A stretch of DNA of 32,311 bases from a virus (lineage: Duplodnaviria > Heunggongvirae > Uroviricota > Caudoviricetes): the IMG/VR virus record IMGVR_UViG_3300009193_000001. The stretch is one strand, 5' to 3'. The position numbers were made by a program, and so were the translations under genes. Of this stretch, positions 1 through 32,311 are shown in pieces. Within the stretch, counting starts at the first letter, position 1. Each line of letters begins with the position of its first letter. The notes under the pieces were generated by a model, which worked only from the letters and a program-made list of their open reading frames with translations, did no database searches and had not been told where the DNA came from.

Positions 1-6
1 ATAACT

Positions 7-153
7 GATAGCAAAATTATGGCTTTTCATGGTCCGTATATTTGCGCCTATTCGATAGCAAAATTATGGCTTTTCATGGTCCGTATATTTGCGCCTATTC
101 GATAGCAAAATTATGGCTTTTCATGGTCCGTATATTTGCGCCTATTCGATAGC
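7..153. repeat. Tandem repeat of a 47-bp unit (3 exact copies plus 6 bp)
   Basis: GATAGCAAAATTATGGCTTTTCATGGTCCGTATATTTGCGCCTATTC at 7-53, 54-100 and 101-147, then GATAGC at 148-153; no spacers. Confidence 0.97.
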
Positions 154-377
154 CGTTTTTATTGTTCTTAATATAAGGAAGAGTAGCCGAAAAACTACAA
201 TAAACCATAGTTTAAAACCGCGTTAAATGTTTGCGATTAAATCAGTATTTGGTTGTTCACTTTTGGTTGTTTTTCAGACCTAAAAAAAGTTTTTTTTAAA
301 AAAAAATTCAGACATATTTTTTATAAAATTTTGACGTAAAACGATTATAAAATCGATATGGGGCAATAAATGTACGG

Positions 378-431
378 CACCCCCATCCTGACCACACATC
401 TAAACCCACACCCCCATCCTGACCACACATC
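378..431. repeat. 23-bp direct repeat (two copies, period 31)
   Basis: CACCCCCATCCTGACCACACATC at 378-400 and 409-431. Confidence 0.93.
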
Positions 432-514
432 AAAAATATAGTAGGCCCACCGAGCAGCACTTAAACGAAAAAATATCCAACACAAATTTTATTTTGTGTT
501 GGATATTTTTTTGT

Positions 515-928
515 TTATATCGTAAATAATCCGAGGCGAGAAACCTTAGCAGATTCTTTGCGGCCTCGTTCGACCTTAGCTGTTTTAGCGTTATGACATT
601 GATGACATAATGACCGAAGATTTGAGAATGAATAAGATTTAGATTTATCGTCTTGTATTTCAATTACGTGGTCGATTACATCAGCGGCCTTATCTATATC
701 ATTATCTAAACAGTCCTCACAAAATGGTTGGACCGCAAACTTCTTAGCAGATAATACTTTCCATCGTTTGGTTGAGTATATCAACTGCCCACGAATGTTT
801 AGTTGGTGGGCTAGCTTTTTACGAGGGGGGGCATCTTTTTTATGCTTGTGTTTTTCACAACGTACCCCCTCCACTTGCTTGTTGATTATGACACGACATC
901 TTGGTGATGTGCACTGGATTTTAGACAT
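515..928 (-). CDS. HNH endonuclease, terminase-associated (HK97 gp74-like) type
   Basis: 137 aa; N-terminal CxxxxC..CxxH, then CEDC...DHVIEI...NLRSLCHQCHNAKT HNH core; AAGGA RBS upstream. Confidence 0.8.
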   Translation of the reverse strand: MSKIQCTSPRCRVIINKQVEGVRCEKHKHKKDAPPRKKLAHQLNIRGQLIYSTKRWKVLSAKKFAVQPFCEDCLDNDIDKAADVIDHVIEIQDDKSKSYSFSNLRSLCHQCHNAKTAKVERGRKESAKVSRLGLFTI

Positions 929-1517
929 ATCGTTTCCTTAATGCTTCGGCAATTTTAGGTTCTTGTGTCATGGCCAAATGAATAGCATGTTCGTGTTTTT
1001 TTCTCTTCCATGCTGTATGTGCATCTAATGGATTATCGTATGCACCCAAATACTCTGTGCGTCTAGTTGTTGGGTTTCTACATCTTGAGGTGTATTTACC
1101 TTTATCTATAGTAACACCCATAGGTAATATTGATGCTCTACTGGAACCACCATCAGTCAGGAATAAATTTATATGTCGTTCTAAGAAAACGCAATTATCT
1201 GGGCTATATATTTTATTATCTAATACTAATATATCTTTATCTAATTCTTTATCTTGCCATTTTTGCAAAACCATCCAGCTTCTAAAATTAGAAAAATATT
1301 TCCATTCTTCACATACACCACAGCCAATATATGATGGTTTAGCTTTATGGTATGTGACCGAATAACATCGTTCAATCATACTAACCCACTTAATATAAAA
1401 TGGGCATTTCCATAGACTTTTAAATTTTCTAGTGTTTCCAACTTTGGGTAGTTCTTCTCTTATGTGTGTGACGTAATCTGCATCATTTATACCGAAGCCA
1501 CAAACTAATTTAGACAT
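921..1517 (-). CDS. HNH-type homing endonuclease with AP2-like C-terminus
   Basis: 198 aa; GFGINDADY, WVSMIERCY, VCEEWKYFSNF, LDKDIL..IYSPDNCVF, and YLGAYDNPLDAHTAW; GGAGG RBS; paralog of three other ORFs in the window. Confidence 0.8.
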   Translation of the reverse strand: MSKLVCGFGINDADYVTHIREELPKVGNTRKFKSLWKCPFYIKWVSMIERCYSVTYHKAKPSYIGCGVCEEWKYFSNFRSWMVLQKWQDKELDKDILVLDNKIYSPDNCVFLERHINLFLTDGGSSRASILPMGVTIDKGKYTSRCRNPTTRRTEYLGAYDNPLDAHTAWKRKKHEHAIHLAMTQEPKIAEALRKRYV

Positions 1518-1536
1518 ACATCATACCTCCATTCGA

Positions 1537-1572
1537 AAAAATATACTACCATTAAAGTGGGAGTATATTTTT
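1537..1572. terminator. Putative bidirectional intrinsic terminator hairpin
   Basis: AAAAATATACT (1537-1547) / AGTATATTTTT (1562-1572) arms with an inner CCA/TGG stem; T-runs on both strands; intergenic. Confidence 0.5.
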
Positions 1573-1579
1573 ATATCAT

Positions 1580-2167
1580 TTATTTAGTCTTTACGTATCT
1601 AACACATGATGTTCCGTGATTGTTTAAGTATGACTTTTTAGTGCGAGCTGTTGCATTACAGTGTGGACATTTTAAGTCTTCTGGAACTTCCGGCTCTTCA
1701 GCTTTAGGTTCAACGACTTTAGTTTCAACTGTTGGGTCAACGATTACTTTGGTTTCTAAATCAGGTTTCAATGATTTGTTTCCTTCTGTAGTTTCGACAC
1801 TTGGTTCTTCACTAATCAAGTCGATAAAGTCTTCTTTCTTTGGTGCTGGTTCTTCCAACACTACCGGAGCAACTTCAGGTACAACATCGCCAGCAACTAA
1901 TAGTTCAAGTGCTTTGATTTTGTTACTTAATGATTTACGGGTATGTATATCGTTCGGAATTTCCAAACTAAACAATTTAGCATATTTAACTACACCGATA
2001 TGGCATAATGTACGAGCATATTCCATATTGAATTCATCAGTATGTTCAAACTTTTCTTCACCTAAAAACTGTACAGTTAGACCGTGTGTTCTTAAGTATT
2101 TTGCCGCACATTCAGCTCGACCTTCTTCAGTTAACCCTTCTGGGTTGACAATAATATGTTGGTTCAT
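1580..2167 (-). CDS. Hypothetical protein with acidic Pro/Glu-rich linker and C-terminal zinc-finger-like motif
   Basis: 195 aa ORF with AGGA RBS; ends CPHC-x12-H-x3-C. Confidence 0.75.
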   Translation of the reverse strand: MNQHIIVNPEGLTEEGRAECAAKYLRTHGLTVQFLGEEKFEHTDEFNMEYARTLCHIGVVKYAKLFSLEIPNDIHTRKSLSNKIKALELLVAGDVVPEVAPVVLEEPAPKKEDFIDLISEEPSVETTEGNKSLKPDLETKVIVDPTVETKVVEPKAEEPEVPEDLKCPHCNATARTKKSYLNNHGTSCVRYVKTK

Positions 2168-2239
2168 GATTGTATCCTATTCAATTAATTTAATAAAATA
2201 CACTCTTGAATGTACTTTAGTAAATAGAACTTAAAGGGA

Positions 2240-2970
2240 ATGGGAAGATGTACCATCATTGGTAGGAGAGGACCAATAACCGTACACCTTCCACGAAGGC
2301 AATCGTTCTCGATTAGCGAACCACCGTGTGGTGGAGCATGCTTTATCGTCAATATGACGGAATGTTACGAATGTTAACGTCCACTGGTAAACATACAAAC
2401 TATCGGACGAGTACTAGGTTTTTATCGTGGTCTGCTTTGCCACTATCACACTCGCGCAGGGAGCTGTTCTTATGGGTAGCTGGGTCATGGTGTGCGGATA
2501 TCGTCTACACAATTTGAGCATCAATGATAGGCTTGGTAGACATAAAATGTAAGTAGACCTCTTACAGCAGTATTCCTCCCTTACGGGGAATTGAATTCGG
2601 AACTACAGCATCACAGCTTTGTATATGACAGAGGCAATAGGCAAGTATTACAATATCATTTTGTCGCTTCTGTATGGTTTTGTGCTTGTTCCTGAAATGG
2701 TGGGAGCGTTGCAACCGTTACTGGTTTATCTGCGATTTCACACATATCGATATGTTCCGCCTCCAAGCCAAGATAATGGCTATTATAATTTGTTACGTTA
2801 AACACAGACTTTTACTGCACCGTTTATTCCATAGCTAATGGATATTCCCCTTAACGTCCGAGGTGGTGTTTACTTATATGTATTATGAACTTTGCTTAGT
2901 AGGTTGAGCACCTATCTTTAACATTCATTAGCATTTTCATACTTGAGAGTTCTCACACTCTTACACATTT
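2240..2970 (-). ncRNA. Putative large structured ncRNA (~730 nt) directly downstream of tRNA(CAT)
   Basis: No credible ORF. Nested long-range helices 2368-2377/2918-2927, 2387-2393/2867-2873, 2403-2409/2855-2861, a second nested set within 2599-2692, and many local hairpins. Two of the longest helices contain G-U wobbles only on the minus strand. Ends are approximate. Confidence 0.7.
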
Positions 2971-2974
2971 AATT

Positions 2975-3052
2975 TGGTGAACCTAGGCGGACTCGAACCG
3001 CTCCTTCCTCCTGTTATGAGCAGGGAGCATTAACCAGTTATGCTATAGGTCC
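2975..3052 (-). tRNA. tRNA with CAT anticodon, probably tRNA-Ile2 (lysidine type); elongator Met not excluded
   Basis: GGACCTA/TAGGTTC acceptor stem, A73, encoded CCA, D-arm GCAT/ATGC, loop CTCATAA, T-loop TTCGAGT. C4-G69 and C5-G68 match the E. coli TilS determinants. One mismatch in the anticodon stem and a bulge or mismatch in the T-stem. Confidence 0.88.
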
Positions 3053-3054
3053 AT

Positions 3055-3242
3055 ATATTTTTGTTTGTATATTCAGGGAGTGCAAAGTGCCGTTACATAA
3101 ACGCTACAATTCAAGTATGACTGTAACTGGTAATTCTACCGCATCTAGTCAATTATACCATTACAATATAATCCGTAGAACATCTCTTTCCCATGTTAGC
3201 ACCCGTATAGTGACTTAGTCACGAAGATACAAACAAAAATAT
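3055..3242 (-). ncRNA. Putative ~190-nt structured RNA closed by a perfect 16-bp stem
   Basis: ATATTTTTGTTTGTAT (3055-3070) is the exact reverse complement of 3227-3242; internal helices include crossing ones. Strand inferred from the neighbours. Confidence 0.6.
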
Positions 3243-3341
3243 TCCTTTACACAACATATGAAAGGGGTAAATATGACCACTATTTACAAAGGGATTTATT
3301 AAACGTTTACAAGGCATAAACGGATACCATTCTTTCGAATT

Positions 3342-3481
3342 TGGCGGACTGTATAGGATTCGAACCTTGACTGGGTTAGCATGACCCATCAGTAAACATA
3401 TTAGGGACCAGTTCCCTACTTCAGATATAAACCTTTACGTTTTCGGCTTATTCGTTATATCGTTATGTTTTATTACAGTCC
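3342..3481 (-). ncRNA. 140-nt tRNA-like RNA with CCA end and no anticodon arm
   Basis: GGACTGTA/TACAGTCC acceptor stem, G73, CCA, AGG-TTCGAAT-CCT T-arm, long variable-arm-like hairpin; the D and anticodon region is replaced by a three-helix branched domain. Confidence 0.8.
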
Positions 3482-3486
3482 ATATT

Positions 3487-3574
3487 TGGTTGAGATGGCT
3501 GGACTCGAACCAGCAAACCGTATACTCGGTGACAAACTCATTCGTCTGTTATGTTTCCGTTGCATCACATCTCT
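3487..3574 (-). tRNA. Class II tRNA-like RNA with non-canonical anticodon loop (undetermined or pseudo tRNA)
   Basis: GAGATG/CATCTC acceptor stem with A1-A72 mismatch, A73, CCA, D-arm ATG-CAACGGAAA-CAT, perfect GCTGG-TTCGAGT-CCAGC T-arm, variable arm ACCG/CGGT; anticodon loop is CGAATGAG (8 nt, no U33). Confidence 0.72.
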
Positions 3575-3743
3575 TTAAAGTGTTGGGAGTCACCGTGCAT
3601 AATGACTTTACGTGCTAACTCCTTCGTAGCACAACCTTTGTGACATTTGTTTAAACTTAGATACCCACGAAGCTCTTCCGTATCAGTATCCTCAATCGTT
3701 AAAGAGTGTCTTATCTCTTAAGCTGTCGGGCTTTATCCAACCA

Positions 3744-4286
3744 TTAGGTGAATCTCTTTATTAGCGCAGAAGAAATTATATCACATGTTTCATGTTTCGC
3801 CAACATGTACGCATATTCTTTCTTTTTATTTGCCCATGATGCATGGGCGGCATTTGCGTCATCGAATGTGCCTAAATGCACTCTATTTTTTGTTATTGGT
3901 TCTCGTATACTTGACTGGAATTTTTTACCTTTTTTCAATACGCCAACAGGTAGATTATATTTATCTGTTGGTATAATTTGTATAAAATTATTTATTTGGC
4001 TAGTTATAAACACACAAGTATTCGGTCCATATATATTATTACCAATAACCAACAAATCTTTATCTAGTTGTTTACCAATATAATCTTGGGTTATCATCCA
4101 ATTTCTAAAATTCGAAAATAATTTCCAGTCATCGCACACCTCACAATCTAAATATGTTGGGTGCATTTTATGGTACAATACAGAATAACACCTACACATC
4201 ATAGATTTCCATCTGTTATAAAATGGACATCCTCTAGTCTTGTAATCTGCGTCGTTTATTCCGACACCGTACATCATTCTAGCCAT
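3744..4286 (-). CDS. HNH-type homing endonuclease with AP2-like C-terminus
   Basis: Start moved to the ATG at 4286 behind GGAGG; GVGINDADY, WKSMMCRCY, VCDDWKLFSNF, LDKDLL, HLGTFDDANAAHASW. Confidence 0.8.
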   Translation of the reverse strand: MARMMYGVGINDADYKTRGCPFYNRWKSMMCRCYSVLYHKMHPTYLDCEVCDDWKLFSNFRNWMITQDYIGKQLDKDLLVIGNNIYGPNTCVFITSQINNFIQIIPTDKYNLPVGVLKKGKKFQSSIREPITKNRVHLGTFDDANAAHASWANKKKEYAYMLAKHETCDIISSALIKRFT

Positions 4287-4326
4287 ATATATTCCTCCGA
4301 TGGTAGGAGGTCGCGCAATCACTGCG

Positions 4327-4905
4327 TTAACCAAATTCGTTCAGATACTTGCGGTAGCTATCTCTTCTAACGTCGCCATTATTGCATGGCAAATTGTGTG
4401 ACGTCAAGAACTTTTTTTGTTTATCTACTTTGTTATTTTTCGGCTTAAGCCAATCGATAACTTTAAGTTCGATTTTTGCATATTCGAGTGTTACGCCATA
4501 TCGTTCGGTATAAGTTTTTTCTGCGTGACATTGCAGACATAATATCTGTAAGTCATCAACGGTTACATCTAAAACTGATGTGGCGTATGGTCCAATATCA
4601 GCAATCTTCAATAGCGAGTGTTCGCCTTTGATGTGGTCCGTTTGTACATCTGGTCCTTTGAAACGCTGTTTACAGCATACACACTCCCACAACCACTTAG
4701 TTCTGGTGTTTGGGTCCATGTCTGGTATACGTGTCAATTCCAGTTTAAGTAAGCGTACAGGATGCATCATCCACGTCTGTCTTATGTTTGACCGGACTAT
4801 CGTACATAATGATTTTTCTGAAGCTAGTTCACCACCGATTGTTTTAATCAGCGATTGTTTAAATTCATGTTTTTTCTCTAGGTCAGCTTTGCTAGGCTTA
4901 GCCAT
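4327..4905 (-). CDS. HNH endonuclease family protein
   Basis: 192 aa; CVCC...VQTDHI...DDLQILCLQCHAEKT; AAGGAG RBS. Confidence 0.75.
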   Translation of the reverse strand: MAKPSKADLEKKHEFKQSLIKTIGGELASEKSLCTIVRSNIRQTWMMHPVRLLKLELTRIPDMDPNTRTKWLWECVCCKQRFKGPDVQTDHIKGEHSLLKIADIGPYATSVLDVTVDDLQILCLQCHAEKTYTERYGVTLEYAKIELKVIDWLKPKNNKVDKQKKFLTSHNLPCNNGDVRRDSYRKYLNEFG

Positions 4906-5125
4906 AATTTTCTCCTTTGCTCAGTAAGTGACACAAACAAAGAATGAGTTGTTGGCTGGCTCACTGTCAAGAACCAACCAACAACACAACAGTTCCCTAG
5001 CCTGTTTAACGTTTGCCACGCATAAGGGGCAACTCGCGACGCTTGTCATCCACAGGTGTTATGTCGTAGGGTTACAGACAATTTATAATTATTTTTTAAT
5101 TGACTGGGTCAAGCATGTTAATCGG

Positions 5126-5247
5126 TGCTCTTCCTAATAGTACGAACAATAGATTTAGGATTGATGATGAGCCGATTAATGAATGCTCTTCCTAATAGTA
5201 CGAACAATAGATTTTAGAGTGATATTTTATTGTTCGTACTATTAGGA
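5126..5247. promoter_or_regulatory. Three copies of a T7-promoter-like motif (two rightward, one leftward); candidate phage RNAP promoters or origin element
   Basis: 31-bp direct repeat at 5126-5156 and 5184-5214; its 20-bp core TCCTAATAGTACGAACAATA is inverted at 5228-5247. TAATA-N8-AATA-G has the same spacing as T7 TAATA-CGACTCAC-TATA-G. Confidence 0.6.
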
Positions 5248-5277
5248 CAACACACCGTAAAAAACTATCCCCTTCTC

Positions 5278-5328
5278 TATATACGTGTGCGCGTACACAT
5301 ACACGCACGTACACACGCATGCGCACAC
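5278..5328. repeat. 51-bp perfect alternating pyrimidine/purine tract
   Basis: TATATACGTGTGCGCGTACACATACACGCACGTACACACGCATGCGCACAC. Confidence 0.9.
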
Positions 5329-5587
5329 CCGTTGTCTATTAAAAAATATACAAAAAGAATTCGTGCCTCATATTTTCGCACATTTTAACATTCAGATAAA
5401 CTATCGTTCATCTTCATTAAACAAACATCAAAAACTAAACATGGTGGTCTTCGACCACGCAGCTTCGCTGCAAAAACTTAATCTTAAATATTTTTATTGA
5501 AATAACATCATTAAATATTATAAAATCATTGCCAGTATCATTCTAGGCCGCACACGAGGCGGTGTTTGAAATAAAATAAAATAATCA

Positions 5588-5616
5588 TTTACAATTAAAT
5601 CATTAAAATATAGAAT
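5588..5616 (+). promoter_or_regulatory. Sigma70-type promoter for the RNAP gene
   Basis: TTTACA-17 bp-TAGAAT with an A-tract UP-like element upstream, 29 bp before the ATG. Confidence 0.65.
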
Positions 5617-5644
5617 ACGTTCATTGAGTTTGTAGGAGAAAATA

Positions 5645-8032
5645 ATGAATCAATTTACACAGAGAGATTTCGAAGAATATACATCACAGTTGGGTACAGA
5701 AAAGATTATGTGTGCGGCAGACGATGCATCGAAAGATTTTGAGTCGAACCACTTAAAGAAAATCGTCAAAGAAATGATTGAGCCATTCGGTGATTACATC
5801 AACGAGAGAGCGAAATTAGAAGAGAAAAATTACACTAAGGGTCCGAAGCCATTAATATTAAAATTATTAAAATCTGACGCTCTGGTGAACTCTCGTAAGA
5901 ACGATAAGACTATCACTCCGTTACAGTTGAGCTTTATCACGACTAAAATAGTAATATCGTCGATTCGATGTAATGATGAGAACACCAAAGAGACCTATAC
6001 CGCAAGCAAAATTGGTAAAGAAATCAATTTGAATTTGTGTCATGAATTTAGATTATCTGAAGGTGAAGTAGTCAAGTATGGTGCGTTCATGGTGCGTTAT
6101 TTTGCTGAAGCATTTCCACAATATGTTAGCGTGGATATGAGCTATGAAGATAGAAAATCTAAGTGGCAAGAGAAGCAACTAATACCGACCCAATTGTACC
6201 TCGATACGGTAGCAAACAACATTGAAACTTTAGCTGAATTATCTATCGTAACTTTTCCTATGGTTGAGAAGCCGATGGACTGGACAACCGATGGTAGCGA
6301 TGGTGGTTATTACACAGAAATTTATAAACGTAACATCATTAAAAAGCGTCAGGTTGGCGAAGATGCTGGTATCAATACTAATATTTCTAGTGCCGTTAAT
6401 TTAATCCAAAGCACACCATGGGAATTGAACTTGGATATTATTCATATCGTTGATGATTTGAATAAAACTAAGCCAGAAAGTTTAAAGAAAGTTTTCCCGT
6501 TGGTTGTGGAAAAAACACCAGCTAAACCGTTCCCTGATGTTTTGTATCCTGACATGGATGAAGACCAACTCAAAATTCATCGTCAATGGTCATCTCTTGA
6601 GAAGAAACTCAAGAAGGATAGACAGGCTAAGATATCTGTCGATTTGGCGCGAGAGGGTGCATTAAGACAGGCTAAGTTCTTCATACATGATACTAAATTT
6701 CATAAAGGTAAACTATGGTTTCCACATGATTTAGATTACCGTATCAGAACATATAACAAGTCGATGACCGGACTAAACACCCAAGGTGCAGACTTCCAAA
6801 AAGGTATGATTAAGTTTGCGAATAAGCATGCAGTAACTACCGATAATGGAATCAAATGGCTCAAGATAAATATGGCCAACTTGATTGGTTTCGATAAACT
6901 AAACTTAGCTGAGCGTATACAGAAATGTAATGAGCATGAAGGGTTAATTCGTGAAGTTGTTAAGAACCCGTACAAGTGCACTGAATGGCATAAGTGGGAT
7001 AAACCAGTACAAGGTTTAGCTGCAGCGATTGAGTACGTTAAATGGCTCGATAACGACCAAGCATTGCTACAAACCCATGTACAATTAGATGGATTATGTA
7101 ACGGTGTGCAAAATTTGGCAGCGTTAACTCGTGACCATTTAGTTGCGCCACATGTTGGTTTAATCTGGACACCAGAACGTGGTGATGTTTATGGTTATGT
7201 AAATAACTCAGTGATTGACCGTATAACGCCTCTAGGATGTCGTATGAGCGACGAATGGCTACGTTCCGAGCTAATGACTCGCGGACTAACTAAAACGCCA
7301 GTAATGACTCGCTCATACGGTGCAACGATATATGGCATCAAAGATGGTTGTAAAGAATATATCGAAGACCAAGGTAAGGCCGCACATTTTGAAGATTTGT
7401 TTAAGGCTGGTAATTGGATGGGGGAACGTATATGGGAATCGATGGAAGGTAGCTTAGCCGGACCTATGTCATTCATGGAGTGGGCGCAGAAATGTGCTGG
7501 TATATTGGCCAAAGCTAATTTACCTTTACCGTGGACTAATCCAGCGTTGGCTAAGTGTTTACAATCACCATTCGAGACTAAACGTAAAGAAATTAAAGTC
7601 AAGATTAATGGCCAAGCACAATCTTATTATATCATGAAGCATACTAATAAGATTGCTCGTGCAAAATCAGAATCGAGTAGTTCACCAAACATGATTCATT
7701 CGTGTGATGGTAGCCATTTGATTGGCACAACTAATAGATGTGAAGTTAAAGGCATTCGTGATTTTGCGATGGTACATGATAGCTTCGGTACTATACCGGA
7801 CCACGCTGAAGGGCTATTAGATAGCACTAAAGATGCATGGGTAGACCAGTACAGTGAAGATTGGATTTTACGTTGGTATCATGAATGGGTAGACTTTGCG
7901 ATTTCTAAAGGTAAGCCTGAAGTAGCTGCAGCAATACCACACCCATATAAAGAAGACGATGACGGTAAATTTGTTATCGTTGGTACACTTGATATTGAAG
8001 CTGTAAGAAAATCTGATTTTTTCTTTGCATAA
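5645..8032 (+). CDS. T7/T3-type single-subunit DNA-dependent RNA polymerase
   Basis: 795 aa; DLDYRIRTY, motif A QLDGLCNGVQ, motif B RGLTKTPVMTRSYG, PNMIHSCDGSHL, motif C VHDSFGT, C-terminal DFFFA. Confidence 0.96.
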   Translation: MNQFTQRDFEEYTSQLGTEKIMCAADDASKDFESNHLKKIVKEMIEPFGDYINERAKLEEKNYTKGPKPLILKLLKSDALVNSRKNDKTITPLQLSFITTKIVISSIRCNDENTKETYTASKIGKEINLNLCHEFRLSEGEVVKYGAFMVRYFAEAFPQYVSVDMSYEDRKSKWQEKQLIPTQLYLDTVANNIETLAELSIVTFPMVEKPMDWTTDGSDGGYYTEIYKRNIIKKRQVGEDAGINTNISSAVNLIQSTPWELNLDIIHIVDDLNKTKPESLKKVFPLVVEKTPAKPFPDVLYPDMDEDQLKIHRQWSSLEKKLKKDRQAKISVDLAREGALRQAKFFIHDTKFHKGKLWFPHDLDYRIRTYNKSMTGLNTQGADFQKGMIKFANKHAVTTDNGIKWLKINMANLIGFDKLNLAERIQKCNEHEGLIREVVKNPYKCTEWHKWDKPVQGLAAAIEYVKWLDNDQALLQTHVQLDGLCNGVQNLAALTRDHLVAPHVGLIWTPERGDVYGYVNNSVIDRITPLGCRMSDEWLRSELMTRGLTKTPVMTRSYGATIYGIKDGCKEYIEDQGKAAHFEDLFKAGNWMGERIWESMEGSLAGPMSFMEWAQKCAGILAKANLPLPWTNPALAKCLQSPFETKRKEIKVKINGQAQSYYIMKHTNKIARAKSESSSSPNMIHSCDGSHLIGTTNRCEVKGIRDFAMVHDSFGTIPDHAEGLLDSTKDAWVDQYSEDWILRWYHEWVDFAISKGKPEVAAAIPHPYKEDDDGKFVIVGTLDIEAVRKSDFFFA

Positions 8033-8036
8033 AGTG

Positions 8037-8072
8037 TTGACATCATATTGGTGCCATGTATAATGGCTCCAA
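8037..8072 (+). promoter_or_regulatory. Sigma70 promoter with stem-loop over -10 (PeSL-like)
   Basis: TTGACA-16-TATAAT; arms TTGGTGCCAT/ATGGCTCCAA. Confidence 0.8.
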
Positions 8073-8093
8073 GATAAACAAACGGAGAAAGTT

Positions 8094-8399
8094 ATGTATT
8101 CATCAAACACACAATTCACTAAAGAAGTTGGTATGGTTTTAGTTGAGCAGTACGAATATATCGAGTCAGAAGGACCACCATGGGGTTCGGTTGAGTATAC
8201 GTTTAAAGATTTCACAAAAAACGATTTGACAGAGTTTGTAGAACGATATAAACTTATCGAAATCAAGTCGGGATTGTGTTGTGATTATGCTTACGCAATA
8301 AATGAACTACACTGCATCAAGGGCGATGAGGTTGCATCATACGACGAAGATGCACAAACATTAACAATTTTTGGTTGGTCTATACAGGGGATAAAATAA
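8094..8399 (+). CDS. Hypothetical protein
   Basis: 101 aa, GGAG RBS, directly after a promoter. Confidence 0.75.
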   Translation: MYSSNTQFTKEVGMVLVEQYEYIESEGPPWGSVEYTFKDFTKNDLTEFVERYKLIEIKSGLCCDYAYAINELHCIKGDEVASYDEDAQTLTIFGWSIQGIK

Positions 8400-8875
8400 T
8401 GATTACAGAAGAAGGTAAAACTAAAGAAGTTGAAACTACAGGCCGTGCGTTTTTTATGGAACACTTAGCCAACCGTGCACAATTACGTGGCTTCAATAAA
8501 ATCGTTCGAACCAGAACCAGAACACATAATGATTGTGGTCAGAAGTTCTTATTCGAAAAACATTTTAACGGTGGCTCACAATATATGGGTCATGCGTACC
8601 AATGTAACCATGGTTTAGATTATTCGATTAATCGTGTTGGTGATTTGTTCCTTAATGCGTGTCAATTGGCATTAGAGGCAGATAGTAATAAATCTGTATA
8701 TGTTAGGATATATGTTCGCTTCAACGCGAAAGAATGTAACTTAGCAAACACCACAGTGGAAAAAGCCATGGCCGACCACTGGAAAGCAAGAACGGCTTTG
8801 ATTGCAAAACAGGAACTATTCGATTGCATCAAGCCAGATAACTTAACATTTAAGCTATTTATCGTAACTGATTAA
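8399..8875 (+). CDS. Hypothetical protein
   Basis: Start moved to 8399 (TAATG coupling, AGGGG RBS); 158 aa. Confidence 0.75.
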   Translation: MITEEGKTKEVETTGRAFFMEHLANRAQLRGFNKIVRTRTRTHNDCGQKFLFEKHFNGGSQYMGHAYQCNHGLDYSINRVGDLFLNACQLALEADSNKSVYVRIYVRFNAKECNLANTTVEKAMADHWKARTALIAKQELFDCIKPDNLTFKLFIVTD

Positions 8876-8885
8876 GGAAAATATT

Positions 8886-8966
8886 ATGTTTACTAATTTA
8901 TTATATTGGTTTAGAATGAAACGACTTTGCTTCATACATAGAAAACAACGAGCAGAACGAAATAAA
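8886..8966 (+). CDS. Small basic hypothetical peptide (26 aa)
   Basis: MFTNLLYWFRMKRLCFIHRKQRAERK; AAGGA RBS; fills the gap before the next promoter. Confidence 0.5.
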
Positions 8967-8987
8967 GAAATAAAACAAAATAAGTAG

Positions 8988-9026
8988 TTGACATCATCTT
9001 GGGGTCATGTATAATGGCTCCAAGAT
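8988..9026 (+). promoter_or_regulatory. Sigma70 promoter with stem-loop over -10 (PeSL-like)
   Basis: TTGACA-16-TATAAT; 13-bp arms 8996-9008/9014-9026 with two G-T pairs; near copy of the 8037 cassette. Confidence 0.8.
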
Positions 9027-9044
9027 AAACAAACAGAGAAAATT

Positions 9045-9233
9045 ATGAAATTACATGACCAAGTATTACACTTAAAGAAAATGGTAGCCGAGCAAGAAGA
9101 CCAGAATAATGAGCTTCGTCGGTACTTAAACTCAAGTAAGTTTCATATCGATAAAACTGTGCAAGTATCAGATTTGTTCTTGCGTTTAGATGAAGGTAAG
9201 CGTACAATGGACGCATTAGCGGAGCATTTATAA
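9045..9233 (+). CDS. Hypothetical protein
   Basis: 62 aa after a promoter and RBS. Confidence 0.7.
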   Translation: MKLHDQVLHLKKMVAEQEDQNNELRRYLNSSKFHIDKTVQVSDLFLRLDEGKRTMDALAEHL

Positions 9234-9610
9234 TGTTTACAATTAAAGGCGCACACAAAGATATAATCGACCGTATATTATTCCATAAAAAAGACCGAGT
9301 TTTTGGTTTGCGTGAGGTTACATTGGAATTGGCGAACTCAAGTAAAGAAGACATTATCGCAGCACTAACCGCTACGAACAATTTTAAATTTGAAACATAT
9401 AGTGGTGATTGTAATGACAGTATCGACGTCGACCTTGTAACTTATAGGGAAATGACCGATAAAGAGAAGTCAGAAAAGGACGAAACGATAGAACGATGTC
9501 TTCGTTATAATATGCGAAAATTGCAAGAAGCTTGCGACCGAACTACCGAGAATAACGAGCAAATAAAATCATATATTTCTAGACATAATCTAGATATTGT
9601 ATTAAACTAG
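9233..9610 (+). CDS. Hypothetical protein
   Basis: 125 aa, TAATG coupling, GGAG RBS. Confidence 0.75.
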   Translation: MFTIKGAHKDIIDRILFHKKDRVFGLREVTLELANSSKEDIIAALTATNNFKFETYSGDCNDSIDVDLVTYREMTDKEKSEKDETIERCLRYNMRKLQEACDRTTENNEQIKSYISRHNLDIVLN

Positions 9611-9624
9611 CGGAGAAAAAAATA

Positions 9625-9861
9625 ATGGCAATAACTATATCACCATACCAAGTAATAAAGCTCGATGGCGTCACAATAAATGATGTAAAATACTGCGACG
9701 AGCTTGAACGTCATTATGTTGAACATCGTGGCACTAATTATATAGTAGATGAATATACTTTACCACAAACCGACGCGTTTACATTTACTGTGGTGTTGGT
9801 GGAAAATCCAAAATGTGATTTTTCTGGTGTTGGCGTAGTTCGGAGTATAAAATGTTATTAA
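9625..9861 (+). CDS. Hypothetical protein
   Basis: 78 aa, GGAG RBS. Confidence 0.7.
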   Translation: MAITISPYQVIKLDGVTINDVKYCDELERHYVEHRGTNYIVDEYTLPQTDAFTFTVVLVENPKCDFSGVGVVRSIKCY

Positions 9862-9921
9862 GACACCATATAATATCCAAATTACATCTTAAATTTGGTA
9901 TATACATCAAGCCAGAGTTTA

Positions 9922-9930
9922 TGCTATAAT
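9922..9930 (+). promoter_or_regulatory. Extended -10 promoter
   Basis: TG-C-TATAAT exact extended -10 consensus; no clear -35. Confidence 0.6.
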
Positions 9931-9936
9931 TCACAC

Positions 9937-10297
9937 ACTCGATGTTTGTTGGTGAATCTAGAAGTTTTAGAACTGGACTGCATAAGATTACAATAACTAG
10001 GTCTGAGATATGGCCGATGCATTATACGATAACCTAAAAGGTTGTTCGTTCAAATCATATTCAAAGAGTATGATTTGAACGGGCTATCTAACTAATAGCT
10101 AGTCGGGTAGTGCCGATGATGGGAAGTGGGCTTGTTACCCACAAAACACTAGGTTGTCCTAACCGTGATAGGAACATGACGAGGCATGAAGTGTATGGCT
10201 GGAGCGAAACCAGAAATGGTGGTTTACTGTGAAGCATATGTGATATTGATATGTGGAGTATCGGGGGAGCTGGGAAGCGGTGCTCACAACCTCCCAA
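9937..10297 (+). ncRNA. Putative ~360-nt structured RNA with its own promoter
   Basis: No long ORF; 13-bp perfect hairpin 10047-10059/10069-10081 extended by G-U pairs on the plus strand, plus GTGGG/CCCAC, TCCTA/TAGGA, CTGG/CCAG, CATAT/ATATG and GGGAG/CTCCC stems. Confidence 0.55.
9942..10037 (+). CDS. 31-aa near-leaderless ORF resembling the UvsX Walker A segment
   Basis: MFVGESRSFRTGLHKITITRSEIWPMHYTIT versus UvsX MLAGESRSFKTGF; no RBS, so translation is unproven. Confidence 0.4.
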   Translation: MFVGESRSFRTGLHKITITRSEIWPMHYTIT

Positions 10298-10304
10298 ATA
10301 ATTC

Positions 10305-10342
10305 TTGACAGAGTTATTTGGTTAGTTTAGAATTAACCAAAT
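10305..10342 (+). promoter_or_regulatory. Sigma70 promoter with stem-loop over -10 (PeSL-like)
   Basis: TTGACA-17-TAGAAT; perfect arms ATTTGGTTA/TAACCAAAT. Confidence 0.8.
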
Positions 10343-10384
10343 CGCTTTGATTTAAACAACTTAACTATATTATTGGAGAAAAAT

Positions 10385-10756
10385 ATGAACTTATTATCAT
10401 TGATTACTTTAGGCTTATTCGGCAACAAAAAACGTAGCATCAGCGACATCGTAGAAACTTTCACTACGGTCCGTACAGAACTACAAAGTGCAGTGGAAGA
10501 AGCTCAAGAAGCTATCGATACGGCAGCGTTAGATAAAGCCAAAGCAGACGCAGTAGCGGAAGAAGCAATCAAAACCGCAGAAGCTCGTGCATTTGCACTT
10601 ATCGCTAAAGCTAAAGCCGACGCGAAAGTTAGCCAAGGTAAAGCATTAGAAAAACAAGCCAAAGTAATTGAATCTGGTATTACCGAAATTAAGTCGGCCA
10701 AATCATCGATTAAATTAGCCAACCAATGGCTAGAAAAAATTCCATCTATCGACTAA
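10385..10756 (+). CDS. Hypothetical Ala/Lys/Glu-rich coiled-coil protein
   Basis: Start moved to the ATG at 10385 behind GGAG; 123 aa, helical composition. Confidence 0.75.
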   Translation: MNLLSLITLGLFGNKKRSISDIVETFTTVRTELQSAVEEAQEAIDTAALDKAKADAVAEEAIKTAEARAFALIAKAKADAKVSQGKALEKQAKVIESGITEIKSAKSSIKLANQWLEKIPSID

Positions 10757-10782
10757 TAACGAAAACCAAATAATAATTAAAT

Positions 10783-10798
10783 GGACTCTTCGGAGTCC
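10783..10798 (+). terminator. C(UUCG)G tetraloop hairpin; weak terminator or stabilising hairpin
   Basis: GGACTC-TTCG-GAGTCC followed by only TTACT. Confidence 0.5.
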
Positions 10799-10813
10799 TT
10801 ACTGGAGATAAAA

Positions 10814-11467
10814 ATGGCAAGACCACCAAATAAAGACATGTTGGCTGGCAATAAGCACCAATCAACATTTGGTTGGTTTATTATTATAAAATATTCAACA
10901 AGTAAAAATATAGAAATTTTGTTCGACGGTTCGGATAAAACAATGATTACAACCAATGAAAGAATTCGAAGTGGTAATCTAAAGAACCCATCACACAAGT
11001 CAGTGTATGGTGTCGGGTATTTTGGATATGGAGAACATCGAGCAAAAATAGGAAACAGAGATACCAAGGTATATAAAGTTTGGCATGGTATGTTCCAAAG
11101 ATGTTACTCTGATGGATATAAAAATACGTCATATGATGGGTGTATCGTATGTCCAGAATGGCACAATTTCCAGACATTTGCTGTTTGGTTCCATGATAAT
11201 TATATAGCGGGATTCGAATTAGATAAAGATTCAATTGTTGTCGGAAATAAGATTTACTCACCAACAACATGTAAATTTTTAAGTAAAATGGATAATGCGG
11301 CTTTACAATCAGCGTGCAAATACACAGTCCAAATGACTAACGGTATCGAGAGTGTTACATTCACAAACCAAAGAAAATTCTGTATAGAACATAACCTTTG
11401 CCACAAGGCTATAAACGCAGTTATTAAAGGGCGAACAAAACAACATAAACAATGGAGATTATTATAA
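10814..11467 (+). CDS. HNH-type homing endonuclease with NUMOD1-like C-terminus
   Basis: Start moved to 10814 (GGAG RBS); VYGVGY, WHGMFQRCY, VCPEWHNFQTF, LDKD..IYSPTTC; TAATG-coupled to uvsX. Confidence 0.8.
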   Translation: MARPPNKDMLAGNKHQSTFGWFIIIKYSTSKNIEILFDGSDKTMITTNERIRSGNLKNPSHKSVYGVGYFGYGEHRAKIGNRDTKVYKVWHGMFQRCYSDGYKNTSYDGCIVCPEWHNFQTFAVWFHDNYIAGFELDKDSIVVGNKIYSPTTCKFLSKMDNAALQSACKYTVQMTNGIESVTFTNQRKFCIEHNLCHKAINAVIKGRTKQHKQWRLL

Positions 11468-12465
11468 TGGCAAGCGCATTAATGAAAAGAATGATGAAAA
11501 ATAGCACAGTTAATGGTACAGATATATTGGGTGAGTCTAAATATTTTAAACGAAGCTCGATAATGACTTCTATACCTTTACTAAATGTTGCGTTTTCTGG
11601 GGATTTTAATGGTGGTTTAAGCGCAGGTATAACTATGCTCGCTGGCGAGTCACGAAGCTTCAAGACTGGGTTTTTAATTCAATTAGCACTAGCGTTCCAA
11701 ACTAAACATAAAGATGGAATTGTATTGTTTTATGATAGTGAATATAGCTCACTAGAATATTGGATTTCCGCTGGCATCGATATGAATCGAGTATTGCATG
11801 TTCCAATAGAAACAGTCGAAGAACTCAAAATCGACATCACCCAACAACTAAACGACATAGAAGAATCTGAGCATGTTATGGTTGTTATCGATTCCATTGG
11901 TGGATTGGCTAGCGCAAAAGAAGCTCAAGACGCAGAAGATGGTAAGTCTACAGTGGATATGTCTAGAGCCAAGGCAATGGCTAGTTTGTTCCGTATTATT
12001 ACCCCTAAGCTAAACAAGCGAGATATACCATTAGTACTCATCAATTCATTCTACGAAACGATTGAGATGTACAGTAAGCGAGTTTATGGTGGTGGTAAGA
12101 AGATATTCTTAGCTTCCGATGACGTATGGTTTATTTCTAGAGCACAAGACAAAGAAGGTAAAGATTTGGTTGGTTACAACTTCACCCTAAATATCGATAA
12201 GTCTCGTACCATCAAAGAAGGTAGCAAATTCCCAATAAATGTCACATGGGTCGATGGTATAGATAAATACTCAGGTTTATATGAATTGGCCAAAGAATTT
12301 GGTGCTCTTCAGGTTGCTGGTGCGTGGGTTAAAGTTATGGACTTATCGACAGGTGAACTGTCGGGCAACAAACGTGCAGCAGCCATCGGTAGTGAATTTT
12401 ATGATGAGTTATTAAAGCACCAACCGTTCGTAGATTTCGTCAAAAATAAATATTGTTTAAACTAG
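11467..12465 (+). CDS. uvsX: T4 UvsX-like RecA-family recombinase
   Basis: AGESRSFKT P-loop, LFYDSE, IDSIGGLAS, DMSRAK, LFRIITP, KSRTIKEGSKF, as in T4 UvsX; start moved to 11467. Confidence 0.95.
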   Translation: MASALMKRMMKNSTVNGTDILGESKYFKRSSIMTSIPLLNVAFSGDFNGGLSAGITMLAGESRSFKTGFLIQLALAFQTKHKDGIVLFYDSEYSSLEYWISAGIDMNRVLHVPIETVEELKIDITQQLNDIEESEHVMVVIDSIGGLASAKEAQDAEDGKSTVDMSRAKAMASLFRIITPKLNKRDIPLVLINSFYETIEMYSKRVYGGGKKIFLASDDVWFISRAQDKEGKDLVGYNFTLNIDKSRTIKEGSKFPINVTWVDGIDKYSGLYELAKEFGALQVAGAWVKVMDLSTGELSGNKRAAAIGSEFYDELLKHQPFVDFVKNKYCLN

Positions 12466-12474
12466 GAGAAAATT

Positions 12475-12843
12475 ATGTCAAGTATGTATACTAAAATATA
12501 TGTAATTATGATTGCAGCGTTCATTACTTTTGTATTATCAATCAAAGCGATTGTGTCTGTATCTACGTTAGATAGCGTAACTATAACACCAACTAGAGTA
12601 TTCGAAAAATTTAGTGGTGGTGAGGATGGCTCCACAACTTATATGATGGACGCCAAAACACCTTATGGTGAATATGTTGAATATAAATTGGATGACAATA
12701 TTATATTCTTACACTTCGACTCCGGTAGACTAAAGAACCAATTACATGATAATATAGGTAACGAAATTACATGCCGAACTACTGGTTGGCGAGTCCCTTT
12801 CTTGTCGATGTATGAAAATATACATAAATGTGAATTTAATTAA
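12475..12843 (+). CDS. Membrane-anchored hypothetical protein, possibly DUF1523-like
   Basis: Hydrophobic N-terminus; C-terminal GWRVPFLSMYENI. Confidence 0.6.
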   Translation: MSSMYTKIYVIMIAAFITFVLSIKAIVSVSTLDSVTITPTRVFEKFSGGEDGSTTYMMDAKTPYGEYVEYKLDDNIIFLHFDSGRLKNQLHDNIGNEITCRTTGWRVPFLSMYENIHKCEFN

Positions 12844-12852
12844 ATCCTTTAG

Positions 12853-12888
12853 TTGACTTTACACTGGAACCTAGTAAAATAGGTTCCA
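12853..12888 (+). promoter_or_regulatory. Sigma70 promoter with stem-loop over -10 (PeSL-like)
   Basis: TTGACT-16-TAAAAT; perfect arms TGGAACCTA/TAGGTTCCA. Confidence 0.8.
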
Positions 12889-12917
12889 ACATAAAGTTAA
12901 TCAGACGGAGCAACCAC

Positions 12918-13763
12918 ATGAAAGGTTTCATTGAAGTAAGTTATAACGAATTATTATATACATCGGCTATGGTAGATACTAAAGTATTTTCTGGTGGTGA
13001 AGTTAATATAAAAGTCCCAAATAGTAAAATCCCATATGTAACTAGCGCAAATATTGTTGCGACAATCCATGATACAGAAATGCTAATGGCGTTATTACAA
13101 ACAGTCGACGCATTACGCATCAAATATAACAAGCTGGAAAAAATTGAGCTTATTATGCCTTATGCACCATACGCAAGACAGGACCGTGTTTGCAATGATG
13201 GTGAGAGTTTATCTTGTAAAGTGTTCGCCAACTTAATCAATAGTTGTGATTTTAATAGAGTGTCTATAGTAGACGCACACAGCGACGTTCTACCAGCACT
13301 AATCAACAACTGCACTAATCTGGACGTATTATCGGTTATTAATCGAATAGAGCCACTTAGACGAAGCCTACAGGCTAAAGAATATGTTATTTGTGCACCA
13401 GACTTCGGTTCTACCAAGAAAGTAGAAAAGGTAGCCAAAGCATTCAAGCATGAAACAATCATCCAAGGTACAAAGAAACGTGACTTAGCCACTGGTGAGT
13501 TATCCGGTTTTGGTGCATATGGCGATTGTACGGGTAAAGACATCTTAATCATAGATGACATATGTGATGGTGGTGGAACTTTCGTTGGTTTGGCGAAAGT
13601 ACTCAAGACACTTGGCGCTAAATCTGTATCACTTTATATCAGCCATGGAATTTTTTCTCGTGGAATCGATAACTTAGTTGACAACGGTATTGACCATGTG
13701 TATACTACAAACTCAAACGAACAAGCAACACACGATAAATTAACCACATTAGCAATCATATAA
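12918..13763 (+). CDS. prs: Ribose-phosphate pyrophosphokinase-like protein (candidate NARP1 Adps)
   Basis: FSGGE, MPYAPYARQDR, DAHS, APDFG, IIDDICDGGGT, SHGIFS. Confidence 0.92.
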   Translation: MKGFIEVSYNELLYTSAMVDTKVFSGGEVNIKVPNSKIPYVTSANIVATIHDTEMLMALLQTVDALRIKYNKLEKIELIMPYAPYARQDRVCNDGESLSCKVFANLINSCDFNRVSIVDAHSDVLPALINNCTNLDVLSVINRIEPLRRSLQAKEYVICAPDFGSTKKVEKVAKAFKHETIIQGTKKRDLATGELSGFGAYGDCTGKDILIIDDICDGGGTFVGLAKVLKTLGAKSVSLYISHGIFSRGIDNLVDNGIDHVYTTNSNEQATHDKLTTLAII

Positions 13764-13775
13764 TTGGAGAACATT

Positions 13776-15371
13776 ATGAATGCATTACAACAAGCAGTAG
13801 CACTTTCTTTAGCGACATCAGCAGTTCCAGCAAGCTTAGCGAAAGACGTTTATAAAGAATTTCACCCATTCGCTTACCATCCTGAAGTTGTAGAAGTATA
13901 TGCAAATTATATCAATCGTTCAGGCAAACTAACAAACATCCCACAAGAAATTAATCTAGGCGGTGTCGTGAATCTAGGCTCACAACGTTTTTGTATGGAC
14001 TTCTTGATTGGCGAATTCAACGCAACATTCTTTAACTTACCAGTAGATGTAGCAATCGAACAACATGCTCGTATTATTCGTGCAATGTTGGGTAAAGAGT
14101 TTGATGATACTCGTTTACGCCAGTTACATAATTTAGGTTATATGCCTTTACGTGTTAAAACTATTAAAGAAGGTACAATCGTCCCATATGGTGTTGCTAC
14201 AGTGACTGTCGTTTCTACCAAAGTCGGCTTCCAATGGTTAACTAATTCAATTGAAACTGTTATGTCTTGTGAAATTTCTGGCATTTCTACCTCATGTACA
14301 ACAGCAACAGCATACATGAAGGTGTTCTACGAGTTCGCAATCAAAACTGGCTTACCGTTAGAAATGGTGCCATTCCAAGGCCATGACTTCTCAATGCGTG
14401 GTATGATATTTGGGCGTCAGGGAGCTTATATCAGCGGTCTTGGTCATTTAGCTAGTGGATTGGTTGGAACTGATACTATCGGTGCCGTGTGTCTCGCTGA
14501 GAGATTCTACAAAGCCAATATCGAGAAAGAATTGGTTGGCTGTTCGGTTGACGCCACAGAACATAGCGTAACATGTAGCTGGATAGAAGAAGGCGAAGAA
14601 GAATTTGTTAAATACTTAATGAATATCGCTTCACCTAAAGGTATCTTATCTATCGTTGCCGATACATGGGACTTCGAGAACTTTGTAACTAAAATCCTTC
14701 CACGATTGAAAGATGCAATTATGGCTCGTGACGGTACGGTTGTCATTCGTCCAGATACTGGTTGTCCGGTTAAAGTATTGACTGGCTACACTAGCGACGA
14801 AATCGAAATCGATGATACGTTCGACCGTGTGTTCTGTAAAGAAACCAGAAAAGAATTATCAGCTTTTGAAGTTAAAGGTTTGATTGAAACGTTATGGGAC
14901 ATCTTTGGTGGCACCCATACTACTGGCACCGACGGTAAGCAATACAAATTACTTGATGAACATATCGGTGCAATCTACGGTGATAGCATAACTCTAGAAC
15001 GTCAGCGTTTAATCCTTCAGCGTTTAATGGATAAAGGCTTCACTTCTAAAGTAGTGCTTGGTATTGGCTCTTACACGTACCAATACGTTACTCGCGACAC
15101 TCATGGTTCTGCTGTTAAAGCAACAAGCATGGTTAAATGTGACCGTCGTGTAGCAATCTTCAAATCTCCGAAAGGTTTTGAGTTTAAGAAATCAGCGAAA
15201 GGTTTACTATATGTTGGCCGCGATGAAGATGGCAATATCTACCAAGAAGAAGATGTCAGCGTAGAGCGGGAGCAAGAAGGTTTACTTGAAACGATTTTCC
15301 TTGATGGTGAAATGATGAACACTACATCACTACAAGAAATTCGTCAGCGTATATTCGAGCAAATAACTTAA
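13776..15371 (+). CDS. nadV: Nicotinamide phosphoribosyltransferase-like protein (candidate NARP1 Namat)
   Basis: DVYK, HDFSMRG, ATEHS, SIVADTWD, VVIRPDTG, IYGDSIT, KKSAKG; start moved to 13776. Confidence 0.93.
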   Translation: MNALQQAVALSLATSAVPASLAKDVYKEFHPFAYHPEVVEVYANYINRSGKLTNIPQEINLGGVVNLGSQRFCMDFLIGEFNATFFNLPVDVAIEQHARIIRAMLGKEFDDTRLRQLHNLGYMPLRVKTIKEGTIVPYGVATVTVVSTKVGFQWLTNSIETVMSCEISGISTSCTTATAYMKVFYEFAIKTGLPLEMVPFQGHDFSMRGMIFGRQGAYISGLGHLASGLVGTDTIGAVCLAERFYKANIEKELVGCSVDATEHSVTCSWIEEGEEEFVKYLMNIASPKGILSIVADTWDFENFVTKILPRLKDAIMARDGTVVIRPDTGCPVKVLTGYTSDEIEIDDTFDRVFCKETRKELSAFEVKGLIETLWDIFGGTHTTGTDGKQYKLLDEHIGAIYGDSITLERQRLILQRLMDKGFTSKVVLGIGSYTYQYVTRDTHGSAVKATSMVKCDRRVAIFKSPKGFEFKKSAKGLLYVGRDEDGNIYQEEDVSVEREQEGLLETIFLDGEMMNTTSLQEIRQRIFEQIT

Positions 15372-15379
15372 ATTGATAG

Positions 15380-15415
15380 TTGACTTTACACTGGGACTCT
15401 ATATAATGAGTCCCA
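15380..15415 (+). promoter_or_regulatory. Sigma70 promoter with stem-loop over -10 (PeSL-like)
   Basis: TTGACT-16-TATAAT; arms TGGGACTC/GAGTCCCA; 15376-15437 is identical to 25245-25306. Confidence 0.85.
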
Positions 15416-15444
15416 ACATAAAGATAACTTACTGGAGCAATCAC

Positions 15445-16481
<1,037 letters not shown>

Positions 16482-16490
16482 GAGAAAATA

Positions 16491-17912
16491 ATGGCACTAT
16501 CAGATTCGGAAATGTCCGGTATCGTATTAGCCAACATTCTACATAACGAATGGTATGCAACAAAAGTATTGCCATATGTAGAACCAGACTACTTCGAAAC
16601 GGACCAAACGGAAAGAGCGATTGCTGAAGTAGTACTGAGCCATTATAATAATTATTCTGTCATTCCTAGTGTCCAAGAGGTTGTCGTAAACTTAAAGAAA
16701 TTAGATTACGTCAACCAATTAGATATAAATACAGTAAATAATATACTTGGCGACAAAAGCTATATAGTTAGTTCGAATGATTGGTTATTGAAGGAAACAG
16801 AAAACTTCGTTAAACGCAAGAAAGTTAGCTTGACTTTTGCCGACACATATAAAGACTTTGATAATGGTGAGCTTGGTGATGACTTTGCCCATAAATTTCA
16901 GTTGGCTTCAGCGTTTCAGTTCGACAATTCGGTTGGTCATGGTTTAGTTGCTGATGCGCACACCCGTTGGGAAATGTACACTGCGGTGGAAGCTAAACAT
17001 AAATTCTACATTGAAATGTTAGATAAAGTTACTAACGGTGGTATGGAGATGGGAACACTTAATGTGTTTCTTGCTGGTACTGGTGTTGGTAAATCTTTAG
17101 TTATGGGTGATATAGCCGCTAAGGCAGCAATGCATGGCTCTAAAGTATTGGTAATATCGTTAGAAATGGCAGAAGTTAAATTAGCAGAACGTGTCGAAGC
17201 CAACCTAATGAATGTACCCGTATTGAGCATGAAGCATATGTCTAAGCCGGAGTTTACGGTTAAGCAAGATGTAATGATTAAGAAATTACAACAGTCTGGT
17301 GGTGAGGTATATTTTAAACAGTATCCAACCAAATCAGCACATTCTGGACATTTTCGTAATCTTCTGATTGAGTACAAAAATAAACTAGGTATTGATTTTG
17401 ATTTGATTGTTATCGATTACCTTAACATTTGTGCCAGTCAAAATGCACCTAAAGGTAGTAACTCATACACTGAGGTTAAATCAGTAGCTGAAGAATTACG
17501 TGCACTTGCAATTGAGTTTCAGTTGCCTATACTATCAGCGACTCAGTCAAACAAGGCCGGACAAGACGCAACAGATTTAACATTAGATAATGTTTCGGAA
17601 TCCCATGGTTTATCCGTGACAGTCGATTGTTTAATTGGTATCATCTCTCATGCTGATTGGGAGAAGGTGGGACAAATATTATTTGTTCAGCTTAAGAATC
17701 GATACGGTGCGTTGGATTATTATCGTAAATTTATGGTGGGTATAACTCGTGCCAAGATGCAGCTATTCGATTTGAAACAAGAAGCATCCGACCAATTAAA
17801 TAAAGATAACAATGTACAAGCCACCGAGTCTAGCGTAAAATTAGATTTTGGTGTGGCGAATAAAGCCGAAAAAAACGAGAAACTTAAATTCTTAAATACA
17901 GGAGAAAAATAA
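16491..17912 (+). CDS. gp41: T4 gp41-like (DnaB family) replicative helicase
   Basis: AGTGVGKS Walker A, ISLEMAE, KQYPT, VIDYLNICAS, EELRALA, SATQSNK, SESHG, QLKNRYG. Confidence 0.95.
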   Translation: MALSDSEMSGIVLANILHNEWYATKVLPYVEPDYFETDQTERAIAEVVLSHYNNYSVIPSVQEVVVNLKKLDYVNQLDINTVNNILGDKSYIVSSNDWLLKETENFVKRKKVSLTFADTYKDFDNGELGDDFAHKFQLASAFQFDNSVGHGLVADAHTRWEMYTAVEAKHKFYIEMLDKVTNGGMEMGTLNVFLAGTGVGKSLVMGDIAAKAAMHGSKVLVISLEMAEVKLAERVEANLMNVPVLSMKHMSKPEFTVKQDVMIKKLQQSGGEVYFKQYPTKSAHSGHFRNLLIEYKNKLGIDFDLIVIDYLNICASQNAPKGSNSYTEVKSVAEELRALAIEFQLPILSATQSNKAGQDATDLTLDNVSESHGLSVTVDCLIGIISHADWEKVGQILFVQLKNRYGALDYYRKFMVGITRAKMQLFDLKQEASDQLNKDNNVQATESSVKLDFGVANKAEKNEKLKFLNTGEK

Positions 17913-17913
17913 T

Positions 17914-20900
17914 TTGAATATTAATAATGTAGAATTCCACATCGATGTGGATGTGGAAGCAGAGACCAAGCTCCAACAAATGATGGAGCACGTAATAAAA
18001 CGCAATGGCGAAAAGGTAAAGTTCGTACCATCAAAATTGAATAAGTGGGCAGAGTGGGCTTGTAGTGGTCTATTTGGCGTTTCGTGGTCAGACATTGTCA
18101 TGAAGGCCGTTAAGTCTGGTTATGATGGCATGCGCACAGAAGAGCTACAACGATGTTTAATCGATGCATGTATCTCGATGGTAGAAGTCAACACCGATTA
18201 CGAGAAAGTTGCTTCACGCCTCTATTTGGCAGACCTACGTAAGCGTGTATACGGTAAATACACACCACCAAACTTTATCGAGTTCTATAATAGTATGGTA
18301 ACTCGTGGATTGTGGGAAGATATGGGATACACCACCAATGAACTTACTGATATATCAAAACATATTGACCATGACCGTGACGATAAATTCCCATATTCTG
18401 GCCTACGTCAAATGGGCGATAAATACCTGATGCGTAATAAAGTCACTGGGGAGCTATACGAGACGCCACAGTTCCTTTATATGGGTTTAGCTATGGCATC
18501 ATTCCGTGGTGAGCCTTTGATTGATTTATTGGACTTCTATGACCGTTTAAGTATGCATAAAGTTAATGTACCAACACCACCATTGGTTGGTTGCCGAACA
18601 TCAGACAAAGGTTTTGCGTCTTGTTGCTTAATATCTGGTGGCGATACCGCGGACTCCATTGAAGCCGCAGGGCATATCGTTTATCAAATGGTCAAGAACC
18701 GTTCAGGTATTGGTATCGAATTGGAAACTCGCGGACCAAATGAGCCAGTAAAAAATGGGCTTGTTCTGCATAATGGTAAAATGAATTATTACCGTATGAT
18801 TGATGCATTAACTAAGGCAAACACTCAAGAGTGTTATGATGACCAAACTGATGTATTAACGAAACGTGGATTTGTTAAGTTTTCGGAATTAGTTGATGGT
18901 GATTTGGTTGCACAAGTACACAACGACCAAACGGTAGATTTTGTTAAACCGACAAAAATGTTTTCTTATGACTATAAAGGGGATATGATATCGTTCAAAA
19001 AACGGGGCATCGATTTACTAGTAACACCGAATCACCGAATGGTTTCACGTAAAGTAAAATACGATGATGCGAGTCAACAAACATCTTTAGGTTATGATGA
19101 GTGTTCCGCTGAGTTTTGGAACCCGAAACGCACCGATTGTTTGGATTTTGGTGGGTCCGCAACTGGCAAATTGCAAACATTAAGCTGGATGCAACAGTTA
19201 CAGATTGCATATCAGGCCGATGGTTATAAAATCAAAAATAAAGATTCATATTCTTATATATTTGGTTTTAAGAAATTAAGAAAGGTTGAGCGCCTGATTG
19301 AAATATTGAGCAACCTCGACGCCTGTTACACCACCAATGTACGACCAGATGGAGTAACCGAGATACGTATTCTTGCGAGCGATATGAATATGAAAAAATC
19401 ACTATCTTGGGTGTATGATTTGGACATATCATCTGAATGGGGCGAAGAATTTATCGAAGAATTGAGGTACTGGGATGGAGACTTAAAGAAACATGGTCGT
19501 GGTGGTATCGTATATAACACCTCAGATATAACATGTGCAGATGTTGTGCAGTATGTAGCATCTTTAGTTCCAATGAAAAGTAGTGTCGGGTTATATGGTG
19601 GTGTATATAGAGTCACGTGCTTCACTGATGTTGGTTATATGACAGGGGAATCTACACGAAAATCAACCATGGATTATGATGGTGTCGTTTATTGTGTGGA
19701 AGTACCAACGAATAATTTAATTGTCCGTCGTGGTGGTTATACGACCGTATGTGGAAACTCACGTGGTGGTAGTGCCACTATGCAATTTGCATTCTTCGAC
19801 CCAGAAGTGACTACGTTATTAAAGTTGCGTAATCCAAAAACTGTTGATAAATCGCGTATCGATACAATGGATTATTCATTCGCAGTAAACAAATATTTCT
19901 GGTCACAGTATGTACAGGACGGACAAATTGCATTAATATCACCATATTATGGACCGGACACACATAAGGCATTTTACGGTAAAGATATACATGCATTTAT
20001 TGAAGCATATGAACGCGAAGTTAAGCAATGGAAAGATGCTAAAGTTATCCGATTAGAAGATGGTAGCATGGTTAGTCCAATTAAATATATCAAAGCAAAA
20101 GAATTGCTAGAAGTATTTGCAGACCAACGAAGTGATACAGCCAGAATTTATATGCATAATATCGATGAAACCAATCGACGTTCTACATATAAAGACCCTG
20201 TACGACAAAGCAACTTATGCCTTGAGATTGTAGAACCGACATCACCATATAGCCACATCACAGACCTATATTCGATTGATGGCAAAAACCCAATTTTCGG
20301 AAACGATGTAGATGGTGAATCAGCATTATGTAATTTGGGTGGTGTGGTTGTTAACCGTATCGAAAATGATGCAGATTACGAACGAACTACATATTTGCTA
20401 GTGAAGTTTATCGATAACATTATCGAAATGCAAACATACCCGTTTCCTCATATGGAATTTACATCGAAAAATCGACGTAATGTTGGTGTTGGTATTATAA
20501 ACTTAGCACATGCCATGGCAGAGCGCGGTTTAAGTTATGCTAGTCGTGCTGGTAGAAATTATATGCACCACGAAGCCGAACGTATGAGCTTTTTCTTGCA
20601 TAAAGCATCGATACGATTGGCAAAGGAAAAAGGACAATGTGATTGGTTCCATAAAACTACTTACAGTGATGGCGTATTACCAATAGATAACTTTAATAAG
20701 TTCGTTGACGAGTACGTTGATGGTACGCTACGCTACGATTGGGAAGCCTTACGTATAGATATGGCAACATACGGTATGCGTAATAGCGTATTATAAGCTT
20801 ATATGCCAAGTGAATCGTCTTCGGTTACTATAGGCTGCACCAACGGTATTGAGCCAGCACGTCAGCACATGATAGTGAAGTCTAGTAGACAGGGGGATAT

Positions 20901-21189
20901 TCCACAAATCGTGCCAGATTTCGACAAGTTACAGTTTGACTATGAATTGGCGTTTGATATTCCAGCAGAAGAATATTTGATTGCGATGGCAGTTTTGCAA
21001 AAATTCACTGGGCAATCAATATCAACTAATGTATACTACGACCTTAATAAGTTCGAAGACCGAATGGTGCCTTTATCATTAATCGTTCGACACTTATTAT
21101 TATTCACTAAGTTGGGTGGTAAGACACTTTATTACCATAACAGTGATGTCAGTATCAAGAAAGATGAATGCGAAAATTGTAGCATTTAG
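17914..21189 (+). CDS. nrdA: Class Ia ribonucleotide reductase alpha subunit with intein and one in-frame TAA at 20794-20796
   Basis: ATP-cone-like N-terminus, VPTPPL, ASCCL, QSNLCLE, LCNL, then RNSVL*AYMPSESSS..NGIEP..KTLYY..CENC continuing in the same frame; TTG start. Confidence 0.92.
18832..19758 (+). mobile_element. Intein (309 aa) with LAGLIDADG-type endonuclease inside NrdA
   Basis: Starts CYDDQTDVLT; block B VTPNHRM; IAYQADG and LRYWDG motifs; ends VYCVEVPTNNLIVRRGGYTTVCGN followed by Ser(+1). Confidence 0.92.
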
Positions 21190-21192
21190 TTG

Positions 21193-21228
21193 TTGCATTT
21201 ACACTGGAACCTAGTAAATTAGGTTCCA
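21193..21228 (+). promoter_or_regulatory. Degenerate sigma70 promoter with stem-loop over -10 (PeSL-like)
   Basis: TTGCAT-16-TAAATT; same TGGAACCTA/TAGGTTCCA arms as at 12865. Confidence 0.65.
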
Positions 21229-21254
21229 AAATAAATTTAACAATGGAGAAAAAT

Positions 21255-21472
21255 ATGGATTTGCCAAATTTTATAAGAATAAGAACCAGCCATATGAAGA
21301 AAAATGGATATGAATATGTCACTAGGGGGTGGTCGTTACCCATAACCCACATAAAAATGTCGACGGTAAACTTTTTGTTGATGGTTTTATGTCACATATA
21401 AACGGCTTAGAAATACTAGCAATAACAGAAGAAGCGTATAACGAAAACCAAAACCCACAAAAACACATTTAG
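21255..21472 (+). pseudogene. Small hypothetical gene (~72 aa) split by a frameshift in a G5 run
   Basis: MDLPNF...YVTR from a GGAG-led ATG; restoring one G at 21325-21329 joins GVVVTHNPHKNV...QKHI*, whose TAG overlaps the nrdB RBS. Confidence 0.55.
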
Positions 21473-21480
21473 GAGAAACT

Positions 21481-22644
21481 ATGACAATTTTCAATAAAGA
21501 ACGAAAGTACACTGACGGTACAAAGCAACACTATCCGCTATTTTTGGGCGAAGACTTATCATTAAAAGATGGTATCGACGTAACATACCCACAAATCGAA
21601 GAACTAATATTTAAGCAACGTGCAAATTTCTGGCATGAGCAGACCGTGGACATGTCAAAGGACAGAACGCAGTTCCCAACACTACCAGTAAAGATGCAAG
21701 ACATATCGGTATTAAATTTAGCATGGCAAAGCAATGCAGACTCGATTGCTGGCCGAGCACCTATAGCTGCGCTTATGCCGTTTGTAACGAACCCAGAATT
21801 GGAAGAGTTACTAAACTATTGGCAATTATTCGAACAAATCCATTCACGCACATATCAGCATATCATTAAAACGGTATTCCCTGACCCAGCAGTAATTCGA
21901 AATAAAGTGGCAAACTTAGAACAATCTATGGACCGACTCGAAATCATTACATCCGAATTTACTAAGTTGGAAGGTATGGGTGCTGTATATACATTATATA
22001 AAAGTGATGAGCGATATAATGTAGTATTCGATATGAGCCAGCCAGAAATAAAGAAAGAAATTTACACCCAAATCATTCGTGCTGTTGGTGCATTATATGC
22101 TATGGAGTCATTGCAGTTTATGGCGTCATTTGCATGCACATTTGCATTAGCTAACCAAAAAGTTTTAACTGGTACTTGCGACCAAGTTAAGAAAATCGCC
22201 AAGGATGAGAAATTGCACGTCTCGTTTGGTAAGGCGATATTGGACATTCTGGCCAAAGACCCAACCACTGCGGAAATATATAAAGAAAATCTACCATACT
22301 TGAAGGAAGTTATGGACGCTACAGTCCAAGCTGAATACATGTGGGCTGATTATTTATTCTCTGAAGGTCGGCAGGTTATTGGACTGAATGCAATTTTAAC
22401 CAAAGAATATCTCGATTACTTATCAACAATTGCATACGCTGATGTTGGTTTAGTATACGGGAACCCACTACACGAACATCCAATCAATTGGGTGGAAACC
22501 TACTTCAATCCAGAAAAAGTTCAGGTAGCACCACAAGAGCGTGATAATACAAATTACACAATCGGAAGTGTTCGGAACGATTTAGGTGAGTTGACGTTTG
22601 ATAATGGTTGTATGGGGTTTTCATCGGGAGACTTCATTTATTAA
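21481..22644 (+). CDS. nrdB: Class Ia ribonucleotide reductase beta subunit
   Basis: NFWHE, ADS, EQIHSRTY, ESLQFMASFACTF, DEKLH, QVAPQE. Confidence 0.95.
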   Translation: MTIFNKERKYTDGTKQHYPLFLGEDLSLKDGIDVTYPQIEELIFKQRANFWHEQTVDMSKDRTQFPTLPVKMQDISVLNLAWQSNADSIAGRAPIAALMPFVTNPELEELLNYWQLFEQIHSRTYQHIIKTVFPDPAVIRNKVANLEQSMDRLEIITSEFTKLEGMGAVYTLYKSDERYNVVFDMSQPEIKKEIYTQIIRAVGALYAMESLQFMASFACTFALANQKVLTGTCDQVKKIAKDEKLHVSFGKAILDILAKDPTTAEIYKENLPYLKEVMDATVQAEYMWADYLFSEGRQVIGLNAILTKEYLDYLSTIAYADVGLVYGNPLHEHPINWVETYFNPEKVQVAPQERDNTNYTIGSVRNDLGELTFDNGCMGFSSGDFIY

Positions 22645-22657
22645 CTAAGAGAAAAAA

Positions 22658-24409
22658 ATGACAACAGACAACCAAATATTGCAAATCATCGAATTGAAGA
22701 AAAATGGAATGAATCATCGCCAAATTTCTAAAGAAGTATTCGGTAAATCTTCGTCGGCATCCACTGTACATAGTGTGCTCAATAAACATTTTTACAACCA
22801 GAAAGAGCAGGTTAATAAAATGAAGCAGCAAGCAGTACAAGTTGCCGACGAGCTTAATGAAATAATTAGGTTGTCCAAGGAAGGCTTAACTAATGCAGAG
22901 ATATCCGAAGTCGTAGGGCGAAGTCCGACATCTATAGGTAAATTCCTTAACAGGAAAACACACGTAGAATTCTGGGAGTCTTACGACGAAAAGCCGATAT
23001 CAGGTGGAACTAAAATATCACCTACCGACCGTAAAAAGTTGGTAGGTAAACGTTTTGTCTTCACTTCTGCGCAAAACAATACCAACATACATAAGGAATT
23101 CTTTGAAGCATTAAAATTATTTTGTGCAGATAAAGGTGCCGAACTTATCGTTGGTACATTCAATTATAATAAAACCGGATTCCAAAATGGCCCGAGCGAG
23201 GATACATGGTTTGACCCAGCAATCAGGAACTACATATTAAACGAATCCAGAACGATATCAAACGATATGGTGTGGTGTGGTGAGCTTAGCATACTACCAA
23301 CCGCAGCAAATCCGGTATCTGGCTTCCATAGCTATACACAAAGTTCTGGTGGTATAATTCCACATGTTAAGGTACAACTAGAACCATTACCCAGAGCAAA
23401 CGGTAAATGTGTTAGACAATTATTTACGACAGGTGCAATCACGCAACAAAACTACGTACCACAAAAAGCCGGACAACAAGCTGGCTTTCATCATGTTTTT
23501 GGTGCAACATATGTAGAAGTTGATGATGATGGTCATTCTTTCGTTAGACAATTGATAGCAGAATCGGAAACGGGTTGCTTTTATGATTTGGATAAATATT
23601 ACACACCGAAAGCAATAACCAACGGGCATGCCATAGAAGCAATCAACTATGGTGATGTGCATGGTAGTAAGGTTGATGAGGTTGTGGCTGAAATTAGTTG
23701 GGGCGATAATAAACATTCTATATTAAATACTTTGAAGCCAAAGCACCAATTCCTTCATGATGTATTTGATATGAGTTATCGCAACCACCACAACATCAAA
23801 GACCCTTATTTCATGTATAAGATGCATGTTAATGGTACAGAGTCGGTTAAGAGCGAAGTGACTAATACAGCCGCGCTAATGGCTAGTATGATTAGACCAT
23901 TTTCTAAATTGGTGGTGGTAGAAAGTAACCATGACTTGGCACTGGAAAAATGGCTAAAAGAACAAGATTATCGTTACGACCCAGTGAATGCATTATTCTT
24001 CTTGGAGATGCAAACAGTCACATATCAGCACATGGCAAGAAATGAAGAGTTCCATATATTTGAGCATGCATGTCGTTTGGTTAACCCTAAACTACACCAA
24101 GCACAATTTTTAAGAACTGATGAAAGTTTTGTTATATGTGGTGACATTGAGTGTGGTGCTCATGGTCATAACGGCAATAACGGTGCTCGTGGTTCAATTC
24201 GGGCTTTCCAAATGTTAGGTACAAGATACAACACTGGCCATACGCATTCTGCGGCTATTAAGGATGGTGTTTATATTGCTGGCGTTAGTGGTAAGCTTCA
24301 GATGGGTTACAATAAAGGTGGTAGCTCTTGGAGCCAATCACATATATTAACCTACCCGAATGGCAAGAGAACTATAATTACAATAAAAAATGGAAAATGG
24401 CACGCTTAA
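22658..24409 (+). CDS. A1: T5 A1-like protein: tandem N-terminal HTH plus calcineurin-like metallophosphoesterase/nuclease
   Basis: RFVFTSAQNNT, YNKTGFQNG, YGDVH, QFLHDVFD, RNHHN, ESNHDLAL, HGHNGNNGARG, NTGHTH, SSWSQSHILTYPNGKRT, all as recalled for T5 A1. Confidence 0.85.
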   Translation: MTTDNQILQIIELKKNGMNHRQISKEVFGKSSSASTVHSVLNKHFYNQKEQVNKMKQQAVQVADELNEIIRLSKEGLTNAEISEVVGRSPTSIGKFLNRKTHVEFWESYDEKPISGGTKISPTDRKKLVGKRFVFTSAQNNTNIHKEFFEALKLFCADKGAELIVGTFNYNKTGFQNGPSEDTWFDPAIRNYILNESRTISNDMVWCGELSILPTAANPVSGFHSYTQSSGGIIPHVKVQLEPLPRANGKCVRQLFTTGAITQQNYVPQKAGQQAGFHHVFGATYVEVDDDGHSFVRQLIAESETGCFYDLDKYYTPKAITNGHAIEAINYGDVHGSKVDEVVAEISWGDNKHSILNTLKPKHQFLHDVFDMSYRNHHNIKDPYFMYKMHVNGTESVKSEVTNTAALMASMIRPFSKLVVVESNHDLALEKWLKEQDYRYDPVNALFFLEMQTVTYQHMARNEEFHIFEHACRLVNPKLHQAQFLRTDESFVICGDIECGAHGHNGNNGARGSIRAFQMLGTRYNTGHTHSAAIKDGVYIAGVSGKLQMGYNKGGSSWSQSHILTYPNGKRTIITIKNGKWHA

Positions 24410-24412
24410 GTG

Positions 24413-24452
24413 TTGACACTATATCTGGGGTATGTATAATGTACCCCAGATA
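24413..24452 (+). promoter_or_regulatory. Sigma70 promoter with stem-loop over -10 (PeSL-like)
   Basis: TTGACA-16-TATAAT; perfect 11-bp arms TATCTGGGGTA/TACCCCAGATA. Confidence 0.85.
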
Positions 24453-24473
24453 AACAAACAACTGGAGAAAATA

Positions 24474-24722
24474 ATGGTAGTAGATTCAGAAAAAGATGTA
24501 GTAATATTTGGTAAAGATAATTGCCCACACTGTGTAACTGCACAGAAATTATGTGTTGCAAATGACTTAACGTTCGAGTACAATAAGCTCGGTGAAGATT
24601 ATGGCGACGATAAGTTGGCTGAATTAGTAAATGGCACTGGCCAAAGAACATTCCCGTTTGTGTTCTCGCATAAATTTATCGGTGGCGCACAAGAATTAAA
24701 TAAACATATTAGAGGGATATAA
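24474..24722 (+). CDS. nrdC: Glutaredoxin (NrdC-like)
   Basis: CPHC active site, RTFPFVF, FIGGAQEL; start moved to 24474. Confidence 0.9.
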   Translation: MVVDSEKDVVIFGKDNCPHCVTAQKLCVANDLTFEYNKLGEDYGDDKLAELVNGTGQRTFPFVFSHKFIGGAQELNKHIRGI

Positions 24723-24723
24723 A

Positions 24724-25248
24724 ATGGCATTAACTAAACACGAAAAAATCGAATGGGAAAAGCGCGTTCGACAAGGCGTATTCTGGCAAGTTGGTGTAGA
24801 AATCCGCACAGAACGTCGTGGCACATATATCAATATTCTGCGACACTTTGATGGTAACTTGAAGGGTGTACCTAAAATTACTCGCGGTTTGTGGGGTAAA
24901 GCTCAATTCGCTAAGGGCCAAGTCATTGATGAGTTTGTCAAGTCTGAGTTTGATGCTGGTTGTATGTTGCGTGATGCACCGGAGCATATCATCGACGATA
25001 TCGTTTTTGATACTGGTCATCTACACAAGTACATCAAAGATTTATTTGTTGATGCATACTTCAAAAATAACTATGAAGAAATCGTTGCTGGTGTAAAACA
25101 TTGGACCACGATGAAAAGTCTTCTTAATTCGGTTAACCCAGTACAGGCCGCTGAAGATTTAGCCAACGAGCTAAAGAAAGAAGATGCAGATGCTGAAGTC
25201 ACCGAAGAAATGTTAGAAAAGGCGCAGGTAAAAATATTAAATAAATAG
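24724..25248 (+). CDS. Hypothetical protein
   Basis: 174 aa, GAGGG RBS. Confidence 0.75.
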   Translation: MALTKHEKIEWEKRVRQGVFWQVGVEIRTERRGTYINILRHFDGNLKGVPKITRGLWGKAQFAKGQVIDEFVKSEFDAGCMLRDAPEHIIDDIVFDTGHLHKYIKDLFVDAYFKNNYEEIVAGVKHWTTMKSLLNSVNPVQAAEDLANELKKEDADAEVTEEMLEKAQVKILNK

Positions 25249-25284
25249 TTGACTTTACACTGGGACTCTATATAATGAGTCCCA
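25249..25284 (+). promoter_or_regulatory. Sigma70 promoter with stem-loop over -10 (PeSL-like)
   Basis: Exact copy of the 15380 cassette. Confidence 0.85.
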
Positions 25285-25312
25285 ACATAAAGATAACTTA
25301 CTGGAGAATTTT

Positions 25313-25822
25313 ATGACAACTGCATATATTAGTTTAGAACGAGAAATGCCACCATACGACAAAATCAATACACTCGATGAGGTTAATGCCGCACTAAAAA
25401 AATATACAGAAACTATGTCCCGACATACACTAATGTATAAGAAGGCCGATGTTAATCCATTAAAGGGTAAGCGTGGTGGTGACTGTAATGTTACACAATG
25501 TCAGAAGCCAAACGCAATAATGTATAATAATGGTACGCATGCTTGGTATTGTAAATCGTGTGCAGAAGATATAAACTTCTCATGTCGCCACAGCGATTTT
25601 TTTCCACTTTGTATAGATGAAGAAACCAAAGACGAAAAAGACGAAGGCGATAGACTTGCTGATAGTCTGCGTAAAATATCAACAGAAATCAAACGTAAAG
25701 GTATCGAAGGTTTTGTTAACATGAAAGTTGAGCAGGTAATTCGAACCGGAGCAAAAATTGGTCGAAATGAACGATGTGCTTGCGGTTCTGGTAAAAAATA
25801 TAAAAACTGTCATGGAGCATAA
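25313..25822 (+). CDS. Zinc-binding protein with C-terminal SEC-C motif
   Basis: Central C-x4-C...C-x2-C; ends KIGRNERCACGSGKKYKNCHG. Confidence 0.8.
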   Translation: MTTAYISLEREMPPYDKINTLDEVNAALKKYTETMSRHTLMYKKADVNPLKGKRGGDCNVTQCQKPNAIMYNNGTHAWYCKSCAEDINFSCRHSDFFPLCIDEETKDEKDEGDRLADSLRKISTEIKRKGIEGFVNMKVEQVIRTGAKIGRNERCACGSGKKYKNCHGA

Positions 25823-25825
25823 GTT

Positions 25826-26083
25826 ATGTTAGGTATGGAATTTAATAACCAAAACCGTTGTTTCGGTATGTCTGGTGGGGTGGACCAAGAAGATTACACC
25901 AGAAAAGAAACGTTGGTGGCAGTTGCGCCAACACACGAACCCAGTCAGTTATATGTCGGTGGTTCGGCCCAAGGTATTTATCCAACCAGAAAATCTTATG
26001 GTATGCGTACCGGAGAACTTAATGTTATCGTTTCTGGTACTGGTGGTAAATCTATTTTCGTAGGAGAAGATAATGAAGGATAA
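25826..26083 (+). CDS. Hypothetical protein ending in a helicase-like Walker A fragment
   Basis: 85 aa; GMRTGELNVIVSGTGGKS near the C-terminus. Confidence 0.6.
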   Translation: MLGMEFNNQNRCFGMSGGVDQEDYTRKETLVAVAPTHEPSQLYVGGSAQGIYPTRKSYGMRTGELNVIVSGTGGKSIFVGEDNEG

Positions 26084-26684
26084 ACCTCTTATTTGTGGGG
26101 TTGGTATCAACGATGCGGATTACACCATTCGTAGATTTGAGGAACTTAAATCTACGAATGGTGAGAGGGTTCGTAAATTGGTATGGAGATGCCCATATTT
26201 CGCAAAATGGAAAGCTATGATTACTCGGTGCTACTCGCCTTCGCATATAGCACGTCGTCCTACGTATAAAGACACATCGGTGTGTAATGACTGGCTCACA
26301 TTTTCTATTTTTAAATCATGGATGATTAAACAACGATGGGAGGGTATGCAACTGGATAAAGATTTACTATCCGACGCAAATATATACTCTCCAGAAAATT
26401 GCATATTCATAAGTTCCAAATTAAATGTATTTGTGATAGAATCATATTCAAATAGGAACTCATACGGGGTAAGGAAGGCTAAGCGTGGAGTGAAGTTTGA
26501 AGCAAGATGCAATGACCCGTTTGGTGGTTCTGATTATATCGGAAGTTTTTATTGCGAGGCTGAGGCGCAGAGAGCTGTTTTGGATAAAAAATACACATAC
26601 GCACTAAAGTTTGCAGAAATATACAAACATGATGTTCGTATTGTGGATGCTTTAATAAATAGATATAAAGGAGTTTTGAAATGA
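26073..26684 (+). CDS. HNH-type homing endonuclease with AP2-like C-terminus
   Basis: GVGINDADY, WKAMITRCY, VCNDWLTFSIF, LDKDLL..YSPENCIF, YIGSF. Confidence 0.8.
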   Translation: MKDKPLICGVGINDADYTIRRFEELKSTNGERVRKLVWRCPYFAKWKAMITRCYSPSHIARRPTYKDTSVCNDWLTFSIFKSWMIKQRWEGMQLDKDLLSDANIYSPENCIFISSKLNVFVIESYSNRNSYGVRKAKRGVKFEARCNDPFGGSDYIGSFYCEAEAQRAVLDKKYTYALKFAEIYKHDVRIVDALINRYKGVLK

Positions 26685-27754
26685 GTTTTGAAATGAGAAA
26701 GAAGATAGTTATACTAGGAGACTTACATTTTGGTACACATAATGGAACCGAATTGTTTTTGAAATTCCAATCTAAGTACCTGAATGAGGTTATAGATTAC
26801 TGTACAGAAAACGCAATAACAGAAATTTGGCTGACTGGTGATGTGTTTGAAGTACGAAAGTCAACGCAAACATTTGTATTAAATTATGCAAAGAAACATT
26901 TTTTCGATAGACTATTGGATTTGGACATACAAGTGAAGACGATTGTAGGTAATCACGATTCGGTATATCGGGACACATTATTCCCAAACTCGATAGATGT
27001 AAATCTATCTATATATAAAAATATAGAAATATTTAATACGGTCGCGGAGATGCAAATAAGCGATAAAAATTCTATTTTGATGGTGCCGTGGATATGCCGC
27101 GAAAACGAAGAAGAAATTATGGAATCCATACATACCACGGATTGTAATGTTGTTCTGGGACACTTTGAAGTTAAAGGTGCTCGTATGGAAGGTGCCGTAT
27201 GTGAAGATGGTATGGAACTGTCAGTATTCGAAAAATTCGATTTATCGTTATCTGGACATTTTCATGTCCGTGGCACATACGGTAATATGGAATACGTCGG
27301 GACACCATATGAAATGAGTTGGGCCGATTATGGTGAAGTTAAAGGTTTTCATGTGCTCGATACAGAAAAGCTTACATTAGACTTCGTACCGAATCCTCAT
27401 CGCCTATATTACAAGATTGTATATCAAGAAGGTAAAGATATGAATGAATATCTAACCAAAGAATATACAGACTGTTTTGTTCGTGTTATAGTTGAAGACC
27501 GTGAAGACTTCAAGAAGTATGAGAAATGGCTCATGAAGTTGGAACTTAAAGGTATGCGCGACTTGAAGTGTATCGAACCGTTCGGTGAGCGTTCTGAAGA
27601 AGACTCGGATGTAGAATTTGATGGCCAAATTGAGGCCAAATCTACGTCTAAGTTGATAGAAGAATATATCGAAGACGTTTACCCAGAACGAAAAACTAAA
27701 CTTAATGCCATGGCTCAGGGTATATTTGGAGAAGCAATGAGGTTGTTATCGTGA
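26681..27754 (+). CDS. gp47: T4 gp47-like (Mre11/SbcD) recombination nuclease
   Basis: LGDLHFG, TGDVFE, VGNHD, GHFE, SGHFH, YVGTPYEMSWADYG. Confidence 0.93.
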   Translation: MSFEMRKKIVILGDLHFGTHNGTELFLKFQSKYLNEVIDYCTENAITEIWLTGDVFEVRKSTQTFVLNYAKKHFFDRLLDLDIQVKTIVGNHDSVYRDTLFPNSIDVNLSIYKNIEIFNTVAEMQISDKNSILMVPWICRENEEEIMESIHTTDCNVVLGHFEVKGARMEGAVCEDGMELSVFEKFDLSLSGHFHVRGTYGNMEYVGTPYEMSWADYGEVKGFHVLDTEKLTLDFVPNPHRLYYKIVYQEGKDMNEYLTKEYTDCFVRVIVEDREDFKKYEKWLMKLELKGMRDLKCIEPFGERSEEDSDVEFDGQIEAKSTSKLIEEYIEDVYPERKTKLNAMAQGIFGEAMRLLS

Positions 27755-27951
27755 AGGTCGTTATAGGTTATAAATTTAAAAATAAAGAAGGTAGATGGTA
27801 TATGGGATACGGTGATGGTAATACACAACACAAACAATTTGCATATATTTATCAAATTCACGAAATTAAGAAAAATTTTGAAGATGTTGTTGGTCTGTGG
27901 GGTTGTAAAGATATAGGAACATGGGTCGCGGTTTGGGGAGAAGTAACATGA
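27751..27951 (+). CDS. Hypothetical protein
   Basis: 66 aa, GTG start, 4-bp overlaps with both neighbours. Confidence 0.65.
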   Translation: MKVVIGYKFKNKEGRWYMGYGDGNTQHKQFAYIYQIHEIKKNFEDVVGLWGCKDIGTWVAVWGEVT

Positions 27952-29762
27952 TTAGATTTAAAAAACTAAGGTATAAGAATTTTTTATCACAGGGCGAACA
28001 GTTCGTTGAAATTCTACTAGACCAAGATGATACAACGATTATTACCGGAACTAATGGTGCTGGTAAAACAACATTCGTTGATGCGTTAATGTATGGTTTA
28101 TTCAACAAACCATTACGTGACGTGAAACTCGGCCAATTAATTAATACAATCAATAAAAAGAAATCTGTTGCGGAAGTTGAGTTTTCAGTTAACGGTTCGG
28201 AATATAAAATTATCCGTGGCCAGAAACCAGCAATCTTTGAAATATATAAAGATGGTGATTTAATAAACCAAGATGCATCTGCTCGTGATTTACAGAACAA
28301 ACTCGAAAATGAGATTCTTCGTACCAATTACCGTACGTTTACTCAGGTGGTTATTCTTGCATCTATGAAATTCAAAAACTTTATGGATTTGACGCCACCA
28401 GAACGTCGTGTGGTTGTCGAACAGATGCTAGACATAGAAGTTATAGGGCAAATGTCAACGTTACTTAAAGACCGTGTTAAGGACGTTAAACGTCGTGCTG
28501 ATACATCAGATTTAAACCATCGAGAGTTTGTAAGTAAATCTGCAAACATCCAGCGATTAATCGATGCAAACCAAGACACATCTGCGGACCAATTGTCCCA
28601 GTTTGATATTGTGTTGGGTAACTATGATGAAAGTATAGCCTCATTGCAAAGTAAATTCGAAAACGAGAAGTTGGCACTGGAGCAAGAACAAGACCTGAAG
28701 CCAAACATCGATGTCGAAGGTAATTCTGCTGCATACCAAAAACATCAGGCTGAGCTGACTCAGTTGGGTAATATACACCAACAACAATGCAGTCATGTTG
28801 CCATAAGTAGTAATGAGATATCAACAAGCAAGCGCGAAGCAAGCTTTTATATCGACAACACCGAGTGTGGTACATGTGGCCAACACATAGACGAAAACTT
28901 CAAGAAGCGTATCGTTGATGGTTACACGGATAAGATTAGTGCAGCAGAAACTAAGAAAATTCAACACCAACAATATGTGGATGAAGCCAATCGTCGAATC
29001 TCATCATGTAAAGAGAAATTAGATGAAATATCTAAAGTTGCCCAAGTGTTGCAAAAATGGCAATCACAATGTGATATGTATTTAAACAACATGAATAATA
29101 TATCGCAACAAATTGCACGTGAGCAACACAATAAGCAAACAACAATGAACCAGAAATCTGATTTACTTGGTAAGTCTCAATGTAGCAATGATGGCTACTA
29201 CGACGAGCTTGAAGTTATCAATGCCCGTATAAGCGAAGTGGCGGCACTTAGAGCAGAGATTACAGAAGAGATGGAACTATGTAAGCTTTGTGGTGAAATG
29301 CTAAAAGATAATGGCCTGAAGGCTAAAATTATAAAGCAATATTTACCATTGATTAATGAAAGTATTAATTACTACTTAGATAAGCTAGGTGCACATTATT
29401 CGTTCGTGCTTGATGAGCAATTTAATGAGACCATTAAATCTCGTTACCGTGACACGTTTAGTTATGGTAGTTTCTCTAATGGTGAAAGTATGCGCATCAA
29501 TCTTTCTATATTATTTATGTGGAGAACTTTAGCCGAATCTAAAAATACAGTTCATACTAACCTTCTGATTATGGATGAAGTTTTGGATGGTAGTTTAGAT
29601 AAAGAAGGTATCCAAGCGGTATTAGGTATGTTTGAAGAAGCTAAATCGAATGTGTTCGTGATATCACATCGCCATGAAATTATACCACAATTTGATAGAC
29701 ACATTCAGGTAAGTAAAATTGGCAATTTTGCAAACTATGAGGGTTTAACTGATTTAGTTTAA
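27948..29762 (+). CDS. gp46: T4 gp46-like (Rad50/SbcC) ATPase
   Basis: GTNGAGKT Walker A, FTQVVIL, CGTC zinc hook, FSNGE signature, LIMDE Walker B, ISH; start moved to 27948. Confidence 0.95.
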   Translation: MIRFKKLRYKNFLSQGEQFVEILLDQDDTTIITGTNGAGKTTFVDALMYGLFNKPLRDVKLGQLINTINKKKSVAEVEFSVNGSEYKIIRGQKPAIFEIYKDGDLINQDASARDLQNKLENEILRTNYRTFTQVVILASMKFKNFMDLTPPERRVVVEQMLDIEVIGQMSTLLKDRVKDVKRRADTSDLNHREFVSKSANIQRLIDANQDTSADQLSQFDIVLGNYDESIASLQSKFENEKLALEQEQDLKPNIDVEGNSAAYQKHQAELTQLGNIHQQQCSHVAISSNEISTSKREASFYIDNTECGTCGQHIDENFKKRIVDGYTDKISAAETKKIQHQQYVDEANRRISSCKEKLDEISKVAQVLQKWQSQCDMYLNNMNNISQQIAREQHNKQTTMNQKSDLLGKSQCSNDGYYDELEVINARISEVAALRAEITEEMELCKLCGEMLKDNGLKAKIIKQYLPLINESINYYLDKLGAHYSFVLDEQFNETIKSRYRDTFSYGSFSNGESMRINLSILFMWRTLAESKNTVHTNLLIMDEVLDGSLDKEGIQAVLGMFEEAKSNVFVISHRHEIIPQFDRHIQVSKIGNFANYEGLTDLV

Positions 29763-29770
29763 TATAATAG

Positions 29771-29813
29771 TTGACTCGGTAATATATTCGTGTAGAATGT
29801 CCCTTATCGAGTC
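29771..29813 (+). promoter_or_regulatory. Sigma70 promoter enclosed by an inverted repeat
   Basis: TTGACT-16-TAGAAT; arms GACTCGGTAA/TTATCGAGTC with one G-T pair, around a 21-nt loop. Confidence 0.7.
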
Positions 29814-29840
29814 GGTGACTCACAATCTAGGAGAAAATAA

Positions 29841-31148
29841 ATGTCAAATTATAAATGTATCGTAGCCCAGATTTCTACAGTAATTCCAATTCCAAATGCG
29901 GACCGCATTCATACTGCAATCGTTTTAGGCGAACAGGTAATCGTAAGCAAAGAATGGACAGTCGGAAAGATTGGTTTGTTTTTCCCAGCAGATACACAAT
30001 TATCTGAAGAATTCTGTAGTGAGAATAATCTATTTCGCCATGCGCATTTAAACAAAGACCCAAGTAAAGCCGGATTCTTTGATGATAATCGCAAGGTTCG
30101 TTGTCAGCCATTTCTTAAGGTGCGCAGTGAGGGTTTCTTTTGTGGCCTAGATGCTTTAGATTATACTGGCACCACTAAAGCAATGCCAATCGGTTATGCG
30201 TTTGACCATATCGGTGGTAAATTGTTATGTGAAAAATACATGTCAGAAAAGATGTTAGCTAAACTATCATCAAACAAGACACAGGCCAAATCAAAGCGTC
30301 GAGACAATACACCAATTAAATCTACTCCGATGTTCGAAAAGCATGTGACTTCGCACCAGTACAGACAAAATACACACTTAATTGAAAAAGGTGATTTAGT
30401 TTCTTTTCATGCGAAAGTTCATGGTACATCGGCACGTGTGGGCTACACGAAAGTTAAATATAAACCAGTAAGCCTATTAGACCGTTTATTGGCTAAGGTC
30501 GGTCTATTTGATACAGAGCGATGGGAATATATAGTTGGTAGTCGTAACGTCACAATTGATAGTAGCGGTGGCCACCACGGCAGCAACCAGTTCCGTCATG
30601 ATGTAATGGATAAACTGAAGCCATTCCTCAAGAAAGGTATGACCGTGTATGGCGAAATTGCTGGATACGCAAACGGCAAATTGATTATGTCACCACATAA
30701 AACCAAAGGTTTAAAAGATAAAAAGTTTGCCAAAAAATATGGCAGCGAAGTTAAATATACCTACGGGTGTAATGAAGGTGAGTCTCGCTTTCATGTGTAT
30801 CGTATCTCGTATACTAACGAATCTGGTATCGAGTTGGACTTTACCGACGCACAAATTAAGCAATGGTGTCTAGATGCCGGAGTTCATGCAACGTTTGACG
30901 TTCACCAGCCAATCATTTTCGATGGCGACGTTTAAGGTCTGAATGCGTTAGTTGAATACTTAACGGAGCGACCGGAATTATTAACTGAAGATTTTATCGA
31001 CCCGACTCATTTATCTGAAGGTATTATTGTTCGTGTGGATAAAGGGACATTAGTTCCTAAGTTCCTTAAGTCTAAGTCATATGCATTTAAAGTCGCTGAA
31101 GGTATCCTAAAAGAAACTGGGGATTTAGATTTAGAAGAAACATCATAA
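29841..31148 (+). CDS. RNA ligase (Rnl2/DRB0094-like) with one in-frame TAA at 30933-30935
   Basis: N-terminal OB-like region, motif I KVHGTS, III YGEIAG, IIIa FHVYRI; motifs IV EGIIVR and V KSKS lie after the TAA in the same frame. Confidence 0.82.
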
Positions 31149-31154
31149 TAACAG

Positions 31155-31189
31155 TTGACACCACCACGGAACCCTGTAAAATGGGTTCC
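31155..31189 (+). promoter_or_regulatory. Sigma70 promoter with stem-loop over -10 (PeSL-like)
   Basis: TTGACA-16-TAAAAT; arms GGAACCC/GGGTTCC. Confidence 0.8.
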
Positions 31190-31215
31190 AAGATAACAAA
31201 CATTAAGGATACAAA

Positions 31216-32145
31216 ATGGCATTAGATAAATTTCTTTGGGTTGAGCAATATCGACCAACAACAATAGACGAAATTATTTTACCCGAATCAATCAAGCAAC
31301 AAGCTAAACATATGGTTGCGTCTGGTAACATAACTAACATGATGTTTGGTGGTGGTGCTGGAACGGGCAAAACTACATTGGCTAAAGCAATTGCAAACGA
31401 AATTGGCGCGGACTTAGTAGTTTACAACGGTTCGGACGGTAGCCTAAACTTGGAAGAGCTTAGACAAAAAATTGCAGACTTTGCACATACAACATCATTA
31501 AAAAATAACGGTGTACCTAAAATCGTTTTAATCGATGAAGCTGACGGTTTGGGTTGGCAGATACAACCAGCATTACGTAATGCCATGGAAAAGTATCATA
31601 CAAATTGTCGCTTCATCATGACATGTAATTATCCAGAAAAAATAATTCCGGCTTTACATTCTCGTTGTGCTTATGTAGACTTCAACTTCAGCAAGACAGA
31701 GAAGGCCGATTTAGTTAGAAAGTTTGCGCATCGTATTGTTGAAATATTAGACAACGAAAGTGTTACTTACGATACAGAAACACTAATTACAGTAATTGGT
31801 AAATATTACCCAGACAACCGTAAAATTTTAAATGAGCTGCAGCGTTATGCAAACCAGCACGGTTCAATTGATGGTGGTATAATCGAACAACTTAAAATCG
31901 ATATCACTGAATTGTTTAATGCCATAAAGGAAAAAAACTTTAATGGCGTGAAGCAGTGGCTTTCAGATTATAGTTCGCCAACAATATTCAATCAATTATA
32001 TAGAGATTGTGAAGCGAATCTACCGAAAGCATTAATACCACTATTTATTATTAAACTTGGCGACTATCAAAAATACCATGGTGTTGTACCTAACCCAGAA
32101 CTTAACGTACTGGCCGCATTAACCGAATATATGGCCGAGAGCTAA
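31216..32145 (+). CDS. gp44: T4 gp44-like clamp loader large subunit
   Basis: LWVEQYRP, GAGTGKT, IDEADGL, ALRNAME, FIMTCN, ALHSRC, YYPDNRK. Confidence 0.95.
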   Translation: MALDKFLWVEQYRPTTIDEIILPESIKQQAKHMVASGNITNMMFGGGAGTGKTTLAKAIANEIGADLVVYNGSDGSLNLEELRQKIADFAHTTSLKNNGVPKIVLIDEADGLGWQIQPALRNAMEKYHTNCRFIMTCNYPEKIIPALHSRCAYVDFNFSKTEKADLVRKFAHRIVEILDNESVTYDTETLITVIGKYYPDNRKILNELQRYANQHGSIDGGIIEQLKIDITELFNAIKEKNFNGVKQWLSDYSSPTIFNQLYRDCEANLPKALIPLFIIKLGDYQKYHGVVPNPELNVLAALTEYMAES

Positions 32146-32155
32146 AGGAGAAATT

Positions 32156-32311
32156 ATGTCTTTGATTATTATTTATTTAGTTATTGCTATTGTGTTATAT
32201 CTATTGTCTGTACTGAACGATTTTATTTTATATATGAAGGGTGTTGTCACGTCATACCCTATTCAAAGTTATAAAACGCATCGACTATTGATTGTGTTAT
32301 CGTTATTATGG
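32156..32311 (+). CDS. Partial hydrophobic (membrane) hypothetical protein, runs off the window
   Basis: AAGGAG RBS; 52 open codons, MSLIIIYLVIAIVLYLLSVL... Confidence 0.65.
   Translation, partial: MSLIIIYLVIAIVLYLLSVLNDFILYMKGVVTSYPIQSYKTHRLLIVLSLLW

Follow-up and report, generated by a model that had tools for sequence, protein, structure and literature searches.

An RNA island in an uncultured marine phage: one decoding tRNA, two tRNA-like units and an abiF-type hairpin in a possible counter-defence cassette

The window analysed here, by which we mean the whole stretch of 32,311 nucleotides, belongs to the 97.8-kb, 95% complete genome of an uncultured marine phage (IMG/VR record IMGVR_UViG_3300009193_000001). 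Positions 2168–3743 form a region of 1576 nt in which no ORF with a start codon exceeds 63 aa, and the ten longest stop-free frames of both strands yielded no match to Pfam or PHROGs. The layout is that of an RNA island: it has no credible ORF and comprises one canonical tRNA with the anticodon CAU (tRNA(CAU)), two CCA-ended tRNA-like units (units A and B) and a 20-bp inverted repeat, with all RNA units and all flanking genes on the minus strand (Table 1). The G+C content of the region is 0.41–0.46, compared with 0.37 for the genome. The original prediction of a cluster made of RNAs only, with a single decoding tRNA, is borne out by these frame searches and by ARAGORN, which finds tRNA(CAU) alone, the loops of units A and B being non-canonical. 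The same prediction had the modules packed with gaps of a few nucleotides, which is true of two junctions (2 nt between the inverted-repeat unit and tRNA(CAU), 5 nt between units A and B) and not of the 99-nt spacer and the 434-nt stretch that separate other units.

Table 1 Features of the RNA region, its flanks and a distant ligase gene (positions in the window; L004 and L047 are related phages)
Feature	Position	Strand	Evidence or remark
Conserved 195-aa gene, zinc-finger-like C-terminus, no HEPN or AbiF sign	1580..2167	-	downstream of the region
Promoter-like / 5'-UTR block before the next gene, conserved	2188..2226	-	83% identity to L004 over 41 nt
Closing hairpin, conserved, 20 bp, invariant loop UCUCCU	2243..2292	-	z -5.4, compensatory changes
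Short block common to L004; downstream edge of the inserted cargo	2401..2421	-	
abiF-type antitoxin-like hairpin, 38 nt	2503..2540	-	Rfam RF03085, 33.3 bits
434-nt stretch: no family match, no ORF, no excess folding stability	2541..2974	-	
tRNA(CAU), anticodon CAU, elongator type (G1-C72 paired)	2975..3052	-	ARAGORN, Rfam 42.9 bits
Inverted-repeat unit, 188 nt, closed by a 20-bp AU-rich stem	3055..3242	-	inverted repeat I3, fold z -3.4
AU-rich spacer with small hairpins	3243..3341	-	z -1.15; 26/200 shuffles fold equally well, within chance
Unit B, 140-nt tRNA-like RNA	3342..3481	-	direct repeat D1, fold z -2.7
Unit A, class II tRNA body, long variable arm, A73, encoded CCA	3487..3574	-	Rfam, ARAGORN, MFE fold
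Leader, ancestral to the phage group	3575..3743	-	blastn to L004 and L047
HNH-family homing-endonuclease-like gene (phrog_953), directly upstream of the RNA region	3744..4334	-	absent at the site in relatives
Candidate sigma-70 promoter, extended -10 (TTGGCG-17-TGnTATAAT)	3775..3803	-	10/12 hexamer matches, TG present
DraRnl (Rnl5)-like RNA ligase candidate	29841..30935	+	PF21189 28.6 bits, PF09414 19.9 bits

ARAGORN called tRNA(CAU), as tRNA-Met(cat), as the sole tRNA in the whole 97.8-kb genome. It scores well above the cut-off of 29 bits for the Rfam tRNA family (RF00005), has a 7-nt anticodon loop with U33, and shares about 80% identity with Vibrio phage tRNA-Met genes. Its acceptor stem contains C4-G69 and C5-G68, which we take to be as in tRNA-Ile2, following the TilS identity rules of E. 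coli. Because of this likeness tRNA(CAU), if lysidine-modified, may decode AUA, a codon that occurs at 27 per 1000 codons in the phage genes; the heavy use of AUA/AUG codons by the phage is probably served by this tRNA.

With 28.7 bits (E 0.002), unit A narrowly misses the Rfam tRNA cut-off of 29. An A/A mismatch at position 1-72 leaves 6 of 7 acceptor pairs, and the anticodon loop comprises 8 nt (CGAAUGAG) without U33 or, in an alternative pairing, the 6 nt GAAUGA on a 6-bp stem; the 7-nt loop with U33 and a purine at position 37 by which a tRNA is recognised is absent. With the option -ps95, ARAGORN reports unit A as tRNA-??? (anticodon aatg), modelling an 8-nt loop, and such a loop on a well-formed body with A73 and a long variable arm would fit a working tRNA that reads the four-base codon CAUU (anticodon AAUG) or otherwise shifts frame in a phage gene. 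We give this idea hardly any credence, as U33 is missing, position 34 is A, and a scan of the genome for CATT sites able to link two long frames returned one weak site, at 15902, whose upstream frame is neither of the two ORFs overlapping there.

Unit B departs further from a tRNA, and the Rfam tRNA model gave no match to it at E ≤ 10. Only 2 of 200 shuffles are as stable as its fold (z -2.7). Its ends are formed by an acceptor stem of 8 bp (8/8 pairs) and by G73-CCA, and a UUCGAAU T-loop sits on a weak 3-bp stem. The loop of a D-arm-like hairpin reads AACUGGU, the same letters as in the D-loop of the neighbouring tRNA(CAU), and an anticodon-like arm has the loop CAUGCUA, without U33. An extra 7-bp helix, formed between the two insertions of unit B, encloses a further hairpin. 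We rejected the simple reading of a tRNA with two clean insertions, as only 6 of the 448 variants with in-silico deletions drew ARAGORN calls, which were weak and inconsistent. A tRNA-like acceptor/T-arm module on a non-tRNA body is also the design of YrlA / Y RNA-type tRNA mimics and of tmRNA, from which unit B differs by an acceptor lacking G3-U70. Neither identity was retained: ARAGORN found no tmRNA and the Rfam model tmRNA_permuted reached the noise level of 13.7 bits (E 4.4), while for YrlA / Y RNA there was no Rfam match and no Ro60/TROVE gene (PF05731) in the genome.

Three tRNA 3' ends (2972, 3339 and 3484) make up a direct-repeat family, and the T-loops, the encoded CCA and the CCAAAU trailer are intact in tRNA(CAU), unit A and unit B. 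When each part of the region was compared by blastn with 50,697 phage genomes, only tRNA(CAU) and short T-arm pieces matched. Structure-aware patterns for units A and B had zero matches in IMG/VR, and the contigs of related phages hold no homologue of either; selection on the two units can therefore not be demonstrated.

The relatives reveal how the region is put together. The gene order w4327 – gap – w1580 – w515 is common to the studied phage and to L004 and L006, where the corresponding gaps measure 536 and 629 nt and are free of tRNAs. Alignment of the region to L004 covers its two ends only; about 1.15 kb, which includes every tRNA-like unit, is missing from the related phage, and homing-endonuclease genes adjoin. 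Compared with its relatives, the studied phage has two extra endonuclease genes of phrog_953. Relatives' contigs, reached via the RNA polymerase and the upstream gene, contain neither a tRNA nor a tRNA-like unit, and no abiF hairpin turned up in those of their loci that were put through an Rfam scan; two related phage records score at most 12.3 bits against RF03085, which is noise. The contigs of the two relatives closest to the phage, at 98% identity, break off within the endonuclease gene, at 3861, and that of a relative of 80% identity ends 9 nt past the leader. In three further samples the region is identical to the letter, so they allow no covariation to be measured, and identity across the four samples indicates only that the copies are recent.

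Upstream, the candidate promoter overlaps the last part of the homing-endonuclease coding sequence, within its 3' end and some 30 nt ahead of the RNA region; it is a consensus match only, and the promoter count in the region does not exceed the shuffled expectation. GGATAAAGCCCGACAGCTTA, considered as a repeated phage promoter, was rejected on account of its single occurrence in the genome. By blastn, the leader is 72–74% identical to L004 over 77–86 nt and shares the block 3579–3638 with the closer relative L047 (82% over 60 nt). A leader hairpin (3659–3691) is conserved with 2 compensatory pairs, the leader as a whole folding with no unusual stability (z -0.5); the leader motif had no match in IMG/VR, and metagenomes gave chance matches only. 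At the other end, the closing hairpin reaches its z of -5.4 on the minus strand as opposed to -1.2 on the plus strand, and 8 of its 16 pairs have undergone compensatory change among three phages. It is followed, terminator-like, by a U-run in two relatives and by none in the studied phage. With all units on one strand, a near-consensus promoter upstream and a conserved hairpin to close the region, one leftward transcript is plausible.

In the tRNA region of phage T4, which encodes the species 1 and 2 RNAs, and in T5-like tRNA regions, homing endonucleases and stable RNAs of unknown function lie among the tRNAs. The region studied here likewise is a one-strand RNA cluster, flanked by HNH genes, with non-tRNA RNAs beside a tRNA; it differs from the T4 and T5-like regions in having one decoding tRNA only. 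A comparison with the T-even species 1 and 2 RNAs turned up only a 33-nt T-arm match (E 0.08).

The stable RNAs of T4 speak for the original prediction, in which a single precursor is cut at tRNA-like punctuation to yield large stable non-coding RNAs (~730 and ~190 nt) that have functions of their own and may be repaired or circularised by an RNA ligase. Its outline is plausible, as the common strand, the promoter and the closing hairpin all accord with one precursor and the 2-nt and 5-nt junctions are tight, yet its large products fare badly. A single large structured RNA in 2240–2970 was rejected because the fold of most of the block is no more stable than that of shuffled sequence: the z of -2.35 for the block as a whole is largely due to the terminal hairpin, and 120-nt sliding windows over 2340–2860 have z values of about 0 on both strands. 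What had been taken for an RNA of ~730 nt is a composite of the 38-nt abiF-type hairpin, ancestral spacer (the last ~200 nt) and a rest without excess stability, and blastn against the 50,697 phage genomes detected no homologue of any large RNA from the region. The structured hairpins proposed for the spacer (3244–3322) did not hold up either, with 26 of 200 shuffles equalling the spacer's fold. The 188-nt unit next to it is closed by inverted repeat I3 (20 nt, 3055–3074 / 3223–3242, 95% complementary) and may be a small RNA or be processed as a double strand by an RNase III-type enzyme; the notion that it is a copy of a mobile element was discarded, there being no second copy in the genome. 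A ligase-like gene of the proposed kind does exist, its OB domain (PF21189) above and its PF09414 domain below the respective cut-off of 27 bits (a six-frame genome search with PF09414 alone missed it), but it lies 26 kb from the RNA cluster and nothing links the two. Taken as a whole, we regard release of functional large RNAs as improbable.

Among the non-tRNA modules, only the abiF-type hairpin matches a described RNA family, albeit below the cut-off (gathering score 37). The alignment to RF03085 is full-length (model positions 1–37), with E values of 0.001 in a 1.8-kb search and 1.3e-5 in the whole genome. With its 6-bp outer stem, its 3-bp inner stem and the loop letters CCAAGCCU.UCA..GAUGCUCAAAU, the hairpin has the shape of abiF RNA: both stems, the 11-nt loop, the 6-nt 3' internal loop and the conserved letters. 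Within an 18-sequence phage alignment, in which the outer stem covaries, it retains 17 of 17 invariant and 6 of 8 near-invariant columns. The departures from the consensus fall on two near-invariant loop positions (AC to UU), and on this account the hairpin may have decayed or have lost the ability to bind AbiF.

The abiF RNA (RF03085; AbiFr / RCd22), which has the same two-stem hairpin and loop letters, is the antitoxin of AbiF, an Abi_2 toxin of the HEPN type (PMC12373285; PMC13064643). By comparison with such systems, the phage hairpin is a single copy, lacks a toxin and stands within an RNA-only stretch; it does not occupy the canonical place immediately ahead of the abiF / Abi_2 toxin gene, and no Abi_2 gene (PF07751) was found anywhere in the 95%-complete genome, with the reservation that this model may miss divergent toxins. 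One might picture the hairpin as the antitoxin of a highly divergent, phage-borne AbiF-like toxin, for example the 195-aa gene, in a complete toxin-antitoxin module; the succession of hairpin, terminator-like stem and gene does resemble canonical abiF loci (PMC12373285). We consider such a module very improbable, given that the 195-aa protein matched neither Abi_2 nor any other Pfam or PHROG family, that its nearest atlas leads are zinc-finger proteins (and weak ones), and that the homologous genes of L004 and L006 are not preceded by an abiF hairpin.

Toxin-less abiF hairpins recur in other phages. The abiF motif core occurs in 17 viral records, and Abi_2 is present in 4 of them and absent in 13. 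Three complete isolate genomes carry abiF hairpins, those of Acj61 (T4-like), T7-Ah (T7-like) and Thibault, and Abi_2 is found in none of the three; toxin-less abiF hairpins thus occur in lytic T4-like and T7-like isolates. The hairpins of Acj61 and Thibault score 55–58 bits, and the T7-Ah copy was detected by blastn only. A toxin-less 'abiF sRNA' is also carried by cyanophage S-CREM1 (PMC9964418). Where scored, these toxin-less hairpins of other phages are above threshold (52–58 bits), in contrast to the weaker hairpin studied here. In 8 of the 17 records the motif lies at most 200 nt from a tRNA on the same strand, and in 6 of these 8 the distance is 4–13 nt; the motif thus often abuts a tRNA, whereas our hairpin, also on the same strand, sits 434 nt from tRNA(CAU). 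That bona fide abiF hairpins of other phages lie 4–13 nt from tRNA ends lends indirect support to the view that tRNA-shaped units may release adjoining small RNAs.

A precedent for antitoxin-RNA mimicry is pseudo-ToxI of Pectobacterium phage phiTE, which acts against ToxIN (Blower et al. 2012, as cited in PMC13064643). Like pseudo-ToxI, a phage-borne type III antitoxin RNA without a toxin, the hairpin is a phage-borne antitoxin-like RNA whose cognate toxin is absent. The two differ in that pseudo-ToxI targets ToxN by means of tandem repeats, while the hairpin is single and is of the family that belongs to HEPN AbiF; a search of the region for tandem antitoxin-type repeats found none. The literature searched contains no account of toxin-less abiF hairpins as phage counter-defence, and prior publication is possible.

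Since the tRNA-like units are without homologues, decay is a serious rival. On that account the tRNA cluster is decaying and tRNA(CAU) is its only functional member; units A and B would be tRNA pseudogenes, the abiF-like hairpin what is left of a captured module, and the remainder spacer that homing-endonuclease traffic left behind. Much would agree with it: the two units are singletons, unit A is mismatched at 1-72 and abnormal in its loop, the T-stem of unit B has 3 bp and the tRNA model does not recognise this unit, the hairpin scores below the cut-off with two near-invariant positions altered, z is about 0 across most of the region, and mobile endonuclease genes abound in the flanks. Yet the defects of units A and B cluster around the anticodon and spare the acceptor stems, T-loops, CCA and CCAAAU trailer, the two insertions of unit B pair mutually over 7 bp, and the hairpin retains both stems and every invariant column. 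The identity of the region in four samples could also be set against decay, but shows no more than recent copying. We rate wholesale decay as somewhat unlikely, though to be taken seriously.

We tentatively favour, with confidence a little short of even, an acquired tRNA-region cassette of about 1.15 kb, associated with homing endonucleases and inserted into an older intergenic spacer, which contains a likely anti-AbiF decoy; the region may then serve in counter-defence and would not be a series of giant RNAs. The cassette would belong to a leftward early or accessory operon and would be transcribed as one RNA from the promoter (3803–3775) to the closing hairpin (2243–2292). Units A and B, which have lost a normal anticodon loop but keep the acceptor stem, T-loop and CCA that RNase P and 3' processing enzymes recognise, would act as processing handles, possibly also as extra decoys. 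An RNase III-type enzyme would be likely to cut the long double-stranded stem abutting tRNA(CAU). Once infection has stopped transcription in the host, the host's unstable AbiF antitoxin RNA would decay, and the phage hairpin could then serve as a decoy antitoxin that keeps host AbiF (Abi_2, a HEPN RNase) blocked, in the way pseudo-ToxI of phiTE blocks ToxN.

A more general proposal is that toxin-less abiF hairpins are a widespread phage counter-defence against AbiF/Abi_2, often placed in tRNA arrays for release by tRNA-processing enzymes, with the present hairpin as a divergent example and units A and B as further decoys for RNA-cutting defence nucleases. We hold this to be rather unlikely. 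AbiF is a common abortive-infection toxin and a proposed Cas13 ancestor, whose RNA antitoxin was not characterised until 2025. Should phages indeed carry a free-standing abiF antitoxin, antitoxin-RNA mimicry would have a second natural case besides pseudo-ToxI, hairpins left unannotated in well-studied lytic T4-like and T7-like phages would be explained, and some of the non-tRNA RNA in phage tRNA regions would gain a function. For the region itself the gain is smaller: an apparent operon of giant RNAs becomes a mosaic of acquired small RNA elements, ancestral spacer and further sequence. The same leftward block of a relative holds an anti-defence gene of the Acb2/Tad1 family.

The gene-free RNA region belongs to a 97.8-kb uncultured phage (95% complete; the window is its first 32 kb) and fits best among phage tRNA-region cassettes; judging by its sequence, it would carry an antitoxin-like RNA. 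The phage combines a T7-like RNA polymerase with T4-like replication genes and has only distant kin among cultured phages (RNA polymerase identity ≤29%); the block to which the region belongs runs leftward and lies upstream of the polymerase gene. An RNA-only cluster with a single decoding tRNA had been proposed here, and this held in part: tRNA(CAU) is the sole tRNA found by ARAGORN in the whole genome (Rfam, 42.9 bits) and the ten longest stop-free frames of the region matched nothing in Pfam or PHROGs, but sliding-window folding of both strands gave z-scores close to 0 across nearly all of 2340-3740. The supposedly structured spacers with three hairpins at 3244-3322 were not significant (z = -1.15 for 3243-3341). 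Nor did the release of large RNAs find backing, as the 730-nt candidate (overall z = -2.35) owes its score mostly to one 20-bp hairpin at 2243-2292 (z = -5.4), whose stability on the minus strand greatly exceeds that on the plus strand. A DraRnl-like candidate for the predicted RNA ligase exists at 29841-30935, but lies 26 kb from the cluster, and the model of large RNAs acted on by this ligase is not supported; as a whole, the original prediction is partly supported.

Features of the RNA region, its neighbouring genes and related elements (window positions unless a contig is named)
Feature	Coordinates	Strand	Remarks
HNH-like gene	w4327-4905	minus	first in transcription order; kept in relatives
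phrog_953 HNH-family homing-endonuclease-like gene	w3744-4334	minus	second in order
Gene-free region, 1576 nt	3743 to 2168	minus	third in order
195-aa gene, conserved, without family	w1580-2167	minus	fourth in order
Second phrog_953 gene	w921-1517	minus	fifth in order; 42% identical to w3744-4334
HNH gene	w515-928	minus	sixth in order
Leader	3743-3632	minus	aligns to L004
21-nt block	2401-2421	minus	aligns to L004
Hairpin	2243-2292	minus	aligns to L004
Promoter-like block	2188-2226	minus	aligns to L004
tRNA(CAU)	2975-3052	minus	
Near-threshold tRNA match	3490-3574	minus	
Unit A, tRNA-like	3487-3574		
Unit B, tRNA-like	3342-3481		
abiF-like hairpin	2503-2540	minus	
Conserved hairpin and Shine-Dalgarno (letters at right) of next gene, window	2243-2292 + 2168-2185		UAGGA
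Conserved hairpin and Shine-Dalgarno (letters at right) of next gene, L004	8476-8600		AGGAGA
Conserved hairpin and Shine-Dalgarno (letters at right) of next gene, L006	1311-1380		AGGAG
~150-nt RNA-like stretch, L014	3212-3400		
~150-nt RNA-like stretch, L015	below 3620	minus	
~150-nt RNA-like stretch, L022	below 6240	minus	

The order of gene w4327, a gap, w1580 and w515 is common to two related phages, L004/L005 and L006, whose gaps (536 and 629 nt) contain no tRNA, tRNA-like unit or abiF match. Since the relatives' gaps lack these RNA units and the region aligns to L004 in four parts only (leader, 21-nt block, hairpin, promoter-like block), we interpret ~1.15 kb (3574 to about 2430), together with endonuclease gene w3744, as cargo inserted into an older spacer. 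Its G+C content is 0.41-0.46 vs 0.37 for the genome, and a closer relative (L047; 80% protein identity) shares the leader down to 3579, where the L047 contig ends. The older hairpin is present in all three phages, with compensatory changes in 8 of 16 pairs and an invariant loop UCUCCU, and the leader hairpin is likewise kept with compensatory changes. In each of these phages the conserved loop (UCUCCU / UCCUA) complements the Shine-Dalgarno of the next gene; the hairpin may serve in translational control or act simply as a terminator. A relative with 98.8% identity is represented by two independent assemblies (L045, L046), and both stop at window position 3861 inside w3744, which suggests that the junction is strain-variable or repeated. 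The RNA region is letter-identical in four samples, leaving no variation to analyse.

AUA is used 27 times per 1000 codons, equal to AUG, and tRNA(CAU) probably supports the codon use of the phage; its C4-G69 and C5-G68 pairs are, as we assume from E. coli identity rules, compatible with tRNA-Ile2. A direct-repeat search independently recovered three tRNA 3' ends (2972, 3339 and 3484), each with an encoded CCA followed by AAU. Unit A, which a permissive Rfam scan placed just under threshold (28.7 bits vs cut-off 29), folds as a class II tRNA: position 73 is A, positions 1 and 72 form an A/A mismatch, the variable arm has 4 bp, and the anticodon loop has 8 nt (CGAAUGAG) in one drawing and 6 nt, above a 6-bp stem, in the other. 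When its threshold was lowered slightly, ARAGORN assigned unit A the four-base anticodon aatg, but a role in four-base decoding is unlikely, as unit A lacks U33 and just one weak CATT site in the genome would join two long frames. That site (15902) lies where an ORF of unknown function (15373-15936) overlaps a DHFR gene (15861-16481) by 76 nt, but its upstream frame corresponds to neither ORF. Unit B (fold z-score -2.7) has an 8-bp acceptor stem, G73-CCA, a canonical T-loop whose stem is weak, an anticodon-like arm with loop CAUGCUA, an additional 7-bp helix around one more hairpin, and a D-arm-like hairpin with the loop AACUGGU, letters that the nearby tRNA(CAU) has in its D-loop as well. A further 188-nt unit, closed by a 20-bp stem (95% complementary), ends 2 nt before tRNA(CAU). 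Units A and B keep just the parts required for processing and have lost the one for decoding, a pattern that fits processing handles, decoys or recent decay. The tRNA(CAU) anticodon loop CUCAU is a 5-nt perfect complement of the AUGAG that unit A has in its odd loop (3536-3543), a match spotted post hoc with a chance expectation of roughly 1%; AUG also occurs in the unit B loop. In Vibrio phage 1.187.O, the most similar tRNA-Met is directly followed by a 1.65-kb unannotated gap (L044:1357-3007) with no Rfam match and no detectable similarity to the RNA region.

The permissive scan also matched abiF RNA (33.3 bits vs cut-off 37; whole-genome E-value 1.3e-5), an RNA antitoxin shown to bind and block the AbiF/Abi_2 HEPN RNase of a type III toxin-antitoxin/abortive-infection system related to the Cas13 ancestor (PMC12373285; PMC12737573; PMC13064643). 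The match spans all 37 model positions and forms both stems, the outer one with letters other than the consensus. Aligned with 17 phage-borne abiF hairpins, it keeps 17 of 17 invariant and 6 of 8 near-invariant columns, with AC of CAACGAUG replaced by UU; two related phage records reached 12.3 bits at most. Because of the two stems, the kept columns, the E-value and the low scores of the relatives, we take the hairpin as a true but divergent abiF member, though it fails the curated cut-off. That sub-threshold score, and the fact that units A and B are singletons, would also suit mere decay of a former tRNA cluster, a serious if somewhat unlikely rival. A complete toxin-antitoxin module carried by the phage is unlikely: no Abi_2 gene was found in any frame of the phage record, the 195-aa gene downstream shows no HEPN signal, and the abiF match is missing from the relatives' gaps.

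For the cassette reading, one transcript would cross the region and extend as far as the conserved hairpin, starting either at a near-consensus extended -10 promoter (3803-3775), which falls within the endonuclease gene at its 3' end, or at a possible phage-polymerase promoter. The latter is the leftward copy, at 5246, of the motif CCTAATAGTACGAACAATAG, which has just three copies in the genome, all within 115 nt (5133-5246; two rightward, one leftward), with a weaker copy at 178; it might drive the block with the RNA region. The three tRNA-shaped units would supply sites for RNase P and 3'-end processing, the 20-bp stem a double-strand cut site beside tRNA(CAU), and the abiF-like hairpin might serve as a substitute antitoxin against host AbiF. 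In a relative's contig (that behind P0037, genes 5224-7162), a gene of the Acb2/Tad1-hairpin family, a family of anti-CBASS/Thoeris sponges, directly follows the HNH gene in the same leftward block, which lends weak support to an anti-defence neighbourhood.

The most interesting lead is a broader one: in phage tRNA arrays, abiF hairpins occur without the toxin. A motif-core pattern search returned 18 loci in 17 viral records; 15 of the 16 scanned with Rfam scored 45-61 bits, and the L028 core fell below the cut-off. Only 4 of the 17 records hold an Abi_2 gene, which is missing from 4 of the 7 that are ≥90% complete. Eight have a same-strand tRNA gene ≤200 nt from the hairpin, in six of them (L014, L015, L016, L022, L028, L029) with the tRNA end 4-13 nt away, and one phage carries two tandem copies behind a 23-tRNA array. 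Among cultured phages, blastn found the hairpin in 67 records, including cluster J mycobacteriophages (269 nt before tRNA-Gly), Synechococcus phages and T7-like Aeromonas phages (between portal and scaffold genes); in Acj61, a T4-like Acinetobacter phage, it adjoins a GIY-YIG endonuclease about 2 kb past the tRNA cluster (58 bits). The copy in Thibault reaches 55 bits. Three complete cultured-phage genomes were checked and contained no Abi_2 gene. An 'abiF sRNA' is listed without assigned function for cyanophage S-CREM1 (PMC9964418), and a cos-site hairpin of lactococcal phage sk1 is reported to inhibit AbiF while being unlike the antitoxin (review, PMC13064643); the literature searched, with a 2025 Cell paper on AbiF lying outside it, contained no proposal that phages use abiF hairpins without a toxin as decoys. 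In L014, L015 and L022, three viral contigs that look unrelated, ~150 nt of conserved, RNA-like sequence without Rfam match come after the tRNA-abutting hairpin, beginning around AAAUGGUUGUAGUGUGGCRGACUACG and finishing with a U-run terminator. In L020:1448-3010 and L025:1417-2979, the hairpin, with promoter and terminator, precedes a 520-aa ORF that the Abi_2 Pfam model did not pick up in record G012 and that may encode a divergent AbiF-like or Cas13-ancestor-like protein.

Follow-up and report, generated by a model that had tools for sequence, protein, structure and literature searches.

Why would a phage keep a gene whose two ends form the end of a tRNA and whose middle cannot decode? The question is raised by a 140-nt element on the minus strand, at positions 3342-3481 of the window, by which we mean the whole stretch of 32,311 nucleotides of phage DNA that was analysed here. 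RNA position 1 of the element is window position 3481 and RNA position 140 is window position 3342, so that RNA position p corresponds to window position 3482-p. The element belongs to a marine phage with a viral contig of 97.8 kb (approximately 95% complete) that encodes a very divergent single-subunit RNA polymerase, a UvsX-like recombinase, nicotinamide phosphoribosyltransferase, ribonucleotide reductase and several HNH endonucleases. There is no close relative among cultured phages, the RNA polymerase being at most 29% identical to any cultured one. The 4.2 kb that contain the element are 100% identical in three other assemblies of the same phage; hence, the element is not an assembly artefact.

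The element is part of an island of RNA genes which, on the RNA strand, follows the gene of the 4327-4905 protein and precedes the genes of the 1580-2167 protein and of the 515-928 HNH protein. Its downstream neighbour, tRNA-Met(CAU) (2975-3052, minus strand), is canonical and is the only standard tRNA of the phage, that is, the sole tRNA that ARAGORN reports in the whole genome. Upstream, with 5 nt between its CCA and the start of the element, lies an 88-nt class II tRNA-like gene (3487-3574, minus strand) that scores 28.7 bits on RF00005, the gathering score being 29, and that ARAGORN reports at a lowered threshold only. This gene ends with A73-CCA and has an A1.A72 mismatch and an anticodon loop of 8 nt, CGAAUGAG, without U33; the alternative is a 6-bp stem with a 6-nt loop. 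A 56-codon open reading frame at 3219-3389 has no upstream ribosome-binding site and is probably spurious. The region of the island is bracketed by two paralogous HNH genes of phrog_953 (3744-4334 and 921-1517, both on the minus strand), the former of which is missing from an 80% relative (contig L024) and therefore represents a recent insertion beside the tRNA-like genes.

Several observations bear on whether the element could be a product of chance. Its minimum free energy, as calculated with RNAfold, is -37.1 kcal/mol (z = -3.3), with one of 200 shuffled sequences folding equally well. When both strands of the 97.8-kb genome were scanned for a T-loop, an acceptor paired in 7 of 7 positions and NCCA at the right spacing, only the 140-nt element and tRNA-Met were retrieved. 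Furthermore, the motif CCAAAU terminates all three genes, namely, the 88-nt gene, the 140-nt element and tRNA-Met; in the 1.6-kb island, it occurs three times, as compared to 0.48 expected, each time at the 3' end of a tRNA or tRNA-like gene. Taken together, the result of the genome-wide scan, the shared CCAAAU ends and the fold statistics indicate that the element is real and not a chance assembly.

Anatomy of the element and the RNA families considered

The outer part of the element is that of a tRNA. The 5' acceptor strand, GGACUGUA (3474-3481, minus strand; RNA 1-8), is preceded by U at position -1 and forms 8 perfect base pairs, with pair probabilities of 0.86-1.0, with the 3' strand, UACAGUCC (RNA 129-136), which is followed by the discriminator G and an encoded CCA (RNA 137-140); strand, discriminator and CCA together occupy 3342-3353 on the minus strand (repeat family D1), and an AAUU trailer comes directly 3' of the CCA. 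The 8-bp acceptor, G73 and encoded CCA that had been claimed in an earlier, sequence-only reading of this DNA are, hence, confirmed. The T arm of that reading (3355-3367, minus strand; RNA 115-127) has the canonical loop UUCGAAU, as claimed, but its stem, AGG/CCU, comprises only three Watson-Crick pairs (pair probability 0.86-0.94) plus an A.A mismatch. Compared with phage tRNA-Ser and tRNA-Asn, the outer two pairs of the T stem are lost (CAAGG versus CCUAU): in a Ser-type T stem, the partner of the 3' strand CCUAU is AUAGG; the element has CAAGG as its 5' strand, and the first two of these bases pair into the arm that precedes the T arm. The 8 acceptor pairs, the one mismatch and the three T pairs make 12 stacked layers, the usual number in an acceptor/T minihelix.

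The preceding arm, here called arm Y (3368-3391, minus strand; RNA 91-114), consists of 8 bp with one bulged G and a 7-nt loop, UGAUGGGU-CAUGCUA-ACCCA(G)UCA (pair probability 0.66-1.0), and adjoins the T stem with zero spacer. The long extra arm of the earlier reading thus exists as an 8-bp arm, but, with its 7-nt loop and no spacer, it could be a former anticodon arm just as well as a long variable arm; the UGCUAA that it contains resembles U33-GCU-A37-A38 of tRNA-Ser(GCU).

The remainder of the element is an inserted domain (3394-3470, minus strand), in which a 7-bp stem, AAACAUA (RNA 12-18)/UAUGUUU (RNA 82-88), closes two hairpins. Both this stem (pair probability 0.77-0.93) and the hairpin UAGGGA-ACUGG-UCCCUA (RNA 64-80; 0.87-1.0) had been proposed previously and are recovered here; the hairpin is D-arm-like, with GG in its loop, and is displaced by approximately 55 nt from the normal place of a D arm. 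The other hairpin is a weak, AU-rich one formed by RNA 31-37/49-55 (0.74-0.98), which is favoured over the GATATAA/TTATATC pairing suggested earlier (0.08-0.22). The inserted sequence is AU-rich, the element has no U8, and a second copy of the inner domain was not found elsewhere in the genome.

With these parts, the element falls outside the tRNA models: RF00005 (gathering score 29 bits) gave no match to it even at E <= 10 in a search of 1.1 kb, and ARAGORN made no call for it in either default or intron mode. Of the features of a canonical tRNA, those of the ends are all present, namely, an acceptor of at least 7 bp, a discriminator followed by CCA, and a T-loop, UUCGAAU, that fits UUCRANY. 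Those of the body are not: there is no D arm after position 9, no 5-bp anticodon stem with U33 and no 5-bp T stem; the only 7-nt loop of the element, CAUGCUA, has A33 and U37 and does not make a usable anticodon loop. A simple insertion or intron was also considered and rejected, since ARAGORN at default settings called no tRNA after removal of any single segment of 30-79 nt, the control tRNA-Met being found. The absence of a canonical anticodon loop, of any RF00005 or ARAGORN match and of rescue by a single deletion supports the view, taken already in the sequence-only reading, that this is a non-decoding mimic of a tRNA.

Three further candidates were rejected. The tRNA-like domain of tmRNA resembles the element in its acceptor, T arm and CCA, in the lack of an anticodon arm and in the large insert between the acceptor strands; the element differs in that it has A3-U70, not G3.U70, no tag reading frame, an inner domain full of stops, no pseudoknots, and less than half the size, by which tmRNA is ruled out. 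The only match obtained with the Rfam tmRNA models, of 13.7 bits with E = 2.7, adjoins the element and is a chance match. Selenocysteine tRNA is distinguished by its 8/5 acceptor/T helix and 6-bp D stem, together with a long variable arm and the anticodon UCA; the element has parts like those of tRNA-Sec, namely, an 8-bp acceptor and a 6-bp hairpin, but this class is ruled out by the absence of a UCA anticodon loop, by the presence of only four helices and by the lack of a match to any tRNA-Sec model at E <= 10. Finally, an attP-like copy of the 3' end of a host tRNA is ruled out by the presence of the matching 5' acceptor strand.

Ancestry, relatives and the island of a related phage

The origin of the tRNA-like ends can be judged from a distant relative, G001, with an RNA polymerase that is 49% identical. 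In G001, a tRNA-Asn(GUU) is found at the syntenic position, the order being tRNA-Asn, a 545-nt gap, tRNA-Met, and then the homologs of the 1580-2167 protein and of the 515-928 HNH protein. The acceptor of this tRNA-Asn is GGACGGU/ACUGUCC-G-CCA and that of the element is GGACUGU/ACAGUCC-G-CCA; pair 5:68 differs on both strands, G.U in the tRNA-Asn being U-A in the element, and, over the 3' end and trailer, 26 of 32 bases are identical. In global alignments evaluated against shuffled sequences, the element scored z = 8.4, 6.2 and 5.7 with three phage tRNA-Ser(GCU) genes and z = 5.7 with the tRNA-Asn of G001. The element has in common with this tRNA-Asn and with the phage tRNA-Ser(GCU) genes (Goe8, Slicko01, Pylas) the GGAC-N-GU acceptor, G73-CCA, the T-loop and CCUAU; unlike them, it is 64 nt longer, lacks U33 as well as canonical D and anticodon arms, and is missed by the tRNA models. 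Judged by these comparisons of sequence, the 140-nt element is a descendant of a G73 tRNA. However, in a genome scan, its 3' 25-mer matched, apart from one chance site, only tRNA-Arg(ACG) of Rhodobacterales, so that the 3' end is not diagnostic of the isotype, and that of the ancestor cannot be assigned.

Homologs of the whole element were sought widely. Scans of viral contigs, metagenomes and genome contigs with exact and degenerate patterns produced none, and megablast and blastn searches against 50,697 phage records produced only tRNA-Met or generic 3' ends of tRNAs. Homologs of the RNA polymerase are at most 52% identical, save one 92% match on a 3.4-kb contig that stops before the cluster; contigs L022 and L023 (92-98% nucleotide identity) terminate within the HNH gene, and L024 terminates a few nucleotides short of the RNA cluster. 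The 90% clusters of the flanking proteins contain zero other members. The syntenic gaps of L005, L008, L013, L025 and L026 contain no tRNA-like element, and L005, L008, L025 and L026 have no tRNA whatsoever at this position.

A separate observation concerns the leader at 3579-3750 (minus strand), just 5' of the first tRNA-like gene, which comprises the motif AAGCCCGACAGC and two hairpins. The leader is conserved in L024 (1660-1881) and in L005 (8470-9015, minus strand), that is, across phages with and without tRNAs.

Modules of a comparable kind are present in another contig, L035, which encodes a homolog of the 1580-2167 protein (50% identity) and has, upstream of that gene, a gene-free island of 1.8 kb (1-1830), found also in L036-L038. 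The island of L035 contains a tRNA-Thr, a 72-nt G73-CCA module with G3.U70 and the T-loop UGGAAAU, two 117-nt tRNA-like modules (295-411 and 1441-1557) and further T-arm-like hairpins. The 117-nt modules combine perfect acceptors of 7-8 bp and canonical 5-bp T arms with unrelated, oversized bodies; the module at 1441-1557 scores 22.3 bits on RF00005. Junctions of the form CCAAATT occur four times in this island, as compared to 0.15 expected. Of the two 117-nt modules, one (module C) is without a CCA and the other (module A) has 6 extra nucleotides before its CCA, so that not all modules fit a processing model. The likeness of the 117-nt modules to the 140-nt element extends to the lineage, the gene-free island, the perfect acceptors, the canonical T-loops and the oversized non-tRNA bodies; they differ from it in that their bodies cannot be aligned with that of the element and in that their T stems are intact, with 5 bp.

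The two islands share stretches of sequence: window 2977-2785 is 78% identical to L035 708-883, window 2575-2542 is 97% identical to L035 1403-1437, and window 2440-2406 is 86% identical to L035 1585-1616. Between the 97% and the 86% flanks, L035 has a 117-nt tRNA-like module and the phage analysed here has a hairpin resembling the abiF antitoxin (2503-2540, minus strand; 33.3 bits on RF03085, the gathering score being 37, and E = 5e-4 in a search of 851 nt), which lies downstream of tRNA-Met on the same strand as the 140-nt element. This flank-bounded swap, at 2406-2575 in the window and 1403-1616 in L035, looks like a cassette exchange. As conserved flanks enclose different modules, the island acts as a framework in which RNA modules can be exchanged. 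The slot after the leader, which tRNA-Thr takes in L035, contains in the phage analysed here the 88-nt gene and the 140-nt element, followed by a 188-nt inverted-repeat domain and tRNA-Met. In the three independent long modules, namely, the 140-nt element and the two of L035, the minihelix is kept and the bodies differ, which is the pattern that selection on processing and stability would give. The variation of module C over the four contigs is too small for an analysis of covariation.

Two structures in these islands can be mentioned here in their own right. In L035, the hairpin that comes after module C (1571-1588) has a stem, CTACAAC/GTTGTAG, that is kept in comparison with L036-L038, its loop being GTTA in one contig and the reverse complement, TAAC, in the others. 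In the window, a 20-nt inverted repeat, with arms that are 95% complementary and 148 nt apart, closes the 188-nt domain at 3055-3242 (minus strand), which ends 2 nt before tRNA-Met; the wider region 3053-3341 folds at z = -1.8.

Scaffold, decaying gene or mimic

What, then, is the element? It retains the 12-layer minihelix, U-1/G+1, the T-loop, a hairpin with a GG loop, G73-CCA and an A/U-rich trailer. The 12-layer minihelix, U-1/G+1, RCCA, the T-loop and an A/U-rich trailer are the features by which bacterial RNase P, the CCA-adding enzyme and the enzymes of 3' processing recognise their substrates. Two precedents are available. [quoted passage not shown] In view of the retained processing features and of both precedents, we read the 140-nt element as a natural, non-decoding tRNA-scaffold module, to which we assign a probability of somewhat over one half, roughly 0.55.

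The resemblance to the engineered tRNA scaffold (PMC3753655) includes the acceptor, the T arm, the GG-loop hairpin and the stem-closed foreign domain, and the 140-nt RNA would be expected to receive tRNA-like processing and protection. The element differs from the engineered scaffold in being natural, in its weakened T stem and in the position of the D-like hairpin, which is located within the inserted domain and not beside the acceptor.

In the element, the D/anticodon body of a tRNA has been swapped for a stem-closed domain of two hairpins, and the following scenario can be envisaged for the scaffold module. A single leftward precursor would run from the 88-nt gene through the 140-nt element and tRNA-Met into the downstream RNA modules; RNase P would cleave it at G3481, and a 3' cut within the AAUU trailer would be followed by trimming to the encoded CCA. 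A stable small RNA of approximately 140 nt would then accumulate, with the payload, RNA 9-90, displayed on the tRNA chassis. The 140-nt RNA is, probably, excised and kept stable in the way of a tRNA; shown directly are the anatomy of its sequence, its descent from a tRNA, its genomic surroundings and the presence of similar modules in a relative, and its expression, processing and stability, as well as a function of the payload, are what we infer. Given the abiF-like neighbour, the role of a decoy is a reasonable guess for the payload.

As to its kind, such an RNA would be familiar, because non-decoding tRNA-like RNAs of phage tRNA clusters are already known; what is new is the particular variant seen in the 140-nt element. 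From T4 onward, phage tRNA clusters have been found to encode stable tRNA-like RNAs, and the anatomy of the element is unusually clean among them, with a perfect minihelix, an encoded CCA and a fully rebuilt body, in an island that consists of RNA genes only. If the element and the modules of the related phage are expressed, they would be examples of a natural scaffold, the tRNA chassis, with which phages make and protect small RNAs, and they would offer a tractable entry to the role of non-decoding phage tRNA-like RNAs. Since the lineage appears to reuse tRNA chassis modules, the significance of the element would grow if expression were shown.

The strongest competitor of the scaffold reading, possible although on balance unlikely, is a decaying pseudogene, that is, a former Asn- or Ser-type tRNA that was scrambled by insertion or rearrangement, perhaps during double-strand-break repair beside the homing-endonuclease genes, and that is now neutral DNA or a co-transcribed spacer. 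The element is unique to one phage in all collections searched, and four syntenic relatives (L005, L008, L025 and L026) lack any tRNA at its position. The broken outer pairs of the T stem, which leave it with 3 bp, the missing U8, the AU-rich insert and the defective 88-nt neighbour all fit a decaying cluster and speak against a scaffold; the lack of a usable anticodon loop likewise counts in favour of the pseudogene. Moreover, four HNH genes flank the cluster, the one at 3744-4334 being missing from L024, and homing endonucleases of phage tRNA clusters are known to cut the DNA of tRNA T arms, SegB cutting tRNA-Asn genes (PMC2330249). Were the element not expressed, the locus would be a record of tRNA-gene decay beside homing endonucleases. 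However, neutral decay does not readily account for a perfect 8-bp acceptor, a T-loop, a CCA and a shared trailer that are all intact although the body has diverged beyond recognition; nor for the two 'extra' segments that pair with each other over 7 bp (0.77-0.93) in a fold better than those of 199 of the 200 shuffles. Insertion in its simple form is excluded by the single-deletion test, and the combination of a kept minihelix with a rebuilt body recurs in the two independent 117-nt modules of L035.

A more specific proposal, which we put forward tentatively and regard as rather doubtful, is that the 140-nt element is a cassette of an RNA-only anti-defence island, in which the tRNA minihelix would be a built-in chassis for processing and stabilisation and the activity would reside in the variable body, for instance, as a decoy. 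The abiF-like hairpin hints at such an island. Support short of proof comes from the two slots described above, namely, the one between the 97% and 86% flanks and the one after the leader, whose contents differ between this phage and L035. The conserved framework of leader, trailer and CCA-AAUU may carry interchangeable RNA cassettes, and decoys may be directed, for example, at toxins or nucleases whose ligands are tRNAs or antitoxin RNAs.

Even less probable is a mimic that is charged by SerRS without decoding, as the sequence-only reading had suggested, and that would then be a decoy or a sink for tRNA-targeting defences, a synthetase, EF-Tu or the ribosome. SerRS does not read the anticodon, and its independence of the anticodon would suit an RNA of this form. 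The acceptor features of the identity set (G73, G1-C72, G2-C71 and A3-U70) are present in the sequence, an 8-bp arm lies just before the T arm, and phage tRNA-Ser genes are the closest matches in sequence. The abiF-antitoxin-like hairpin downstream on the same strand (2503-2540) is the only part of the context that favours a decoy or a ribosome ligand; defences directed at tRNA, and phage tRNA counter-measures to them, have been described (PMC11555353, PMC12851939). Against charging stands the geometry: a D arm is missing from its normal site, arm Y ends in a 7-nt loop and adjoins the T stem directly, and the T stem itself is reduced to 3 bp, so that it is doubtful whether arm Y takes the orientation needed by SerRS. 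Furthermore, the same acceptor and G73 are found in the tRNA-Asn of G001 and in the tRNA-Arg of Rhodobacterales; hence, they do not point to Ser. A decoy for an anticodon nuclease, in particular, needs an anticodon loop like that of the target, and the element has none.

The T4 species 1 RNA (rnaC, T4s001), with which the element had been linked, invites comparison. This RNA, too, is about 140 nt long (139 versus 140 nt) and lies in a tRNA cluster with a homing-endonuclease gene; its parts follow each other in the same order, with a large domain at the 5' side, a hairpin next and a canonical T arm close to the 3' end, and co-transcription with tRNAs is a further likeness, although for the 140-nt element it is only proposed. 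Yet common descent within a conserved family of phage stable RNAs is very improbable. The global alignment with rnaC yields z = 1.5, only the T-loop matching, and that with rnaD z = 2.3, neither being significant; blastn against the 50,697 phage records detects nothing past tRNA 3' ends; a clean acceptor stem and an encoded CCA are both absent from rnaC; and the hosts and phage lineages are unrelated. The link to T4 stands, therefore, as an analogy and not as homology. Least credible of all is a decoding tRNA with a removed or tolerated intron or neutral insertion: beside the tRNA-like ends, it can draw on the 139 of 15,925 variants with two simultaneous deletions that ARAGORN called class II tRNA, but the anticodons of these variants are inconsistent (Ile, Pro, Leu, His, Gln), removal of one segment of 30-79 nt never rescues a tRNA at the default threshold, the intron mode of ARAGORN comes out empty, and 140 nt is much below the size of group I or group II introns.

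Other features of the genome

Two features outside the island deserve mention. At 5132-5247, the 20-mer TCCTAATAGTACGAACAATA occurs twice in rightward and once in leftward orientation, exact 12-mers of it being present nowhere else in the genome; situated between the gene of the RNA polymerase and the leftward operon of the RNA island, this segment may be a divergent promoter or an origin region. The large subunit of ribonucleotide reductase (17914-20796, plus strand) is 960 aa long, and its N- and C-terminal halves match ribonucleotide reductase families; residues from about 300 to 615 match PhoH-like and thymidylate-synthase PHROGs instead, which suggests that the middle segment of the protein is an inserted element such as an intein.

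Follow-up and report, generated by a model that had tools for sequence, protein, structure and literature searches.

The window, the whole stretch of 32,311 nucleotides analysed here, is part of a 97.8-kb phage record in IMG/VR. In the region of interest, the gene of a single-subunit RNA polymerase is followed by several small ORFs, a short segment resembling the Walker A region of the recombinase UvsX, a G+C-rich region, a 123-aa ORF, a gene for an HNH endonuclease and uvsX itself, after which come prs-like and NAMPT-like genes (Table 1). The recombinase has 1720 homologues at E <= 1e-20; UvsX homologues in metagenome assemblies are 65-85% identical to it, with 83% for those of the records L010-L012. 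A related-locus search with UvsX gave only relatives at 27% identity, and with the 123-aa family it gave none.

The block from the RNA polymerase gene to uvsX is highly mosaic among the relatives. In L009 (3448-5889) the polymerase is called as two adjacent ORFs of 391 and 417 aa instead of one of 795 aa, which could reflect a frameshift, a split gene or an intervening element. Two families of intergenic repeats, each 75-95% identical, are found in the window, the first at 8032-8096, 8982-9047 and 24407-24476 and the second at 12850-12931, 15377-15458, 21192-21240 and 25232-25306; both are probably promoter or terminator cassettes.

Table 1. Features of the region upstream of uvsX and their counterparts in other records (positions are those of the window unless a record is named).
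Feature	Position	Strand	Remarks
Small ORF, 61 codons plus stop	9852-10037	+	Family P0121/P0123/P0124/P0125/P0127; Shine-Dalgarno GGAG 9842-9845
In-frame TAA, codon 26 of the small ORF	9927-9929	+	CAA (Gln) in L025 and L010
UvsX-like segment	9942-9980	+	Codons 31-43 of the small ORF; most conserved block of the family
Long hairpin, a few nt after the stop codon of the upstream ORF	10044-10084	+	Compensatory changes; possibly a processing site
Conserved RNA core	10080-10212	+	Covariance model R1, 149 bits; G+C-rich stretch to about 10290
Terminator-like hairpin (10294-10321) overlapping near-consensus promoter-like TTGACA-17-TAGAAT (10305-10333)	10294-10333	+	Ahead of the 123-aa ORF
123-aa ORF	10385-10756	+	Family member upstream of uvsX in every close relative examined; no Pfam match
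Free-standing HNH homing endonuclease (predicted), 217 aa	10814-11467	+	phrog_2081, E 1.9e-51
uvsX, RecA-family recombinase	11467-12465	+	phrog_97, E 7e-72; Pfam RecA; Walker A segment 11635-11673
RNA copies	Window 10044-10330; L010 5524-5697; L025 756-1060; L028 1350-1470		Covariation in at least two hairpins
RNA copy L029	3507-3643	-	Unrelated phage record G001
Basic conserved 57-aa ORF (MEQNEKYIKKVRRKQRKLWF...)	L010 5351-5524; L027 2407-2580; L028 1014-1187		3' of the small ORF; missing in the window

The original prediction saw in positions 9942-9980 a synonymously recoded copy of the UvsX Walker A segment. The translations of the two stretches are MFVGESRSFRTGL (9942-9980) and MLAGESRSFKTGF (11635-11673), and the alignment figures given for them are exact: 9/13 residues and 25/39 nucleotides are identical, with 10/13, 11/13 and 4/13 identities at the first, second and third codon positions, so that most third positions indeed differ. 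Taken alone in the window, the match is at chance level (E 0.27 in a tblastn search of UvsX against the uvsX-masked window), and an unrelated match outscores it. The idea of recoding did not hold. Because uvsX orthologues with identical peptides themselves share just 26-32 of the 39 nucleotides over this stretch, the supposed recoded self copy amounts to ordinary synonymous drift.

The ATG at 9942 is an internal methionine, codon 31 of a 61-codon ORF. This ORF is preceded by GGAG at 9842-9845, six nucleotides 5' of its ATG at 9852, which overlaps the end of a 78-aa ORF (9625-9861), and homology to the relatives begins at that ATG when the window is translated in the same frame from further upstream. 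The 78-aa ORF is missing from L025 and L010, and a 79-aa version of it is present in L027/L028. In the window, the frame of the small ORF has a single interruption, the TAA at 9927-9929, which lies within a TATAAT hexamer (9925-9930). Position 9927 is T in the window and C in L025, where the hexamer reads TACAAT. The same TAA base is present in L023, an independent ENA assembly of 102.9 kb with 9 kb of identical sequence, which shows the stop to be a true allele rather than an error in the reads.

Since the new TAA completes the TATAAT, the remainder from ATG to stop looks like a leaderless ORF of 31 codons behind a promoter. This is how it had been described, as a segment with no ribosome-binding site behind an extended -10 promoter. 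There is in fact no Shine-Dalgarno sequence at ATG 9942, and the TG-extended string TATACA-18-TATAAT is present at 9901-9930, just 5' of the segment. Such promoter-like sites are, however, just as common in shuffled sequence, with 16 found in 9000-12900 against 16.1 expected. On comparison with the relatives, the apparent leaderless peptide and its promoter are what is left to see of a 61-codon gene that has been broken. The stop may have left this gene dead in the present phage; it would be either inactivated or reduced to a re-initiation product from ATG 9942. For the reading of raw sequence this is a caution, in that one nonsense change can mimic a promoter together with a leaderless peptide.

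The small ORF is intact on five further metagenomic phage contigs, which gives a family of six known members, every one metagenomic. Relatives in L010-L012 and L013/L014 were located by tblastn; L010-L012 carry a called ORF of 63 aa whose C-terminal half matches the segment peptide, and the match extends beyond that peptide. HMMER with a two-sequence profile against 1.84 billion representative proteins added four more members of 60-91 aa (P0123, P0124, P0125 and P0127). Another match, P0126, a protein of 4156 aa, was discarded as a repeat artefact. The homologous-protein search with the 63-aa ORF returned that ORF alone, tblastn with the small protein as query found nothing meaningful among 50,697 phage records, and Pfam and PDB sequence searches with the family gave nothing significant. 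Without gaps, the amino-acid sequence of the window ORF is 77% identical to the intact ORF of L025, 52% to that of L010 and 36% to that of L013. The L025 member is P0123, and its DNA is 93.5% identical to the window over 9881-10354.

The pattern of substitution is that of a coding sequence. Between the window and L010, 40/61, 43/61 and 28/61 bases agree at the first, second and third codon positions, and 15 codons differ synonymously only, including multi-step replacements such as AGG/CGT and CTG/TTA. The frame is kept without gaps across 60 codons in the six members, the window copy alone having a stop, and most pairwise dN/dS values fall within 0.2-0.5, synonymous sites being close to saturated. 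As third positions are the most variable and dN/dS lies below 1, we conclude from the alignments that the small ORF encodes a protein under purifying selection. The gene belongs to the stretch that separates uvsX from the RNA polymerase gene and is an early phage gene conserved in a clade of uncultured marine phages; its product belongs to a previously unnamed family of early phage proteins of about 60 aa.

The most conserved part of the family is the motif G-x-x-R-x-F-[RH]-T-G. G34, R37, T41 and G42 are invariant in the six members, F39 is present in 5/6, and the ATG at codon 31 is likewise kept in 5/6. An AlphaFold2 model computed from five sequences is compact (mean pLDDT 86), with helices at residues 2-14 and 20-27 and strands at 35-39, 44-48 and 56-59. 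The motif is modelled as strand-turn-strand, that is as a beta-hairpin, and no helix follows it. Searches with the model against the PDB, AFDB clusters, BFVD and the ESM Atlas, together with an Atlas feature search, gave nothing significant.

How do these results bear on the first reading that had been proposed, a translated P-loop-mimic peptide? That the segment is protein-coding stands, as codons 31-43 of a 61-codon gene and not as a leaderless peptide of 31 aa. The mimicry does not, since the position of the Walker lysine is occupied by arginine in five members and by histidine in one, never by lysine, and the motif is modelled in a beta-hairpin. A stand-alone P-loop-mimic peptide is at most a remnant of the longer protein. 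One could still suppose that the 31-codon piece made alone is the active form, produced from the internal TG-TATAAT or by re-initiation 12 nt after the TAA. The change from CAA to TAA does better the -10 hexamer relative to the TACAAT of L025, the codon-31 ATG is widely kept, and the same allele recurs in the independent long assembly. Such a product, however, would have no ribosome-binding site and would lack both predicted N-terminal helices of the compact fold, promoter-like sites are as frequent in shuffles, and the dN/dS of the window copy against its nearest relative, 0.55, the highest but one among the pairs, is as expected under relaxing constraint. We regard an active 31-codon product as improbable.

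Could the small gene nevertheless be related to uvsX? The comparison of the 6 small proteins with 26 UvsX sequences in hhalign gave a probability of 83% (E 9.4e-6) over 37 columns. Residues 31-61 of the small protein are paired with UvsX 57-101; the alignment skips the helix that follows the P-loop and resumes with a matching S-E-x-x-P-x-x-Y. In a local run of the program the real pair scored 33.4, with a probability of 68%, whereas 200 column shuffles scored 12.4 +/- 2.7, at most 21.9, and the reversed profile scored 11.0. The similarity spans only about 31 residues, with a gap of 14 residues, and the hhalign probability does not exceed 95%. The family profile was also run against all six frames of the complete 97.8-kb genome, an unbiased and not a post-hoc comparison, and the Walker A region of UvsX was the sole other match (E 0.02). 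The family residues G34, R37, T41, G42 and F39 coincide with the G, R/K, T, G and F of the UvsX motif A-G-E-S-[RK]-x-F-K-T-G, so the family motif has the unusual Phe that UvsX carries at the position of the second Walker glycine.

The same conserved small gene would be expected to look much like this if the likeness were due to chance or convergence, with a hairpin turn rich in Gly, Arg, Thr and Gly that happens to resemble the atypical P-loop of UvsX. The chance-level match within the window, the modelling of the motif as a beta-hairpin and not as a P-loop with its helix, and the catalytic lysine found in no member all fit this account, as do the silence of Pfam RecA on the small proteins and the fold searches, none of which points to RecA-like proteins. 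It accounts less well for a profile-profile E-value of 9.4e-6 and a real score far beyond that of 200 shuffles, for UvsX Walker A being the only second match genome-wide, for the blocks G-E-x-R-x-F-x-T-G, S-E and P-x-x-Y standing in the same order in both proteins, and for the position of the small gene 1.5 kb from uvsX. Chance or convergence thus seems unlikely to us, if still a serious contender. Descent of the small ORF from an old partial uvsX duplicate is, on these sequence comparisons, likely rather than proven. As the predicted fold is not RecA-like and has the motif in a hairpin, a shared origin requires refolding.

If the small gene descends from uvsX, codons 31-61 would go back to an old duplication of part of the uvsX core, comprising strand 1, the P-loop, strand 2 and then S-E-x-x-P-x-x-Y, the intervening helix having been lost. 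What was retained would be a small alpha-alpha-beta-beta-beta protein, with the former P-loop as the turn of a beta-hairpin. Such a protein would be unable to bind nucleotide in the Walker way and would most likely act by binding a partner. It is tempting to think of a refolded, uvsX-derived microprotein, devoid of the catalytic lysine, that binds and tunes the phage UvsX or the host RecA early in infection. We consider this specific role improbable, and the link of the small protein to recombinases is a conjecture. If true, it would be a phage case of a regulator built from a fragment of its own target; the descent itself, if confirmed, would show cleanly how a new small gene can arise from a fragment of an essential gene.

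The HNH protein matches, in addition to its best PHROG, four further PHROGs of HNH or restriction endonucleases and one of unknown function; in Pfam it has no match, and so no RuvC part. The gene precedes uvsX in the window and in L015, whose copy is 58% identical, and L013/L014 carry a more distant version at this position; L010 and L009, with colinear sequence on both sides, lack it here. On each side of the insertion stands a copy of a block made up of ribosome site and start, TGGAGAT...ATGGCAAG, at 10803-10821 and 11453-11474. Because of this duplication the HNH ORF and uvsX start with the same eight bases, and the block looks like the footprint of the insertion of the endonuclease gene. 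Membership in the HNH family and presence/absence polymorphism at one intergenic site mark it as an ordinary, sporadically present, predicted homing endonuclease. Two more stretches of the window, 3978-4271 (-) and 1158-1397 (-), are paralogous to the 217-aa protein at 37-45% identity, and the phage therefore carries several homing-endonuclease-like genes.

A comparison at the nucleotide level with the uvsX genes of other phages brings out one pair. Positions 9942-9976 agree with uvsX of L010 in 31/35 nucleotides, and the whole segment in 32/39, which exceeds the match to the phage's own uvsX. The expectation for such identities was obtained by redrawing codons from the phages' own usage with both peptides held fixed; for the segment and L010 uvsX it is 25.5 +/- 2.4 (p 0.004 for this pair, one of 42 compared). 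The next-best values among the 42 pairs are unremarkable, and the longest exact runs are of about 10 nt. Once the 42 pairs are allowed for, the match is explained by the shared residues and codon bias.

This comparison also bears on the proposal that the segment is a relic of an older uvsX allele left by homing. Its most direct form would be a recent, non-functional scrap of a foreign uvsX allele, introduced by homing or gene conversion. A free-standing endonuclease does adjoin uvsX, the T4 enzyme SegA, which adjoins uvsX and cuts it, is a direct precedent (PMC2988022), and the codon identity between the window small ORF and L010 uvsX is nominally high. Yet the segment is in frame and conserved even at a UvsX identity of only 65%, phages carry it whether they have the HNH gene or lack it, its dN/dS is below 1, and the nucleotide excess is lost on correction for the 42 pairs. 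A recent scrap is thus extremely improbable. What survives of the relic idea is that descent from uvsX is plausible; the copy is old, under purifying selection and found with or without the HNH gene, and it is not debris of this endonuclease.

The statement that about 300 nt of hairpins follow the segment was borne out. The region 10025-10325 has a G+C content of 41-47%, compared to about 35%, is G-skewed and folds better than shuffles (z -3.8, plus strand). Its conserved core is 93% identical to the window in L025 and 81% in L010, higher than the flanking genes. Among the window, L025, L010 and L028, 9 of 29 predicted pairs, mostly in the hairpin 10044-10084, keep pairing through two-sided changes, and a second hairpin further downstream also shows compensatory changes. 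The covariance model R1 was built from four copies, with L028 not among them, and finds the partial copy of L028 at 61 bits (E 1.7e-15), with one copy per genome. In total there are five RNA copies, with covariation in at least two hairpins. The fifth is in a 60.9-kb phage record, G001, where the RNA lies directly 3' of a tRNA with anticodon CUA; both uvsX and the small ORF are absent from G001, and the nearest 1.5 kb or so around the RNA contains no HNH-sized ORF. This tRNA (L029 3658-3754 (-), the same as L031 1652-1748 (-)) has a long variable arm and is labelled Pyl by ARAGORN; with its CUA anticodon it would be an amber suppressor and hints at TAG recoding in that phage.

A search of the whole window against Rfam at the gathering score gave no match, and a search up to E 10 of window 9800-10450 and of L010 5100-5800 gave chance-level snoRNA and miRNA rows only. 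A group I intron with a uvsX exon flank was considered and rejected: Rfam has no match to E 10, the uvsX gene is whole, and the frame before it belongs to another gene. Hammerhead-like or k-turn-like readings of the strings GAUGAUGG, CGAAAC and GUC, made by eye, were dropped for their unfit spacing. Among the DNA scans for further copies, a pattern scan of metagenome contigs gave four loci that are all chance matches in G+C-rich repeats, an exact 18-mer scan of viral contigs gave no copies, and a looser pattern found one true copy, L029, in the viral contigs and none in the genome contigs.

The claim that the UvsX-like segment forms the 5' end of this RNA was not upheld. In L010 the small ORF and the RNA are separated by a 57-aa ORF, and in L028 by both a 57-aa and a 53-aa ORF; in L027 the small ORF is followed directly by the 57-aa ORF, and the contig breaks off before an RNA is reached. 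The small ORF of L013 is not accompanied by the RNA, and the terminator- and promoter-like block of window positions 10294-10333 comes directly after it with no RNA between; L009 has neither small ORF nor RNA. Whichever ORF precedes it, the long hairpin always begins just past the stop codon, or after the tRNA in G001. This suggests that the 5' end of the mature RNA is made by processing downstream of the hairpin, in which case the uvsX-like segment would be excluded from it. By its distribution, the structured RNA is a module separate from the small gene. Since L010 has the small ORF and the RNA and no HNH gene, neither depends on the HNH, and the RNA and the HNH gene are likewise independent modules that are neighbours by happenstance. 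The RNA itself is real, conserved across unrelated phages, and deserves separate study.

The remaining proposal combined these elements into a system in which a guide-like 5' RNA segment on a scaffold directs the 217-aa HNH protein to the uvsX of competing phages, after the model of IscB and its omega RNA. It is easy to see its appeal, given that segment, RNA and HNH gene are neighbours in the window and that 9942-9976 matches the uvsX of L010 better than its own. The identity of 32/39, on the other hand, reaches its p of 0.004 in one of 42 pairs with runs of about 10 nt, and a BLASTN search of 9937-9985 against the 50,697 phage records gave chance matches in unrelated genes only and no phage uvsX. 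When the relatives were compared for a variable 5' segment on a constant scaffold, the segment proved to be conserved as codons, to vary mainly at synonymous sites as a coding sequence does, and to be separated from the RNA by the ORFs of L010 and L028. The RNA also occurs without the HNH gene in L010, and in G001 it sits behind a tRNA without uvsX, small ORF or nearby HNH-sized ORF. The guide-RNA reading is very improbable on these comparisons, and we reject it. As a natural guide RNA aiming a small HNH protein at rival recombinase genes fails, no new RNA-guided system is inferred.

In summary, the account that we favour, and hold to be probably correct, is that of a small conserved phage gene broken in this phage by one stop, whose C-terminal half would come from an old uvsX duplicate, with the structured RNA and the HNH gene as independent neighbours.

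The differences from RNA-guided nucleases are evident from a direct comparison. IscB combines RuvC and HNH in one protein of about 400-500 aa, and its guide is a 5' segment contiguous with the RNA. The window resembles an IscB locus and its omega RNA (HEARO) in that an HNH-family gene lies 3' of a structured RNA. The protein, however, has 217 aa instead of the split RuvC with HNH insert and the 400-500 aa of OMEGA nucleases, and is a homologue of homing endonucleases. No HEARO RNA was found by Rfam beside the nuclease gene; the supposed guide is a coding sequence, so that no variable guide is contiguous with a constant scaffold; and RNA and HNH gene occur without each other.

The HNH gene was also compared with the free-standing homing endonucleases of T4-like phages, namely the Mob HNH enzymes and SegA. 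As in those phages, a small nuclease gene of patchy presence lies between conserved genes, several paralogues are found per genome, and the position beside uvsX is that of T4 segA. SegA is a GIY-YIG enzyme, in contrast to the predicted HNH enzyme of the window.

The Walker A P-loop has the consensus G-x-x-x-x-G-K-[ST], with a helix after the lysine. The small proteins resemble the UvsX/RecA version in G-E-S-R-S-F-x-T-G, including the atypical Phe of UvsX for the second Gly, and depart from it by arginine or histidine for the lysine, by the modelled strand-turn-strand and by the lack of a following helix, features that do not describe a P-loop NTPase. Microproteins derived from a fragment of a larger protein are known mainly from plants and animals. 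The small protein is like them in its size of about 60 aa and in a core that resembles a piece of a larger protein encoded nearby, minus a catalytic residue. Unlike in those cases, its predicted fold differs from that of the parent UvsX, and a dominant-negative action would be conjecture.
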